A stretch of 64,000 bases of DNA from Malacoraja senta. Its lineage: Eukaryota. Position 1 is the stretch's first letter. The number at the start of each line of letters is the position of its first letter. The stretch covers positions 35,836,001-35,900,000 of the forward strand of contig CM075977.1 of NCBI GenBank assembly GCA_038087875.1, given 5' to 3'. Of the stretch, positions 1-64,000 are shown in pieces. The notes under the pieces are model-generated. The model was not told where the DNA came from, made no database searches, and worked only from the letters and a program-made list of their open reading frames with translations. Both the position numbers and the translations under genes were made by a program.

Positions 1-729
1 TTAAATAAAATTAAATTATGTTGTCAGTGATGGGTGCAATTCACATCATAAAAAAACCTGCAACGATTAGTCACATCTGTGTTTTTATTTTCTGCTCAAA
101 ACTTAGTGGGATATCACTTAATAGGCAAGTCCAATTTATGGAACGTCAGATCATTGTTCTAATGTTGATGATTTGTGTCAAATTTTCATGGGCACAGAGT
201 AAATGAGGCAACCAGAAAAAATCATTTTTTGTACACAGCAGTTATAACAAAAGCGAATTTTATCTTGCTTCAAACAGTGTTGGGGGATTTAGGCTGATTT
301 AAAAAAAATCTATTTTACAAAGTTTGTACATCACTTAAGGGTAATGGGAAGGTTGAAGAAAGAAATATGTAGTTGTGAAATGGAGCATATGTTTAATATC
401 GATAAGCGAATCAGTGAAACATGGTATGATTTTAATCGTTGATGCTTTGTTTCCTCTGATCTAAGTAGCTCTTTGGAACAGTTAGACAAGAATTCTATGA
501 AGCCCATCATGTTCACGTCCATGCATGTAAAAGAAGGATCTATTTGTTTTCCTCTCCCTTCTTCCCATTCTTGGTCATTAGTGCATAATGGTCGTTACGA
601 TGCTCAACAGGGACCTATCAATTATGCTGAGACTTTCTCCCTCCATTACCCATTTCTGACAGTGAGTCCTGGACTCTTGCACTCTTTTGGTGAATGTCCT
701 CCTCCAAAACTTTACGAATGAGCTTATAT

Positions 730-1200
730 GTGTGCCTTCCAGTATTGACCTCCCTGCTAAGGGAAATGGATCCTCATGTTCAGCTTGAGTAGATCTCTCA
801 TAACTTCATGCTGCTCAATTGAATCTCTCCTTAACCAACCTGGCGAGTTTCCCTGAATAGTTAAAAACAATGTTGTCTCAAATCCCTTTTGCACCTTCCC
901 CAATGGTAGTGTCTCTTCACCATGTAGAGAGGAAATACCTGTATTGAATGCTAACAGGTTTGTTTCTGTGATGTGGTGTATGTGGTGAATGTGATGTGTG
1001 ACGTGCCTAGTCTAATTGTGGCCTAAGTGGTATTTTAACAGCCCAACCTTGCATCTATTCCACAAGCAATTTAGGGTATGCACTCCTAATATTTAATCTT
1101 CCTGTTCTGCCATTTCAGGCATATTTGGTATACACTCCAAGATCCTACTGTTTCTTTTTGTTTTATAGTTTTCTACCGTTTCTTATATATTCCCTTAAAT
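730..1200 (-). mobile_element. Old degenerate CR1-like LINE 3' fragment
   Basis: Eroded versions of phrases found in the other minus-strand CR1 copies here (ctcataact.., aatctctcc, ttttgcacc, tgtggcctaa). Confidence 0.4.
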
Positions 1201-4200
1201 AAATATTATGTAATAAACAACGATTAAATAAAATGTTGTATCTCAGTTTTGGAAGTAATATTCCACTTCATATTAAGAAATTAGCCAATGAATGATGCTC
1301 CCATTTTAACCCCCAGCAGGTCATTTAATAAGTCACATTTAATAGTTTATTTTAAATTAGATAACACTTACATCAAGTTCCGTTCAAAAAGGATACTGCA
1401 GTGTTAAATACTCTCATTAACAGGTTCTATAGAAGGACATCATCATAAACCACAAACTCCTATTGCCAGTATTCTGTTTTTTCTTTGAAAATTGACAAGT
1501 TAGGAAAGAAAAAAACACATTTTTACCTTGAAAATCATATCCTGCATTTTTTTTATTTATTCCATATGACAAAATAGTAACCTAGACTAAGACATCCATT
1601 TCAGTCAGTAGATGTGTCAAGCCAACAAGGTTTAATAAAAATATTGGATATAGGTAACAATTCCCAAGTTGTTCAGGTTGGTTTCCCAGCCCCACATGGT
1701 ATCGCAGTATAAAAATAGTGTCTCTCTTCACCATGTAGAGAGGAACAACCAGCATCTGAATGCAAAAGGGTTCCGTCTACCTACTGCCCTATTTACATTG
1801 CTTTAGAAGTCTTAAGTTACAGATCCTTATGGATAGAACACTACATGGTACCAAATGCTATCATTTGGATAACAAAAAAATTCACACTGAAAATGACACA
1901 GATAAATAAAACATTCAACTGCTGAAAATACAGCAACGTTAAGCCACCTTACAACTTGTTTTGTTTCATTTTATTTATGCTCTTGAAAGGTTCCCATAAT
2001 CACCCACACTTAGTGCTAAAAAGGTGGAAGTACCACAGGATTGACTCATTGTTCTCACTGTAGGAACAAATCCCCTTGCAGTTAATACAATTTTAGAGGG
2101 GGCAAAACAGCTCTTCTACGATCGATCTTGACATTTCATGTTGGTTGATCATAACAAGATGGCAGAAACAACCAGTAAAGTGATTCTTTATAAAGGAGTC
2201 CTAAATTTCTTTCTTTTCCATGAGCAGATTGTCCCACTTTTGTCCATTCAATATACCTGCTGTGCAAACTCCACCACGTCTTTTGCCCAATTCATATTGC
2301 AATATCTCTTCAAAAACAGTTTCAAACAATTAGCAGTTTTTACACCACCATCCACCGTGCTTTCAATGCAAATAATAATGAGGTAGTACTGTACACGGAA
2401 CGGTTACTGTTAGTTCAAGTTTTGATTCAGCTCCACCATCCCAATTTGCTAGCTTACTTAATAATAATGCAGATTCAAAGCACTGTCAAACTCTTACTAT
2501 GGTGTACCATTAATAAACGATCACTTGTCATGTCACTCTTTTACCATTTGTTTCCAAAGTATGTCACGGCAAAGAGTAGCCAGGTTGAATGGCATTTCCA
2601 GCATTTTAAAGATTAAAAAAAGTTTACAACACTTTTATTAGATTCAGAAGATCGGCCTGCTTATCATACATATAATACTTGCCTTTATATTATGGAAATT
2701 TTGTTCAACCTTAAATTTGCTGGGTTTAAGAAGGTCAAAGTCCTCTTTTACTCATCTCAGCCATATGATAAGGTGCAAGGTAATTAATTAATCCCAGCTT
2801 CATTTCAGAATTAACTCAGTGTGAAAATCCTCCAGTTGATAATTTGATGAAATGCAAAAAGCAATTCCCCACGTTGATAATATTCAGTAAAACTGTTCAG
2901 AGGAGGAGGTTCACACTCCTAAAGAGCGAGTGGCAAGAAGGTCAGACCTACAACAATATCAAGAGAACCTTCAGAAACAAAAAAGGTTACTCATTTTGCT
3001 TCATTTTCAGGTCTGCATTTTCTTCCTTCTGTTGTGTTATGCAACAAAATTAAGACTCACAAAGAATGGGGTGGTATCATCTTGTTCGAGGAAGAACATC
3101 TTGTCAATCAGAATAATAGATTAGTACATAAGCGAAGATGTGCTCTGCTCCATGAGTTGAGAACATGTTTATAACGGTCTTCACTCTCACCTCTCTGTGC
3201 ACATGGCTAACAGTTACTTCACGACAAATGGGCACATCTATTCCAGGCATTGCTGCAGGTAACCTAGCAGTACTTCAGAGTTGGGAGCTACTGCCAACAA
3301 TTGAAGCGGACAAATACATGTGATGTGCATTTTCACAGCACTTCGGTCACGCTTTGCAGCAAACTTTTCAGATGTGGAATTACAATTATAATCAAGAAGA
3401 GGGTTCCAGTTGAAGGAAATCCTGACTTAACAAGTTTAATGGAATTGAAACAAGACTTTCTTCTCTAACTTGCAGTAAATAATGGCATGTACATAGCGGG
3501 AGTATGGCTGGATGGGGAGGGTGTTTTAAAGTCTCTTCATGAGCTCTTTTCTTATTCATCCTATGCAAAAGCTCCATGAAGTGTGCAAAATATAAGCGAC
3601 TCTGAAAGCATGGGGCAGAAAACTTGTGCTCCAGTGTACAAATGCCCCTCATCTAGGTCACTATAAAAATGGAGCAAAGCCAGATTCATACTGGCATGTG
3701 AAATAAAAGAAAATCTCTTTGCGCCTCACATCTTGGCATCTGTTTTACTGAAAACAATGGAAACAGGACAATAAAAGTTGAGCCTGCCAGATCCAGAGTA
3801 ACTTTCCCATGAGCTGCAGCATGTAAAAGTTATTTTTCATTAGAGAAAATAACAATAAAAGATTTCATGTTGACACCTACTTTAGGGGACAAATAAAATG
3901 GTCAATTTCTAACCAATTAAACAAAATTGGACTCTGGTGGTTTCAGTTTCCTTTCTGCAGCTTTAACACACCCATTAACACGTTTGCATAAATTCCTGTC
4001 CATGCCATTTTAATGTGGACTCTAAGCCATTCAAAATAATTGAGCTTTGCTAAAAGTGCTCAGACTGAATTTTGTTTCCAGAATATGTTAATTGTACGAA
4101 AAAAAGTTTTGAATGAATCTGAGGATTATTGTCTTTACATGTATGTTATGTATGTTTTGACCTATTTGAAGTTCAATAGCACCATGCACATCCTCAAGAC

Positions 4201-4639
4201 ACAAAATTGCATGCCATTTAATAACCTTTATTAGTGTGCTGAGTTGGGCTAGTAATTAGTATGTACCAGCTGATCAGTTGAATATTAATAATTAATAGAG
4301 AGTAACAGGCACAAAGTTTGGGAGAGGAAGGGTAGTTTGTTGGGAAATAAGGTTGTCATGAGGTCTGTGAAAATAATGCTTTAACACAACATGTTTAAAT
4401 GAAATTAAAATTATTTCCTGGGCGGAGATACCTTATTTTATAAAATTCCTACTTGTTGTCAGTACAATACAGTATCTCAAAATACTGTGAAATCTGGTGT
4501 AGATGTCTATTTTTGAGTAATTTTGAAAGGGTGTGCATGTAAAGATGACTTGGACACCGGTGCAACTTATACACTGGATCTTATGGTAACTGAAGTTGGA
4601 AGTGAATGCATCTAGAGCAAGTCACATGCTAAGGTTTAA

Positions 4640-5656
4640 AAAATGTTATTTAATGGAGATTTTACTTCCTCACACAAAACTTTATCCTCTTTAATCTGAA
4701 ATACATCTCTGACTTAAAAGGGATAGATAGCAGCTTCAAAAACATTTAATTTGTTCTCATTCCCACTGCCCACCCCTCAAAAAAGCAGTTACAATAGCAA
4801 TTGCTTGCATTTGGGGAAAAAATGACAGGTTTGCAAACTCGTATTCTTCCTAAAGATGAGAAGAGACTTCCAGACTTCACCAAAGTATCTGGGTTCAATT
4901 TAAATTACTATGGTTCTTACAAAGCTGTCAGTAACAGACCCTTAATTTTTTTGTCTGAGAAACATGTATTCGTTTGTATATAACTCTGCATATATTTATG
5001 CAAATGACAAAAAAATGACCGTGGGACTGGATACTGTTTCTGACCCGCATAATCTTGACATCATAAATAGTACAGATGAACACATTTATCATAGAACACA
5101 CCTCTGGGGACACAAAAATCACCTTTTTTTTTAAACAGAGCAGGACATCTTCAAAGAAAAAATATATAATTTCAAGTTTCTACTTCATGTGAAGACAATT
5201 AGCACACTTGTCCATCCATACTCCAGTCAGTTTATGCTTTCCAGGCCCTTTAGCAGTTCACTCTCAGAACCATTGTCAAGGAACTAAGTTAGAACCCTGG
5301 CCTCTCCCCGTTTCCAACCCACAGTTTGTCCTTTTACTGTAACCTAGGTCCTATTAATTTTCTGAATGTACAATTTTTCTAAAAAAAATGTGAAGTACTT
5401 TTCGGTAAAATTTACTATTGAAACAAGTAGTACCATGCAAATCTTGCAAGACAACTCAAACCATAACCAGAATATGAAACTTTCGTGATTCTGGCTATGA
5501 GTAAAGGAGCAAGAAAAACACAACAACTGAGTATTTGGAGTTGAAGTCATATCTTAACAACTATTGAAGGTATGCTCCAAAAACTGTACACAATATAGTA
5601 CAAGATTCCAATGGTAAAATGGTTCATTTGTTACTTGTGTTTGAGAGTGCCATGTT
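4640..5656 (-). other. Probable proximal SALL3 3' UTR (true 3' end not determinable, may extend further)
   Basis: Repeat-free, U-rich on the sense strand directly after the stop; ATTAAA candidates near 4745 and 4650, AATAAA near 4227 and 2634. Confidence 0.45.
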
Positions 5657-6088
5657 TTAGTTAATGCCAATTTCTTTGCCATCTTCGATAAATCTAGCGA
5701 ATGGGCGACTTGCACCTCCTTCTGTGCTTTGTTTCTCCAGACTAGCAACAGGTGGACTGCTCCCTGTATGAACCCTGTCCATTCCGCTGGCCAGACTAGT
5801 GAAAGCTGGGATACTGCTGGCTCCTAGGCTAACAGGGAGCTGAGGGATGCCTCCATTCTGTATAACAGAAATCTCGTTATTTTTCATGGCTAGGCCATTC
5901 GTGATGGCCGCAGCGTATTGGTTCCAGAATGTTGCGTCAACATTCATTGCCCGAGCTGCCAAGTCCTTTTGAAACATCTCTGAGAACTTCACAGCATCAC
6001 CGCCTAGTAAAGCCATTGGGTTCTCTACTGACAAACGACGTCCTCGTCTTGCTGGAGAGTTATTCCACATATGGGTTCCCATGTGAAC
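5657..6088 (-). CDS. SALL3: SALL3 coding exon 3 (end of last finger, C-terminus)
   Basis: Acceptor gtttctcgttag|GTTCACATG in phase 0 completes the finger GNLK|VHMGTHMW; contains [19 protein letters not shown]; TAA stop at 5659-5657. Confidence 0.95.
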
Positions 6089-8039
6089 CTAACGAGAAAC
6101 ATAAAATAGTAACAAAAAGAAAATGTACTATTAAATAGAATACAGTTTTCAAACAGGACACACTTTTGATATGCAATCACCCCATTATGACCGTCTGTAC
6201 AGATTCCTTCTGAACTGGAGAAGCTGATAATAGTGATGGACAGCAAATGCAACTCTGAAATACAACCACAGGATGCAGGAAATGTGGAGCAGGGTTGTTG
6301 AGTATCCGAAAGGGGAGCGGCTTATAATTTGGATGTGACCTTTATCAAAACAGTAATTAAGCATTCTTTGCCAGCGACAAATCAACCTGTTCAACATTTT
6401 CAGCAGCTTGTCTGTTCATTTCAAGTTTCAAGCTTTCATTAACTTTGGCTTTGGTTGCAATGTCTCACATTATTTATGCTGGTCATGGCCATTACAAATG
6501 CATCAAGTTGAACATGTGAAACACAATTACAGTTCACTCCACTGAGCTGAAAGTTTATAATTTAAGATCTGGCAATTTTTTTTCAAGTAATGTTTTCATC
6601 TTTTTATTTGTGCTACTTCATGTCAATTGCTGACTTGTTTGAAAAGAAATTGCATTCACATGAATTCAAAAATTCCAAAGTGATTTGTGGAGGCTAATCA
6701 AACAATATGAACACAGAGAAAAGGGAAAAATGAGAACTAGGAAAATCAACAAAAGGTTTGGCCAGAGGGGTTGATGAGATTTAAAATAATGATTTGAGTC
6801 CCCACACTGTTAAATGTGGCTCCTTCAATGTCTTGATGGATGTAAAGCCAAGTGTCATCAATATAGGTGAACAGAACATAATCTCACACCAGGAAAGGGG
6901 GTATTATTTCAGATTTGCAACTTGCCACTTGAATATAAATCTTGTGCATCACTTGGCTGCCTCTTACATAAACTGCTCAGTTCATGTTTCGCAATAGAGG
7001 GGAAAAACAATTTTTCTTTTTTTTTTAAGCGAAAGTTAGCTCTCATAGCAATGGCCAAATGCCAAGCTAGTTTTACTCCTGTACTGTAAATTATAAATCT
7101 ATTCTGGCATGTGTTGAGGAGGAAGAGGACGATTAACAATAGATGCTTGTAGGATTCAGGAGACTGGAGTGTGGGGGTTGAATGAAACCTCACTGCTGGA
7201 CACAATGGGAACAATCAGGAAGGTAACGTTAAATAATGTCAGTGCCACAATTTGTATCGAGTGGACAAAAACACTAAACTATGAGCAGTAGACTATGTTT
7301 AATTCTATACACCAATAAATCATTATTGTTTTCAATCCCTTCTATGGCTTTTCCACTCTCTGCTTCCAAAACATCCTCTGCTCTACCAGCCTTTGAGACC
7401 ATTGCACTCTATCAGTTTTGCATGCTTGCCTGCCATGTTTTATCATTGGCTTCAAAATGTGGACTTGAACTGAGAAGCTTCATTCGGCCCAGCTCTGCAA
7501 GACTAATTTTTACTGAATCACAGATTTACTATGGCACAGAGGAGACAGTTGAGCTCATTGAGTTCATAGAATCTGTGAACAGAGCAATTAAATCAATTTC
7601 CCCTTCTTTCCTCAAAACTAGCAAATGGTTTCCTGTGCTGCCTATCCAGTGAATTCTAGATTAGGATCACTCTCTGAGTAAAATATGTTTGGGGAATTAT
7701 GTGATCGAGATAAAGACAACGAAGGCTATAATTGCTCTAAATCCCAGCACTGCCACACCTGAAACCTCTCGAGTTCCCTTTCCTCATTCAAAATCTGTTT
7801 TATCAAGTAATTTTTGGTCACCACTCTCTATCTCCTTTTGTGGCTCATTGGTTTTCCGAAGAGGAAAATATGTCAGTCAATAGTTCTTTTAGTTCTAAGA
7901 TTTTATTCAATGTTATTAGAGCACATTTCAATGGTGTGGCCAAACACAGGGATGGATGTAGAGCTAAGTGTCACCAATGGAGAGAATTAGGACCATCCAA
8001 CACCAGGAAAGGATAATTATCACAGCAGGTTTATTATTT

Positions 8040-8990
8040 GTGAATATAATTGACTTGGAGGTAAATGTGGATGGGTTGACTAGTATATTTGCAGATACCA
8101 AAATTGATGGAGATGAGGACAGTGAGGAAGGATGTCAAATGATTCAGCGGGGATCAGCTATGATCAACTACATGACAGCTATGTGATCAGCTATGTGTGA
8201 CAGAAATGGGGGGAGAAATGGTAGGTCGAGTTTAATCCAAATAAATGTGAAGTGTTACACTTTGTGAGATCAAATATAGAAAAAATATACAGTTAACAGC
8301 AAGACATTTAACAGCATTGATGTATGGAGGGATCTTGGGGGTCCACATTCATAGTTCCTTGAAAATGCGACACAAATATGTAAAGTGGTAAAGAAAGCAT
8401 ATGGCATGCTTGCCTTAATCAGTCGGGGCATTGAGTACAAGAGTCAGAAAGTCATGCTGCAGCTTCATAAAAGTTTGGTTAGACTGCATGTAGAGTATAG
8501 TGTGGATTCTGGTCAGCCTACTGCAGGAAGGATGAGGAGGCTTTGGAGAGGGTGCAGAAGAGGTTTACCGGAATGCTGCCTGGATTAGAGCGAATTAGCT
8601 ATAGGGAGAGATCAGATAAACTTTGATTGTATTCTCTGGAGCATCAGCGGTTGAGGGGAGATCTGATGGAATATATAAAATTATGAGAGGCATAGATACG
8701 GTAGACAGAACCTTTTTCTTAGGTCAGAGGGGGATAGTTTAAAGGAGACACATGAGGCTTTTTTTACACACACATACACACACACACACAGTGGTGGGTG
8801 TCTGGATTGCGTTTCCAGGTATGGTGGTGGAAGCCGATAATGATAGTGGTGTTCAAGAGGCTTTTAGATAGGCATATGGATATGCAGGGAATGGAGGGTT
8901 GTAGATCAAGGCAGGCAGAGAAGATTAGTTTAACTTGGCATCATGTTCAGCACAGATGTTCCTGTAGTCTACTGTTCCATGTGCTATGAA
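8040..8990 (+). mobile_element. CR1 (HER1-like) LINE 3' fragment
   Basis: RT remnant FAD.TK near 8090, VKKAYGMLALISRGIEYKS..VMLQL, typical CR1 3' tail; frameshifted. Confidence 0.85.
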
Positions 8991-10254
8991 TATTATAGCT
9001 GTTTTGATGCATGTTACAGAACATAGAACAGCCTTGATTTACATTTCCAAAGTGAAATATTCCTGTGAAACACCTTAATGTTAAAAGCCACCATATAAAT
9101 GCATGTTAATGCGGGAATTCAGCACATACCATGTGGTGACCTATTTTTTGTGTTTTTCCATCCAGCATCTTCTCAAACTAGATTCTGTGACTTTACCGAT
9201 ACTTTTCTCATGACACGTTGAGATCACTTTACACATGGTTAAATTATTCTTGCTTCTGAGTTTGAGTTGTGCTTAAGCAGTTTGTGATCTTCAGGCCACA
9301 AAGTCTGCTTATTGGTAAGCACACATGGCTAAAGCGCACTCAGAATACAATTGCCATATGACCAAAGAGAGCTGCATTTTGAATGCACTGCTTAGTTTTA
9401 CTTTGCAGTCTAGATGTTTTTGCAGGTTTAGAGATGTATGTAATTTGAAGTGCGCTGTCGGTAGATACTGCCACATCATTTGAATAAATTCAAAAGATAG
9501 ATTAATAGAGAAAAAAAATGGTCCGAGAAAACTCTAATTTATTTTTAACAGGTTTGAATCACTGAGTTGGGTCTCTATTTTTGGAATTTTTTAAGGCATG
9601 ATTTCTCATTTATAAATCAATTATTGTTCCTCTGTACTGAAATGTTTTAAAATACATTCATGTTATCATTCATGTTATCAAATCGCTGTATTGATTTTGC
9701 TCAGCATAATTCATCATTCATAGTGTTAGCTACAGAATTCTTGCTGGTCTGAATCTGGACTTAGACTTTAAACAATCATATTCTTTTCAGTTTATTGAAA
9801 AATAATTTCTACTGAATACAGGACACTTTGGACTTTCAACACGGATGTCTTTGGACACTGATTTTCTTTCAAAGGAGGTTCTCTGGTTTTGATTGGGTTA
9901 CCAAGAGCGATGGCAGAGTGGCAATGTCTTATAGTTGTAAGGTTAAGCATGGAATGACACTGAAAATGGAGATGAGGAAAATTACATATCTCAGCAAATT
10001 AGCAGGTCTGAATCCAGAGGCTTTGGAGAGAGAACATTCTGAAAGTATATTTGTCATCATATTTACATTTAGAAAATAATGCATTCTTACCATGTCTTAT
10101 TCTAATCAGCACAGATGTTTTGGAATGCTGAAGCTTAGAATCTCATAACTTTGGAAGAAACCAGGTTTCCCATGCAAATTGAATATGTAAAAAAACTTCT
10201 GGTAAAGCTATTATGACAGGCATGCTGAGAAAACCTCTGCCAATTATGCTTCTG

Positions 10255-10925
10255 CTCATTTGGAGTGTTGTGTGCAGTTCTGGTTACCCCATTACAAGAA
10301 GGATATGGAGGCTTTGGAGAGGGTGCAGAAGAGGTTTATCAGAATGCTGCCTAGATTAGCAAAAAGGAGAGATTGGACAAACATGGATTGTTTTCTCTGG
10401 AGTGTTGGAAACTGAGGTGAGATCCAATAGGATAATATAAATTATGATACGCATATATTGGATAGATACTCAGAACTCTTTTCTTAGGGTGGAAATAGAA
10501 CACAGAGCAGTACAGCACAGGAATGGGCCCTTCTCCCATAATATTTGTGCCAAACATGATGCCTAACTGAACTGATTTCTTCTGCATGCACATGATCCAT
10601 ATACCTCTATTCCCTGCATTTCCATGTGCCTTTACACAAGTCAAAAACAAGGCATAGCTTTAAGATGAAAGGGGCAAAGTTTAAAAGAGATGTGCGGGGC
10701 TTTATTACACAGAGAATGGTGGGTGCCTGGAACACCTGCTCGGGTGTTGCGGGTGATGCAGGCAGATACAATAGTGTCATTTAAGGGGCTTTTAAATAGG
10801 AACATTGATATGCAGGAAATGGAGGGATATGAGTCACCTGCAGTTTAGTTTAGCTTAACTTGGCATCATGTTTGGGATGGACATTGTGGGCCAAAGAGCC
10901 TATTCCTGTTGTGTTCTGTGTTCAA
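10255..10925 (+). mobile_element. CR1 LINE 3' fragment containing an inverted tail of the same family (about 10498-10640)
   Basis: Similar to the 8480-8990 copy (gtgcagttctggt.., gctttggagagggtgcagaagaggttta); the inner segment is the reverse complement of its own tail. Confidence 0.8.
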
Positions 10926-13900
10926 TGTTAATTGATTATTTTGACTGTTGTTGGGTAAATGAGGAAGATGAAGGAGATGTTTTGTGCCACACAAGTTCCC
11001 ACAAACACCAGTGAGATGCAATTCATGTGCTCTGGTAACTTTTATTTGAACTAGAACAAGTCCTCGGTTTAAAACCCCCAATATGTAGAAAATTAGAATC
11101 AAGGACAATTGACATGTCAAGCTTTGACAGAATACTGAAAGACAGAAATGGTATCTGTTGTTCAGAAATTCATTGGTAATCTTGAATGCATTACATAGTA
11201 ACTGTGTTGCGCTAGACTCGACTTTTAAAATTCAGTCCCATTGAATTAAGTGGAACTGAATTTGAAACTCTCAGCATGGATATCACTACTTTATAGCACG
11301 TTAAGCATTACCAACCAGAACCAAATGTCTAAAAATATAATAATCGGGTTTTAACAAGGTAATCACAAATGTAGATATATATAAATGAACAAATTTAATA
11401 TCATTCTATTGAACTGGTTTGTGCAATTGTTTTAACCTTTGCAGGTGTGGCCGGTCAAAGCTTTAAGTGTACATTCAAAGTGTGCATTAACTGTGAAGTG
11501 AGAAGCAACAATTATAATTTAAGCTCTCAGCTAATATTTGCTGCCACCAATGTCTGGGAAATTTGATTCTGCAAATTAAATAGCAACAACAGAAACTATG
11601 AAGCTAATCGCTGTTATTTCAAAGGAACACTGCACATCAACATAAAATATTTTAGACTGCAGTGTGATGTGGTATGCAGAATGGAATCATGTTGAAGGAG
11701 GAAATTCTATTGGTGAAGAGGGTGCTTCCTTCAAAAATATGTTATGTAGCTGAGAGTGTGAGGGAAGAACCTAGGTTGATAGACTAAAGTGAAATGAGAG
11801 ATCAACTCTGGGTCTCCCATTTTTTATCCTTATTTATTAACCCTTATGGGATGGGATGGACGTAGATGTCAAGTGATGGGTTCTTCATTGTATTAATGCT
11901 ATAATTACATGAACTGGTGGTATTACATCTCACGGTTTGTCAATGAAAAAATGTTGACATAACCTATTACAATTTGATATTTTTACCTCTGATTAACATT
12001 AACAGTGGGGGGAGCTTAAATTGTGCACATGGTTATCTGCAGAATATCTGGGGTATAATATGTACTCGGTTGTCTGTGATGCTTATGGGAGCATCAGTTA
12101 GTTGTTCCCTTAACTCCCATTTGGTCCCATTGACCTGAAATAACTGACAATCAGAGATGAACCATTTGCATCCCTCCTCCTACTGCTAATATCAATCATG
12201 AGTGTAAGTAAAGCAAAATAACAAATAAGTTACATTACCATTTTACATTGTGATACCTGAAGACTCAGTGCCAGCCATCTAATTAATTACAGGCAACCCC
12301 CAGGTAATGAATAGTTTTTTACCAATGTCCCTAAGTCATTTTTGTCCATAAATCGGAAAATACAAAAAAAATATTTGATACAGTTATTTGATTATCTCCA
12401 TCGGAGTGTAATGAATAGCATCAAAAGCAGATTGGATTAATAAGAAGGAACAGTTATTGAAAGTGGAGAGGGAGAGGAATCTAGTTTCTGCCATTTGTAA
12501 GATATTGGACTTTTAAATTTAATTTGTTATGGAACTTTGTTTTTAAACGTCTGCAAGTCCAATGTTCATAACCCAGCGATGACCTGTATAGGATTATAAA
12601 ATATGGGAAAAGCTTAGCAGGTCAGAAATCGTCTGTGGAAAGAGATACAGTTAATGTTTAAGTCGAAAGTCCTTCATCAAATTGAGTAAGTTTTGCTGCC
12701 CGATCTGCTGAGTTTCTGTTTGTATTTCAGATGTCAAGCATCTGAAGGTTTCATCATTCTCTCTAACTATGGGATCAGTATTGACAAGAGAGTCGCCAGT
12801 CACTTGACATCCATATCTACACTATCCAATATGGGTTCCTGAAGAAGGACAAGAATGGGAGTGCTTGCAGTGCAGGGAATCAAAAGGTGTGTTAGTTATG
12901 GAATCTTATTGTTATTCCTCCATTTATATGATACTGTTGATCTCCTTGTCAGCTATACCTATGCTATCAATACTTTCATGTCCAAAGAGATATAAGCTGT
13001 GAACATGTTCTTGCATAGTCGTTGCCCCCTTTATATTCACATAAATACAAATAAAAATAAATGCCACCAAGGACGTCCAGAAATTGTAAAGAAAAATGCT
13101 TCAATAAAATTATTTTCCATCCATCTTTAGTATGATGAAGTTATAACTATGAATCTCTTCAAGGAAGAACTAATTAAGGAATTCAAATCTTTTTCTAATT
13201 GTGATCATATTGTACATGATTCTGTGGAAGTTACAATGATATCTAATGATTTTGGACATAAGTAATGAGAAAATTTAATTCACAAAATAAATTGCTGTGA
13301 TTAACTGCAACTTTCATTCTGGCAAGAGAAATTCCACAATGTTAATTTGTTTGCAAATATTAACAGTGATAATAAAAAGAGACTTTACACTTATGCGAAT
13401 GTTGTGTTTAAACAGTGTAACAGTATGCTAACAAGAAATCAGGATCTGATGATGTTTCCCTCGGCTTCTCATGATTAATTTGCCCTTCTAATAAACATGA
13501 CAGCAGCACGTCATTAACAACCAACCTATGCATTGTAATTCTTGCCATTCCAATCTTTTTATCCCTGAACATTCAAAGAAAAGTATTAATCATAGTTGTC
13601 GTTCATTCTTCTTTCTCCAGACACTTTGGTTTCAACTGGGATAAAAACAGAGGGCAGATGGAAAGATGTCCTTAGTCACTTGTGACACAATAATATCTGC
13701 AGTTGTACACCATTTATGAAATTTGGCTCCAATGATTCCAATGCAGTGTCTACTCAATTAGTGCAAACTGCTAAATATGAATTTCTATTCCTTGGCACCT
13801 TATCATTATGAAATCGTAACTGAGATGGGCAGAGAAAATAAACAGGCCCTCAGCTGTCATTGGCCAACATTGAATCTCCCATTACAAATGACCTAAATTG

Positions 13901-15517
13901 GAGTGGGAAGTTGAGCAATAATATAATGCACTTTTAACATTATATCCTGGCTGTCAAAAGCAATCTTTAACATTTGCAAATAAACCACAAATGTAAATTT
14001 GTTCCAAGCTATAAATGCAATGCTTTAATTGCATTAATGGATTTTCAAGAATTAACTCCAACCGGTTTATACCTACAATCTCTCCAAATGCAATTAGTCT
14101 AAAGAATTGTCAAGAAGCAGAAAGCTGAGATCACAGGTTAAAAGTATTTGGGTTATTATATCTGAGAAGGAAAGGTATGTTACTTGAGTACAGCACATCA
14201 ACATTCAGTTACAATGTACAATTTATTACTAATTTACTAGAGGAGACATCAGTTTAAAAAGATAATGGCTCAGAATTTGTTACTGCCTGGCTGAGTTGAA
14301 GGAGCTAGGAGAGCAGCATCAGCCAATCAAAATCTGCCTTCAAAATTCAGTTCTCATAAGTTCAATGCACTGATTTGCAGAGGTGGAGTGCAATCTGCTG
14401 ATGCTGCTCGAACTCAACCTATTGGCAAATAATTCTCAAGCATAATTGTTTTATTGTTAAAGAGAAAATCAGTGCAAATATTTGATTTGCCTGCATTATT
14501 CATCTCAAACTCATTTCCGCATTCTGTTTTTATTTCAGATTTCAAGCATTTGCCATTTTCTTGATTTTTGTTGACAGTATTACTGTTTCGTGGCACTTTT
14601 AAGACTGTCAATGGTTAGAAAAGTTTTGACAGTAACTGTACACCATACAAGCACAGTCAATTTGAAGTATTAATGGAAGGTCATCTTGTATTCATTCTTA
14701 TTAAATGCCTTCCTGAGTTTATCTATTTAATAATTATAGCAGAAGCCAAAACTTGAAATAGAACGGACCTTTATGTTTGTTCTTGGTCAATTAAAAGTTC
14801 ATGTGACTCTATGGTGGTGCATGTAATATTTTAATAATACATTTAACTTGAGATCCTCAATTTATCGTATAGAATTTGGTATATTAGGGAGCCCAGAGTG
14901 AAAGGCAGGAATTTCAGAACTAAAGTTTTCTAATTTTGTATGAATTTTGTATAGTAAACCTCTCTTGGATATCTCTAGTTTATAAGGAGAATGTACAAAT
15001 TTGGAAAGTTTAGTTTAGGCAAATATTCTTTCAGTCGTGATGCTATAAAAATAGCAGACTTTTCTAATTAAATTGAAAACAAAGACCTTTTTTAAGGGGA
15101 AACTCCACCACCCCACTTGCTGATTTTAATGTAGCATATTTCTATATATGACAATGCAGTTCAGATAAATTCTAGTGACAAATTGGCTGACAAAAGCAGA
15201 TAGTAAGAAATATGGGGTAAACAAATGAACTGTAAAAAAGGAAAGACATTTCAGTATTCAATGTCAAACCTGGTCTCTTTATTACAATACTCAGCAACAT
15301 TTTCAATTCAATCATAAATAAAATTAAGATAAAAATTATTGTTTTTATTAATTTAAATATTCCTCTGCAATGTGAAATGTAATGTTCAGTACAAAACAAT
15401 CTATCATATTTAATTTGTTATTTTTAAATATTATTTGATAATGATGGAATCTTTGCCCTATTAAGTTCTGAAAATTAAGTATGTGTATGTTACTGTGTTG
15501 GTGTAAGGCTGTAATGT

Positions 15518-15731
15518 GGTGTGCGCGTGTCTGTGTGCGAGTATGTCTGTCTGTGTCTGTATGTGAGTGTATCTGTCTGTCTGTGAATGTGTTTGTCTGT
15601 CTGTGTCTGTGTGTGAGTGTGTATGTCTGTGTGTGAGTCTGTGTCTGTCTGTGTGTAAGTTTGTGTCGTCTGTGTGTGTGTGTGTGTGCCTGTGTGGGTA
15701 AGTCTATGTCTAAGTGTGTCTGTGTGTGTCT
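15518..15731. repeat. Compound (TG)n/(TCTG)n microsatellite
   Basis: Directly visible; it explains the spurious His/Thr-rich ORF 15490-15804. Confidence 0.95.
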
Positions 15732-15892
15732 GACACTGTATGAAGACTAGAATCTCAATGTGAAGACAAACAATAGCTGTAACATGGTCACTATTTTCAA
15801 CCATTCATCACATTTATATTTGCAGATTCATGGTTAAAAGAAAAACAGTCAATACATTCTTATCACTAATTTATACATCAAAATGATCTTAC

Positions 15893-18800
15893 CTTAAGAT
15901 TCCCTTTTGTTGTAAAAGCTCTGCCACAGATTGTGCAGCCAAAAGGCTTTTCACCAGTGTGAGTGCGCTCATGGATCTGAAGAGCACTTGCAGAAGAAAA
16001 GGTCTTCCCACAGGACGGACAGTTATGCTGCTTGGGAGTCCGACGAGGTGGTGGTGCCAGAATGGGTGTCATACCTGGACTCAGAGCTGTCTGTGGTGCA
16101 GATGGAGCCTGTATACCAACTGGAACCTGCGTGCCATCACCTAGGGAGATCGGCTTGCTGTGACCATTGACTTCCATTTTGACCACGGTTGGTGCAGTGC
16201 TGGTGACCAGGCTAGGAGTACTTTGGGTGGGACCTAGAGTGGAGTTGGGTTCAAATAACTGAGAAGGAAGTTCTTTCATCTTGTGAGTCAGTAAGTGCTG
16301 TTTTAAATTACCCATAGTGGAGCAACCACGATTGCAGATTGTGCAAAGGAATGGACGCTCTTTAGTATGGCTGCGGTAGTGAATTTCCAACGCACTTTTA
16401 CAAGCAAAAGGTTTCCCACAGATACTACAAACAGTACTTTTCAACTTACCACATTCTTGGTTGGGGAACAGCATACTAAAAGCCTCTTCTTTGATGATCG
16501 GCCGGCTCAGGTTGGTGGCTGTCAGATCAAGTGCACCTCCATTCTCCCGTTGAGTTGATGGACATTCCACTTTTTCTAGTTTCACCGGTGTTTCATGTGG
16601 CTCTTCGTGGTTGCCAAAGCCTGGTGACTTTGACCTTTGACTCCCAGCATTGCTGGGTACGGGCGATAATGCCTGAATTGAAGAAGAGCACTCAGACAGT
16701 GCAGGGCTACCAGCACTTTGACTTTCCAGATCACCCACAGCAGAGGAAGAGTCATTTGTTAAGCGATCGCTTTCCATGGATCCGTTTTCAACAGATTTCA
16801 CGTTGGATCGCTGCTGTGTGCCCAAAGCACAATCTATTATCTTCATCTGATTCTCCAGTGCGGCAATGTTGGAAATCACCGAAGGCGGTGAGTTTGGTGA
16901 TGAACCAGAGTAGCAGAACAACTGTTTTGAAGACTCCATCGTGGCAATGTTTAATTCTGCCTCCTCGTCCATTGAATTTTCATCCATCATTTCATCGTCA
17001 GGATAGTCGCTCATTAGTTCTGCATTCATTTCGTCACAAGATAAGTCTCTGTCCAGGCTATCTGAGAAATCTTCTGGCAATGGAGTGTTGGGAATCTGTC
17101 CCCCCATGTGCATGCGGATATGCTGCTGTAAGACTACAGCATTTGTGAATTTCTTCTGGCAAATGGGACAAGAATGCTGTACTCGAAGTGGTGGCTTTGC
17201 ACGGTGAACTCCGAAGTGTGTCTTTAAGTTCCCCTTGGTGGTAAAAGCTCGTCCACAGATCTTACACTTAAATGGCCTCTCGCCTGTGTGTGTGCGGTAA
17301 TGCATTTTCAGAGCACTCTGACAACTGAGTACACGGTGACAGATAACGCACTGGTTGGGGTCTGTCATCTTTTTGTCTATGTTCTCCACCAACTGTTGCA
17401 GTTTTGAGGTCTCAGATGTTTGCATAGAATCCAGCAGACCGCCAAAGGGAAACTTTGCCTTGAACTGATCAGATATGATGGGGAGCAGAGGACTGGGAAG
17501 GGTTGTGGGAACGCTGTTCACTTCACTTTCTCCACATGTAGAAAAGGTGGTGGAGCACGCAGCTGAGGAAATGGACTGCGCGGATGCACAGCCTTCTACC
17601 ACCTTGAAACCTGAAGCTGATGCATTTGAACCTTGAACCATGGAAACAATAGTACTGCCAGTAACTGATTGTGGAGACTCTGCGGTCATTGGAATGCTAG
17701 AATCATTCTTGTTCATGTTTGGTGACAAAGAAGCACATTCGCTGGATGGAGGTGATGGTCTTTGGGGTGACCTGCTTAAAGGAGTCACTGTTGGGGACTC
17801 ACTTGTAATACTTGATAGAGTTGGAGGCAACTGTAATCCAACTGATGTTGGTATGGTTGACAGCACAGGTTTGGTGTCCAGCCAGGTTGTCACTGGCTTT
17901 TCAGGTGGCAAGGACATCCCGTATGGAATACCACTGCTAGTGGGTACATTATCCAGGTATTCAGGTACTGGATATGGATTCATCTGGATGTGAGGGTATT
18001 TTTCTTTATGCCTCTGGAAGTGTACTTTGAGATTACCTTTGGTGGAAAACCGATTTCCACAAATATTACACTTGAATGGTCTCTCCCCAGTGTGAGAACG
18101 AAGGTGAATCTGTAATGCACTGTCACTCCCGAAGACCTTAGCACAAAACCTACACTTATGCTTGAAAAATGGATCTTCTGAACTTATTTTAGGGTCAAAC
18201 ACAGACACATTGGGTGGTTTCCCTTTGCGATGCTTCATAAGGGCAGCCAGTGGGTCCAGGGCATTGGTTGTGGCAGCAATGCTGACCAAGGGGTTTGGGA
18301 ATATCACACCACTTGAGGAATTCTGAGGTAGCAGTGGATTAGGCATGCTGGAAGATGGACTGAGGAGACTACCGTGTGCAAGAGATGACGTTGAATACTG
18401 CAACTGGGAGGAAGAGTTATCTGTGTTTGCACTGGAACTTGGAGTCAGGGAAGATGCAATTCCACTTGTGCATGGAGGCAAAGTGGACTCCAATCGCGGT
18501 GATCCACCACTGGGTAGAACAGGCGTACTAGCCCCCGAGGTGGGCTGAATGATTTTCTGGGAGCCATCGAAAGCTGAAGTGTGGACATTGGGCGCCTGCA
18601 CTGTGCCCGAGGCTGAAATGACGCCTGACAAGGGGTTAGAAGAATGGTCACTGAAGGAGGCGTGCTGGCTAGCAGCAGATACTGGTGTAACCTGGGAGGA
18701 TGCAGAAGGGTTTAGAGGGTGCATTGTCTGCGGGTTCATCATCGCTACCTGGTTCCGGATTTGTTCAATGAGTTGAAGCTGGTGCAGCTGCTGCTGCTGC

Positions 18801-19374
18801 AGAGCCACTAACTGCTCTAGAATCATAGGAATAGCCATGGTGGGTATTGTATGTATTGAAGTGGGGCTGTTAGACCGGGTGTCCTGTGAAAACTGTGCCA
18901 CTGCCACCTTGGTGCTCTGCAAAGTCTCTAAAGTCACGTTAGTGTTTGGCATGATATAACTGGTCATGGAAGATGATTCGGAGATCTGAGGTAGCAAAGT
19001 AGCAGTGCCAGTGGCTCCTTGATTCTGGTAACCTTTGTCAGTGGATGCGTCCACCTCCATCGGCTCCTCTTGCTCGGTACTCTTTACCTCAGAGCAGTCA
19101 TTCCCCTCTAACGGAGCATTGTCCTCACCAGCTTCGCTCTCCACTTGGTCGCTCGGGCTGCTGGCAGGGGAAGCCTCGGGCAAATCCTCTGAGCGCGCTG
19201 CCTCCTCGTCGTTGACGATTAAGACGAGCGGGTTCTTCGTGCAGTTCTTCTGATGCTCCATGAAGTCAGACCACTTGAAGAATTCTGCACAGCATTTCTC
19301 GCAGATGTGCGTTTCTTCACTTCCACTTCTACTTTCATTCCCACTATCAGCATCATCCGGTCCTTCCCTTGGGA
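15893..19374 (-). CDS. SALL3: SALL3 coding exon 2 (C2HC finger, Q-rich region, ZFC1-ZFC3, most of ZFC4)
   Basis: Acceptor ctttcatttccttgtag|TC in phase 1. The open frame contains [10 protein letters not shown]...[16 protein letters not shown] and C2H2 clusters with SAL boxes [16 protein letters not shown]. Donor AAG|GTAAGA at 15892. Confidence 0.96.
16234..16449 (-). other. In-frame exitron (216 nt) inside exon 2 spanning ZFC3
   Basis: Donor TG|GTAAGT at 16449, acceptor ccaactccactctag|GT ending at 16234. Length is 72 codons and the junction regenerates GGT (Gly). Confidence 0.75.
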
Positions 19375-21119
19375 CTACAAGGAAATGAAAGGGACACATC
19401 AAGCAATGACTTACCGGACGACCCCTCCCTCCAATTTCAAGTTTTTGCACATAACTAAAATCAATATTTTTTTATTTTGTACAAATTACCTCACTTCAAT
19501 ACATCTCAGGTCCCTCTGTGCGTATTCTATCACTCCTTCTGCCTAGCTAATCATTTTCTTTGCACAATCCATCAAATTATGAAACCCTATCAATTGTGGA
19601 TACCGCTGCTTAATGAAATTCCATAGAAGTTATTGATTTCCAATATTTTCATACAATTCACAGCTGCCTTGTCTGTTGCGTACAAATCAAGCCTTTGATG
19701 GACTCATTAGGCTTCCCCTTTGCCATCAGGTTTCCTCATTTCCAACAGAATTAGAGAAGTCTTTGTCAGTTCACTTGACATGACCAAACTAATCTGTAAC
19801 CTTTCTGGCTCAAATCAGTACCTGACAGGACAAACTGGTCCTCTGTTACTCAAATGTGGCGTTGGTCTGACCAGATTTATTATCTTTATACAGCATCAAG
19901 GCAGTATAGATTTAATGCTAGTCTATATATTGTCTTAAATCAATGACCGTATCTTTAGTTGCTTCAGAAACCTGGAGAGCAATGCACCCTGAAGCATTAA
20001 CGAGGGCGCTGTACCTTTCAGAGCTCTGTGGAATTTAGCTAAATTAATTATTTCCTGTGCTACTTGTAAAAAAAACCCAAAGACTGTGCTGTATCTATTA
20101 AAAGTTGTTGATAGAGACCCAATCCATTTAAACTTTGAATAACAGAAGGCCATATTATGTGAGGTAATTTCTTCACTGAACAAAACTGAAACCATCACTG
20201 TTGTGAAAAGAGCCAGAATTTAGACTTATTTTGGCTGCAAAATATTTTTATGATCCTCAATGAGACCTTCATATATATTTATACACTGCCTTCAGTCTTT
20301 TATACCCTTGCATTCCAATAAAGTGCCTTAAAACACTGTTAGTCAACTTTCAAGGCAGTTTGATACCTGTAGTATTTTTTACAAGAGAATTCTCGAACAT
20401 CGACTTATCTGTGCTCAAGTAATGTCTTGGTGATTGCTTGTGCCAGGAAAAGGAAAATTACAAATTGGTTGCACGTGCTTAATTGACACTGTATGTGGTC
20501 ACTTCTCTGGACTGATCCTGCTACCACGTGCTAAACAATGCATGAATTTTAAGAAATAGAATTCTAATGGGCACCTGATCAACTAATCAGATTTATAAGC
20601 CAAGAAAACATTTACTTTTGTTTACTATCACAATATTAGTAGGTACCATTGTGCCAATTGAGGTTATTTATCATTTTATCCACATTCAACTATTCTGCAA
20701 TATTAGTTGGCTATTCAACATGTGTAAAGTAAAAGCAAATGTAAACCTGTCAGTGTTTTGCTGCATTTTGTACAAGGAAAGGTTTTCCTTCAGCTGTCCG
20801 GTTGGTGAGGGCAGTGTAGTGCCATTGTAATTATGGGGTTAGCTCACCGGTGGTGTAGTGTGTATTTGCTTTTCTCTTTTGCCAGTAGGCTGCTTGATCG
20901 GCAATGGGTAATGCTACTTGGCTTGCTTGATGATGGAGAGACTTGATATAACGTTCCCATCTTGTGCACAGGAATTAGTCCCTGCAGCCAGATCTGGTCC
21001 AATGGTGCACAAGGTGATCTCAGCCAGGGCCACTCCCAAAGTTTTGTTCTCTGCACCAAATATTGCCTTGGTGTAGTTTTTGCTCAGTTAAAATAATTCT
21101 TGCCATTCTGTTGGAAGCA

Positions 21120-21478
21120 TTTGGGTTTAAGTCCCAGGGCTGTGACTAGAGCACATAATTTTGGTACTGGGTCAGAGCTCCACGGTTTTTGGAGCACTCT
21201 TTAAGCTGAAAAATTAAAGCAAGGCTTCCTGTGCTCTCATATGGAGATAAAAGACCCCACAATAATGCTTTGAAGAAGAACAGTGGAGTTATCCACAGTG
21301 ATAATGGCAAGTCTTTATCACTCACCCAGTAGAGTACCTAGTCGGAAACACTTGGCTTTTCATGTGGCCAATCTATCTGCTGTCATTTTCTCCATGATAA
21401 CAATGGCTACATATCAAAATTGCTCCATTGGGCTCTCGCACTTTCTGAAAACAACATGAAAGATGCTATTTAAGTTGA
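21120..21478 (+). mobile_element. Deu-domain SINE (SacSINE1/AmnSINE-like), old
   Basis: gggtttaagtccc (B-box-like), gataaaagacccca..tttgaagaagaacag.ggagtt, tail gaaagatgctat.taa, resembling the shark DeuSINE consensus as I recall it. Confidence 0.6.
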
Positions 21479-21799
21479 GGTTTAAAAAAAAATTAAATAT
21501 TAATATGTTTGCCTTAGGAGGTGGTGCAGTGAAGATTCACTAGATTAATTGATTGATAATTGCTTGCAACTATATCATGTATTTTCCTTCAATTGTAAAA
21601 CATTGCTTATTGCCAGAGGCAATGAAACAGCCCCTTTGACCCATCAAGTTTGTATTGATCTTCAAGCAACCATTTACATTAATCCTATTTTATTTTCCCC
21701 ACATTTACACCAACTTCCTCCAGATTCTACCATGCCCATGAGACACAATGATAGTTGCCAATTAACCTACTTGCTCGAAGGACTGTCTTGCGAGTGAGA

Positions 21800-22160
21800 T
21801 TGGCCCAAACCCTCTAGAGTGTTAGGGAAGGAGAAGTGATCGCATAAAAATGTATAAGATTCTGTGAGTGATTGGCAGGGAAGGTGCTAAATTGTTGTGG
21901 CTGGAGTATCAAGTCTTCGAGAGCATGGTCCCAGGAACATCAGGCAGCATTGAGAACCAAGATGATGAGAAATTTATTTAATCAGAAGGATAGGAATTTG
22001 TAAATTCATCATCTGTGAGGGTGACTGTTGAATGTATTCAAAGTGAAAGTTCTGGTCACTTAAATTATCAAGACAGTGCAGATATGTAGAAAGTGAGTTA
22101 GAATTTTACTGAATGCGAACAGACTGGGCAAATCTATGGCCTATTCCTGCTCATGTTTCT
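21800..22160 (+). mobile_element. Degenerate CR1 3' fragment
   Basis: Eroded CR1 3' phrases ending in tggcctattcctgctc. Confidence 0.5.
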
Positions 22161-22239
22161 TCAATTTCAGGAAACACTGATTCATCTGCCTCCTGTCTTG
22201 GTACCTCAATGTTAAACAAATGAGAAACAAGAACTTTTT

Positions 22240-22645
22240 TAGACTACGGGTGGTGGAATCTGTAGCAAAAAAAAAGGCGAGCAGCTGGAGAAACTCAGTG
22301 GGTCAGGCAGCCTGTGTGGAGGAAAGGACAGCACCCTTCATCTAGACTGACAGGGTAGAGGGAGAATAGCCAGTATAAAGAGGTAGGGGAAGCGGTGGGA
22401 GAAGAGCTAGCATGGGATAGAAGGATACAGATGAGGGTTGGTCAGGTGGAGGAAGTGACAGAGGTGGGGGGGGGGGGGAATAAGCAGAGAACAAAAGGCT
22501 ATAGAATCTGGAACCTGATTGAAAAGGAAGATGAAGAATGGAACTGAATGAGGGGTGGTGGCAGATGGAAGCAAGAGAGAGAGGCGAGGGGTGAGCAGTG
22601 GAGGGATGGGAAGGGATCCAGTGGGTGGAGGGAGTGGGAGGGGCG
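22240..22645 (-). mobile_element. Penelope-like element 3'/pLTR remnant
   Basis: ctggagaaactcagtgggtcaggcagc is the reverse complement of the tail at 46295-46330; followed by a purine-rich tract and a broken hammerhead core. Confidence 0.6.
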
Positions 22646-22724
22646 GAAATTTTGCTTTATTCATCAAATGCTGACTCAACGGGCCTAGCCAGCTGAGTCA
22701 GCATTTAATCGCCCATCCCCTAAT

Positions 22725-23125
22725 TAGACAATAGACAATAGGTGCAGGAGTAGGCCATTCGGCCCATTCGGCCCTTCGAGCCAGCATTCAATGTGATCAT
22801 GGCTGATCATCCCCAGTCAGTACCTCGTTCCTGCCTTCCCCCCATATCCCCTGACTCCGCTATTTTTAAGCCCTATCTAGCTGTCTCTTGAAAGCATCCA
22901 GAGAACCTGCCTCCACCGCCCTCTGAGGCAGAGAATTCCACAGACTCACCACTCTCTGTGAGAAAAAGTGTTTCCTCGTCTCCGTTCTAAATGGCTTACT
23001 CCTTATTCTTAAACTGTGGCCCCTGGTTCTGGTCTCCCCCAACATCGGGAACATGTTTCCTGCCTCTAGCGTGTCCAAGCCCATAACAATCTTATATGTT
23101 TCATATGTTTCAATGAGATCCCTTG
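22725..23125 (-). mobile_element. Young CR1 3' end inserted in an older LINE fragment (about 22655-23300)
   Basis: agacaatagacaataggtgcaggagtaggccattcggccc tail; ORF ..TRGHSLRIRSKPFRTETRKHFFSQRVVSLWNSLP; the host sequence resumes after the insert. Confidence 0.9.
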
Positions 23126-24109
23126 AGATTGTCCTTGAGAAGGTTGTGGTGAGCTGACATCTTGAATCAGTGCAGTGCTTGAGGTGTCAGTACACTCACG
23201 ATGCTGTTAGGGAGGGCAACTTCCAGGCGATGGTGTTTCAAAGCTTAGTGCCCTGGTCCTTCTAGCTGTGTTGGGGAGTGGGGAATAAAGGAAATCAATC
23301 AAGGTTGCTGTTCCTTGCCACCCAGCCTGTCTTGTTCGATTGTGTGCGTGTGGGTACGGTGCTTTTCCACATTGAACAAATGATGACCCTCTACATGCCA
23401 AGCAGAATCGAAGCCTCGCGGTGTCCCTGCAGGGATGCGATATCAGATTAATGAAACTGCTGTCACGTTGTCATGACTCCACCTCACAGCAGCCAGCAGT
23501 AAAGACCATTAGCCAAGGTCTGGGAACCGGCTATGAGCTAGTCCTCCTGGTAAGAAGCTCATAAAATCCACTGGGACCATCACTATAAAGGAGAGAGCAC
23601 CGAGGCAGCGTGTCCTTCATGGGTGATCAATATGTACAAAAATTGAAAGATCTCTGCAAAGCTAATGACTAACTGGACTATAGTCAGCACACAATCCACG
23701 GATAACACTGTGCAGATAACTGTATGCATTTTGATGAGCCCGTGCATGTTTCTAGGAGAGTTTCAGATTTAGCAATAGATTTGCTTTTTACTTAAACATG
23801 TCACAATGGCCATAATTGAAAATCTGTTCACTGTGATGTTTTGTGGTGTAAATTCAAGTCTCCTTTTAAGAATGACTTAATACAAAACTGCTATTCACAG
23901 TTTTATCCTTCAGTATTTTTTAACCTAGCTGCACTGAATCAGAGCTTCGTGATCTCCCTCTGGGGAAGGGATATCAGAAGTCGTTGTTTTTGATATCTGG
24001 CACATGCAATTTTAAGGAAACACATTTTGATGGCTGAGAGGCCACAATACTGGTTGATGTCACAAATGCATTTATTAAATATATTGACAAAAGACTGCTC
24101 ATGTTGATT

Positions 24110-24835
24110 ATTGATGCTATACCACGGAAACAGGCCCTTTGGACTGCACATCCATGCCGACTAACATGCCCATCTGAACTAATCCCATTTGCCCGCACCT
24201 GGCCCATATCCCTCTAAACCTTTCTGATCCATGCTCCTGTACATGCCTTAACCACTTTGTCTGGCCACTTATTCCATAGACATACCACCCGCTGCCTGAA
24301 GAATTTTCCCCTCGGGTCCCGTTTAAATCTTTCCCCTTAAACCTATGCCCTCTAGTTCTTTATTCCCCTTCCCTGGGGAAGAAAGCTGTGTGCATTCACC
24401 TTATCTATGATACTCATGATTTTGTGCACTGCCATACAATCACCTCCTCAGTCCCTTGTCCCTCAGGGAATAAAGCCCTAGCCTGACCACATTTTCCCTA
24501 TAACTCAGGTCTTTGAGTCTCGGCAACGATCTCGTAAATTTTCTCTGCACTCTTTACAGTTTTCCGATGCCTGTTTCTGCAACATGTTAACCAAAACTGT
24601 GCACAATACTTTAAGTGTGGCTTCACCAACATCTTGTATATCTACAACATACCATCCCAACTCCTGTACTCAATGCCCTAACCCAAGGCCTACTGCCAAA
24701 TGCTTCTTCAAAACACTGTCTACTTGTGACACTACTTTAATGAACTATGCATTTGTACTCCTAGCTTCCTCTTCCTCTGGTACCGATCGCACACTGTAAA
24801 GATCTTTCTCCAGCTTGACTTTTTAAAAATGCAAC
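24110..24835 (-). mobile_element. CR1 LINE 3' fragment
   Basis: ggaaacaggccctt.., tttaaatctttcccc..ttaaacctatgccctctagtt, accaaaactgtgcacaatact. Confidence 0.8.
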
Positions 24836-25513
24836 ACCACTTCCCAAATATAACATAACATGTGAATTAATGTTGTTTTAATGCACAATTTTTGTGCAAA
24901 ATAATACACGGGCATTTGTTTGTCTTCAGTTGTATGAATAAAATGCACATTGCTGGCGATGAACTCTGCTTCTGAATATTACTTTCACTGAAGTCACTGC
25001 AACTGTATTTCAGAGTACGTTCAACACAAAGCTAAAATGTGCAATGTGCATGTAAGAGAGGACGAATTTCTACATTAGTCACCTTCAGGCTAACATATTG
25101 GTTTTCAAGCTTGAAAAGATGACAAGATGGTTTTCTGAAAGGTAAGCAGCTCTGTATTTCTAACGAAGAGTTAAAAGTATAGTACCATGCCTATGTGCAC
25201 CAGAAATGGCAGAGACAAAGTTCAGTGACTAATAATCAAGAAGGTAATCAAAGATTAGTTTTGTTACTGAGTAATCTAAAATGAGAAAATAATAAATGGA
25301 AAGACTAAACCAAGGTTTCTTCTGCTCTGACATGTATGTTCAGCCTTATTCAAAGAAAAATTGAAAGCATGCTAATTATTGTATCCATTAATGCCTTTAG
25401 ACAGATTACCTGACCCTAATCTCACCGTTAGATAAGGGGTGGCCCGTTTCCAAATCAGATGCTGCTCCTTGCTGCATTACAATGATAACCATGGTTTGAA
25501 AGTAGGTTGGAGT

Positions 25514-25832
25514 TGGTATGGTCGTGCAACTGGTTGGGCTGCAGCCTCACAGCTCCAATGACCTGGGACCAATATAATCTTTCGTTGTTGTCTGTGTGGA
25601 GTTTGCATGTCCTCCCTGTGCTAATGTGGATGTCTTTCCTTCCAAATCCTAAAGATTTGCTGGTTTATAGGTTAATTGGTATAGGTATATTGTCTCTGGT
25701 GAAGATGGGCAGTTGATTTGTAGGGAGAATAGTTTACAGGAAAAATTAGTGGGGGCATGTGATTACTTAGGGAGCCTGCAGCACATTCCCATTCCCATCC
25801 CGGCTGGGCAGAATGTCCTCCTTCAGTGGTAA
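25514..25832 (+). mobile_element. Old V-SINE (HE1-like)
   Basis: V domain tgtgtggagtttgcatgtcctccctgtg, followed by aggttaattgg. Confidence 0.65.
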
Positions 25833-26589
25833 GGAAACATGGGAACTGTTTATGGATACCCGGATTGTGAAAGAATTCACGGAAGTGCGAGTCTTTATTT
25901 TTCAAAAAACATTAACTCAGAACAATTAAAATATTTTGAGAAATTATAGGATAGAGCATTTGGTAATAAGCATAATATTGCTTTACCAGGAAACAATATT
26001 ACATTATTTTCAACCAATACTTCTTTAATAAGGTTTCAGTTAATAAAATCTCTTACTGAATGTTTTCAAATTCACCCTTATCTTCTGCTGAAAGAAAGCA
26101 CTTTGCTGCTTTATTTAATTCATCAGGAAAGAGCTCCGTCTCTCTGTTGAACAGTGACATACAAAATAAAAGGCAATCGGAAGAGAGTTTCCACGCTGTA
26201 AACCAACTGAGAGATTCAGATGAGGTCAAATGGTTTTGAAACCCTTTTTGGAACCTTGAAATTGCATAACTACAATTCTCTCCTTGGTATATAGAATTTA
26301 CCAGAGTTGATAAAACAAAAATTATTAAAATGCATTGCTAAATACCTTCAGCGGCATTACATTTCGTTGCAACCATGTTGCAAAATAAATGTCAAGTGCA
26401 GAATTCAAGGATCAGGTGGATAAATGTTGTGCCAGATATTATAACACCTAAATTGGTGAAATGTGCCAACATATGAGCGGTTACTTTCGTCTGATAAAAT
26501 CCTCAAGCACAAAGATGGCAATGTGGTCCATCTTGCCTGTGCCAGGTCACTGAAACATCGATACAATTATTCCTACTCTCACCCTTCAT

Positions 26590-26830
26590 GGAATCATATA
26601 GCAGAGAAACAGGGCCTACAGTCCACCATGTCCATGTTGACCATCATGTACTCACTAAACTGATCTCAGCAGTGCATTCGAGATTCCAACCACTTATTGG
26701 ATGAAAGAAAATCATTTACAGATCTCTTCTAAACTTTTTATCCCTTAACATAAACTTCTAATCTCTTTACTTTAGACACCCAAGCTGTGGAAAAAAGCGT
26801 CCCAATCTTTACCTTATCCCAGTCCCTCAT
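26590..26830 (-). mobile_element. Degenerate CR1 3' fragment
   Basis: agaaacagggcc..cccaccatgtccatg.., agattccaaccact, cttctaaacttt. Confidence 0.55.
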
Positions 26831-28834
26831 ATACTCACTGTACAACATTTTATTTTTCAATTACTTATCCAATTCTCTTTTGCAAGTGACTATGAAATGT
26901 ATTTCCATTTGCCTTTCAACAGTGCATTGTTGGCTACATCAGCCTAATGTCTGTAAAGTGTTCCTTCCCATCTCCTCTCAGTTTGTTTTGCCAACTACAG
27001 ACCATCCCCGGGTTACAAACATTGAACATGGATACTCTTACATTAAATCGAGCATTATATTATTATTAAATTCAAAAGAATGACATAAGTACGTGTTCCT
27101 ACAAATGGCAGAGCTGATTTCCTCTCTCTCTCTCTCTCTCTCTCCACTTTTACAAATTTTTCTTGTTTATTGGACTTAAGTGTTTTGATGCCACTCATTA
27201 TAATACTGTGTGGATATGGTTACCGTAACGTGATTTTGGTGCGTTTTCCAACTTATGGACAAAATTAATTTATGGAAGTCTGTAAAAATGAATCAGTTCA
27301 TTACCTGTGGACGCCCTGTAGCTTATAGTGATTACGGATCGAACAGCTGATCGAAAATATTTCACTTTAAACAAAAACTCTGTCAAAATGCAATGTGACC
27401 TAGATGTTTGAGGAAAAGGTTTGAGATGAGATATACTAGTTCCCATGTTATAATTCAATAAAATGACATCCCTCTTCACCAAGTACTTCACTGTACATTA
27501 GGTTTAAGCACAGCTTACAAGAGAGCGCCTTGAAGATTAAAACAAAAATCTGTCATTCTTTTTTAAGCTTGTTGCCTTTAAATGCACTCAGCTGCTGCCT
27601 TTGCTGCTGTATGGGTGATCTCACTGCACCACTCTCAGGAATCGTTCAGGAAAGCACTGGAGGGAATCCTGCCAGTATCTCGCTCTATATGGCAAAACAG
27701 GCAAAATAGGTTTGAAGTTACGGCAGGTTCAAAACGATGTGTGGCACTCACCTTCCTGTCAATGAGCAAAATATCAGTCTTTGGGTGTTTCAAATTCTTT
27801 GCTCTACTAACTATTTTGAGTGGGTTAATGCCTCTGCTGAAATAACAGAGGGAATTTTCAGCTGAAGGTGGCAAATGTTCAAACTGCAGTATCCCATAGA
27901 ATGACTTAGGGGCCTAGGTTTTTGCATAAGCTATTAAACTACAGCCGAAGGAATTTATAGAACATATTATGCCAAATATATTTAAACAATTGATCAGCTT
28001 TCGTCACTGTAAACCCACGTCTGTGGATACATGTGTACATGTAGCAATAAAAAAGTTAAGGCTCCCTTGAACATCCTTCTTTGTACAGGACAATGTGCAT
28101 TTAGTGGGTTATGCACAAAAATAAAATTTTGGGTTAGCAAAAATATGCCAGTTAAGAGACAGTGCCGACAACAGGGAACAGACTATTCCTATTTTGAAGG
28201 ACAGGAAAATATTGGAGATTAAGATATATAATGTAGACAAATGCAGTCAAAGCAACACTTGCTGGGGTTACTTACTTTGGGCTCACAAATCAATTTATGG
28301 TGCCCTCCTAAACCAGAACTGCATCATCTTTGCACCAAAAAGACCCACAAAATTGGTTGAATACAAAGATTCTGAAGTACTGTATTACCCATATTTTTTA
28401 GAAGAAGGAGAAAAGGCAGTTGAAATCATCCCATGTAATGCATGGTCTTGAAAATACACAAGAACTGATTGTATTTATTAAGTCAAGAGAGAATTGGCTA
28501 AGTACCTGCTGAAAATATTGATAGAGGGTTATGAGCATTATTTTAGATATTATACTTCTGCAGTGCTGGGAGCAAGCATACCTTTCCTGGCCCCTTTCAT
28601 TCCTGTGTTCTTACAATCACCCTTTTGGGGATTAATGCAATTACAAACTATAAGGTCTGATATTCCACATTAATCAACTTAACTAAACCCTTTCAGCCAA
28701 GGTTCAGAAGTGTTAGGTAATGGTAATATTTTATTTAATTCGGGAAGTCTGACATAAGTGGTACATTGAAGATGATTTTCTGATGAACAGATCAGTTGAT
28801 CAATTGACACCATCATAAGTTTACACAGGGAGAG

Positions 28835-29410
28835 AAAGAGCTTATATTTATATAGTGCTTTCTCGGGTGAAGAGCTTCGTACCCAAGGAATTACTTCTGA
28901 GTATGGTCGCTGTTGTACTGTGTGGTAATGCAGCTGACAATATATACACTGCAAGGTCTCATAATCAGCAGTGAATTAAACAATCATTCAAATATGTTTT
29001 CAGCAGCATGCACTGCCCAATTCTGATGATACATTGTATCCCACTTCCAAATTACATCTCTATTGTGCAGTTAGCTAACGTGATCACATTTATACTGAAG
29101 ATTTGATACTGCAGGTTGATTGGGAAAATTGGCTATTAGTATGGAGAAGGGTGCCGAGCCAAAACATTGTTTGTCCACTTTCTTCCACTCATGCTACCTG
29201 GCATGCTGAGTTCCTGCAGCAGTTTGCTTTTTGCCCATCAATGTGCTCCTTCAATGAGTGTCATGGTATGTTTTAAACTGCCACCTTGAAGGACAGACAC
29301 TCAATTTAACATTTCATTTGAAAAGACAGCACATCTCATTGTAGATTTTATCTGCACATTCCTCAATTGAGCTTTTAACCCATCATCTTCTGACTCAAGG
29401 CTAAGGTGAT
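28835..29410 (-). mobile_element. Old Deu-domain SINE interrupted by a Penelope-like tail (about 29140-29235)
   Basis: atttatatagtgcttt, gtcgctgttgta.., caaggtctcataa.cagcagtg, tttaacatttcatttgaaaagacagcac, cttctgactc. Confidence 0.55.
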
Positions 29411-29605
29411 ATGAACAAGTTCCTTGTCCAGTGGTTTATCAGCCTAAAGATAATTGTGTGTGTGGCAAGGTGCTGGTGGTTTGCATAATTCTGTCCACAG
29501 TAATATTTTTAAATTTTGCTTTATTATGTCAAGGAGAAAGATTTCAGTAGTGGAGCACAGAGCCTAATTTATTATCAACCATTCTCTGGTGAAAAGCAGA
29601 TAGTT

Positions 29606-29899
29606 GGCACGGTGATGCAGCAGTAGAGTTGCTGCCATCGAGCGGCAGAGACTCAGGTTTGATCCTGACTATGGAGTTTGTATGTTCTCCCGTGACCTCC
29701 GTGGGTTTTCCCTGGGAACTCCGGTTTCTTCCCACACTCCAAAGACGTACAGGTTTGTAGGTTAATTGGCTTGGTAAAATAGTAAATTGCCCCTAGTGTG
29801 TCTAGGATAGTGCTACTGTGTCCTGATCGCTGGTCGCCATGGACTCGGTGGGCTGAAGGGCCTGCTTCTGCGCTGTATCTCTAAACTGGATGGTAAACT
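29606..29899 (+). mobile_element. HE1-like V-SINE
   Basis: tRNA-like A/B boxes (ggtgatgcagcagtag, ggtttgatcc), V domain ggagtttgtatgttctcccgtgac, CR1-like tail ctgtatctctaaac. Confidence 0.85.
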
Positions 29900-29980
29900 G
29901 AAGACAGAACAAGAAGCCACAAGCAATAAGCACACTTTCAAAAAGTTGTTTCCCATTCCCACACTAACCATCCTTGTGTG

Positions 29981-32105
29981 AGACAATAGACAATAGGTGC
30001 AGGAGTAGGCCATTTGGCCCTTCGAGCCAGCATCGCCATTCACTGTGATCAAGGCTGATCATCCACATTCAGTACTCCGTTCATGCCTTCTCACCATATT
30101 CCCTGACTCCGCTATCTTTAAGAGCTCTATCTAACTCTCTCTTGAAAGCATCCAAAGAATTGGCTTCCACTGCCTTCTGAGGCAGAGAATTCCACAGATT
30201 CACAATACTCTAGGTTGAAAAGTTTTTCTTAATCTCCGTTCTAAATGGCCTACCCATTATTCTTAAACTGTGGCCCCTGGTTCTGGACTCCCCCAACATC
30301 GGGAACTTGTTTCCTGCATCTAGCGTGTCCAATCCCTTAATAATCTTATATGTTTCAATAAGATCCCTCTCATCCTTCTAAACTCCAGAGTATACAAGCC
30401 CAGCCATTCCATTCTATCAACATATGACAGTCCCGCCATCCCAGGAATTAATCTTGTGAACCTACACTGCACTCCCTCAATAGCAAGAATGTCCTTCCTC
30501 AAAATTGGAGACCAAAACTGCACACAATACTCCATGTGTAGTCTCAAAAGGGCCCTGTACAACTGCAGAAGGACCTATTTGCTCCTATACTCAACTCCTC
30601 TTGTTATGAAGGCCAACATGCCATTAGCTTTCTTCATTGCCTGCTGTACCCCAGATCTCTTTGTACTTCCCGTTTTCCCAGCTTGACACCATTTAGATAA
30701 TATTCTGCCTTCATGTTTTTGCCACCAAAGTGGATAACTTCACATTTATCCACATTATACTGCAACTGCCATGCAACTGCCCAACCTGTCCAAGTCACTC
30801 TGCATCCTCATAGCATTCTCCTCACAGTTCACACTGCCATCCAGCTTTGTGTCATCTGCAAATTTGCTGATGTTACTTTGAATCCCTTCATCTAAATCAT
30901 TGATGTATATTATAAATAGCTGCAGTCCCAGCCTTGCGGTACCCCACTAGTCACTGCCTGCCATTCTAAAAGGGACCCGTTAATCCCTACTCTTTGTTTC
31001 CTGTCTGCCAATCGCCCTACCCCCAATACCATGTGCTCTAATTTTGCCCACTAATCTCCTATGTGGGACCTTATCAAATGATATCTGAAAGTCCAGGTAC
31101 ACTACATCCACTGGCTCTCCCTTGTCCATTTTCCTAGTTACATCCTTAAAAAATTCCAGAAGATTAGTCAAGCATGATTTCCCCTTCATAAATCCATGCT
31201 GACTCGGACCGATCCTTTTACCGCTATTGCATATTTTATAATTGATTCCAACATCTTCCCCACCACCGATGTCAGGCTAACTGGTCTATTATCCCCTGTT
31301 TTCTCTCTCCCTCCTTTCTTAAAAAGTGGGATAACATTAGCTACCCTCTCCGATCCACAGGAACTGATCCTGAATTTATAGAACATTGGAAAATGATCAC
31401 CAATGCTTCCACGATTCCTATATCCACTTCCTTAAGTACCCTGGGTAGCAGACCATCAGCCTTCAGTCCCATCAGTCTACCCAACACCATTTCCTGCCTA
31501 ATGTGAATTTCCTTCATTTCCTCCGTCACCCTAGATCCTCTGGCCACTAGTATATCAGGGAGATTGGAACCGTCTTCACTACGGAAGACGCAAACAAAGT
31601 ACCTGTTCAACTCGTCTGCCATTTCCTTGTTCCCCATAATAAATTCACTTGTTTCAGTCTTCAAGGGTCCAACTTTGGCCTTAATGTCACATACCTAAAG
31701 AAGCTTTTACTTTCCTCCTTTATATTCTTGGCTAGCTTACCTTCGTACCTCATCTTTTCTCCCCGTATTGCCTTTTTAGTTATCTTCTGTTGCTCTTTAA
31801 AAGTTTACCAATCTTCTGGCTTCCCGCTCATCTTTGCTGTTATACTCTTTTATTTTTATACTCTCCTTGACTTTCTTGTCAGCCACGGTCGCCCCTTACT
31901 TCCCTTGGAATCTTTCTTCTTCTTTGGAATGAACTGATCCTGCACTGTCTGCATTATTCTGAGAAATACCTGCCATTGTTGTTCCACTGTCATCCCTGCT
32001 AGGGTATCTTTCCAGTCAACTTTGGCCAGCTCCCTCATGGCTCCATAGTCCCCTTTGTTCAACTGTAATACTGACACTTCCAATTTTCCCTTCTCCCTCT
32101 CAATT
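29981..32105 (-). mobile_element. 5'-truncated CR1 LINE with RT remnants
   Basis: ORF pieces RPVSLTSVVGKMLE, KGKSCLTNLLEFF, VVYLDFQ..FDKVPH, SKFADDTK, EYCVQFWSP; same tail as the copies at 22725 and 46368. Confidence 0.95.
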
Positions 32106-32574
32106 GAGATTAGCAGCTGCTGCAGTTTTACATTAAGTTCTAAAGTTATAGCTCCAGAATTCACACCTATAAATTAAAAAGAAGCCCTTTTTGAGGATCA
32201 CGAGTTAGCAAGTTAAACAAAAGTTAAGCACCTGCAAGAAGGTTGTGCACAACAATAACTAAAAGAAATAGGCAATCACATTGCACATAATAATGATTCT
32301 TTAACATTTTTAAAACTATTGAGAAGCAATTTTGTATGTCGTGTGAACTTATTTAATGCTATGATGGAAAAAAGAGCAGGGTGTGTAAATACATTAATTA
32401 CTCCAGGATGAATAAGAGAAGCATAATTAAGTGCTTCTATAAATTATACAAGAGTGCTCAGAGAAGTGTGCTTAGTCAGAGGGTTGAGGTTCTAATCCCA
32501 TGCTGGATGCCTTTGCAAAAATATCTAGGCTGATACCTCAGTTCAATACTGGGGAAGCTCTCTTAAGGGTTATG

Positions 32575-33100
32575 GAATCATGGAGTTATACAGCATAGAA
32601 ACAGACCCTTCAGTCCATCTTGTCTTGCTGACAAAATTGGCATACTGGTCTAATCCCAGTTCCCTGTATTTGTACCCTTGCCCTCTAAACCCTTCCTATC
32701 CACATATCTGTCCAAATATTCCGTAGCTTCCTCTGGCAGTTTATTCCAGACACGGTCTATCCTCTGAGTCAAAAAGATGCCCCTGAGGTCCCGAAGGTCA
32801 TTGAGTCATACAGCATTGAAACAGGCCTTTCGGCCCAACTCATCCATGCTAACCAATATGCCCAATCCAAGCAAGTTCCATTTGCTCACACCTGGCACAT
32901 ATCTCTCTAAACTTTCCCCATTCATGCACCTGTCCAAATAACTTTTAAACGCTATTATTGCACCTGCCCTCACTGCTTCATCAGGCAGCTGATTACATAT
33001 ACCCACTACCCCTCTGTGAGAAAACGTTGCCTCTTACGTTTCTACTAAATCTTTCCTCTCTTACCTTAAACTTACGCCTTCTAGATCTTGATTTCCCTCC
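32575..33100 (-). mobile_element. Two adjacent or nested CR1 3' fragments
   Basis: Tail motif catacagca..gaaacag.ccctt occurs twice (about 32585 and 32808). Confidence 0.75.
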
Positions 33101-33921
33101 CCTGTGCAATGCCAACCAAGTAAGAGAGTGGTGCCTAGGTAGTCTCATAACTCACTGCAGGCTTCTCTGGTACCTCCCAAAGTCTGTGGGAGTGTGTTTA
33201 AATCAAGCTGTGCCTAGCAATGAGCTGCTGAAATGCTCTAACAATGGTGTCTGATGCTGAACCCTAGGGCACCACGTCTTCCTGTATTTCTCTTCTGAAC
33301 ATTATATTCCCAAACTTGGGTTTTCAAAGCTGTCAGCAATGTGCAGGAAGATCTGAGCCATACCTCTCCATCAAAACAGCTACAAGGAGAGCCATACACA
33401 AATCAGGATATTGGTGGAAAACAGCATAGGTCCTCAGAACATGACATTAGTCCGAGGGGAGACTTCATCACTGGCTGTATGATCTTGCCAATCACTGATT
33501 AGAGTCGGTGCCAGAGGAAGAGGAGCAAGGAGATCTGGAGCCTGTTGGGCATGAGGCAGAGCCTGGAGAGCACCAGGATTGAGAGGAAGAGGGCAGTTGC
33601 TCCAGATGGCATATGCTCCAAACATCTGCTGCCTCATCTCCCAACTGAGCAGAGGAGAGACAGGTGTTGGTTGCCTAGGATTAAAGAGAGACACTTTTCA
33701 CAAGCAGACTGCAAAATAATGTTCTCTAGCCTATAGCGCGTAACTCCACCCTCCAATCATTAATATGAACATAATATGTCAATAATCAGGGGCTGAGGTG
33801 TGGATGGGGAAGCAGACTCACCTGCTTGTTTGCAGGTCCATCTGAAACATTTATAACACATGGATGAATGAATCTGTGATTCAATTGTTGAAATGGGGCT
33901 TGATACTTTTCATTACAATAT

Positions 33922-34127
33922 ACAATCAATCAATCAATCAATCAGATTTATTCATCACATACACAATAAAGTGCAGTGAAATGAACTTGCCAGCAGCGGT
34001 ACAATCAAAAAAGAAACACAAAACACAATACAAATTTAACACAAACATCCACCACAGCATTCTTCACTGTGGTGGAAGGCACAAAAGTACAGTCAGTCCT
34101 CCATTTCCCCCCGTGGTCGGGGCCATA
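33922..34127 (-). mobile_element. LINE 3' UTR ending in (GATT)n, Rex1/L2-like
   Basis: Minus strand tttcactgcactttattgtgtatgtgatgaataaatc(tgat)n, with the same architecture as the tail at 37560-37640. Confidence 0.6.
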
Positions 34128-34967
34128 AAGTACATTAGACAAGTGGAACCTTGCTTAATAAATTCAGATCTGTGCATCAAAGTACACATTCTATTAGGAT
34201 TTCTACTCAGTGGTATGCAGATGATAGTGAAATACTGTGTGTGATCATGAGATGTCTTTCTACATTGCTCCTGTGTGCAAGGATTCTCATTTCTAGAGGA
34301 GATTAATGTAGCTACCTCTTGGTGAATCTCCTGGCCCTCCGCACACACGACCTTTCTCCTGTACATCCCTATGAGTGAAAATAGTTGTCTTCCTATCCGC
34401 TGCAGCCTCCCTGTGTTGGTGCTGTGTGGTAGTGCGCCTTTAAAGGCGGATGCCTTTTTCTGAATGCAGAATGGCAAAACAGCGTGGTATGGGCGAGGTA
34501 ATGTTTTCGATGTTATCCAACATATTGCCATTGCAAACGGGTTGGGCACATCTCTAACTTATTATCATTGGCCATTCATATCAAATGCAATTATATTTTA
34601 GCACACTCATATTTCTATGCATGTATTGTGAACGGCAATACATCTAACCTAAAAATAATCAATGCAAGAAGTAATTTCCATGAATTAGCTCAACCTGTCT
34701 CAATATTATCACTCTTCTTAAAGCCAGCACTGACACTTTTTACGAAGAGACGTCAAGAGAAATGTTAATAATATACAAAAAGGCAAATGTAGATCCTTCT
34801 CCAAAACTAAATTTGCCGAGACAGCAAAGACTTTTGATACTGGTGGAAAGTAATCAAATTATTCTATGTGTTGCATTGTTGCGATATTCAACTACGACTC
34901 CATAACTAGTAATTGTGTACTGGAGCTTGGAAAAGCAAGGAACGGGACAATTAAAAATATACTTACA

Positions 34968-35150
34968 AAAGGAACTGCAGTTTCTGGAATCTTGAGCTGA
35001 ACACAACATACTGGAGGAACTCAGTGGGTCAAGTAAAATCTGTGGAGGGAATGGACAGACCCAGTCTGAAGAAGGGTCCTGACCCGAAACTGTCTGACCA
35101 TTCCCTTCTCAGATGTTGCCTGACCCACTGAGTTCCTCCAGTACTTTGTG
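34968..35150. mobile_element. Penelope-derived inverted-repeat element with hammerhead-like core in the loop
   Basis: Arms ctggaggaactcagtgggtca...ggaatggacagac and gtctgaccattcc...tgacccactgagttcctccag flank CTGAAGAAGGGTCCTGACCCGAAAC. Confidence 0.7.
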
Positions 35151-35863
35151 GAAAAACATGCTTAGATACACAAAAATGTACTATCTGCTGCACTAAGGCA
35201 CAACACAGAGAACACACTTTCTGCATAGTGGCACATTTCATTTATCTATGTTCAAAGAGCTTCTGACCAGGTCATATCCTAGGTCCCATGTCCAGGGCTC
35301 ATCTGCTGATCACCCTCCCACTAGGCTGGACTATTCCAACTCTATGTCTTTCCCTTTCTTTTTTCTAACTTTCTTCCTCATGATTTATTTCTTTAGACAT
35401 GCCAATGTCGATGCTGTTGGTATTAGAAGTTAATAGAGCCAAGTGAAAGAAATCCCGAGATTCTCAAATTCAGTGCCAATAAACTATGGTTTGTGATCAC
35501 ATGTCCAATTCAGACTTTGTATTTGTCATGAAATTCATTTGCTTTACTCTGATGATAAGTTTTATGTAATTCATCTGCTCTGAGGAGCCTTAAGATCAGT
35601 CAAAACGGTACATTGCAGGAGATTTCATCGTTTGGAAAAGCCTCAAACATTTCAGAAATGAGCTCAGAAGATCTGGTGCTCAGGTGAATATTTATCTGTC
35701 ATCCAACAACAGATAACTTGGTTGTTCACCTCATTGCTATTTGTGGAACTTTTACAAATAACCTATAACTTTTCCTTTAAACTACCCCCCTCTGAACTTA
35801 AAGCTCTGCTTTGACATTTGACATTTCCACTCTAAGAAAAAGGTGGCACGGTGGCGCAGCGGT

Positions 35864-35995
35864 AGAGTTGCTGCCTTACAGCACCAGAGTTGCTGCCTTA
35901 CAGCGGTAGAGTTGCTGCCTTACAGCACCAGAGTTGCTGCCTTACAGCACCAGAGTTGCTGCCTTACAGCACCAGAGTTGCTGCCTTACAGCACC
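35864..35995 (+). repeat. 6 x 22-bp tandem repeat AGAGTTGCTGCCTTACAGC(ACC/GGT) within the SINE head
   Basis: Counted directly: five ACC units and one GGT unit. Confidence 0.95.
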
Positions 35996-36210
35996 AGAGA
36001 CCTGGGTGTGATCCTGACCACGAGTGCTTGGCTGCATGGAGTTTGTAAGTTCTCCCGTGACCTGCGCAGGTTTTCCCCTGTTTCCTCCCACACTCCAAAG
36101 ATGTGTAAGTTTGTTGGTTAATTGGCTTGATAAAATTGTAAATTGTCCCTAGTGTGTGTAGGATAGTGTTAATGTGCGGGGATTACTGGTTGGCAAGGAC
36201 TCAGTAAGCT

Positions 36211-37640
36211 AATAATGAAGTGTTTTGAACGCCTGGTGAAACCCCACATTACTGCCAGCCTCCCCTCATCGTTAGACTATCGCCCCAACCGTTCTACAGA
36301 GGATGCCATCTCTACCACGCTGCACACAGTGCTCACGCATCTGGAAAACAGAAACACATACGCCAGAATCCTGTACATTGACTTCAGCTCAGCGTTCAAC
36401 ACCATCATCCCACAGAGACTTGTGGAGAAACTAACCCTGCTGGGCCTCAACACCACCCTGTGTCACTGGATCTTGGACTTTCTGACAGAGAGACCGCAGT
36501 CAGTCCGTGTTGGCAAGAACACTTCAGGCTCGATCACGCTGAGCACCGGCTCCCCTCAAGGCTGTGTGCTCAGCCTGCGGTTGTTCACATTGCTCACACA
36601 TGACTGTGCTGCCAGATTCAGGGACAATAAGATCATAAAATTCGCGGATGACACAACAGTGGTGGGACTCATCAGCGGAGATGATGAATCAATGTACAGG
36701 GAGGAAGTAAAACAACTAGTGGACGTGCGGCAAAAATAATCTAGAATTAAATGTCGACAAAACAAAGGAGATGGTTGTCGACTTCAGGAGGGCGCAGCCA
36801 AAGCATACACCCTTTAACATCAGTGGCGCCACAGTGGAGAGAGTGGAGAGCATAAAGTTCCTCGGGGTGCAAATTACAGACAGCCTCACCTGGTCCAGGA
36901 ACACCACTGGGACCGTCAAACGGGCCCATCAGCGACTGCACTTCCTGAGGAAACTAAAACATGCCTCACTCCCCACCAACATCCTCAGGACTTTCTACAG
37001 GGGTACGGTGGAGTCTGTACTCACGTACTGCATAAATACGTGGTACTCCACCTGCAACTGCTCGGACAGGAAGGCTCTGTAGAGGGTAGTGAGGGGAGCA
37101 GAGAGGATCATTGGTGTCTCCCTACCCTCGGTACAAGAACTGTTCCAGAGCCGCTGTCTGAAAAAAGCTCAAAGAATTGCTAAGGACAAACTGCACCCCC
37201 TCCACATACACCTGGATCTCCTGCCATCAGGCAAGAGATATCGCAGCATCAAAGCCTGCTAAGCAGCTTCCTGCCATATGCTGTGAGGCTGCTAAACAGC
37301 CACTCTGTACTCACAGTCACCTGATTCTGCGGCTTGGCACGGGCACTTTAATAACTGGCACTGGCCACTTCAATAACTGGCACTGGCCACTCAAATCAGC
37401 CACCCCGGACATGTTTATGATTGGTTTTACTGTATTTTAACATTGTTTTTACCTACTTTTTAACTATTTATACTGTTCCATCAGGGACTCGATGGTTTTT
37501 AGTGTTATTATGTGTGAAATGTTTTAAATTTCATGTGCGATGCTCCGGTATTCCCTGGGAAACGTCTTTTCATTTTGCACTGTACAACTGTTGCTTGCAA
37601 GATGACAATAAAGGTTGATTTGATTTGATGATTTGATTTG
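36211..37640 (+). mobile_element. 5'-truncated Rex1/Babar-type non-LTR retrotransposon
   Basis: [64 protein letters not shown]; 3' end AATAAA followed by (GATTT)n; few disabling mutations. Confidence 0.9.
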
Positions 37641-39349
37641 AAAAGGCCTGTTTCCGCACTGTATCTCTAAACTAAACTAAGATTGAAATAAGATGATAAT
37701 TTAAATGGTCAAGTGACTGCAATAATGAGATAGATATGAGCATGCTTATAATGTGGAGGTAGCTTTGGACTGGTTACTGATGGATCACTCTTGCAATTCT
37801 CCAACAGAATTAGTCGGCTGGACAAAACTAAATACTCCTCCAAACTATGTGATGTCTGGCCAATCTTCATGTAGTTTTGTATATTTCACGATAGCAAATC
37901 CAGATGTGTGTAACATTACTTAAAGCAATACACTGGAGGACTGATTGTCAACACGAGCAGTTTAACACCAGAACAGCGGTAACAACCATGGTGTTTACAA
38001 TGATGATTGCAGCTCAGCAACTCAGAGGTAGAGCAGTTAAATCTGTAAGGAGTATACCACTTCTGCTGAGGCCCAAAAGTGAGTGTATGTAGGGATGTTG
38101 GGAGTGTATGTTGGGAAGATACTGTAGGTGTGGGAGATGTAATGTGGGGAAACCCAAGGCTACCCACTTTGGGTCGAAGGAGGAGAATCTTCATCCAGAA
38201 CATTGGGTGTTCTTTTTTTCATCAGCAGCAGAGGAGATGTTTTGGGCAAACCAGCGACAGGCTGATTATGACCATCCCTGTTCCTTATCCATGGAAAGCA
38301 TAGTGTGGAGTTCTGACCACGGAGAGCTGACAGTAGATTTGCAACAACATCAAGGTCTGTTGCAGGTACAGATTACTGGTTTTTCTGAAGAGAGGGCGGG
38401 TGATTGTGAGCTCTGTCAGTTAGGCAGTAGGCTCGACAGGGGAAAATTTACAAAGTCCATCACACCCATGAGCCTTAAATATCATTAAACTAATATGCCT
38501 TGTGATCAAATACTATTTTCACCATGTCTTAATTTAGAAAAGCAAATTCAGCAGCAGTCATGAAAAATGCACTTCTTGGTTAAAAACCAATAGAACAGCA
38601 ATAAGGTTCAATTTCTATTGACTAAATCCATCTTGTCACTAAACATGCATTTTTCAAAGTGCAATCAAAACATCAACAATTCCCCCCACACCCTGTAGAT
38701 ACTGCTTGACCTGCTGAGTTCCTCCAGCAAATTTTTTTTTTTCAATTGAACTAGTTGAGAGTGGGACATTTAATTTGTGATTCCGGGTTACTATAACTAA
38801 AATGATTCTTCCCTCGTTAATTAGTTTGTGAATCTCTCTTTGGAGGAGCAGAAGATTGGCTCAATGTGAACTAATATCATTAATATTGTTTTGTGAAAAT
38901 TCCACATATGTAATCACATATTTTTCTTCAACTTTCAGTTTTGGTTTAAACCTAGCAAATTAATTAATTTTATTGTTGGTAGGGACATTTGTTTCAGGGT
39001 TAGTAGTGATGAATTGCGTCAATAAATTCACCATTTTATTGCCCTATTTTATAAAATTCCTCTGATCAGAAATTATCTCAGGATCTCAGGCTCCATTTCA
39101 AAACCATTCCAAGATCTGTATACACTCTAACTCGTGCCATACTCACTCCATCCAATCACTGGTCTTCGGGTAACATAACTGCTTGTCCCATCTTCACACT
39201 AGTACCACCCTGAGATGTTTGTCCCCATTTGAGCAGCACAACTGTATTACATTATAGAAAGTCAAAGGAAGGGCCACAATACTGACATTTCTGCACAGTT
39301 AGAACAGCATCTTCAAATGAGAGCAAATACATGGTTAATCAGTGGTCCA

Positions 39350-39402
39350 AAAGTTACTGTCCAAGGTGCATTTTACTGTAAAGTTACTGTCCAAGGTGCA
39401 TT
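39350..39402. repeat. Tandem duplication, period 30 (aaagttactgtccaaggtgcatt x2)
   Basis: Directly visible. Confidence 0.9.
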
Positions 39403-39596
39403 GTTCCTTTTTTAGCCTTGTGAAATCAGAATTGTGCTGTCTGCTTCACAGCTGAAATGTATTGAATGGCATGGTTGATGTATTTGCTTGGCAACATTGA
39501 GCTGGTTACAGAGAGGTGCCGTACATTTAAGCTCTTAAGACCCGTTTCAACCCCATGCTAGTTATTAATGCTGCCAATCAACCACCAGTCAATGTG

Positions 39597-39925
39597 CAGC
39601 ACAGTGGCACAGCTGGTAGAGCCACTGCCTCATGGTATCAGAGGCCCTGGTTTAATCCTGACCTTGCGTGTTCTCCCTGTGACCATGGGGTTTTCCTCCA
39701 GGTGCTCTGGTTTCTTCGCACATTCCAAAGATTTGCGGGTTAATTGGCCAATGTAAACTGCTCCGAGCAAGTGAAGGATGGAATCTAGGGGATAGCTGGG
39801 AGAATAAAATGGGATCGCGTATGATTGGTGAAAAACTGGATGGTTTACAATCAGCACCAGTTCCTATCATTGCCTTATTAGGTCCTGTTTCCAAGCTGTA
39901 TGACTTCTCTAGCACTGAAAACTAA
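39597..39925 (+). mobile_element. HE1-like V-SINE
   Basis: gtggcacagctggtagag A box; gttctccctgtgacc..ggttttcctccaggtgctctggtttc V domain. Confidence 0.75.
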
Positions 39926-39959
39926 CCATTATAAATTCAATATTATTCCAACAGGCCAG

Positions 39960-40256
39960 AGGACGAGAGGCATAGGTTTAAGATGAAGGGGAAAAGATTT
40001 AATAGGAATCTGAGGGGTAACTTTTTCACACAAAGGATAGTGGATATATGGAACAAGCTGCCAGAGGAGGTAGTTGAGGCTGGGACTCTCCCAACATTTC
40101 AGAATCAGTTAGTCAGGTACATGGATAGGACAGGCTTGGAGGGATATGGACCAAATGCGGGCAGGTGGGACTAGTGTAGCTGGGACGTGTTGGCTGGTGT
40201 GGGCAAGTTGGGCCGAAGGGCCTGTTTCCACACTGTATCACTCTATGAATCTATAA
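39960..40256 (+). mobile_element. CR1 3' end
   Basis: RGNFFTQRIVDIWNKLPEEVVEA; tail ggccgaagggcctgtttccacactgtat. Confidence 0.9.
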
Positions 40257-41171
40257 CAGGCTTTAACTGAGCGTGATATGGGTTAACATTCTTTCCATTT
40301 TGTTTTCTCTCTCAATCCCATCTTTCTATCTCTTTTTAATCCTCTGTCTGCATTTGATTGTATATTGAATACAAGTTATTGTCAATTAACATTCCTCTCT
40401 TCTTGCGCAAACCACCTATCTGATTAAGATGTAGTTGCCTGCCCTCTTCATTGAGTTGTGTGGTTTCTTGTTTTCCACTGCCCAATCCAACAACACTGTC
40501 AAATCCCATATCCTTCCCCTTCCCAGTCATAAAATTAGAAACCTAAAATGGCAAGGACATCTTTAAATACTGGCAGATCGTGTAAGTTAGCCTGCCTCAA
40601 CAAAACGAGGCCCATGACTTTGAAGGGTTATAAAAATAATTTATAGTTTATTGGCAACAGGTTAAACATGTGTAACAACACCCTTTGGTGTATGAACAAT
40701 TGTCTAGAAGTCTCAAGTTATAATGTTATTTTTGTTTGCTGTTTACTGTCCTGTGCTGTGTGTTGGAATAGGGGTGGGAGTGGAGGGATTGGAAGGTGAG
40801 ATTCTGTTGATGAGAGAAAAGGGTCAACCCTATCACTGGCCCTGAGGCCGAACTGGGTACCTCGCCAATTCACAGCCGGAGACAATATTAGTCTTTGCAA
40901 TGAATAACTTATCTTATAGTTTTTACCAATGAATCCTATTCAGTTATTCCAGCTGAGGGTGGGGTGGGGGCACAGAGACAACTGATCAATCTCCAGCTTC
41001 AGAGGGGAGAGTGAGCTGTGTCTAAGCTCTGATTGAGAGAGGTGGCCTTTACCCACAGCACAGGGCAATTTGGAACATCAGGAAAAAAAGGTTTCCTGCT
41101 CCATCTCACCTTCCGCCCAACAGCATTGAAAAGTTAATCGCCCATATTTTTTGGGGGGAGGGGGTTGGTCA

Positions 41172-41320
41172 TGCGGCATCTGTGGAGGGAAATGGACAGA
41201 CGTCATTTCGGGTCGGGACTCTCCTTCCCGATCCGAAACGTTGGATCTGCTGACCTGCTGAGTTCCTCCAGCAGTTTGTTTTTTTACTCAAGAATCCAGT
41301 ATCGGCAGTCTCTTGTGTAC
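41172..41320. mobile_element. Penelope-derived inverted element with central deletion
   Basis: tttcgggtcggg / ccgatccgaaacgtt facing each other; tail gctgacctgctgagttcctccagc. Confidence 0.6.
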
Positions 41321-41389
41321 CCATTTGTCTTCTTGTCTGGGTTTCTCAAGGCCTGGGACATCAGGACAGCAAGGATTAAACCTGTAAAA

Positions 41390-41915
41390 GAGATTTAATC
41401 ACCTTCATTAAGATAGTGCCCATCCTCCTTTAACTAGACTGCTCTGCCTCTGTTAAACCTAGAACTTTGTGTTTAAAAAAAATATATTTACTGTAGTTAC
41501 AGGAAGTGTTGCTGATCAGACCATCCTTACTAGATGTAGATAATGAGCAGTCTTCTTGAACTGTGGTTATTTTATGTGGCGAGGGTGTGCCCACACTACC
41601 ATTCGGGTGGGATTTCCAGTGACGATGAAGGATGATGATACATTTCCAAGTCAGGCAGGTCTGTGACTCAGAGGAGCACGCAGAGTTCTCAAACACCTGC
41701 AGCCCTTGTTTTTCATGGTGGCAGAAGCTGCAGGTTTAGGAGATGGTGCAGGTCAAGGCAAGTAAGTGCAATGCATTTCGCAGATGATATACACTGCAGC
41801 CACTGTGCAAGAGAAGGGAAGGGAGTGAACGCCCAGGGGGATGGATGAATGGATGGGGAGCCAGTTAAAGATCATGGTCTGCCTGGGTGTTGTTGAACTC
41901 TGAGGTTGACACCAG
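41390..41915 (-). mobile_element. Old LINE fragment, same family as the host at 22655-23300
   Basis: Shared phrases: gagc..tcttgaa, cacac.., gcccttgt..ctt..ggtg. Confidence 0.55.
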
Positions 41916-44334
41916 GATGGAGATTTTAAGCATTTTGTCTGCCCATTGATCCCGCCTGTCTTGGTAGGATTAAAATTCACGTGTACATGAATGCGTGAGA
42001 AGGGGACAGAGAGGGGGAGATGACAGGTTTGCTTGTCACTATTATTGCTCCAGGATTCATCCACAGTCATGTTCATGGGCTTCATTTGTAAAACCATAAG
42101 GCAGAAGAAAACCAAGACAGAAAAGTCACTTGTTACCAAACCTACATCAGGAAAAAAAATGAACACAAATAAAGGAATAGACTTGGAAAAAAATTGTGCC
42201 AAAAGCAAAACTCCAACATCAAAAATAGCCTGGAAAGAAGTTCATAGATTGCCCATGTTTAAGTAAAAATGTGAAAAGAAAATAGTATTTTTTAGGCACT
42301 TTGGATGACAAAATGGCCTTTCTAAAAAAATCTCTTCATGCAGCCCTGAAATATCCACCATCCCTGCTCTATGGCATTTTACAGGAATCTTTTTGAGATA
42401 GAAATCTTTCAACTTCATGTTTTCTTAATGAATAAGGTATTTATTTCCCTGGCAGACATGAATATAACTCATTACTTTACAAGAAAGCCCTCTTTATTAA
42501 ATGTTCCTGCCGACGTAGTTAATGCATGGTATCTATTGCCTAATGCAGTGGTATGATCAGCAGCACTACTGTAGCTTTCAAGCAGTGCATGCAAAGCTCC
42601 ATGAATGACAATAGCCATGTTGCTTTTGACATTAGGCCTTTCCTACATCTACCCTTTCTGTGCAACACATGCCATCCTCCCCATTTTCCATCGTTAGTAG
42701 CCATTGTGGTTCATTTCTCTGGGGTCTATAATTTCTAAATGTTCATCAATCATCACACAGTAGACAATCCAATGGGTGGGTATGCTTTTGTTGGTTAACT
42801 CAGACCCAACGAGCTTTTCCATATTCCATAGAATTGCAACTGAGATATTATGTGCTCCCCCACCAGAGAATCATCGAAACTCCTTCAAAGAGTTCATGGT
42901 TCCCTTATATTTACAAATATGAGTTTTTATTTACTATGACACCAAGGTCAAGGCAGAAGCTATGTGATGCAAGATGCAGGGTTATATAATACAGAAGGAA
43001 GTGATTCATCTCATCAAATAAAACTATCCCATCTAATTCCACTTTCCGGCACCAGGTCCATATTCCTTCTGATACACTTCCAAGTACTAGTTCAAAGTTG
43101 GAAAGAGAATGATTTAGTCAAAGCCAGACATAGTTATATAGTGAGTTCTTAAAGACCTGAAGATGTGAATTACACTGTTTTTTAACTCATGCTTTAGAAT
43201 AGGAATTTGTACAAGTTTAGGTCAGGCAAAATGATGGAGTGTGTGGGTCACATTTTGTAGGTTAGAGGAACAGGCTGGTTGGAGCAGAGTCAATGGGCCA
43301 CTACTGAAACAGGGAGAACAAAGCCCTTATACCAGGTAAGACGACCAGGGGTGGAGAGGATGGGATGTTTCTTCTAGTTTCCTACCTCATGACGCATGTG
43401 TGTTAAAAGCTCCTTCCTAGATAATCTATTCCGATTTGGGATTTATGAACTAGGAATGATTACGAAGAGATGGCTGAACCGATAGTGAAATGTACAAATG
43501 ATCTTGACTGTGCATTATCTAGAGAAGCGTTTGAGGAGGAAAGGTCTTCAACGAGAGACCTGGTAATTATATCCTGATAAAAAAGTAAAGCATGGAGAGG
43601 AAGCCAGCTAAAATCTCCACGAAGCAGCTTTAGCATGGAATGAGTAGCCATTACAAAGAGCCTGGGGATGCAGAGTTGATATCTCACCCAAAAGACTGAG
43701 CTGCAGGATGGCAAGGTGTAACAAAAGACTTGACTTGACGGTAGAGGATCAGCAAGATGTGTAGTTTTCCTGGTTAGCCACAATAATATCAATTAGTTCA
43801 CTTGTGCTGATCGCAATAACAAAACCCCAATGAATCAGGTAAAAGTATTAAAGAACCCTCAAGAGCTATTGCCATTAATTGAAATCTGGAGCCAAATATG
43901 GCCCAAAATGATTTGTACATAGTGATGTGTTTCTCGTTTTTTTAAATCAAGAAAATAGCTTAATAAAACAGAAATATTCTAAGCTGCAGAGTTGGATGAA
44001 AATAAATTTGTATTTATATAAATACAAGAGGAGTTTGGTTTAACTTGGCATCATATTTGGCATGGTCATTGTGGGCTGAAGAGCATGTTCCTATGCTGTA
44101 CTGTTATTCTATATTCCAATGCCCTTTGTGACCGCTGAAGGTACCATTAACTGAACGGCAGCAGTTGTTCAAACGGAAAGAAAAATCAGTAGCCTGTTTA
44201 CTGACAGCAAAATCCCCCAAGTAACACTGAGAAACATCAAAGATAATCTGTTGTTAGTGAGAAATAGGTGAGGGATAAAACTGACCATGACATTGAGTCC
44301 TATTTTTGATATCCTTACCATGGGAAAAGATTTT

Positions 44335-44662
44335 GTCTATGCCTCTCAATCTTCCAAGCTTCTCTCAGGATGCCCCTCAGCTTCCTTCACTCCATGGAAA
44401 CAAGCTCAGACCATCCAATCTCCCCCATTATTAAAGGCCTTCAATCCAGGTAACATTCGGATGAATCTTCTCTGCACTCTCTCCAATATAATCACATCCT
44501 TCAATGTGGCGACCAGAACTGCACATACAACTCCGTGCGGCATAATCAGCTTCTGGTAAGGTCACAGCATGATGTCCCAAATATTGAATTCTATGTCCTG
44601 AATTATGAATGGCAGCATGCCTTATGCCTTATGCCTTCTTCACCACCCAATCCACCTGTGTC
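44335..44662 (-). mobile_element. CR1 fragment
   Basis: aatccaggtaacatt..gaatcttctctgcactctctcca, gaccagaactgcaca. Confidence 0.7.
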
Positions 44663-45719
44663 TCTTTTGGTCTTGGTCTTATCATCCTCAGATTTATCCA
44701 CTCCTTGCACGTCTCCACAAGATATCATTGTTCTCTCACCTTTTCATATTTCTGATAGCGGATCTTTGACCTGAATCATTAACTCTATTTCCCTCTTCAC
44801 AAGTGCTGTTTGACCTGCTGTGTGTTTGATGTTGGTTTATTATTGTCCTCTGCACTGTGATGCAGTGAAAAACGTTGTTTTGCGTGCTTTCTGGGTAAAT
44901 TATACCAAACATGACTATATCAGATACTGCAAAAGGGAAAATAGAGTGCAGAATATTGTGCAACAATGACAAAAAAGGTGTAGATAAAAAAAAGTGCAAG
45001 GGCTGCATGAGGTAGATTGGAAGATGGGGAAATTCATCCTTAGCTTATGAAATTCTTCCCTTTTATCCAGCATTTCCTGTTTTTATTTTGAAACATTTCT
45101 TCAGAATGAGTTACCATGCCTCCAATGTTCATTTGTTCTGCAAGTATAGTTGTCAGACCCCTCCCCCCCCCACCCGCACCCTCCTAGTACCCAAATGCCT
45201 GCCAAACAAAGTGAACAGAAGGCGACTCTCAACAAAGCCCATGAGGCAATGTCACCCTTGTTCTTGGATTCAGTCCTCATGGAAAAAGGACTTTGCTGAA
45301 TGACTGGAACCATAAGCTGTTTTGTTTTGTTTCCATCGAAAGCACACAGCGAATGACAATGGTCAGTGGCAAGGGGAGTCATTCTGCTGCCATCTGATCA
45401 TCTGTTGAGTAAGGATTTCTGCAAAATGCAGTTTGTTATAATTGTGGTAACTTCAGTGACAATTTCTTGAATGATTCATGCAGAAGATGTCACTCATCCA
45501 ATCCTGACTGCAGTGATTCATTGAAATAAGCAGGAGAGACCACAATGGTGAAGATCATATGGACAAGAGGATTATCTCTACATCAATGTTCACTCATTAC
45601 TTCTATTAAGATCTTGGATTGCAATGCCTTGGAGCCTGCCTTGGAAAGTTCTGGAAACATCTATTTAGTTCACAGCATCAATGTCCACCACTGTAATACT
45701 ACAGATCGGAAACCAATCA

Positions 45720-46342
45720 AACCACCCCCCTCCCCAGGTACTTTCCCATGCAACCGCAGGAGATGCAACACCTGTCCCTTTACCTCCCCACTCGACTCCA
45801 TCCAAGGACCCCGACCATCATTTCAGGTGAGGCAGAGGTTCACTTGCACCTCCTCCAACCTCATCTACTGTATCTGCTGTTCCAGGTGTTAACTTCTGTT
45901 CATTGGCAAGACCAAGTGCAGGCTCGGCAATCGTTTCGTTGAAAACCTCCGCTCAGTCCGCCTTAACCTATCTGATCTCCCGGTTGCTCAGCACTTTAAC
46001 TCCCCCTCCAATTCTCAATCTGACATTTCTGTCCTGGGCCTCCTCCATTGTCAGATGAGACCCAGCGCAAATTGGAGGAATAGCATCTCATATTTCACTT
46101 GGGTAGCTTACACCCTAGCAGTATGAACATTGACTTCTCTAACTTCAAATAGCCCTTGCTTTCCATCTCTCTCTATCCCCTCCCCATTTCCAGTTCTCCC
46201 ACCAGTCTCCGACTACAATCTGTCTCGCCCACTCCCCTGACATCAGTCTGAAGAAGGGTCTCGACCTGAAATGTCATCCATTCATTCTCTCCAGAGATGC
46301 TGCCTGACCCGCTGAGTTACTCCAGCATTTTGTGTCTACCTT
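45720..46342 (+). mobile_element. Penelope-like element 3' part: GIY-YIG endonuclease remnant plus pLTR with hammerhead-like core
   Basis: PCNRRRCNTC..FTCTSSNLIYCICCSRC*LLFIGKTKCRLGNRF..PVAQHFN, with the Cys-rich linker typical of Neptune-type PLEs; CTGAAGAAGGGTCTCGACCTGAAATGTC at 46248. Confidence 0.85.
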
Positions 46343-46367
46343 AGATCAGAAACGAAGCTGTGTTAAT

Positions 46368-46568
46368 AGACAATAGACAATAGGTGCAGGAGTAGGCCAT
46401 TCGGCCCTTCGAGCCAGCACCGCCATTCAATTTGATCATGGCTGATCATCCACAATCAGTACCCCATTCCTGCCTTCTCCCCATATCCCCTGACTCCGCT
46501 ATCTTTAAGAGGCCTATCAAGCCTTCTCTTGAAAGGCAGAGAATTCCACAGACTCACAACTCTCTGTG
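46368..46568 (-). mobile_element. Young CR1 3' end
   Basis: Near-identical to the tails at 22725 and 29981. Confidence 0.9.
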
Positions 46569-46601
46569 GTAGAACGTGAGCAGTCTCTAGTGTCAGTGAT
46601 C

Positions 46602-46656
46602 TCACGTGGATGCCTAAGCTACGCGGTTCACGTGGATGCCTAAGCTACGCGGTTCA
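46602..46656. repeat. Perfect 26-bp tandem duplication (TCACGTGGATGCCTAAGCTACGCGGT x2)
   Basis: Directly visible. Confidence 0.95.
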
Positions 46657-47342
46657 GCATGCTAACTTGTTTGAAGGAGGATTAGTGGAGGATTTTACAG
46701 TTCGAGTACGGTGGGTGAGTATTGAAGAATACTGAAGATCGTGAGCTGGGGGGGAAACTTAAATATGAATGGAAGTCCCCTTTATAAGAGGCCAAATTTA
46801 AGGTATCAGGATGCCAGAGTGTTTGGTGCCTCAACATTCTGTGTCCACTTACATCCTGCATGTTGTCATTCTTTGCTCCTGTTCATGATATGGTAGGAAT
46901 AGGGGTACGAAGGAACTGGTAAATTTAAAGGGCAAAGCCATTCCTCCTTTTGTCACCCCATTTCCCCGATAGGATGCGCATGCTCACCATCCAAGCAAGA
47001 ATCGTCTTTAGGGCAAAGACCAGGGTGCAATGGGATATTATCGTCCATCCCATCACATCATGCTGCCAACCTTGGACCAAACTTTCAGCTTTCAATTGTA
47101 GCAATGTTGTACCAGATAATAATCCAAATCTTGAGGTGAGATTAATCTTTCCACAAAATACAATAATTTGTAAAACTGATAATGATGTTTTTTTCAATTA
47201 GGCATTAATTCTGCATTTTTATCCTTACGTGAAATGGAAATTAACTTTGTATTTATTTAAGTTGAGGTGATGGCAAGAGGAAAAAATTTGCTCTGTCAGT
47301 AACCATATCGGATAATCCAAACAATAGAATTACAATTAGATC

Positions 47343-47609
47343 NNNNNNNNNNNNNNNNNNNNNNNNNNNNNNNNNNNNNNNNNNNNNNNNNNNNNNNNNN
47401 NNNNNNNNNNNNNNNNNNNNNNNNNNNNNNNNNNNNNNNNNNNNNNNNNNNNNNNNNNNNNNNNNNNNNNNNNNNNNNNNNNNNNNNNNNNNNNNNNNNN
47501 NNNNNNNNNNNNNNNNNNNNNNNNNNNNNNNNNNNNNNNNNNNNNNNNNNNNNNNNNNNNNNNNNNNNNNNNNNNNNNNNNNNNNNNNNNNNNNNNNNNN
47601 NNNNNNNNN
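47343..47609. other. Assembly gap (267 N)
   Basis: Run of N. Confidence 1.
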
Positions 47610-50600
47610 AAGAAGCTCGAAATGTATTGACCCCTCTGGATAGTTTGAGCTCCAAATTGCATTTGCTTAGGGAACCATGCACATCGTTCACTAAAGAACA
47701 GAAGGACTGTGATTCTGGAACCACACTTTAAAGAGCCACATTGTGAAAATCAGTGTCCTTGGTATTGAATCTGAACTACATCTTCCACAAATTACATTTT
47801 AATGCTTCACCTCTAGAGTAAGCAGAATGGACAACCTCTTGACCAAGTCCCAACTTTCTAAACAAACAAAAAATACTTCCATGAAACAAAAAAGCAGAAA
47901 ATGCCTGTGCCTTCAAAACTCAGTCATGAACTCTGAAGGTGATTATGGTTATTCAACATTTTATGTGGAAGAGGGAGAAAGCGAGTTTAGTTCATTTTGA
48001 CCTAATATGTTAACCTACAATGTTCTCTTGAGCCCCTGATTGGAAGATAATTAGACTTGTGTTTCGAGCCGTTTGGTAGTTAATTTTCTTAACTCATTCA
48101 CCGAGAGATGCAAGGGAACGCCACCTTCAACTCTAGTGGCCATGTCCATAACTGACACAAAGAAACACATAGGCAGCTGCTGAGAGAAATTGGGATCCAG
48201 ACTTCTTGGAAATAGCAAAAGTAAAAGATTGGTAAACATGAGCAACTGTGACACTTGAATTTACAGACAACAGCAAACACTGTCAATGTGAATTGCAAAT
48301 AGTAGTTGCGGAGGCAGTAGGATAGGACCAGAGACTAGGAAGGATAGAGATGGCTATAAGCATTGTTGGAAGGAGATTTTAAACAAGATTTTGAAAGTAA
48401 GCAGAATGAAGCAAAATGGAAATATTTAGTGAATTCTAAAGTCCACTGTGTGTGGAGCACTATTCAGAAATCAAGGGCATAAAGCTCAAATCAGATACAA
48501 AGGTGGGGATTTTAATTTGAGGGCAAAAATCCCTGAAGTAAAAGAATTGTGTAATTAAGAACCATTGAAGATTTACAACAAATTATGTTATAATGGAGTC
48601 CTGCTGATGCGCATAACGTGGGGATTGAAACTCAATATAGGACAGGGCACAACTTCAATGTTCTTCACCATCGTATCACCCAAGGTGGGTATTGGGACAT
48701 GGCGACAAATACAGCAAACAAAACAATACAGCTTTGTTTTAAGAAGGGACAATTAAAATATTGTCTCATTTTCCTACTGGTTTAAACTAAGGATTGACAA
48801 CTAAGCTCTCGCTGTTAAATCAAGAGCCAAGACTGTATGCTGTGTTGGTTGATGTGAATACTGGAGGGGGATTGGAAGGAGGCTTGTTGAGCAAAGGGGA
48901 AGTATTTAAACATCCTAACATTTATCTGAAAGTACTGGAAGAAATTGTTGTATAAATTAAAGAAAATGGAATTCAACTGAAATAGGTCCTGCCAAACCAA
49001 AAACATCCAAAAATGTACAAAACCTGTAGGACATTACTATTTTAAGATTGTTATTTCAAATATTGACATTTATGGAACTACTTTCCATGCAGAAACAAAC
49101 ATAAAAACCATGGCTGTGCGATACAGATCCACCTTCTGGAGATTTCAATGCGTCAATTGTGCCCACGTCATCATGTATCCTTTTTATCTAAATATCCAAG
49201 AGGATTCAGAATCACTATTATCTATATTCTGAAGAAGTAGGGTGAAGGTAAACCACTCAGTCATCATGCTTGGAGGGGCAAGAATAAGGTGAAACTAAAG
49301 CAAAATGAGATTGGTGGTGTGAGTATACATTTGCCAAGCGAGAGGCAATATAACCCATATAGTTATGCAAAGGCTGCCTTAACCCTTCTTTACTGCTACA
49401 TAGATTAAGGAGCATGTTTAATTATAATAGGGACAGGAGCCACGTTTTAAAGATCAAAGAGAAAGCAGGAAAGGAAGAGAGAATTTAAAAGAAAAGTGGT
49501 ATCACTTATCACCAATACATAAATACAATTTATATGCTGTAAAATGACTTTAGTATTTCAAGAGACCCAATTTCAAGTATCCATTACAATGCTGCTGATG
49601 CATGAACAGCTTGGCATGCATTGTATCTGGCAGTCTCACATTGAGTGAAAGGGGCTAATGGCATGTTAGCAACCCTTTCTGTAAAACATCCTTTAAAAAA
49701 AACTCCATCCATGGATCAAAATAATTTCTATTATTACTGATGGAGAGAAAAACCTTCAGGATTTTTTTTAAAATCTGTTACTGCTGCATCACAGTGGCAA
49801 GTCACAGAAGTCATAGAATCCCCAAAACACTGGTTTGGGTAATAGTGAACAACATTACAAGCACGAAGGAAAAAGCAGGCAGAATGTAATTTAACTATTC
49901 AGCTTGTCACAGACTTAAATTCACAACTCTGTCTCTATTTACTTTTAAGTAGCTGTTCAATTTCTGTCCTTAATTTGCAGTTGTTCTGCGTTTAAGTACA
50001 TCATGTTAATTTTATACATTTTCTCTTCAACCTGCTCTTACGGTACTGCAAAATGTCTTACACAAAAATCTTACAGAGCTGATTTGATAACAACAGTGCA
50101 CTAGAGTGATTCAAATCAAGACCATGTAAACAGCCTGATTTAAATCCCTCGCTGGCTTCCACTCTCTTGTACAACACAAGAGTAAGCATTGACATGAATG
50201 TGATACAGTCTGCAGTAGCTCCTGCCATGGTGCCATATAAGTGCAGTACCATGATTGAATTTAACTTCAGTCAATAGATCCATACAAAACTCAATCAGCA
50301 ATCTAAATGGACAATATGATTTCAAATAATATAAAACCTGCGCATTTGGTATAACCTTGTAACGTGATGTAAGTGCACAGGAATAAAAGTCCTAAATTGT
50401 GATCCACTCCAGACCACTTACAATAAAATTGTATCTCCCTATGGCTCAAAGATACTCCTTTAAACTTCTGGTCATCTTCCTTAATAAATAGGTGACTTGG
50501 TGTCAATTGTTGTTGCTTGTTGTGATTCCCAGGAATCACATCAGACCTTTCATTTTTAAATATAAAAAACGCTATTTAAATGGAAACTGTTGGTAACATC

Positions 50601-50794
50601 AACTGATTAAGGAGCAATGACTTAAAAAACCCCAATTTGAAGCAGAATTTGTGATAGTCGCCAATCTCCTTCATACCTACGATAGATTGTTTAAATGTGA
50701 CTTCTGTTTTTCATATGTTCTTCGTGGTTGGAAGCTTTATCCCGATTTAATGTTATTTTAAAGTTTGTTTCTCATTCAAAGGTCCACTACCATA

Positions 50795-51041
50795 GGGACG
50801 ACAGATGGCGCAATGGGCTAAGTGTTCGGCTGGCAACCGGAAGGTAGCCGGTTCGAATCCCGCTTGGAGTGCATACTGTCGTTGTGTCCTTGGGCAAGAC
50901 ACTTCACCCACCTTTGCCTGCGTGTGAATGTTGATATGTTATGGATATGGATATGGATAATTCTCTGTAAAGCACTTTGGTTTCAAGTGATTTGATTGAA
51001 AAGTGCTATATAAATACAAATATTATTATAAATATTATTAT
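50795..51041 (+). mobile_element. Young tRNA-derived CORE-type SINE with L2-like tail and target-site duplication
   Basis: A box TGGCGCAATGG, perfect B box GGTTCGAATCC, CORE-like gtgtccttgggcaagacactt, tail gtaaagcactttg..aaaagtgctatataaat(att)n; TACCAT on both flanks. Confidence 0.85.
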
Positions 51042-51609
51042 TACCATGCACTGCTTTTATGAAACGAAGAGCCAATAATATTGGCAGTGTTACATTTTCA
51101 TCACCGAAATTAGAAATTACTTTATTTTGGCAATACTTCCCAATAATTTTATACTACTTTTTTCACATAAAAGAAAACAGTAAACTGTATATTCTTAATA
51201 GGATAGAAAGGTAATGAGGGACATTTAGCATTGGCAAGTCCAATTTGGGCAAAGTTTAATGGAATTCCAACTCTGCGGGCAACTAGTTAATAAAATAAAA
51301 TAAATATAGAAGTGGTCTCTCTAAAATGTAACAAATCTGTAAATATGCATGTATATGGACCTGCATTTCAAATCGGTGGTAGGAAAATGTGCGTAAATTG
51401 TAATATGTACCCACGAATTCTTCAATGAAGTATTCCTTATTCTATACTATATCAGAATACTGAAGGGTTAGTAGGTCCAAAGACGTACTTAAATTGCAAG
51501 CTCTTCAAATCAATTTGTGACTTTTAAATTTTCTGGCATAACACACAGTTATCCGTCACTGGTTCCCAAAATCCATGACAATATTACAATGGTACTTTTG
51601 CAGTACTAA

Positions 51610-51740
51610 AAGTCTGAAGAAGGGTCCCAACCCAAAACGACATGTCACCTGTTCATGTTCTAGAGATACTGCCCAACCCGCTAAGTTTCTCAAAAATTGT
51701 GTATTTTTTTGTAAACCAGCAACGGCGGTTCTTGTATCTA
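51610..51740 (+). mobile_element. Penelope-derived tail with degenerate hammerhead core
   Basis: agtctgaagaagggtcccaacccaaaacg..agagatactgcccaacccgctaagtt. Confidence 0.65.
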
Positions 51741-54700
51741 CTTTTAAAATACTTAATGTTTGCATTTGCAGTCCCAAATGCAAAACTTCCTCCTACACTG
51801 CAGAAGCAACGGACCATTTCTGAATGTTCCTCCTCATACAGAGGAAAATATCTGAGTATTATTATTTAAATATTTTATATCAAAAGGAACATTTGAGAGT
51901 CCACAATACGTATTCCTGGAACAACGTTACATTTAAAATATGTTCTAGACAATGGATCTCGTCTGGTCAAGTACATATTTACAAAATCCATTAATAAATC
52001 ATAACTTCCATTCTGCTGAAATGGTACATCGCAGAGACCAATTCTGGTATTTGAATAATACGTGTTCTGCCAATGCTTTTGCAAGTGAACTGCAGTTATA
52101 TATGAAACTTAACAAAAATAAACGATGCTCCAAACTATTGATGTTCTAAAAAAAATCTCTCTAGTTATACATAAACTTAAGAAAGGTAGAATCACAGAGG
52201 GCATTAGGGGCTGTAATTCAATCTTTGTATTCTGAAACATTCATTAACTGCTCAAGCCTCTCTTGTGTGATTTATGCCTTCAAAACCCCCAAGTTAAATT
52301 ATGGCCATTAGCTTCCTGTCTGGCATTTATTATTCCCCATTCTAAAGCTATCCGAAAACAGAGGGTTTTCTCCATGCAAAAAAGTCATCTTAAATTCGCA
52401 TATTTTAATACAATGTACCAGAAACAACCCCATTTTTCCTTCGTCAACGTTGCCATTTTAGATTGCCCAATAATATATTTGAACAAAAGCCATTGGTTTT
52501 GAGTAAGTAAAACATAACACAAATATTCAGCATTGCTCATGACCATTATCATCCATCAATTTGATAACCTGTTGTCCTCTATCATTACATTCACTTATTA
52601 ACTTAAAAATTTGTTAAAATTAAGCTCGGTGCACATCACAAATCCTAGCGGACTTCATTATGAAAGGTTTATGTTGATGCACATTTTCCAAAAATCTGGT
52701 TAACTAATTCAGTTTAAAACATCTTAATCCTAACTTCCATTAAAAAAACTTTATGATTTGCTTTACACTGGCTACACTGTTGGACAATTCTCGTTCTCTC
52801 ATCCACGGCTACTTCTGCCAAAATTTCCTGGCGACAAAATTAGAATTGGTTTGTTCCGTCATATTTACAATCATTGAATAAGTAAAACGCTAAAGATTCT
52901 GGCACCCTATTGCATAATCTTAAATGTGAGTTGTTTGCTTACAGTTTCCAGCTATGTTGTTCATATTGAAGGTGTAGTTGAACCAGGTTATGTGTATTAC
53001 ATCAGAATGGCAAGGATGGTGTATGTACCCAAAGCAGTTCATATGCTCAAACTGCAATTCCAATACTGGATGATTAAATCAGGATCAATCTAAAAGGTAT
53101 GTTTGCTTCAGAACTTCACGCAGTTTGCTTGGGTCAGGGTTGTATTTAAATGAATTTATGTGAAAACAGTGAAAATAACATAATGCATGTCAGGTAAAGT
53201 TAAATAATATTTCAAGGCGACTTCAGACACATACATAGAGCCCCAAAGGAAAAAAAACTCCATATTAACAGAAGAGCAAATTTTCAAAGGAATAATTTAA
53301 AGGTTTTTAAAAAATATAAAAACCACACTGAACTTTTTCCAGAAGGCTGGTGCCAGTTGTAAATAACTGCTCAGCGTAAATAGCAGAAGAAAGGGACTAA
53401 TGTCTGTGTTACTTTGAGTTGATGTTCGTCAGAATGTTATTTTCACTGAAAATGTATGAAGAAGTAATCTCTGCTAGTTGGACAAAATTAATTGTTTTAT
53501 TTTAACACTTTATGGTGTTAGGAATGCTGTGAAAAGCATGAATCACCACAGACAGAACTCACGCTGGGAGACAGGAGGATATAAATAGGGATTTCTCGCA
53601 GAGTTTAACAATGCGGGAAAAATTCCAGAATGAATGGCAGATTCTCCCACCGAGGTCTTGCAATCCAAAAGACTGCCAGCAAGAGGTTGAACAGAGGAGG
53701 GCACTCTCGCTATGCTAAAACCTATCACTGACCTGGTACATTCATTATAATCTATTCAGTGGCCCAAGTCTCGGGACCCGTAACGTGGAACCACCTGTGG
53801 TACAGCCTGCCATAGTATTCTATTGGAACAGTTGCATTTTCTAAGTATTACAGCATTGCATTACTTGAACAAAACAATCAGCTCTTTGTACACAAAGCAC
53901 AGATGTGAATAGGCTGAAACATTCCTGATACGATGTATTACGTTATCCTCATTGAAAGAGTAAAATATAGAATACCGGGATTTCCTCGGTCTTGAGAGTA
54001 CAAAATTATCCGTCAAGAAACTAAGTTGATGTTCTTTCCAAAGTTGCTGAAGTGCAGACGAGTGTCATTTTGCATTTAAAAAAATGATTGCATGGGATAT
54101 GAGCTTTTAACATGTATTATTGACATGCCTAGTGGGTGGTCTTAAAGACTCTACCAAGCGATTGACTAAAGAACAGAGAACAAACAGGAGATTAAATGAA
54201 GAAAACACTGAGCCTTCTCTCACTGTGCAATTGTCCGCAAGACAGCGACAAAACGTTGAATTTAGGAGGACAACAGTGTAAAATTGAAGGCTGCAGCTGA
54301 CACATATCAAATTAAAAACTTTCAGTGTTCCTTTACTAAAAGTGGCCTGATGCTAATGTGCCAACAAACGGTTTTACTTCTGCACTTAGAAATTGGGAGC
54401 TGGTTGGCTTGCAATTGAATGAATCTGACAAGAATCGGGTTATTACAAAGGCAATCTTCAGCTCTCAGCCATCAACCCTGGACTGCTGCTTCCCCCAAGA
54501 AATGATCTCCTGTGATCAACTGCCACAGAAGATTTTGAGAGCTGCACATGCACCAGTGCAATAGATAATATTCAAAAGGAATAATTAACTGCAACACCCA
54601 TATTATTTAAAAAAGCTAGTAAAATTAAAATTGGATCTGTACCTGCCTGCTTTGAGACGGTATCTGAAAGGTCCTCCTCTAAAAGGCAGCAAATTCAACA

Positions 54701-55427
54701 ATGTGACAATGTTCATGCTGTTTTGAAGGTTCTGGCACAATGACGTCAAGGATGGGGAGCTAATAAATCTGAGACAGGCGCATATTCAAGTTTTTCAATG
54801 CTCTGTATCAGACCCAATGGTCCCCATTTTACAGCTTTTGCATACAGCCATATTTCCCTTCATTTACTGTCATGGCAAGGACCTCAAACATTTGTCAGCA
54901 GGTGTGGCTTATGACTCTGTCGGCTCCCGTGACATCACTTCCAGGTCATGCAGTTTGTGCTGCAGATTGCTCCATTGCCAGGAGGAAAGTTAATAAATAA
55001 AACAAATAACAAAAAAAGGAAAGCCTTTGTTTCTGAAACTAAACAAAAATACCTCATCAATGACACTAAAGTTTCCCTGAAGTAAATATCCTAAAAACAT
55101 GTAACCAAACACAAACCAAAATAAAGAATGTGATGTTCCATCATCTGTATTCATTTGAAAAAAAGAATGGTAATAATTTTGATTGTGCTCACAACATGAC
55201 AAGATTTACATTTGCAAGGTTAAGAAACCAACCCCACCACAAACATTCTCTATACTTAACGACTAAAAACACTTCTCTTTATCTAGATGGGCATGTGATA
55301 AGCTGCCACATGTAACAAACTCACTGCGATCCCTGTTTAACACTCAAATTCAGTGTTAACACTTAACAGAACAGTGGTAAGCTGTGCCGCCAAGGTCAGC
55401 AGCGCAGATGTACTAATTGTATTATGA

Positions 55428-55448
55428 GCTTGACATCTAGTGGCCACC
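55428..55448 (-). promoter_or_regulatory. Candidate CTCF site
   Basis: Minus strand GGTGGCCACTAGATGTCAAGC resembles the CTCF core (TGGCCACYAGRKGGCA). Confidence 0.5.
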
Positions 55449-58400
55449 TAAGGCAGGGCAAAGCAGGCAAAGGTTAAATCAGCAAGCTCTGTCAAAGCAC
55501 TTCTAACTACCCACCCTCAGGGATAACCCATCAGATGCTTGTTGGCACACCATGCAATCCCACCTTTTCAGTAAAGCCAAACAAAGGAAACTAATGTGTT
55601 ACATGGACAACAATGCAGTGCTAATATAGAAAGGAAGCACAAAAGGTCAAAACAACTCCATAGTTTTTGTTAGCACTATGAATAAATCCAGCAACAAATT
55701 TCTACCATAATTACGCCAAAATGTTCCAGTCTCAATCGGGAAATTGCACAGCAGCAGTCAGTCTCAGCACAAATTAAATCATTCCCTAATATTGAGGATT
55801 GAATTGAACAACCATTACAAATTACAACATCTTTATTTTCAAAATAATATGACAGGCTCTGAACTGTCAAGTCACACATTTGAGAATATTTTCACATTGC
55901 TGTCATTCACATAAAATGGTCACCTCACAAGTAGTTTAATCACCAAGTTGTGGTCCACTTATATTGACATCAACCAGCTCTGGTCTGATCAATGCCTAAG
56001 AAATGGAAGAAATTAACAAACCTACTCTGGTACCAGCAACCAAGAAAATGAATGAAGCTAAATCACTCAGAACAGCCTCAACATAAATGAGAAATGGCTA
56101 AGTTATTCTAAATTTGTTTGCATTAGCCAATAACCTAAAATTAAAACTAATTATTACTTAAACCTTTGAAGCTACAAACAACGGAATTAAAATGGCAATA
56201 AAAGAGGACTTAGGATATTTTTACTGGTGATTTTGAAATTCTAAGATACAAATATAAAAGTGTTACAGTCCTTTGTAATTTTTACATGCTGATTTGGCGA
56301 CTGGAATAAACAAGTGACTCTTTAAATTATCTGCATCAAGACAATTTTGTGATCAGCAGCTTAAGACAACAATGAACGTATTTACTTGAGCTTTCTCTAT
56401 CAAGTTAGGTTTTCTTAAAGAATGCACTTGAGCAAATCAGGAGCTTGGTCTCAAACAGCTTTTAGAATGGGATTAAGTACATTTACTGAACAAAAATTGC
56501 AATTGTTAATTCAGAGAGAAAATACTCTGATGATTATATTGTATTTGCTTGGCCTACAAATTCTATATTTTCATCTCACAAAATCTACAGAATTATTTTC
56601 AAAAGCCACAAACACATTTTTATAAGAGTACCAAATGCTTTTGCAAAGTATATAATTTGATTATTTAAAAATTAAAGTAGAACAATTGCCGTAACATTTA
56701 ACTACTTCTTAGTTGAAGAAAAATGACACCACATTATGCTGAGTGAGCATATGTTAAAAAGCACAACATGCAGCAACAAATACAGTAACACTGACAGAGC
56801 TGGCAGCATTTATTGACAAAGAATATTTTTGAGGCAGATAAAGTTCCAAGCGGTTGGTATTTATTGCTGTGTTACTCTTACTACATAAGGTGACTAATGT
56901 TCAGTAACAGTGTAACTGAGGGGGTTTCTTGATCTGAAGTTGCAATTTAAAAAGGTATTGCCTTATGAATAAAACAGTTTATACATTCTCTTCCCATTTC
57001 TTTGGAAGGAGAATACATTTGATCAAGCGCACACAAAATGAATGATCTACAAGCATCATTGTTTTATGTTGGCAACATAATACTCTGGCACAAATTTACT
57101 AGAGTGTTAAATAAAATAAATCGAGGGTCATCCTTTACTGACACAAATTATTACACTAACCATACCACCATCTGTCACAATTTAAAACTAAATTATCTTT
57201 TCTGTTCCCTCTTCTGTAATGACAACTTAAAATTCCTGTTATATTTTCATTAATCAATCGTTAATGTGACATAAAAAAGCACAAGGCAGTTCTAACTGTG
57301 CATACAAAATTTATTTACGGTTGTGCCAAACACAACCTGCTATGAGTGAACAGTTTTAATTTAGCAGAGCAGCTAGTAACAGGAGCAGAGATTCGGTACT
57401 GTCCATTGATGCTTCTTACCAAGCATATCAGCTATTGTACTAAATAGATTACTATCATTACAAATGACAGGTCATAATACTTCCCACAGAGCTTTTTTTT
57501 CTACAGTATTATCATTCAATTCTGCAAATATTAACGCAAAACTGCACCCTGAGAGGAGTGTTTTGTCTTTATTAAAGATAGTTTTTGAAGCATAAATCAT
57601 TGAGGACGCTCAGGCATGCAATGTATCGGGATGGAAAATTTAAGTGACTCATGGCATGAGCAATTCTTATTTACATTATACGGTGTCCTTATCCAAGTAT
57701 TCAAGTTGCCCACTGTCATCTAACTTGAAGTCAGGGCACTGCTATTTCAGAAGTTTAAAAGAGGCATATTTTCTATACTAATTCATGCAGGATTTACAGT
57801 AAATGAATTTAAATTAATCATATTTAATTCTCCAGATCACACGTACCTTTAGTGGAAATGAGCTAAGGTCATTCAATTTAATACTTCACTATACCATCTC
57901 GAAAGTGTGTCACAACAAGAATTATTGCACCGCCAATGCCAAGGAATTCAACACTTCACACCATTGAAAAATAATGTATCACTTGATTCACCGAAGGAAG
58001 GGGAGAAATTATAAGCCAGCGACTCTCTTACCCAATTAAATAATAACATGTAAACTTGGTTGATATCGCTCTTCATAGCGGTGGGTTTAAAAAGGCAGCC
58101 ATTCATTCCTCTCCCTCTGAACTTCAATCAGTCTCTCTGTTGACTGCCAGATTAATGATGTGATGATCTGATTAAACCAGCGCATTATATCGCAATCTCA
58201 GTGCGAAAACTAAACTTCAAACTTTTCTAGCAACCAATTGCCCGCACATAGCGCCCTGCTTAAAAACTCCTGAAATGCGGATACTACACAAAATGATCAA
58301 ACCTATGTTCCTTCCAATAATACAGCAGGTTACAATTCCACTATCCAAAATTTCTGCTGCAGATGTTTTTGTGTCTGCAAGTTTGTGGGTAAATATTTGA

Positions 58401-60095
58401 CGAACTATTACGATTTTATTTTGCACAATACACCAAAAATATATGGATAATTTCGGAAGGCCTCTCTCCCATTTAGTTTTTAATGCCTTGAAATCGTTAC
58501 ATTGTTGAACTGATCGCTTGTGAGAGCCGATTTGCAGCTATTCACACGTTCCAATAATAATGCTAAAAATTCCACACTGGGGTGCAGTGTAGTCCTTTTG
58601 ATTGTGAAGCTGTTCTTTTCTCTCCCCCCGCAGAAATAAATCCATTCATTCGGTCATGTAGTCATTGAGAGCCGATACAAAACAAGCCCAACTGTGAGAA
58701 ACTCTACGTGTTGAAGTAAACAAAAAACATTTCCATGACAAAAAAGAGACACTTTGCACTTAATCTACTCTTGCCTTGTGCAAGCGTATGGTTCAATTTG
58801 TTGGTTTTATTTCATCCTGGCCCGGTCTTAAACGGAACAGATACAAACGGTGCGCTTCACCTATATTGTCACACTGATTTGAATACCAGTCTTATCATTT
58901 TACAGTAATATCATTTTCCACTATCATATCTGTAAAGTCACGTGAAGTTTTTTTTATTCGTGAAGGTAAATGTATTTCGCCCGCTTTTGCTTGCGCGACT
59001 TCGCAACTGGACTTTGAGAATGCCAACGTTAATTTGCACCAAAATGTATAAAGAGAAAGACGAGGGTAGCTGTAAAATAAACCAGCAGAACGCAGAACAG
59101 TCCGGGAATCACTTTTCTAAATCATACATAAGATGATTCTTGTCATACTTTCTCGCAATTATTCATTTCTCTCGCGCCTGACTCTGAGGGACGATGCTGT
59201 CCTTGAGCACAGTTTAAAAAAAAGAAATAGCATTTAATCAGTGGCAAGCTTTTTTTGGGGAGGTTGAACTCTGACCACGATGCGCCTATCCCCACCCCCC
59301 CCCCCCCCACACACACATTAGGTGCAAACACGTTTTGACAGTTTAATGCTGTCACCTTTGTTTTTTTATTAAGCAAGTCCTTTCCGTCCTCCCTCGCCTC
59401 CTGGCTGCTAGCATTTTTTAAACAGAATATCGCTTCCCCAAAATAAAATGTAATGGACTAACCAGCAGCAGCGAGTCGAATAAAGATGCTGGTCAGTTAA
59501 TGGACAGTTGCATTTAATCTCAGTAATACACCAAAACAAAAATAACAGGGAGGGCAATAAAAACTCTTATAGTGTTAGAAGAGTGAATTAATATTTTTTT
59601 TTTAAAGAATATTGGTTTAGTTATTAGTTTTACGCTATCGTTGAATGTACATGGTGATGGAACGATTCTTGTTGGCGCTACATTTCAAAAAGCGAGTGTT
59701 CTTCCTTAAACTGGGCAAAGCAACAAAAAAAACCCCGACGCTTTTAATGTAACCAGTTGGGTTTTTTTGGGGGGGGGGGACAGTCCTAAAGTAGGAGATC
59801 AAAGATGGCTGGTAACGGAAACTGGAGCTGGACTTTTTGATCACAGCCACATACACACACGCACCAGTCACAACGACTGACCGCTGGCCACATAATCTCC
59901 GCCATCTCTCCTCAACCTGCACATCCCTAAAGTCCATGAAATGAAATAAATTCACAGGCACAAAAATAAAATGTATATTCTTCCAACAATCAAGCTAAAC
60001 CTCCCTCCACCATCCCACACCAGACTGAAAACTTCTGTCAAGCCCCAAACGAACCAGGATGTCCTTTAGCGATCACGTTGTTTTATATCTGAAAG

Positions 60096-60096
<1 letters not shown>

Positions 60097-60132
<36 letters not shown>
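60097..60132. repeat. (CA)n microsatellite
   Basis: Directly visible. Confidence 0.9.
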
Positions 60133-60975
60133 GTACTCGCTCCTTCTTGCCTATCAATTCAAAGTTACAAGGTCCGGTATTAGGCGAATTAAAAGCCAAG
60201 GGAATTAAGGATTTAGCGACCAACACAGTGTTCGCTCACATCTGTTACTTAAAACACTTCAACTGAAAGGCTTCTTGGAAACACTCAGCTGGGGATGAGA
60301 GAGGGAGGGGAGGGGAGGGGGTGTTTGTGTTTGGAGTTTGGTTTCCGGGGACCGAATCCCCGACTCCATCTGCCTTTGGTGCCCGTTTGCAACTCAGAGA
60401 GAGAGGAGACAGGGCTGGTAAGCACCCTAGCGCTCCCCTTCTTCACGGCCACTGCCCCCCTGTGCAACACACCTAAAACACCTCCGCCTTTTTTTAGTGC
60501 AACACGCAAACACTACAAAACAAGATAAATAAAAGTGAAAGATAACGCACTGACCCAGTTGTATCACTTTCTAAAACTAACCGAACACTCCTGAAACTAC
60601 TGGCGGCTTGTGCCGCTCACTCGCGAGTAGCATAAAAGCGGGTGAAAAAAATTGCTGCATTTCCCCTAATTCTTCGTCCGAAGTCCATATTAAAGGAAGG
60701 AGGGGGTGGACATCTGTGCAAACATTGCACAAGAGTTGCAAGCTAGACTAAAATATGATGCAAGCCCCCACCCCCTTATATAAAATAAATAAATGCATTA
60801 AAATGTTTCTCTCCCTCTCCCGTCAACTTCAGCCTTTTTTTCCGGGACAAAAATGATTTTATAAAATTTTGATACAAAATCCAAAGAGGGAGAGAGAGTG
60901 AGAGACGGGGGGGGGGGGGGGGGGGGTTACAAACATAATTAAATAATAAGCATATTGGAAGAAATTCATACTTAC

Positions 60976-61051
60976 AATTTTGAGAAACTATTGGCACCGC
61001 TTCCTCGTCCGACTTGAGATGCTGGGGTCTAGGTTGCTTGCGGCGCGACAT
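60976..61051 (-). CDS. SALL3: SALL3 coding exon 1 (NuRD-recruiting N-terminal motif)
   Basis: Perfect Kozak GCCACCATG; encodes MSRRKQPRPQHLKSDEEAVPIVSQN plus 1 nt; donor T|GTAAGT at 60975-60970. Confidence 0.95.
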
Positions 61052-61258
61052 GGTGGCAGATACATCAGCGAGGCATATAAAAAAATTTCACAAATACCGA
61101 CTTGCAAAATTACGGAAATTAGCCGGGCAGGAGTGGCGCAAGTGCGCATGTCAGTATATAATTATGATTATCAATAATGCATTGCGATTAATCATCGCCG
61201 CATCTGACAGACGATTGGATCCTTTCCAGAGGGGGAGACACTTTGAGATTATTCAAAT

Positions 61259-61554
61259 GAGAGAGAGGCAGAGAGAGAGAGAGAGAGAGCGAGTGATCAA
61301 TTAGCCGCGGCCCCGGCTACTTGCAGCTGCCGCCGCCGCCGCCGCCGCTGCTCCCCGCTCTTCTAGTGCAACCAACCGGACAGACAACCCCACAGCAGCA
61401 AGCTTGCTTGTTGTTCGCATAGTTTGCAGAAATTCTGCAAAAAAGGTCTCTCCAGAATGATTGCTTGCTTCTTGTGAAAAAGTCTTCTTCACGGCCTGTG
61501 CAGACACACACACACACACACACAGACACAACACACACACACACACACACACAC
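61259..61554. repeat. Cluster of (GA)n, (GCC)n and (CA)n microsatellites upstream of the ATG
   Basis: (GA)n 61259-61290, about (GCC)7 61328-61348, (CA)n 61505-61554. Confidence 0.9.
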
Positions 61555-64000
61555 GTATATACTTCTCCAAAGCATGCACTGTTTAGAGATATATGTGCAA
61601 ACAAATAGATTTGTTCTGATAGTAGTCACTTCGATTTGGACTGGTTTTTTTTAACACGCAAACTTTTCTCCGTTGTGTCTGTGCGTGTGCTTTATATACT
61701 TATGTGTACATATATAGGTGTGTGTGTGTTCAGAGGCAGAGAGGCAATGGAAGGGAGCGGGACGTTACGCTTAAAGCGAGGAGGAGCGGAGTGAGTGTCA
61801 CGTCTTCTTGTAGTCGGTCTCCATGCGCTGTGCTTACGAGGCGTCGCTGAGATAAAGGTTGCGCCGGGTCGAGTCCGAGCCTTCATGATGCCGCGTGTCA
61901 CCGAGCCCAACACAAAGTCCAACGCCAAATAAAAAGCCAGCCCTACGGTAGACCGACATATCATGTCCTTGCGGAAGTTGTTCGCGGCTTCAACGCAAAC
62001 CTCCTCACGGTAACGTTGTGGGCCGCAGAGTTCGCAGGTTGGACGGGAGGAAGTGCCGGTGTGGGATGTAATGAAACCCTTGCGTGTCTCCCAGGCTGAG
62101 CCAACAAGTTGTTGCCTTTCGCCTACAGCATCAGCGCAGCAACACTACGAAATGTCGCCGCTAGGATGTACCAGACAGTTACTTTAACCCAACTCTCAAA
62201 CACCAGCACCGATAGCCTCTCTCTCTCTCTTCACATACACACACACTTTATTTTATTTTCCTCATAATCCCATCATGTATTCATAGTATAATATATATAT
62301 ATATTTTGACATTTATCCATTTTCTTTCATTTATACCTATTTTAGACTAACAACTGCGGCCCAGAGTCCGCATGTTCGGGTTGTTTTAGGGACCATGGGG
62401 TGAAGGATTGCTGCTTGCACGCGTCTTTCGGTCTGCACTGCAAACAGTCGGACTGGGCATTTATTTTGCTTGCATTGACATAAATGCCATTAAAATCCTA
62501 TTATAAGGATAAACACTTGTTGATCGTGATATTGCTGGCGAGCATGTCGCACGGAATGCGTGATCCTACCGTGCAATGAAACTTGTGGGAACTCCAACGA
62601 AAGATTGCCCTTCAGTCACCTCCCTGCACCTTTAATAATTGCCACCCATGAATGTTAGATTAACGGAGAGCACTGGCTATATATTTGATATTTCATTGGA
62701 TTCAACGTGTCTTTAACACGCGTGGGTTATGCATTCAAATGCTTCGTTGGACACAAATTTCAACCTTCGGATGAATGCAGGAAATAAGCTAATGAATGCA
62801 AACCCGCTGTAATGAAAGCGCAACGTCCCTTTTCTTATTTTACATACTTTGTTTCAACCTAATAATGCAGCTAAGGGATAAAGATATGTTTTCATCGCAG
62901 AGATCGAAGTGCTCACGGTGATTATCCAAGTGCGGCTACACACCAAACCAACAAGCTCTCCGCGCAGTAAGGCGGAATCATTTGAATATATGTTAAATAA
63001 ATTTGACCCATTCGTTAACCTGAAACACAGATCATGGCTTTACCCCCACCTCGCCGTCTCCGCAAACTCTTTGGATACTCGCATTTACAAGTCGCTGCTG
63101 AATGCGAAACGGGTCTAGCATTACATGGATTTAATTAACTCTTAAAAATCGTAATTTGTAAATTCGCGGGATTTATCGAAATGTTGAGATTGTTTGAGGC
63201 AATATCTCACTATTAAAACTGAAATATAACGAATTTACAACATTTCGCTCCGGTCGGTAAAATCTCTCGTAGTTTTGAGAATCTTTAATATAACGTATTA
63301 AACAAATTCGAAGCCCAGATATTATTATTAACAATAAAGTATTCCAATTATCATTTAGTTTGTAAATTACGAATAAGTAGACTCCCTGGAGAGTGGCAGA
63401 GTTGGAGCTTGGGGGGTGGGGAATCTTGTGAATTTATCAGATCTTAGCGAAGTTGCATCAATAAAACTTGGGGAAACAAATCTACGTTTTATTTCTTTAA
63501 GTAACTAATTATTCATTCTTGGTGTCTGCGACGTAGTAGTTTAACCAAAGTAATTATAGAAAAATCGCGACTAAACTTATTTATCATTTATATCGAGCGT
63601 TAAGGATTTGAAGACGAGTTTGAAAAAATATATTTCTTGGTATGGAAATTACAAACACTGGGAAAGACTTTAAAGCGAAGAAAAATGGCAATGTATTTTA
63701 TCTTGGAGCGATATTGAGTTTTGACTTTCTTGACGCGTCAGCGAAATAAGGTTGGCAAAGTATGAGGTTAAATAATCAGCCATTGTACTATTTTTCTTGC
63801 ACTTTCAAAAACGACAGCCTGTTGGGTCAGTTGATACTTGCTCGAGTTAAGTCTAACGCTGGCTTTATATATTTTTTAAAGGGATTTATGTGAAAAAAAT
63901 ATGTCCAAGAGATCAAGTTGGAATAAGATTGATAAAGATGAACCCATCGCAAAACATTGGAAATGTATTCGGTTTGATCTGGTGATTGTTGCGCAGTCTG

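Follow-up and report, generated by a model that had tools for sequence, protein, structure and literature searches.

A probable in-frame exitron that removes zinc-finger cluster 3 from SALL3 of the skate Malacoraja senta

The window analysed here is a stretch of 64,000 nucleotides of the Malacoraja senta genome (GCA_038087875.1, contig CM075977.1, positions 35,836,001 to 35,900,000 of the forward strand), and the gene that it contains on the minus strand is, as judged from its sequence, the rajiform skate orthologue of SALL3 (spalt-like 3). Its exons were located with tblastn, using a SALL3 protein from a skate as query, after which the splice sites were read. The gene has the three-exon layout of SALL3: a short exon 1 (coding part 61051-60976, minus strand), which starts with MSRRKQPRPQHL and carries the N-terminal motif of SALL proteins (MSRRKQ); a large coding exon 2 of 3.48 kb (19374-15893, minus strand), which encodes the first three clusters and the beginning of the fourth; and exon 3, whose coding part (6088-5657, minus strand) ends with the stop codon, so that cluster 4 is split by the last intron. 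The top database matches of the 3.48-kb open frame are all annotated as "sal-like protein 3". Over the searched region, the exon 2 frame shows 97% identity to Rhinoraja longicauda, 95% to Carcharodon, 95-97% to elasmobranchs and 71-79% to tetrapods; the identity to SALL1 over the cluster-3 region is about 62%. The assembled product has an ungapped identity of 96-98% to three skate "sal-like protein 3" models, with equal lengths of 1329 and 1257 residues for the two forms discussed below. Pfam reports four zf-C2H2 matched stretches in exon 2, and the translation displays four C2H2 clusters, cluster 3 included. Two further features of the locus may be recorded here. Intron 1 contains a run of 267 N (47343-47609), an assembly gap or mask, and an open frame of 205 codons lies antisense to exon 2 (16531-17148, plus strand); the latter is most likely a by-product of the composition of the coding strand.

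Within exon 2, an interval of 216 nucleotides, or 72 codons (16234-16449, minus strand), encodes the residues GKLKSTVC...EPNSTL and, within them, the two fingers of cluster 3, both complete C2H2 motifs (16429-16367 and 16345-16283, minus strand). At its upstream border, the minus strand reads CAAGAATGTG in the exon followed by GTAAGTTGAA in the interval (or, likewise, CAAGAATGTG followed by GTAAGTTGAAAA), with the last G of the exon at 16450 and the first base of the putative intron at 16449. At the downstream border, AACTCCACTCTAG is followed by GTCCCACCCA (likewise CCCAACTCCACTCTAG by GTCCCACCCA), the last G of the interval being at 16234. Each border falls after the first base of a GGT glycine codon, so that splicing would regenerate GGT and hence glycine. 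When retained, the interval contains no stop codon, and its removal is in frame. Assembly of exons 1-3 gives a protein of 1329 residues with the interval and one of 1257 residues without it, the latter having the junction ...FPNQEC/GPTQST... (the slash indicates the point of joining). Thus, the preliminary description of this DNA, which had reported a GT/AG pair bracketing both fingers of cluster 3, an interval of exactly 72 codons, a regenerated glycine and products of 1329 and 1257 residues, is borne out in each of these respects by the minus-strand sequence from 16449 to 16234 and by the assembled coding sequence. An interval that lies inside a coding exon, has canonical signals at both ends, is open throughout and has a length that is a multiple of three displays the sequence features expected of an exitron.

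The two splice signals are of unequal strength. The 5' splice site, GTG/GTAAGT, is written into the codons TGT-GGT-AAG-TTG (16444-16452, minus strand); it fits the U1 consensus at exon position -1 and throughout the six positions on the intron side, and no second GTAAGT is present on the sense strand of exon 2. The 3' splice site region (16234-16272, minus strand) consists of an interrupted pyrimidine-rich tract, CTTCCTTCTCAG...CCCAACTCCACTCTAG, with the AG at 16235-16234. The tract before this acceptor, CTCTAG, is interrupted by purines and is much weaker than those of the constitutive SALL3 introns. A candidate branch-point motif, TTACTGAC (16294-16287, minus strand), places its A at 16288, 54 nucleotides upstream of the acceptor, and the sequence TTA CTG AC is invariant in the six lineages compared below. 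Since AG dinucleotides occur between this motif and the acceptor, a nearer branch point, such as CCCAAC (~16246-16251), is equally possible, and TTACTGAC is put forward here only as a putative one. The pyrimidine-rich element CTTCCTTCTCAG (16259-16272, minus strand), 27 nucleotides upstream of the acceptor, resembles a stronger 3' splice site, and its CCT TCT is nearly invariant across lineages. The CAG at 16261 was considered as a productive acceptor and rejected: when it is joined to the donor, the frame shifts into a stop. A search for a stable RNA fold joining both splice sites found none (z = 0.14), and Rfam gave no match on either strand.

The DNA of this region was compared in six lineages, namely the skate, the chimaera Callorhinchus (L001), the sturgeon Acipenser (L002), the vole Microtus (L003), the bird Mesitornis (L004) and the frog Pyxicephalus (L006), a sample that includes no shark, coelacanth, lungfish, squamate or teleost SALL3 and no chondrichthyan SALL1. 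The cluster-3 coding sequence is present and open in all five non-skate lineages. The donor GGT AAG T is invariant in the six; the residue after lysine is leucine, phenylalanine or cysteine, yet its codon always starts with T, which means that GTAAGT is preserved where the amino acid is not. At the acceptor, ACT CTA GGT is likewise invariant, and the leucine codon is always CTA. The length of the interval is 216 nucleotides in five species and 213 in the vole (Microtus), and is therefore always a multiple of three. The conservation of both signals in six vertebrate lineages indicates that the GT/AG pair is more than a chance occurrence. As a side observation, the protein match to exon 2 in the Callorhinchus milii SALL3 DNA splits in two at ~22812-22815 of L001, which suggests an assembly frameshift and fits the "LOW QUALITY PROTEIN" label of the RefSeq model.

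The constraint on silent sites was measured by counting only those columns in which all six species share one degenerate amino acid. Codons are invariant at 27 of 54 such columns (50%) in the exitron, compared to 61 of 456 (13%) in the rest of exon 2 (Fisher p = 3e-9). The other zinc-finger clusters display no comparable excess: 2 of 62 columns are invariant in cluster 1, 4 of 87 in cluster 2 and 13 of 47 in the exon 2 part of cluster 4, and the difference between the exitron and these three clusters pooled is significant as well (p = 6e-10). The 100-nucleotide flanks of the exitron are also affected, with 7/18 and 7/12 invariant codons. Silent-site freezing in the exitron and its flanks is about four times that in the rest of the exon. 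Sliding counts outline a zone of raised synonymous-site conservation (16050-16550, minus strand) that is centred on the exitron and extends about 100-180 nucleotides into both flanks. Nucleotide identity between the skate and the five other species tells the same, at 82-98% in the interval versus 67-85% in the rest of exon 2. The splice-site codons themselves are invariant in five cases out of five, for which the chance is about 1e-4 at a background of 13-17%. The preliminary description had asked for synonymous-site constraint at both splice sites across SALL3 orthologues, and all splice-site codons prove invariant in the six lineages.

A paralogue provides an informative contrast. The search for paralogues was flooded by poly-zinc-finger proteins, and SALL1, lamprey and invertebrate Sall proteins were therefore chosen by the number of matched stretches. 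SALL1 of the bat Saccopteryx leptura (L005, 12262-12636) has nearly the same residues at the two borders, RGKFK ... NLGP. At the donor position, its codons are GGT AAA TTT, giving GTAAAT, a degraded donor; at the acceptor position they are AAC CTC GGC, which leaves no AG. The lamprey sal-like protein has Glu-Arg-Met at the position of the Gly-Lys of the donor, and neither motif is present in teleost SALL1 proteins. Judging by this small sample, the splice signals are specific to SALL3.

The short form of the protein is already present in existing annotation. When the protein database was queried with 100 residues spanning the spliced junction, about 90 proteins were found to cross it without exactly the 72 residues, all at the homologous position (..E[CR]/GP..), with junctions of the form ..NQEC/GPTQ.. 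or ..RER/GPSQ... Among cartilaginous fishes, the carriers of such models are three skates, stingrays, an electric ray, five sharks and Callorhinchus; the others are sturgeons, gar, bichir, frogs, a caecilian, many squamates, turtles and many birds, and, among mammals, the opossum, the Tasmanian devil and the Asian elephant, together with a partial model from the chimpanzee. In Leucoraja, Amblyraja and Rhinoraja, the short isoforms have 1257 residues and differ from the long one by the absence of exactly residues 1001-1072. The closest counterparts of the predicted spliced product are "sal-like protein 3 isoform X2" of Amblyraja radiata and "sal-like protein 3b isoform X2" of Leucoraja erinacea, which have the same junction, the same 72 residues removed and the same length of 1257 residues, and are each 98.1% identical to it; isoform X5 of Rhinoraja longicauda, with the same junction and removal, is 96.2% identical. 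For these three skates, the species is the sole difference from the case in the window. The cluster-3-less SALL3 forms of other jawed vertebrates have a homologous junction, with GTAAGT and CTAG wherever the DNA was read, and differ in the flanking residues. Long-form models are present in most species. For many birds and lizards, isoform X1 or the sole model is the short form, and gar, sturgeon, bichir and Callorhinchus have the short form only, among the models listed; in Callorhinchus milii, the sole listed model lacks cluster 3 although the cluster-3 DNA is intact.

Therefore, the suggestion that one-exon annotation misses this domain switch has to be abandoned: RefSeq, Ensembl and other resources carry the short isoform in dozens of species, three skates included. 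The mammalian SALL3 isoform without cluster 3, which the preliminary description had mentioned, does exist as models in elephant, opossum, Tasmanian devil and chimpanzee. The wider proposal of a switch common to jawed vertebrates is supported by signals conserved at synonymous positions and by cluster-3-less models from chimaera to mammals. The exitron is thus known and annotated as an alternative intron, deeply conserved but little studied with regard to function, and the silent-site constraint and the contrast with SALL1 are modest additions to it. Homology-based pipelines may have carried many of these isoform models from one species to another and, since models transferred in this manner are not independent of each other, their count does not constitute independent evidence of expression.

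The signals, the open frame, the conservation of both and the matching annotated isoforms are matters of observation. Together they make it highly likely that SALL3 exon 2 holds a true alternative intron, whose retention would yield the protein of 1329 residues and whose splicing would yield that of 1257. Weighing against this reading are the poor pyrimidine tract of the acceptor and the better-looking, frame-breaking CAG 27 nucleotides upstream of it. According to this model, the 216 nucleotides, when retained, would be translated as cluster 3, giving a SALL3 with clusters 1-4. Alternatively, the spliceosome would take the donor GTAAGT (16449) together with the weak acceptor CTCTAG (16234), in which case the two fingers would be removed in frame, the glycine regenerated, and the resulting SALL3 left with clusters 1, 2 and 4 only, the cluster layout of SALL4. 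The combination of a strong donor and a weak acceptor would permit regulated, partial use. Both outcomes appear to be kept by selection: the preservation of the open frame and of the zinc ligands implies that retention matters, and the preservation of splice signals at silent positions implies that splicing matters. Splicing would be expected to occur in Malacoraja senta itself; it may be regulated via the conserved flanks, and the two proteins may differ in function. More tentatively, the exitron and some 100 nucleotides of each flank could form a conserved splicing-control module that sets a tissue-specific ratio of four-cluster to three-cluster, SALL4-like SALL3, a proposal that we regard as possible rather than probable.

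The annotated models could have arisen in quite another way, if the GT...AG pair were never, or only negligibly, spliced and the short entries all went back to one early model, copied by homology-based annotation to any gene with a GT and an AG in place. Several models indeed come from homology-driven sources (e.g. the bird "SALL3 protein, partial"), and a search of the protein database for short spliced contigs with a 160-residue junction peptide matched nothing but unspliced genomic-type fragments and a single annotation model from the chimpanzee, with no spliced transcript among the matches. Propagation between databases, however, does not account for the invariance of GGT, AAG, T.., ACT, CTA and GGT over about 450 million years, when 83-87% of comparable codons vary, nor for the replacement of the residue after lysine with the first base of its codon always remaining T, nor for the loss of the AG in a SALL1 paralogue with the same residues. 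In addition, the chick and murine Sall3 sequences used in one comparative study are without this finger pair, there numbered ZF4, and alternative splicing of this region is mentioned in the same study (PMC5892016), which argues against propagation. We consider this explanation very unlikely.

A little less improbable, although still unlikely, is the idea that the silent sites are held constant by some other overlapping function, such as an exonic enhancer, an RNA structure or an antisense transcript, of which the splice-like signals would be by-products. In its favour, the conserved zone passes the intron borders into both flanks, and one paper (PMC2180198) reportedly deals with strongly conserved non-coding DNA around SALL3 on 18q. 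Conserved flanks, however, are the usual signature of conserved alternative splicing events; the RNA fold statistic and the empty Rfam search given above argue against a structural function, and no such function predicts an invariant GT, an invariant AG and a frame-preserving length of 213 or 216 nucleotides. One may ask, conversely, whether the interval is a constitutive intron, cluster 3 never being translated and the long form being an annotation artefact of the open frame, as the short-only listed models of gar, sturgeon, bichir and Callorhinchus might suggest. This can hardly be reconciled with a frame of 71-72 codons that, in six lineages, has stayed open, kept every zinc ligand and evolved under purifying selection at the protein level, with the coding of the same cluster in SALL1, lamprey and invertebrate Sall proteins, or with long-form models in most species, and it is the most improbable of these explanations.

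The papers on the cloning of mouse Msal, Xenopus Xsal-1 and human SALL3 (Ott in 1996, Hollemann in 1996 and Kohlhase in 1999) are said to have reported alternative splicing of a finger pair. The SALL3 exitron is far more deeply conserved than is usually described for exitrons in general. With the exitrons of Marquez et al. (2015; PMC4484396) it shares the location of an intron in a coding exon, coding potential, canonical GT-AG borders and a length divisible by three, as well as a weak acceptor and the removal of a protein domain. It also resembles the SALL4A/SALL4B pair, in which the set of zinc-finger clusters is likewise altered by a splicing event inside the large exon 2; there, however, the gene and the splice sites are different, and SALL4B keeps only cluster 4, having lost clusters 1 and 2 rather than cluster 3 (PMC9838217). 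A 2021 review of the SALL family draws SALL3 in one form and gives reported isoforms for SALL1, SALL2 and SALL4 alone (PMC8699250), and our literature search found no paper describing the SALL3 switch or testing its function. The nearest solved structures in the SALL family cover different clusters, in SALL4 and SALL3.

In SALL3, a transcription factor of development, cluster 3 presents a paradox: missense variants are not depleted there in a study of human variation (PMC9838217), yet at silent sites its DNA is more conserved than any other part of the exon. An optional intron with its signals and regulators written into the codons would explain this. The SALL3 isoform pair should be seen not as a new discovery but as an under-studied domain switch whose conservation spans more than 400 million years. 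Cluster 3 is missing from SALL4 (PMC9838217, PMC9672407), and this absence might descend from the fixation of a spliced form such as the one proposed here. As for annotation, the SALL3 gene of Malacoraja senta should carry products of 1329 and 1257 residues, as its relatives do.

Other variation in SALL3 products involves events separate from the exitron. Several further isoforms (P0130, P0137, P0193 and others) lack the first 64-135 residues, including MSRRKQ, or have shortened C-termini. In the window, a segment of intron 2 (13411-13638, minus strand) matches the alternative C-terminal end of the Rhinoraja longicauda SALL3 isoform X4 with 86% identity over 76 residues, and is probably an alternative last exon, the use of which would truncate cluster 4 and the C-terminus.
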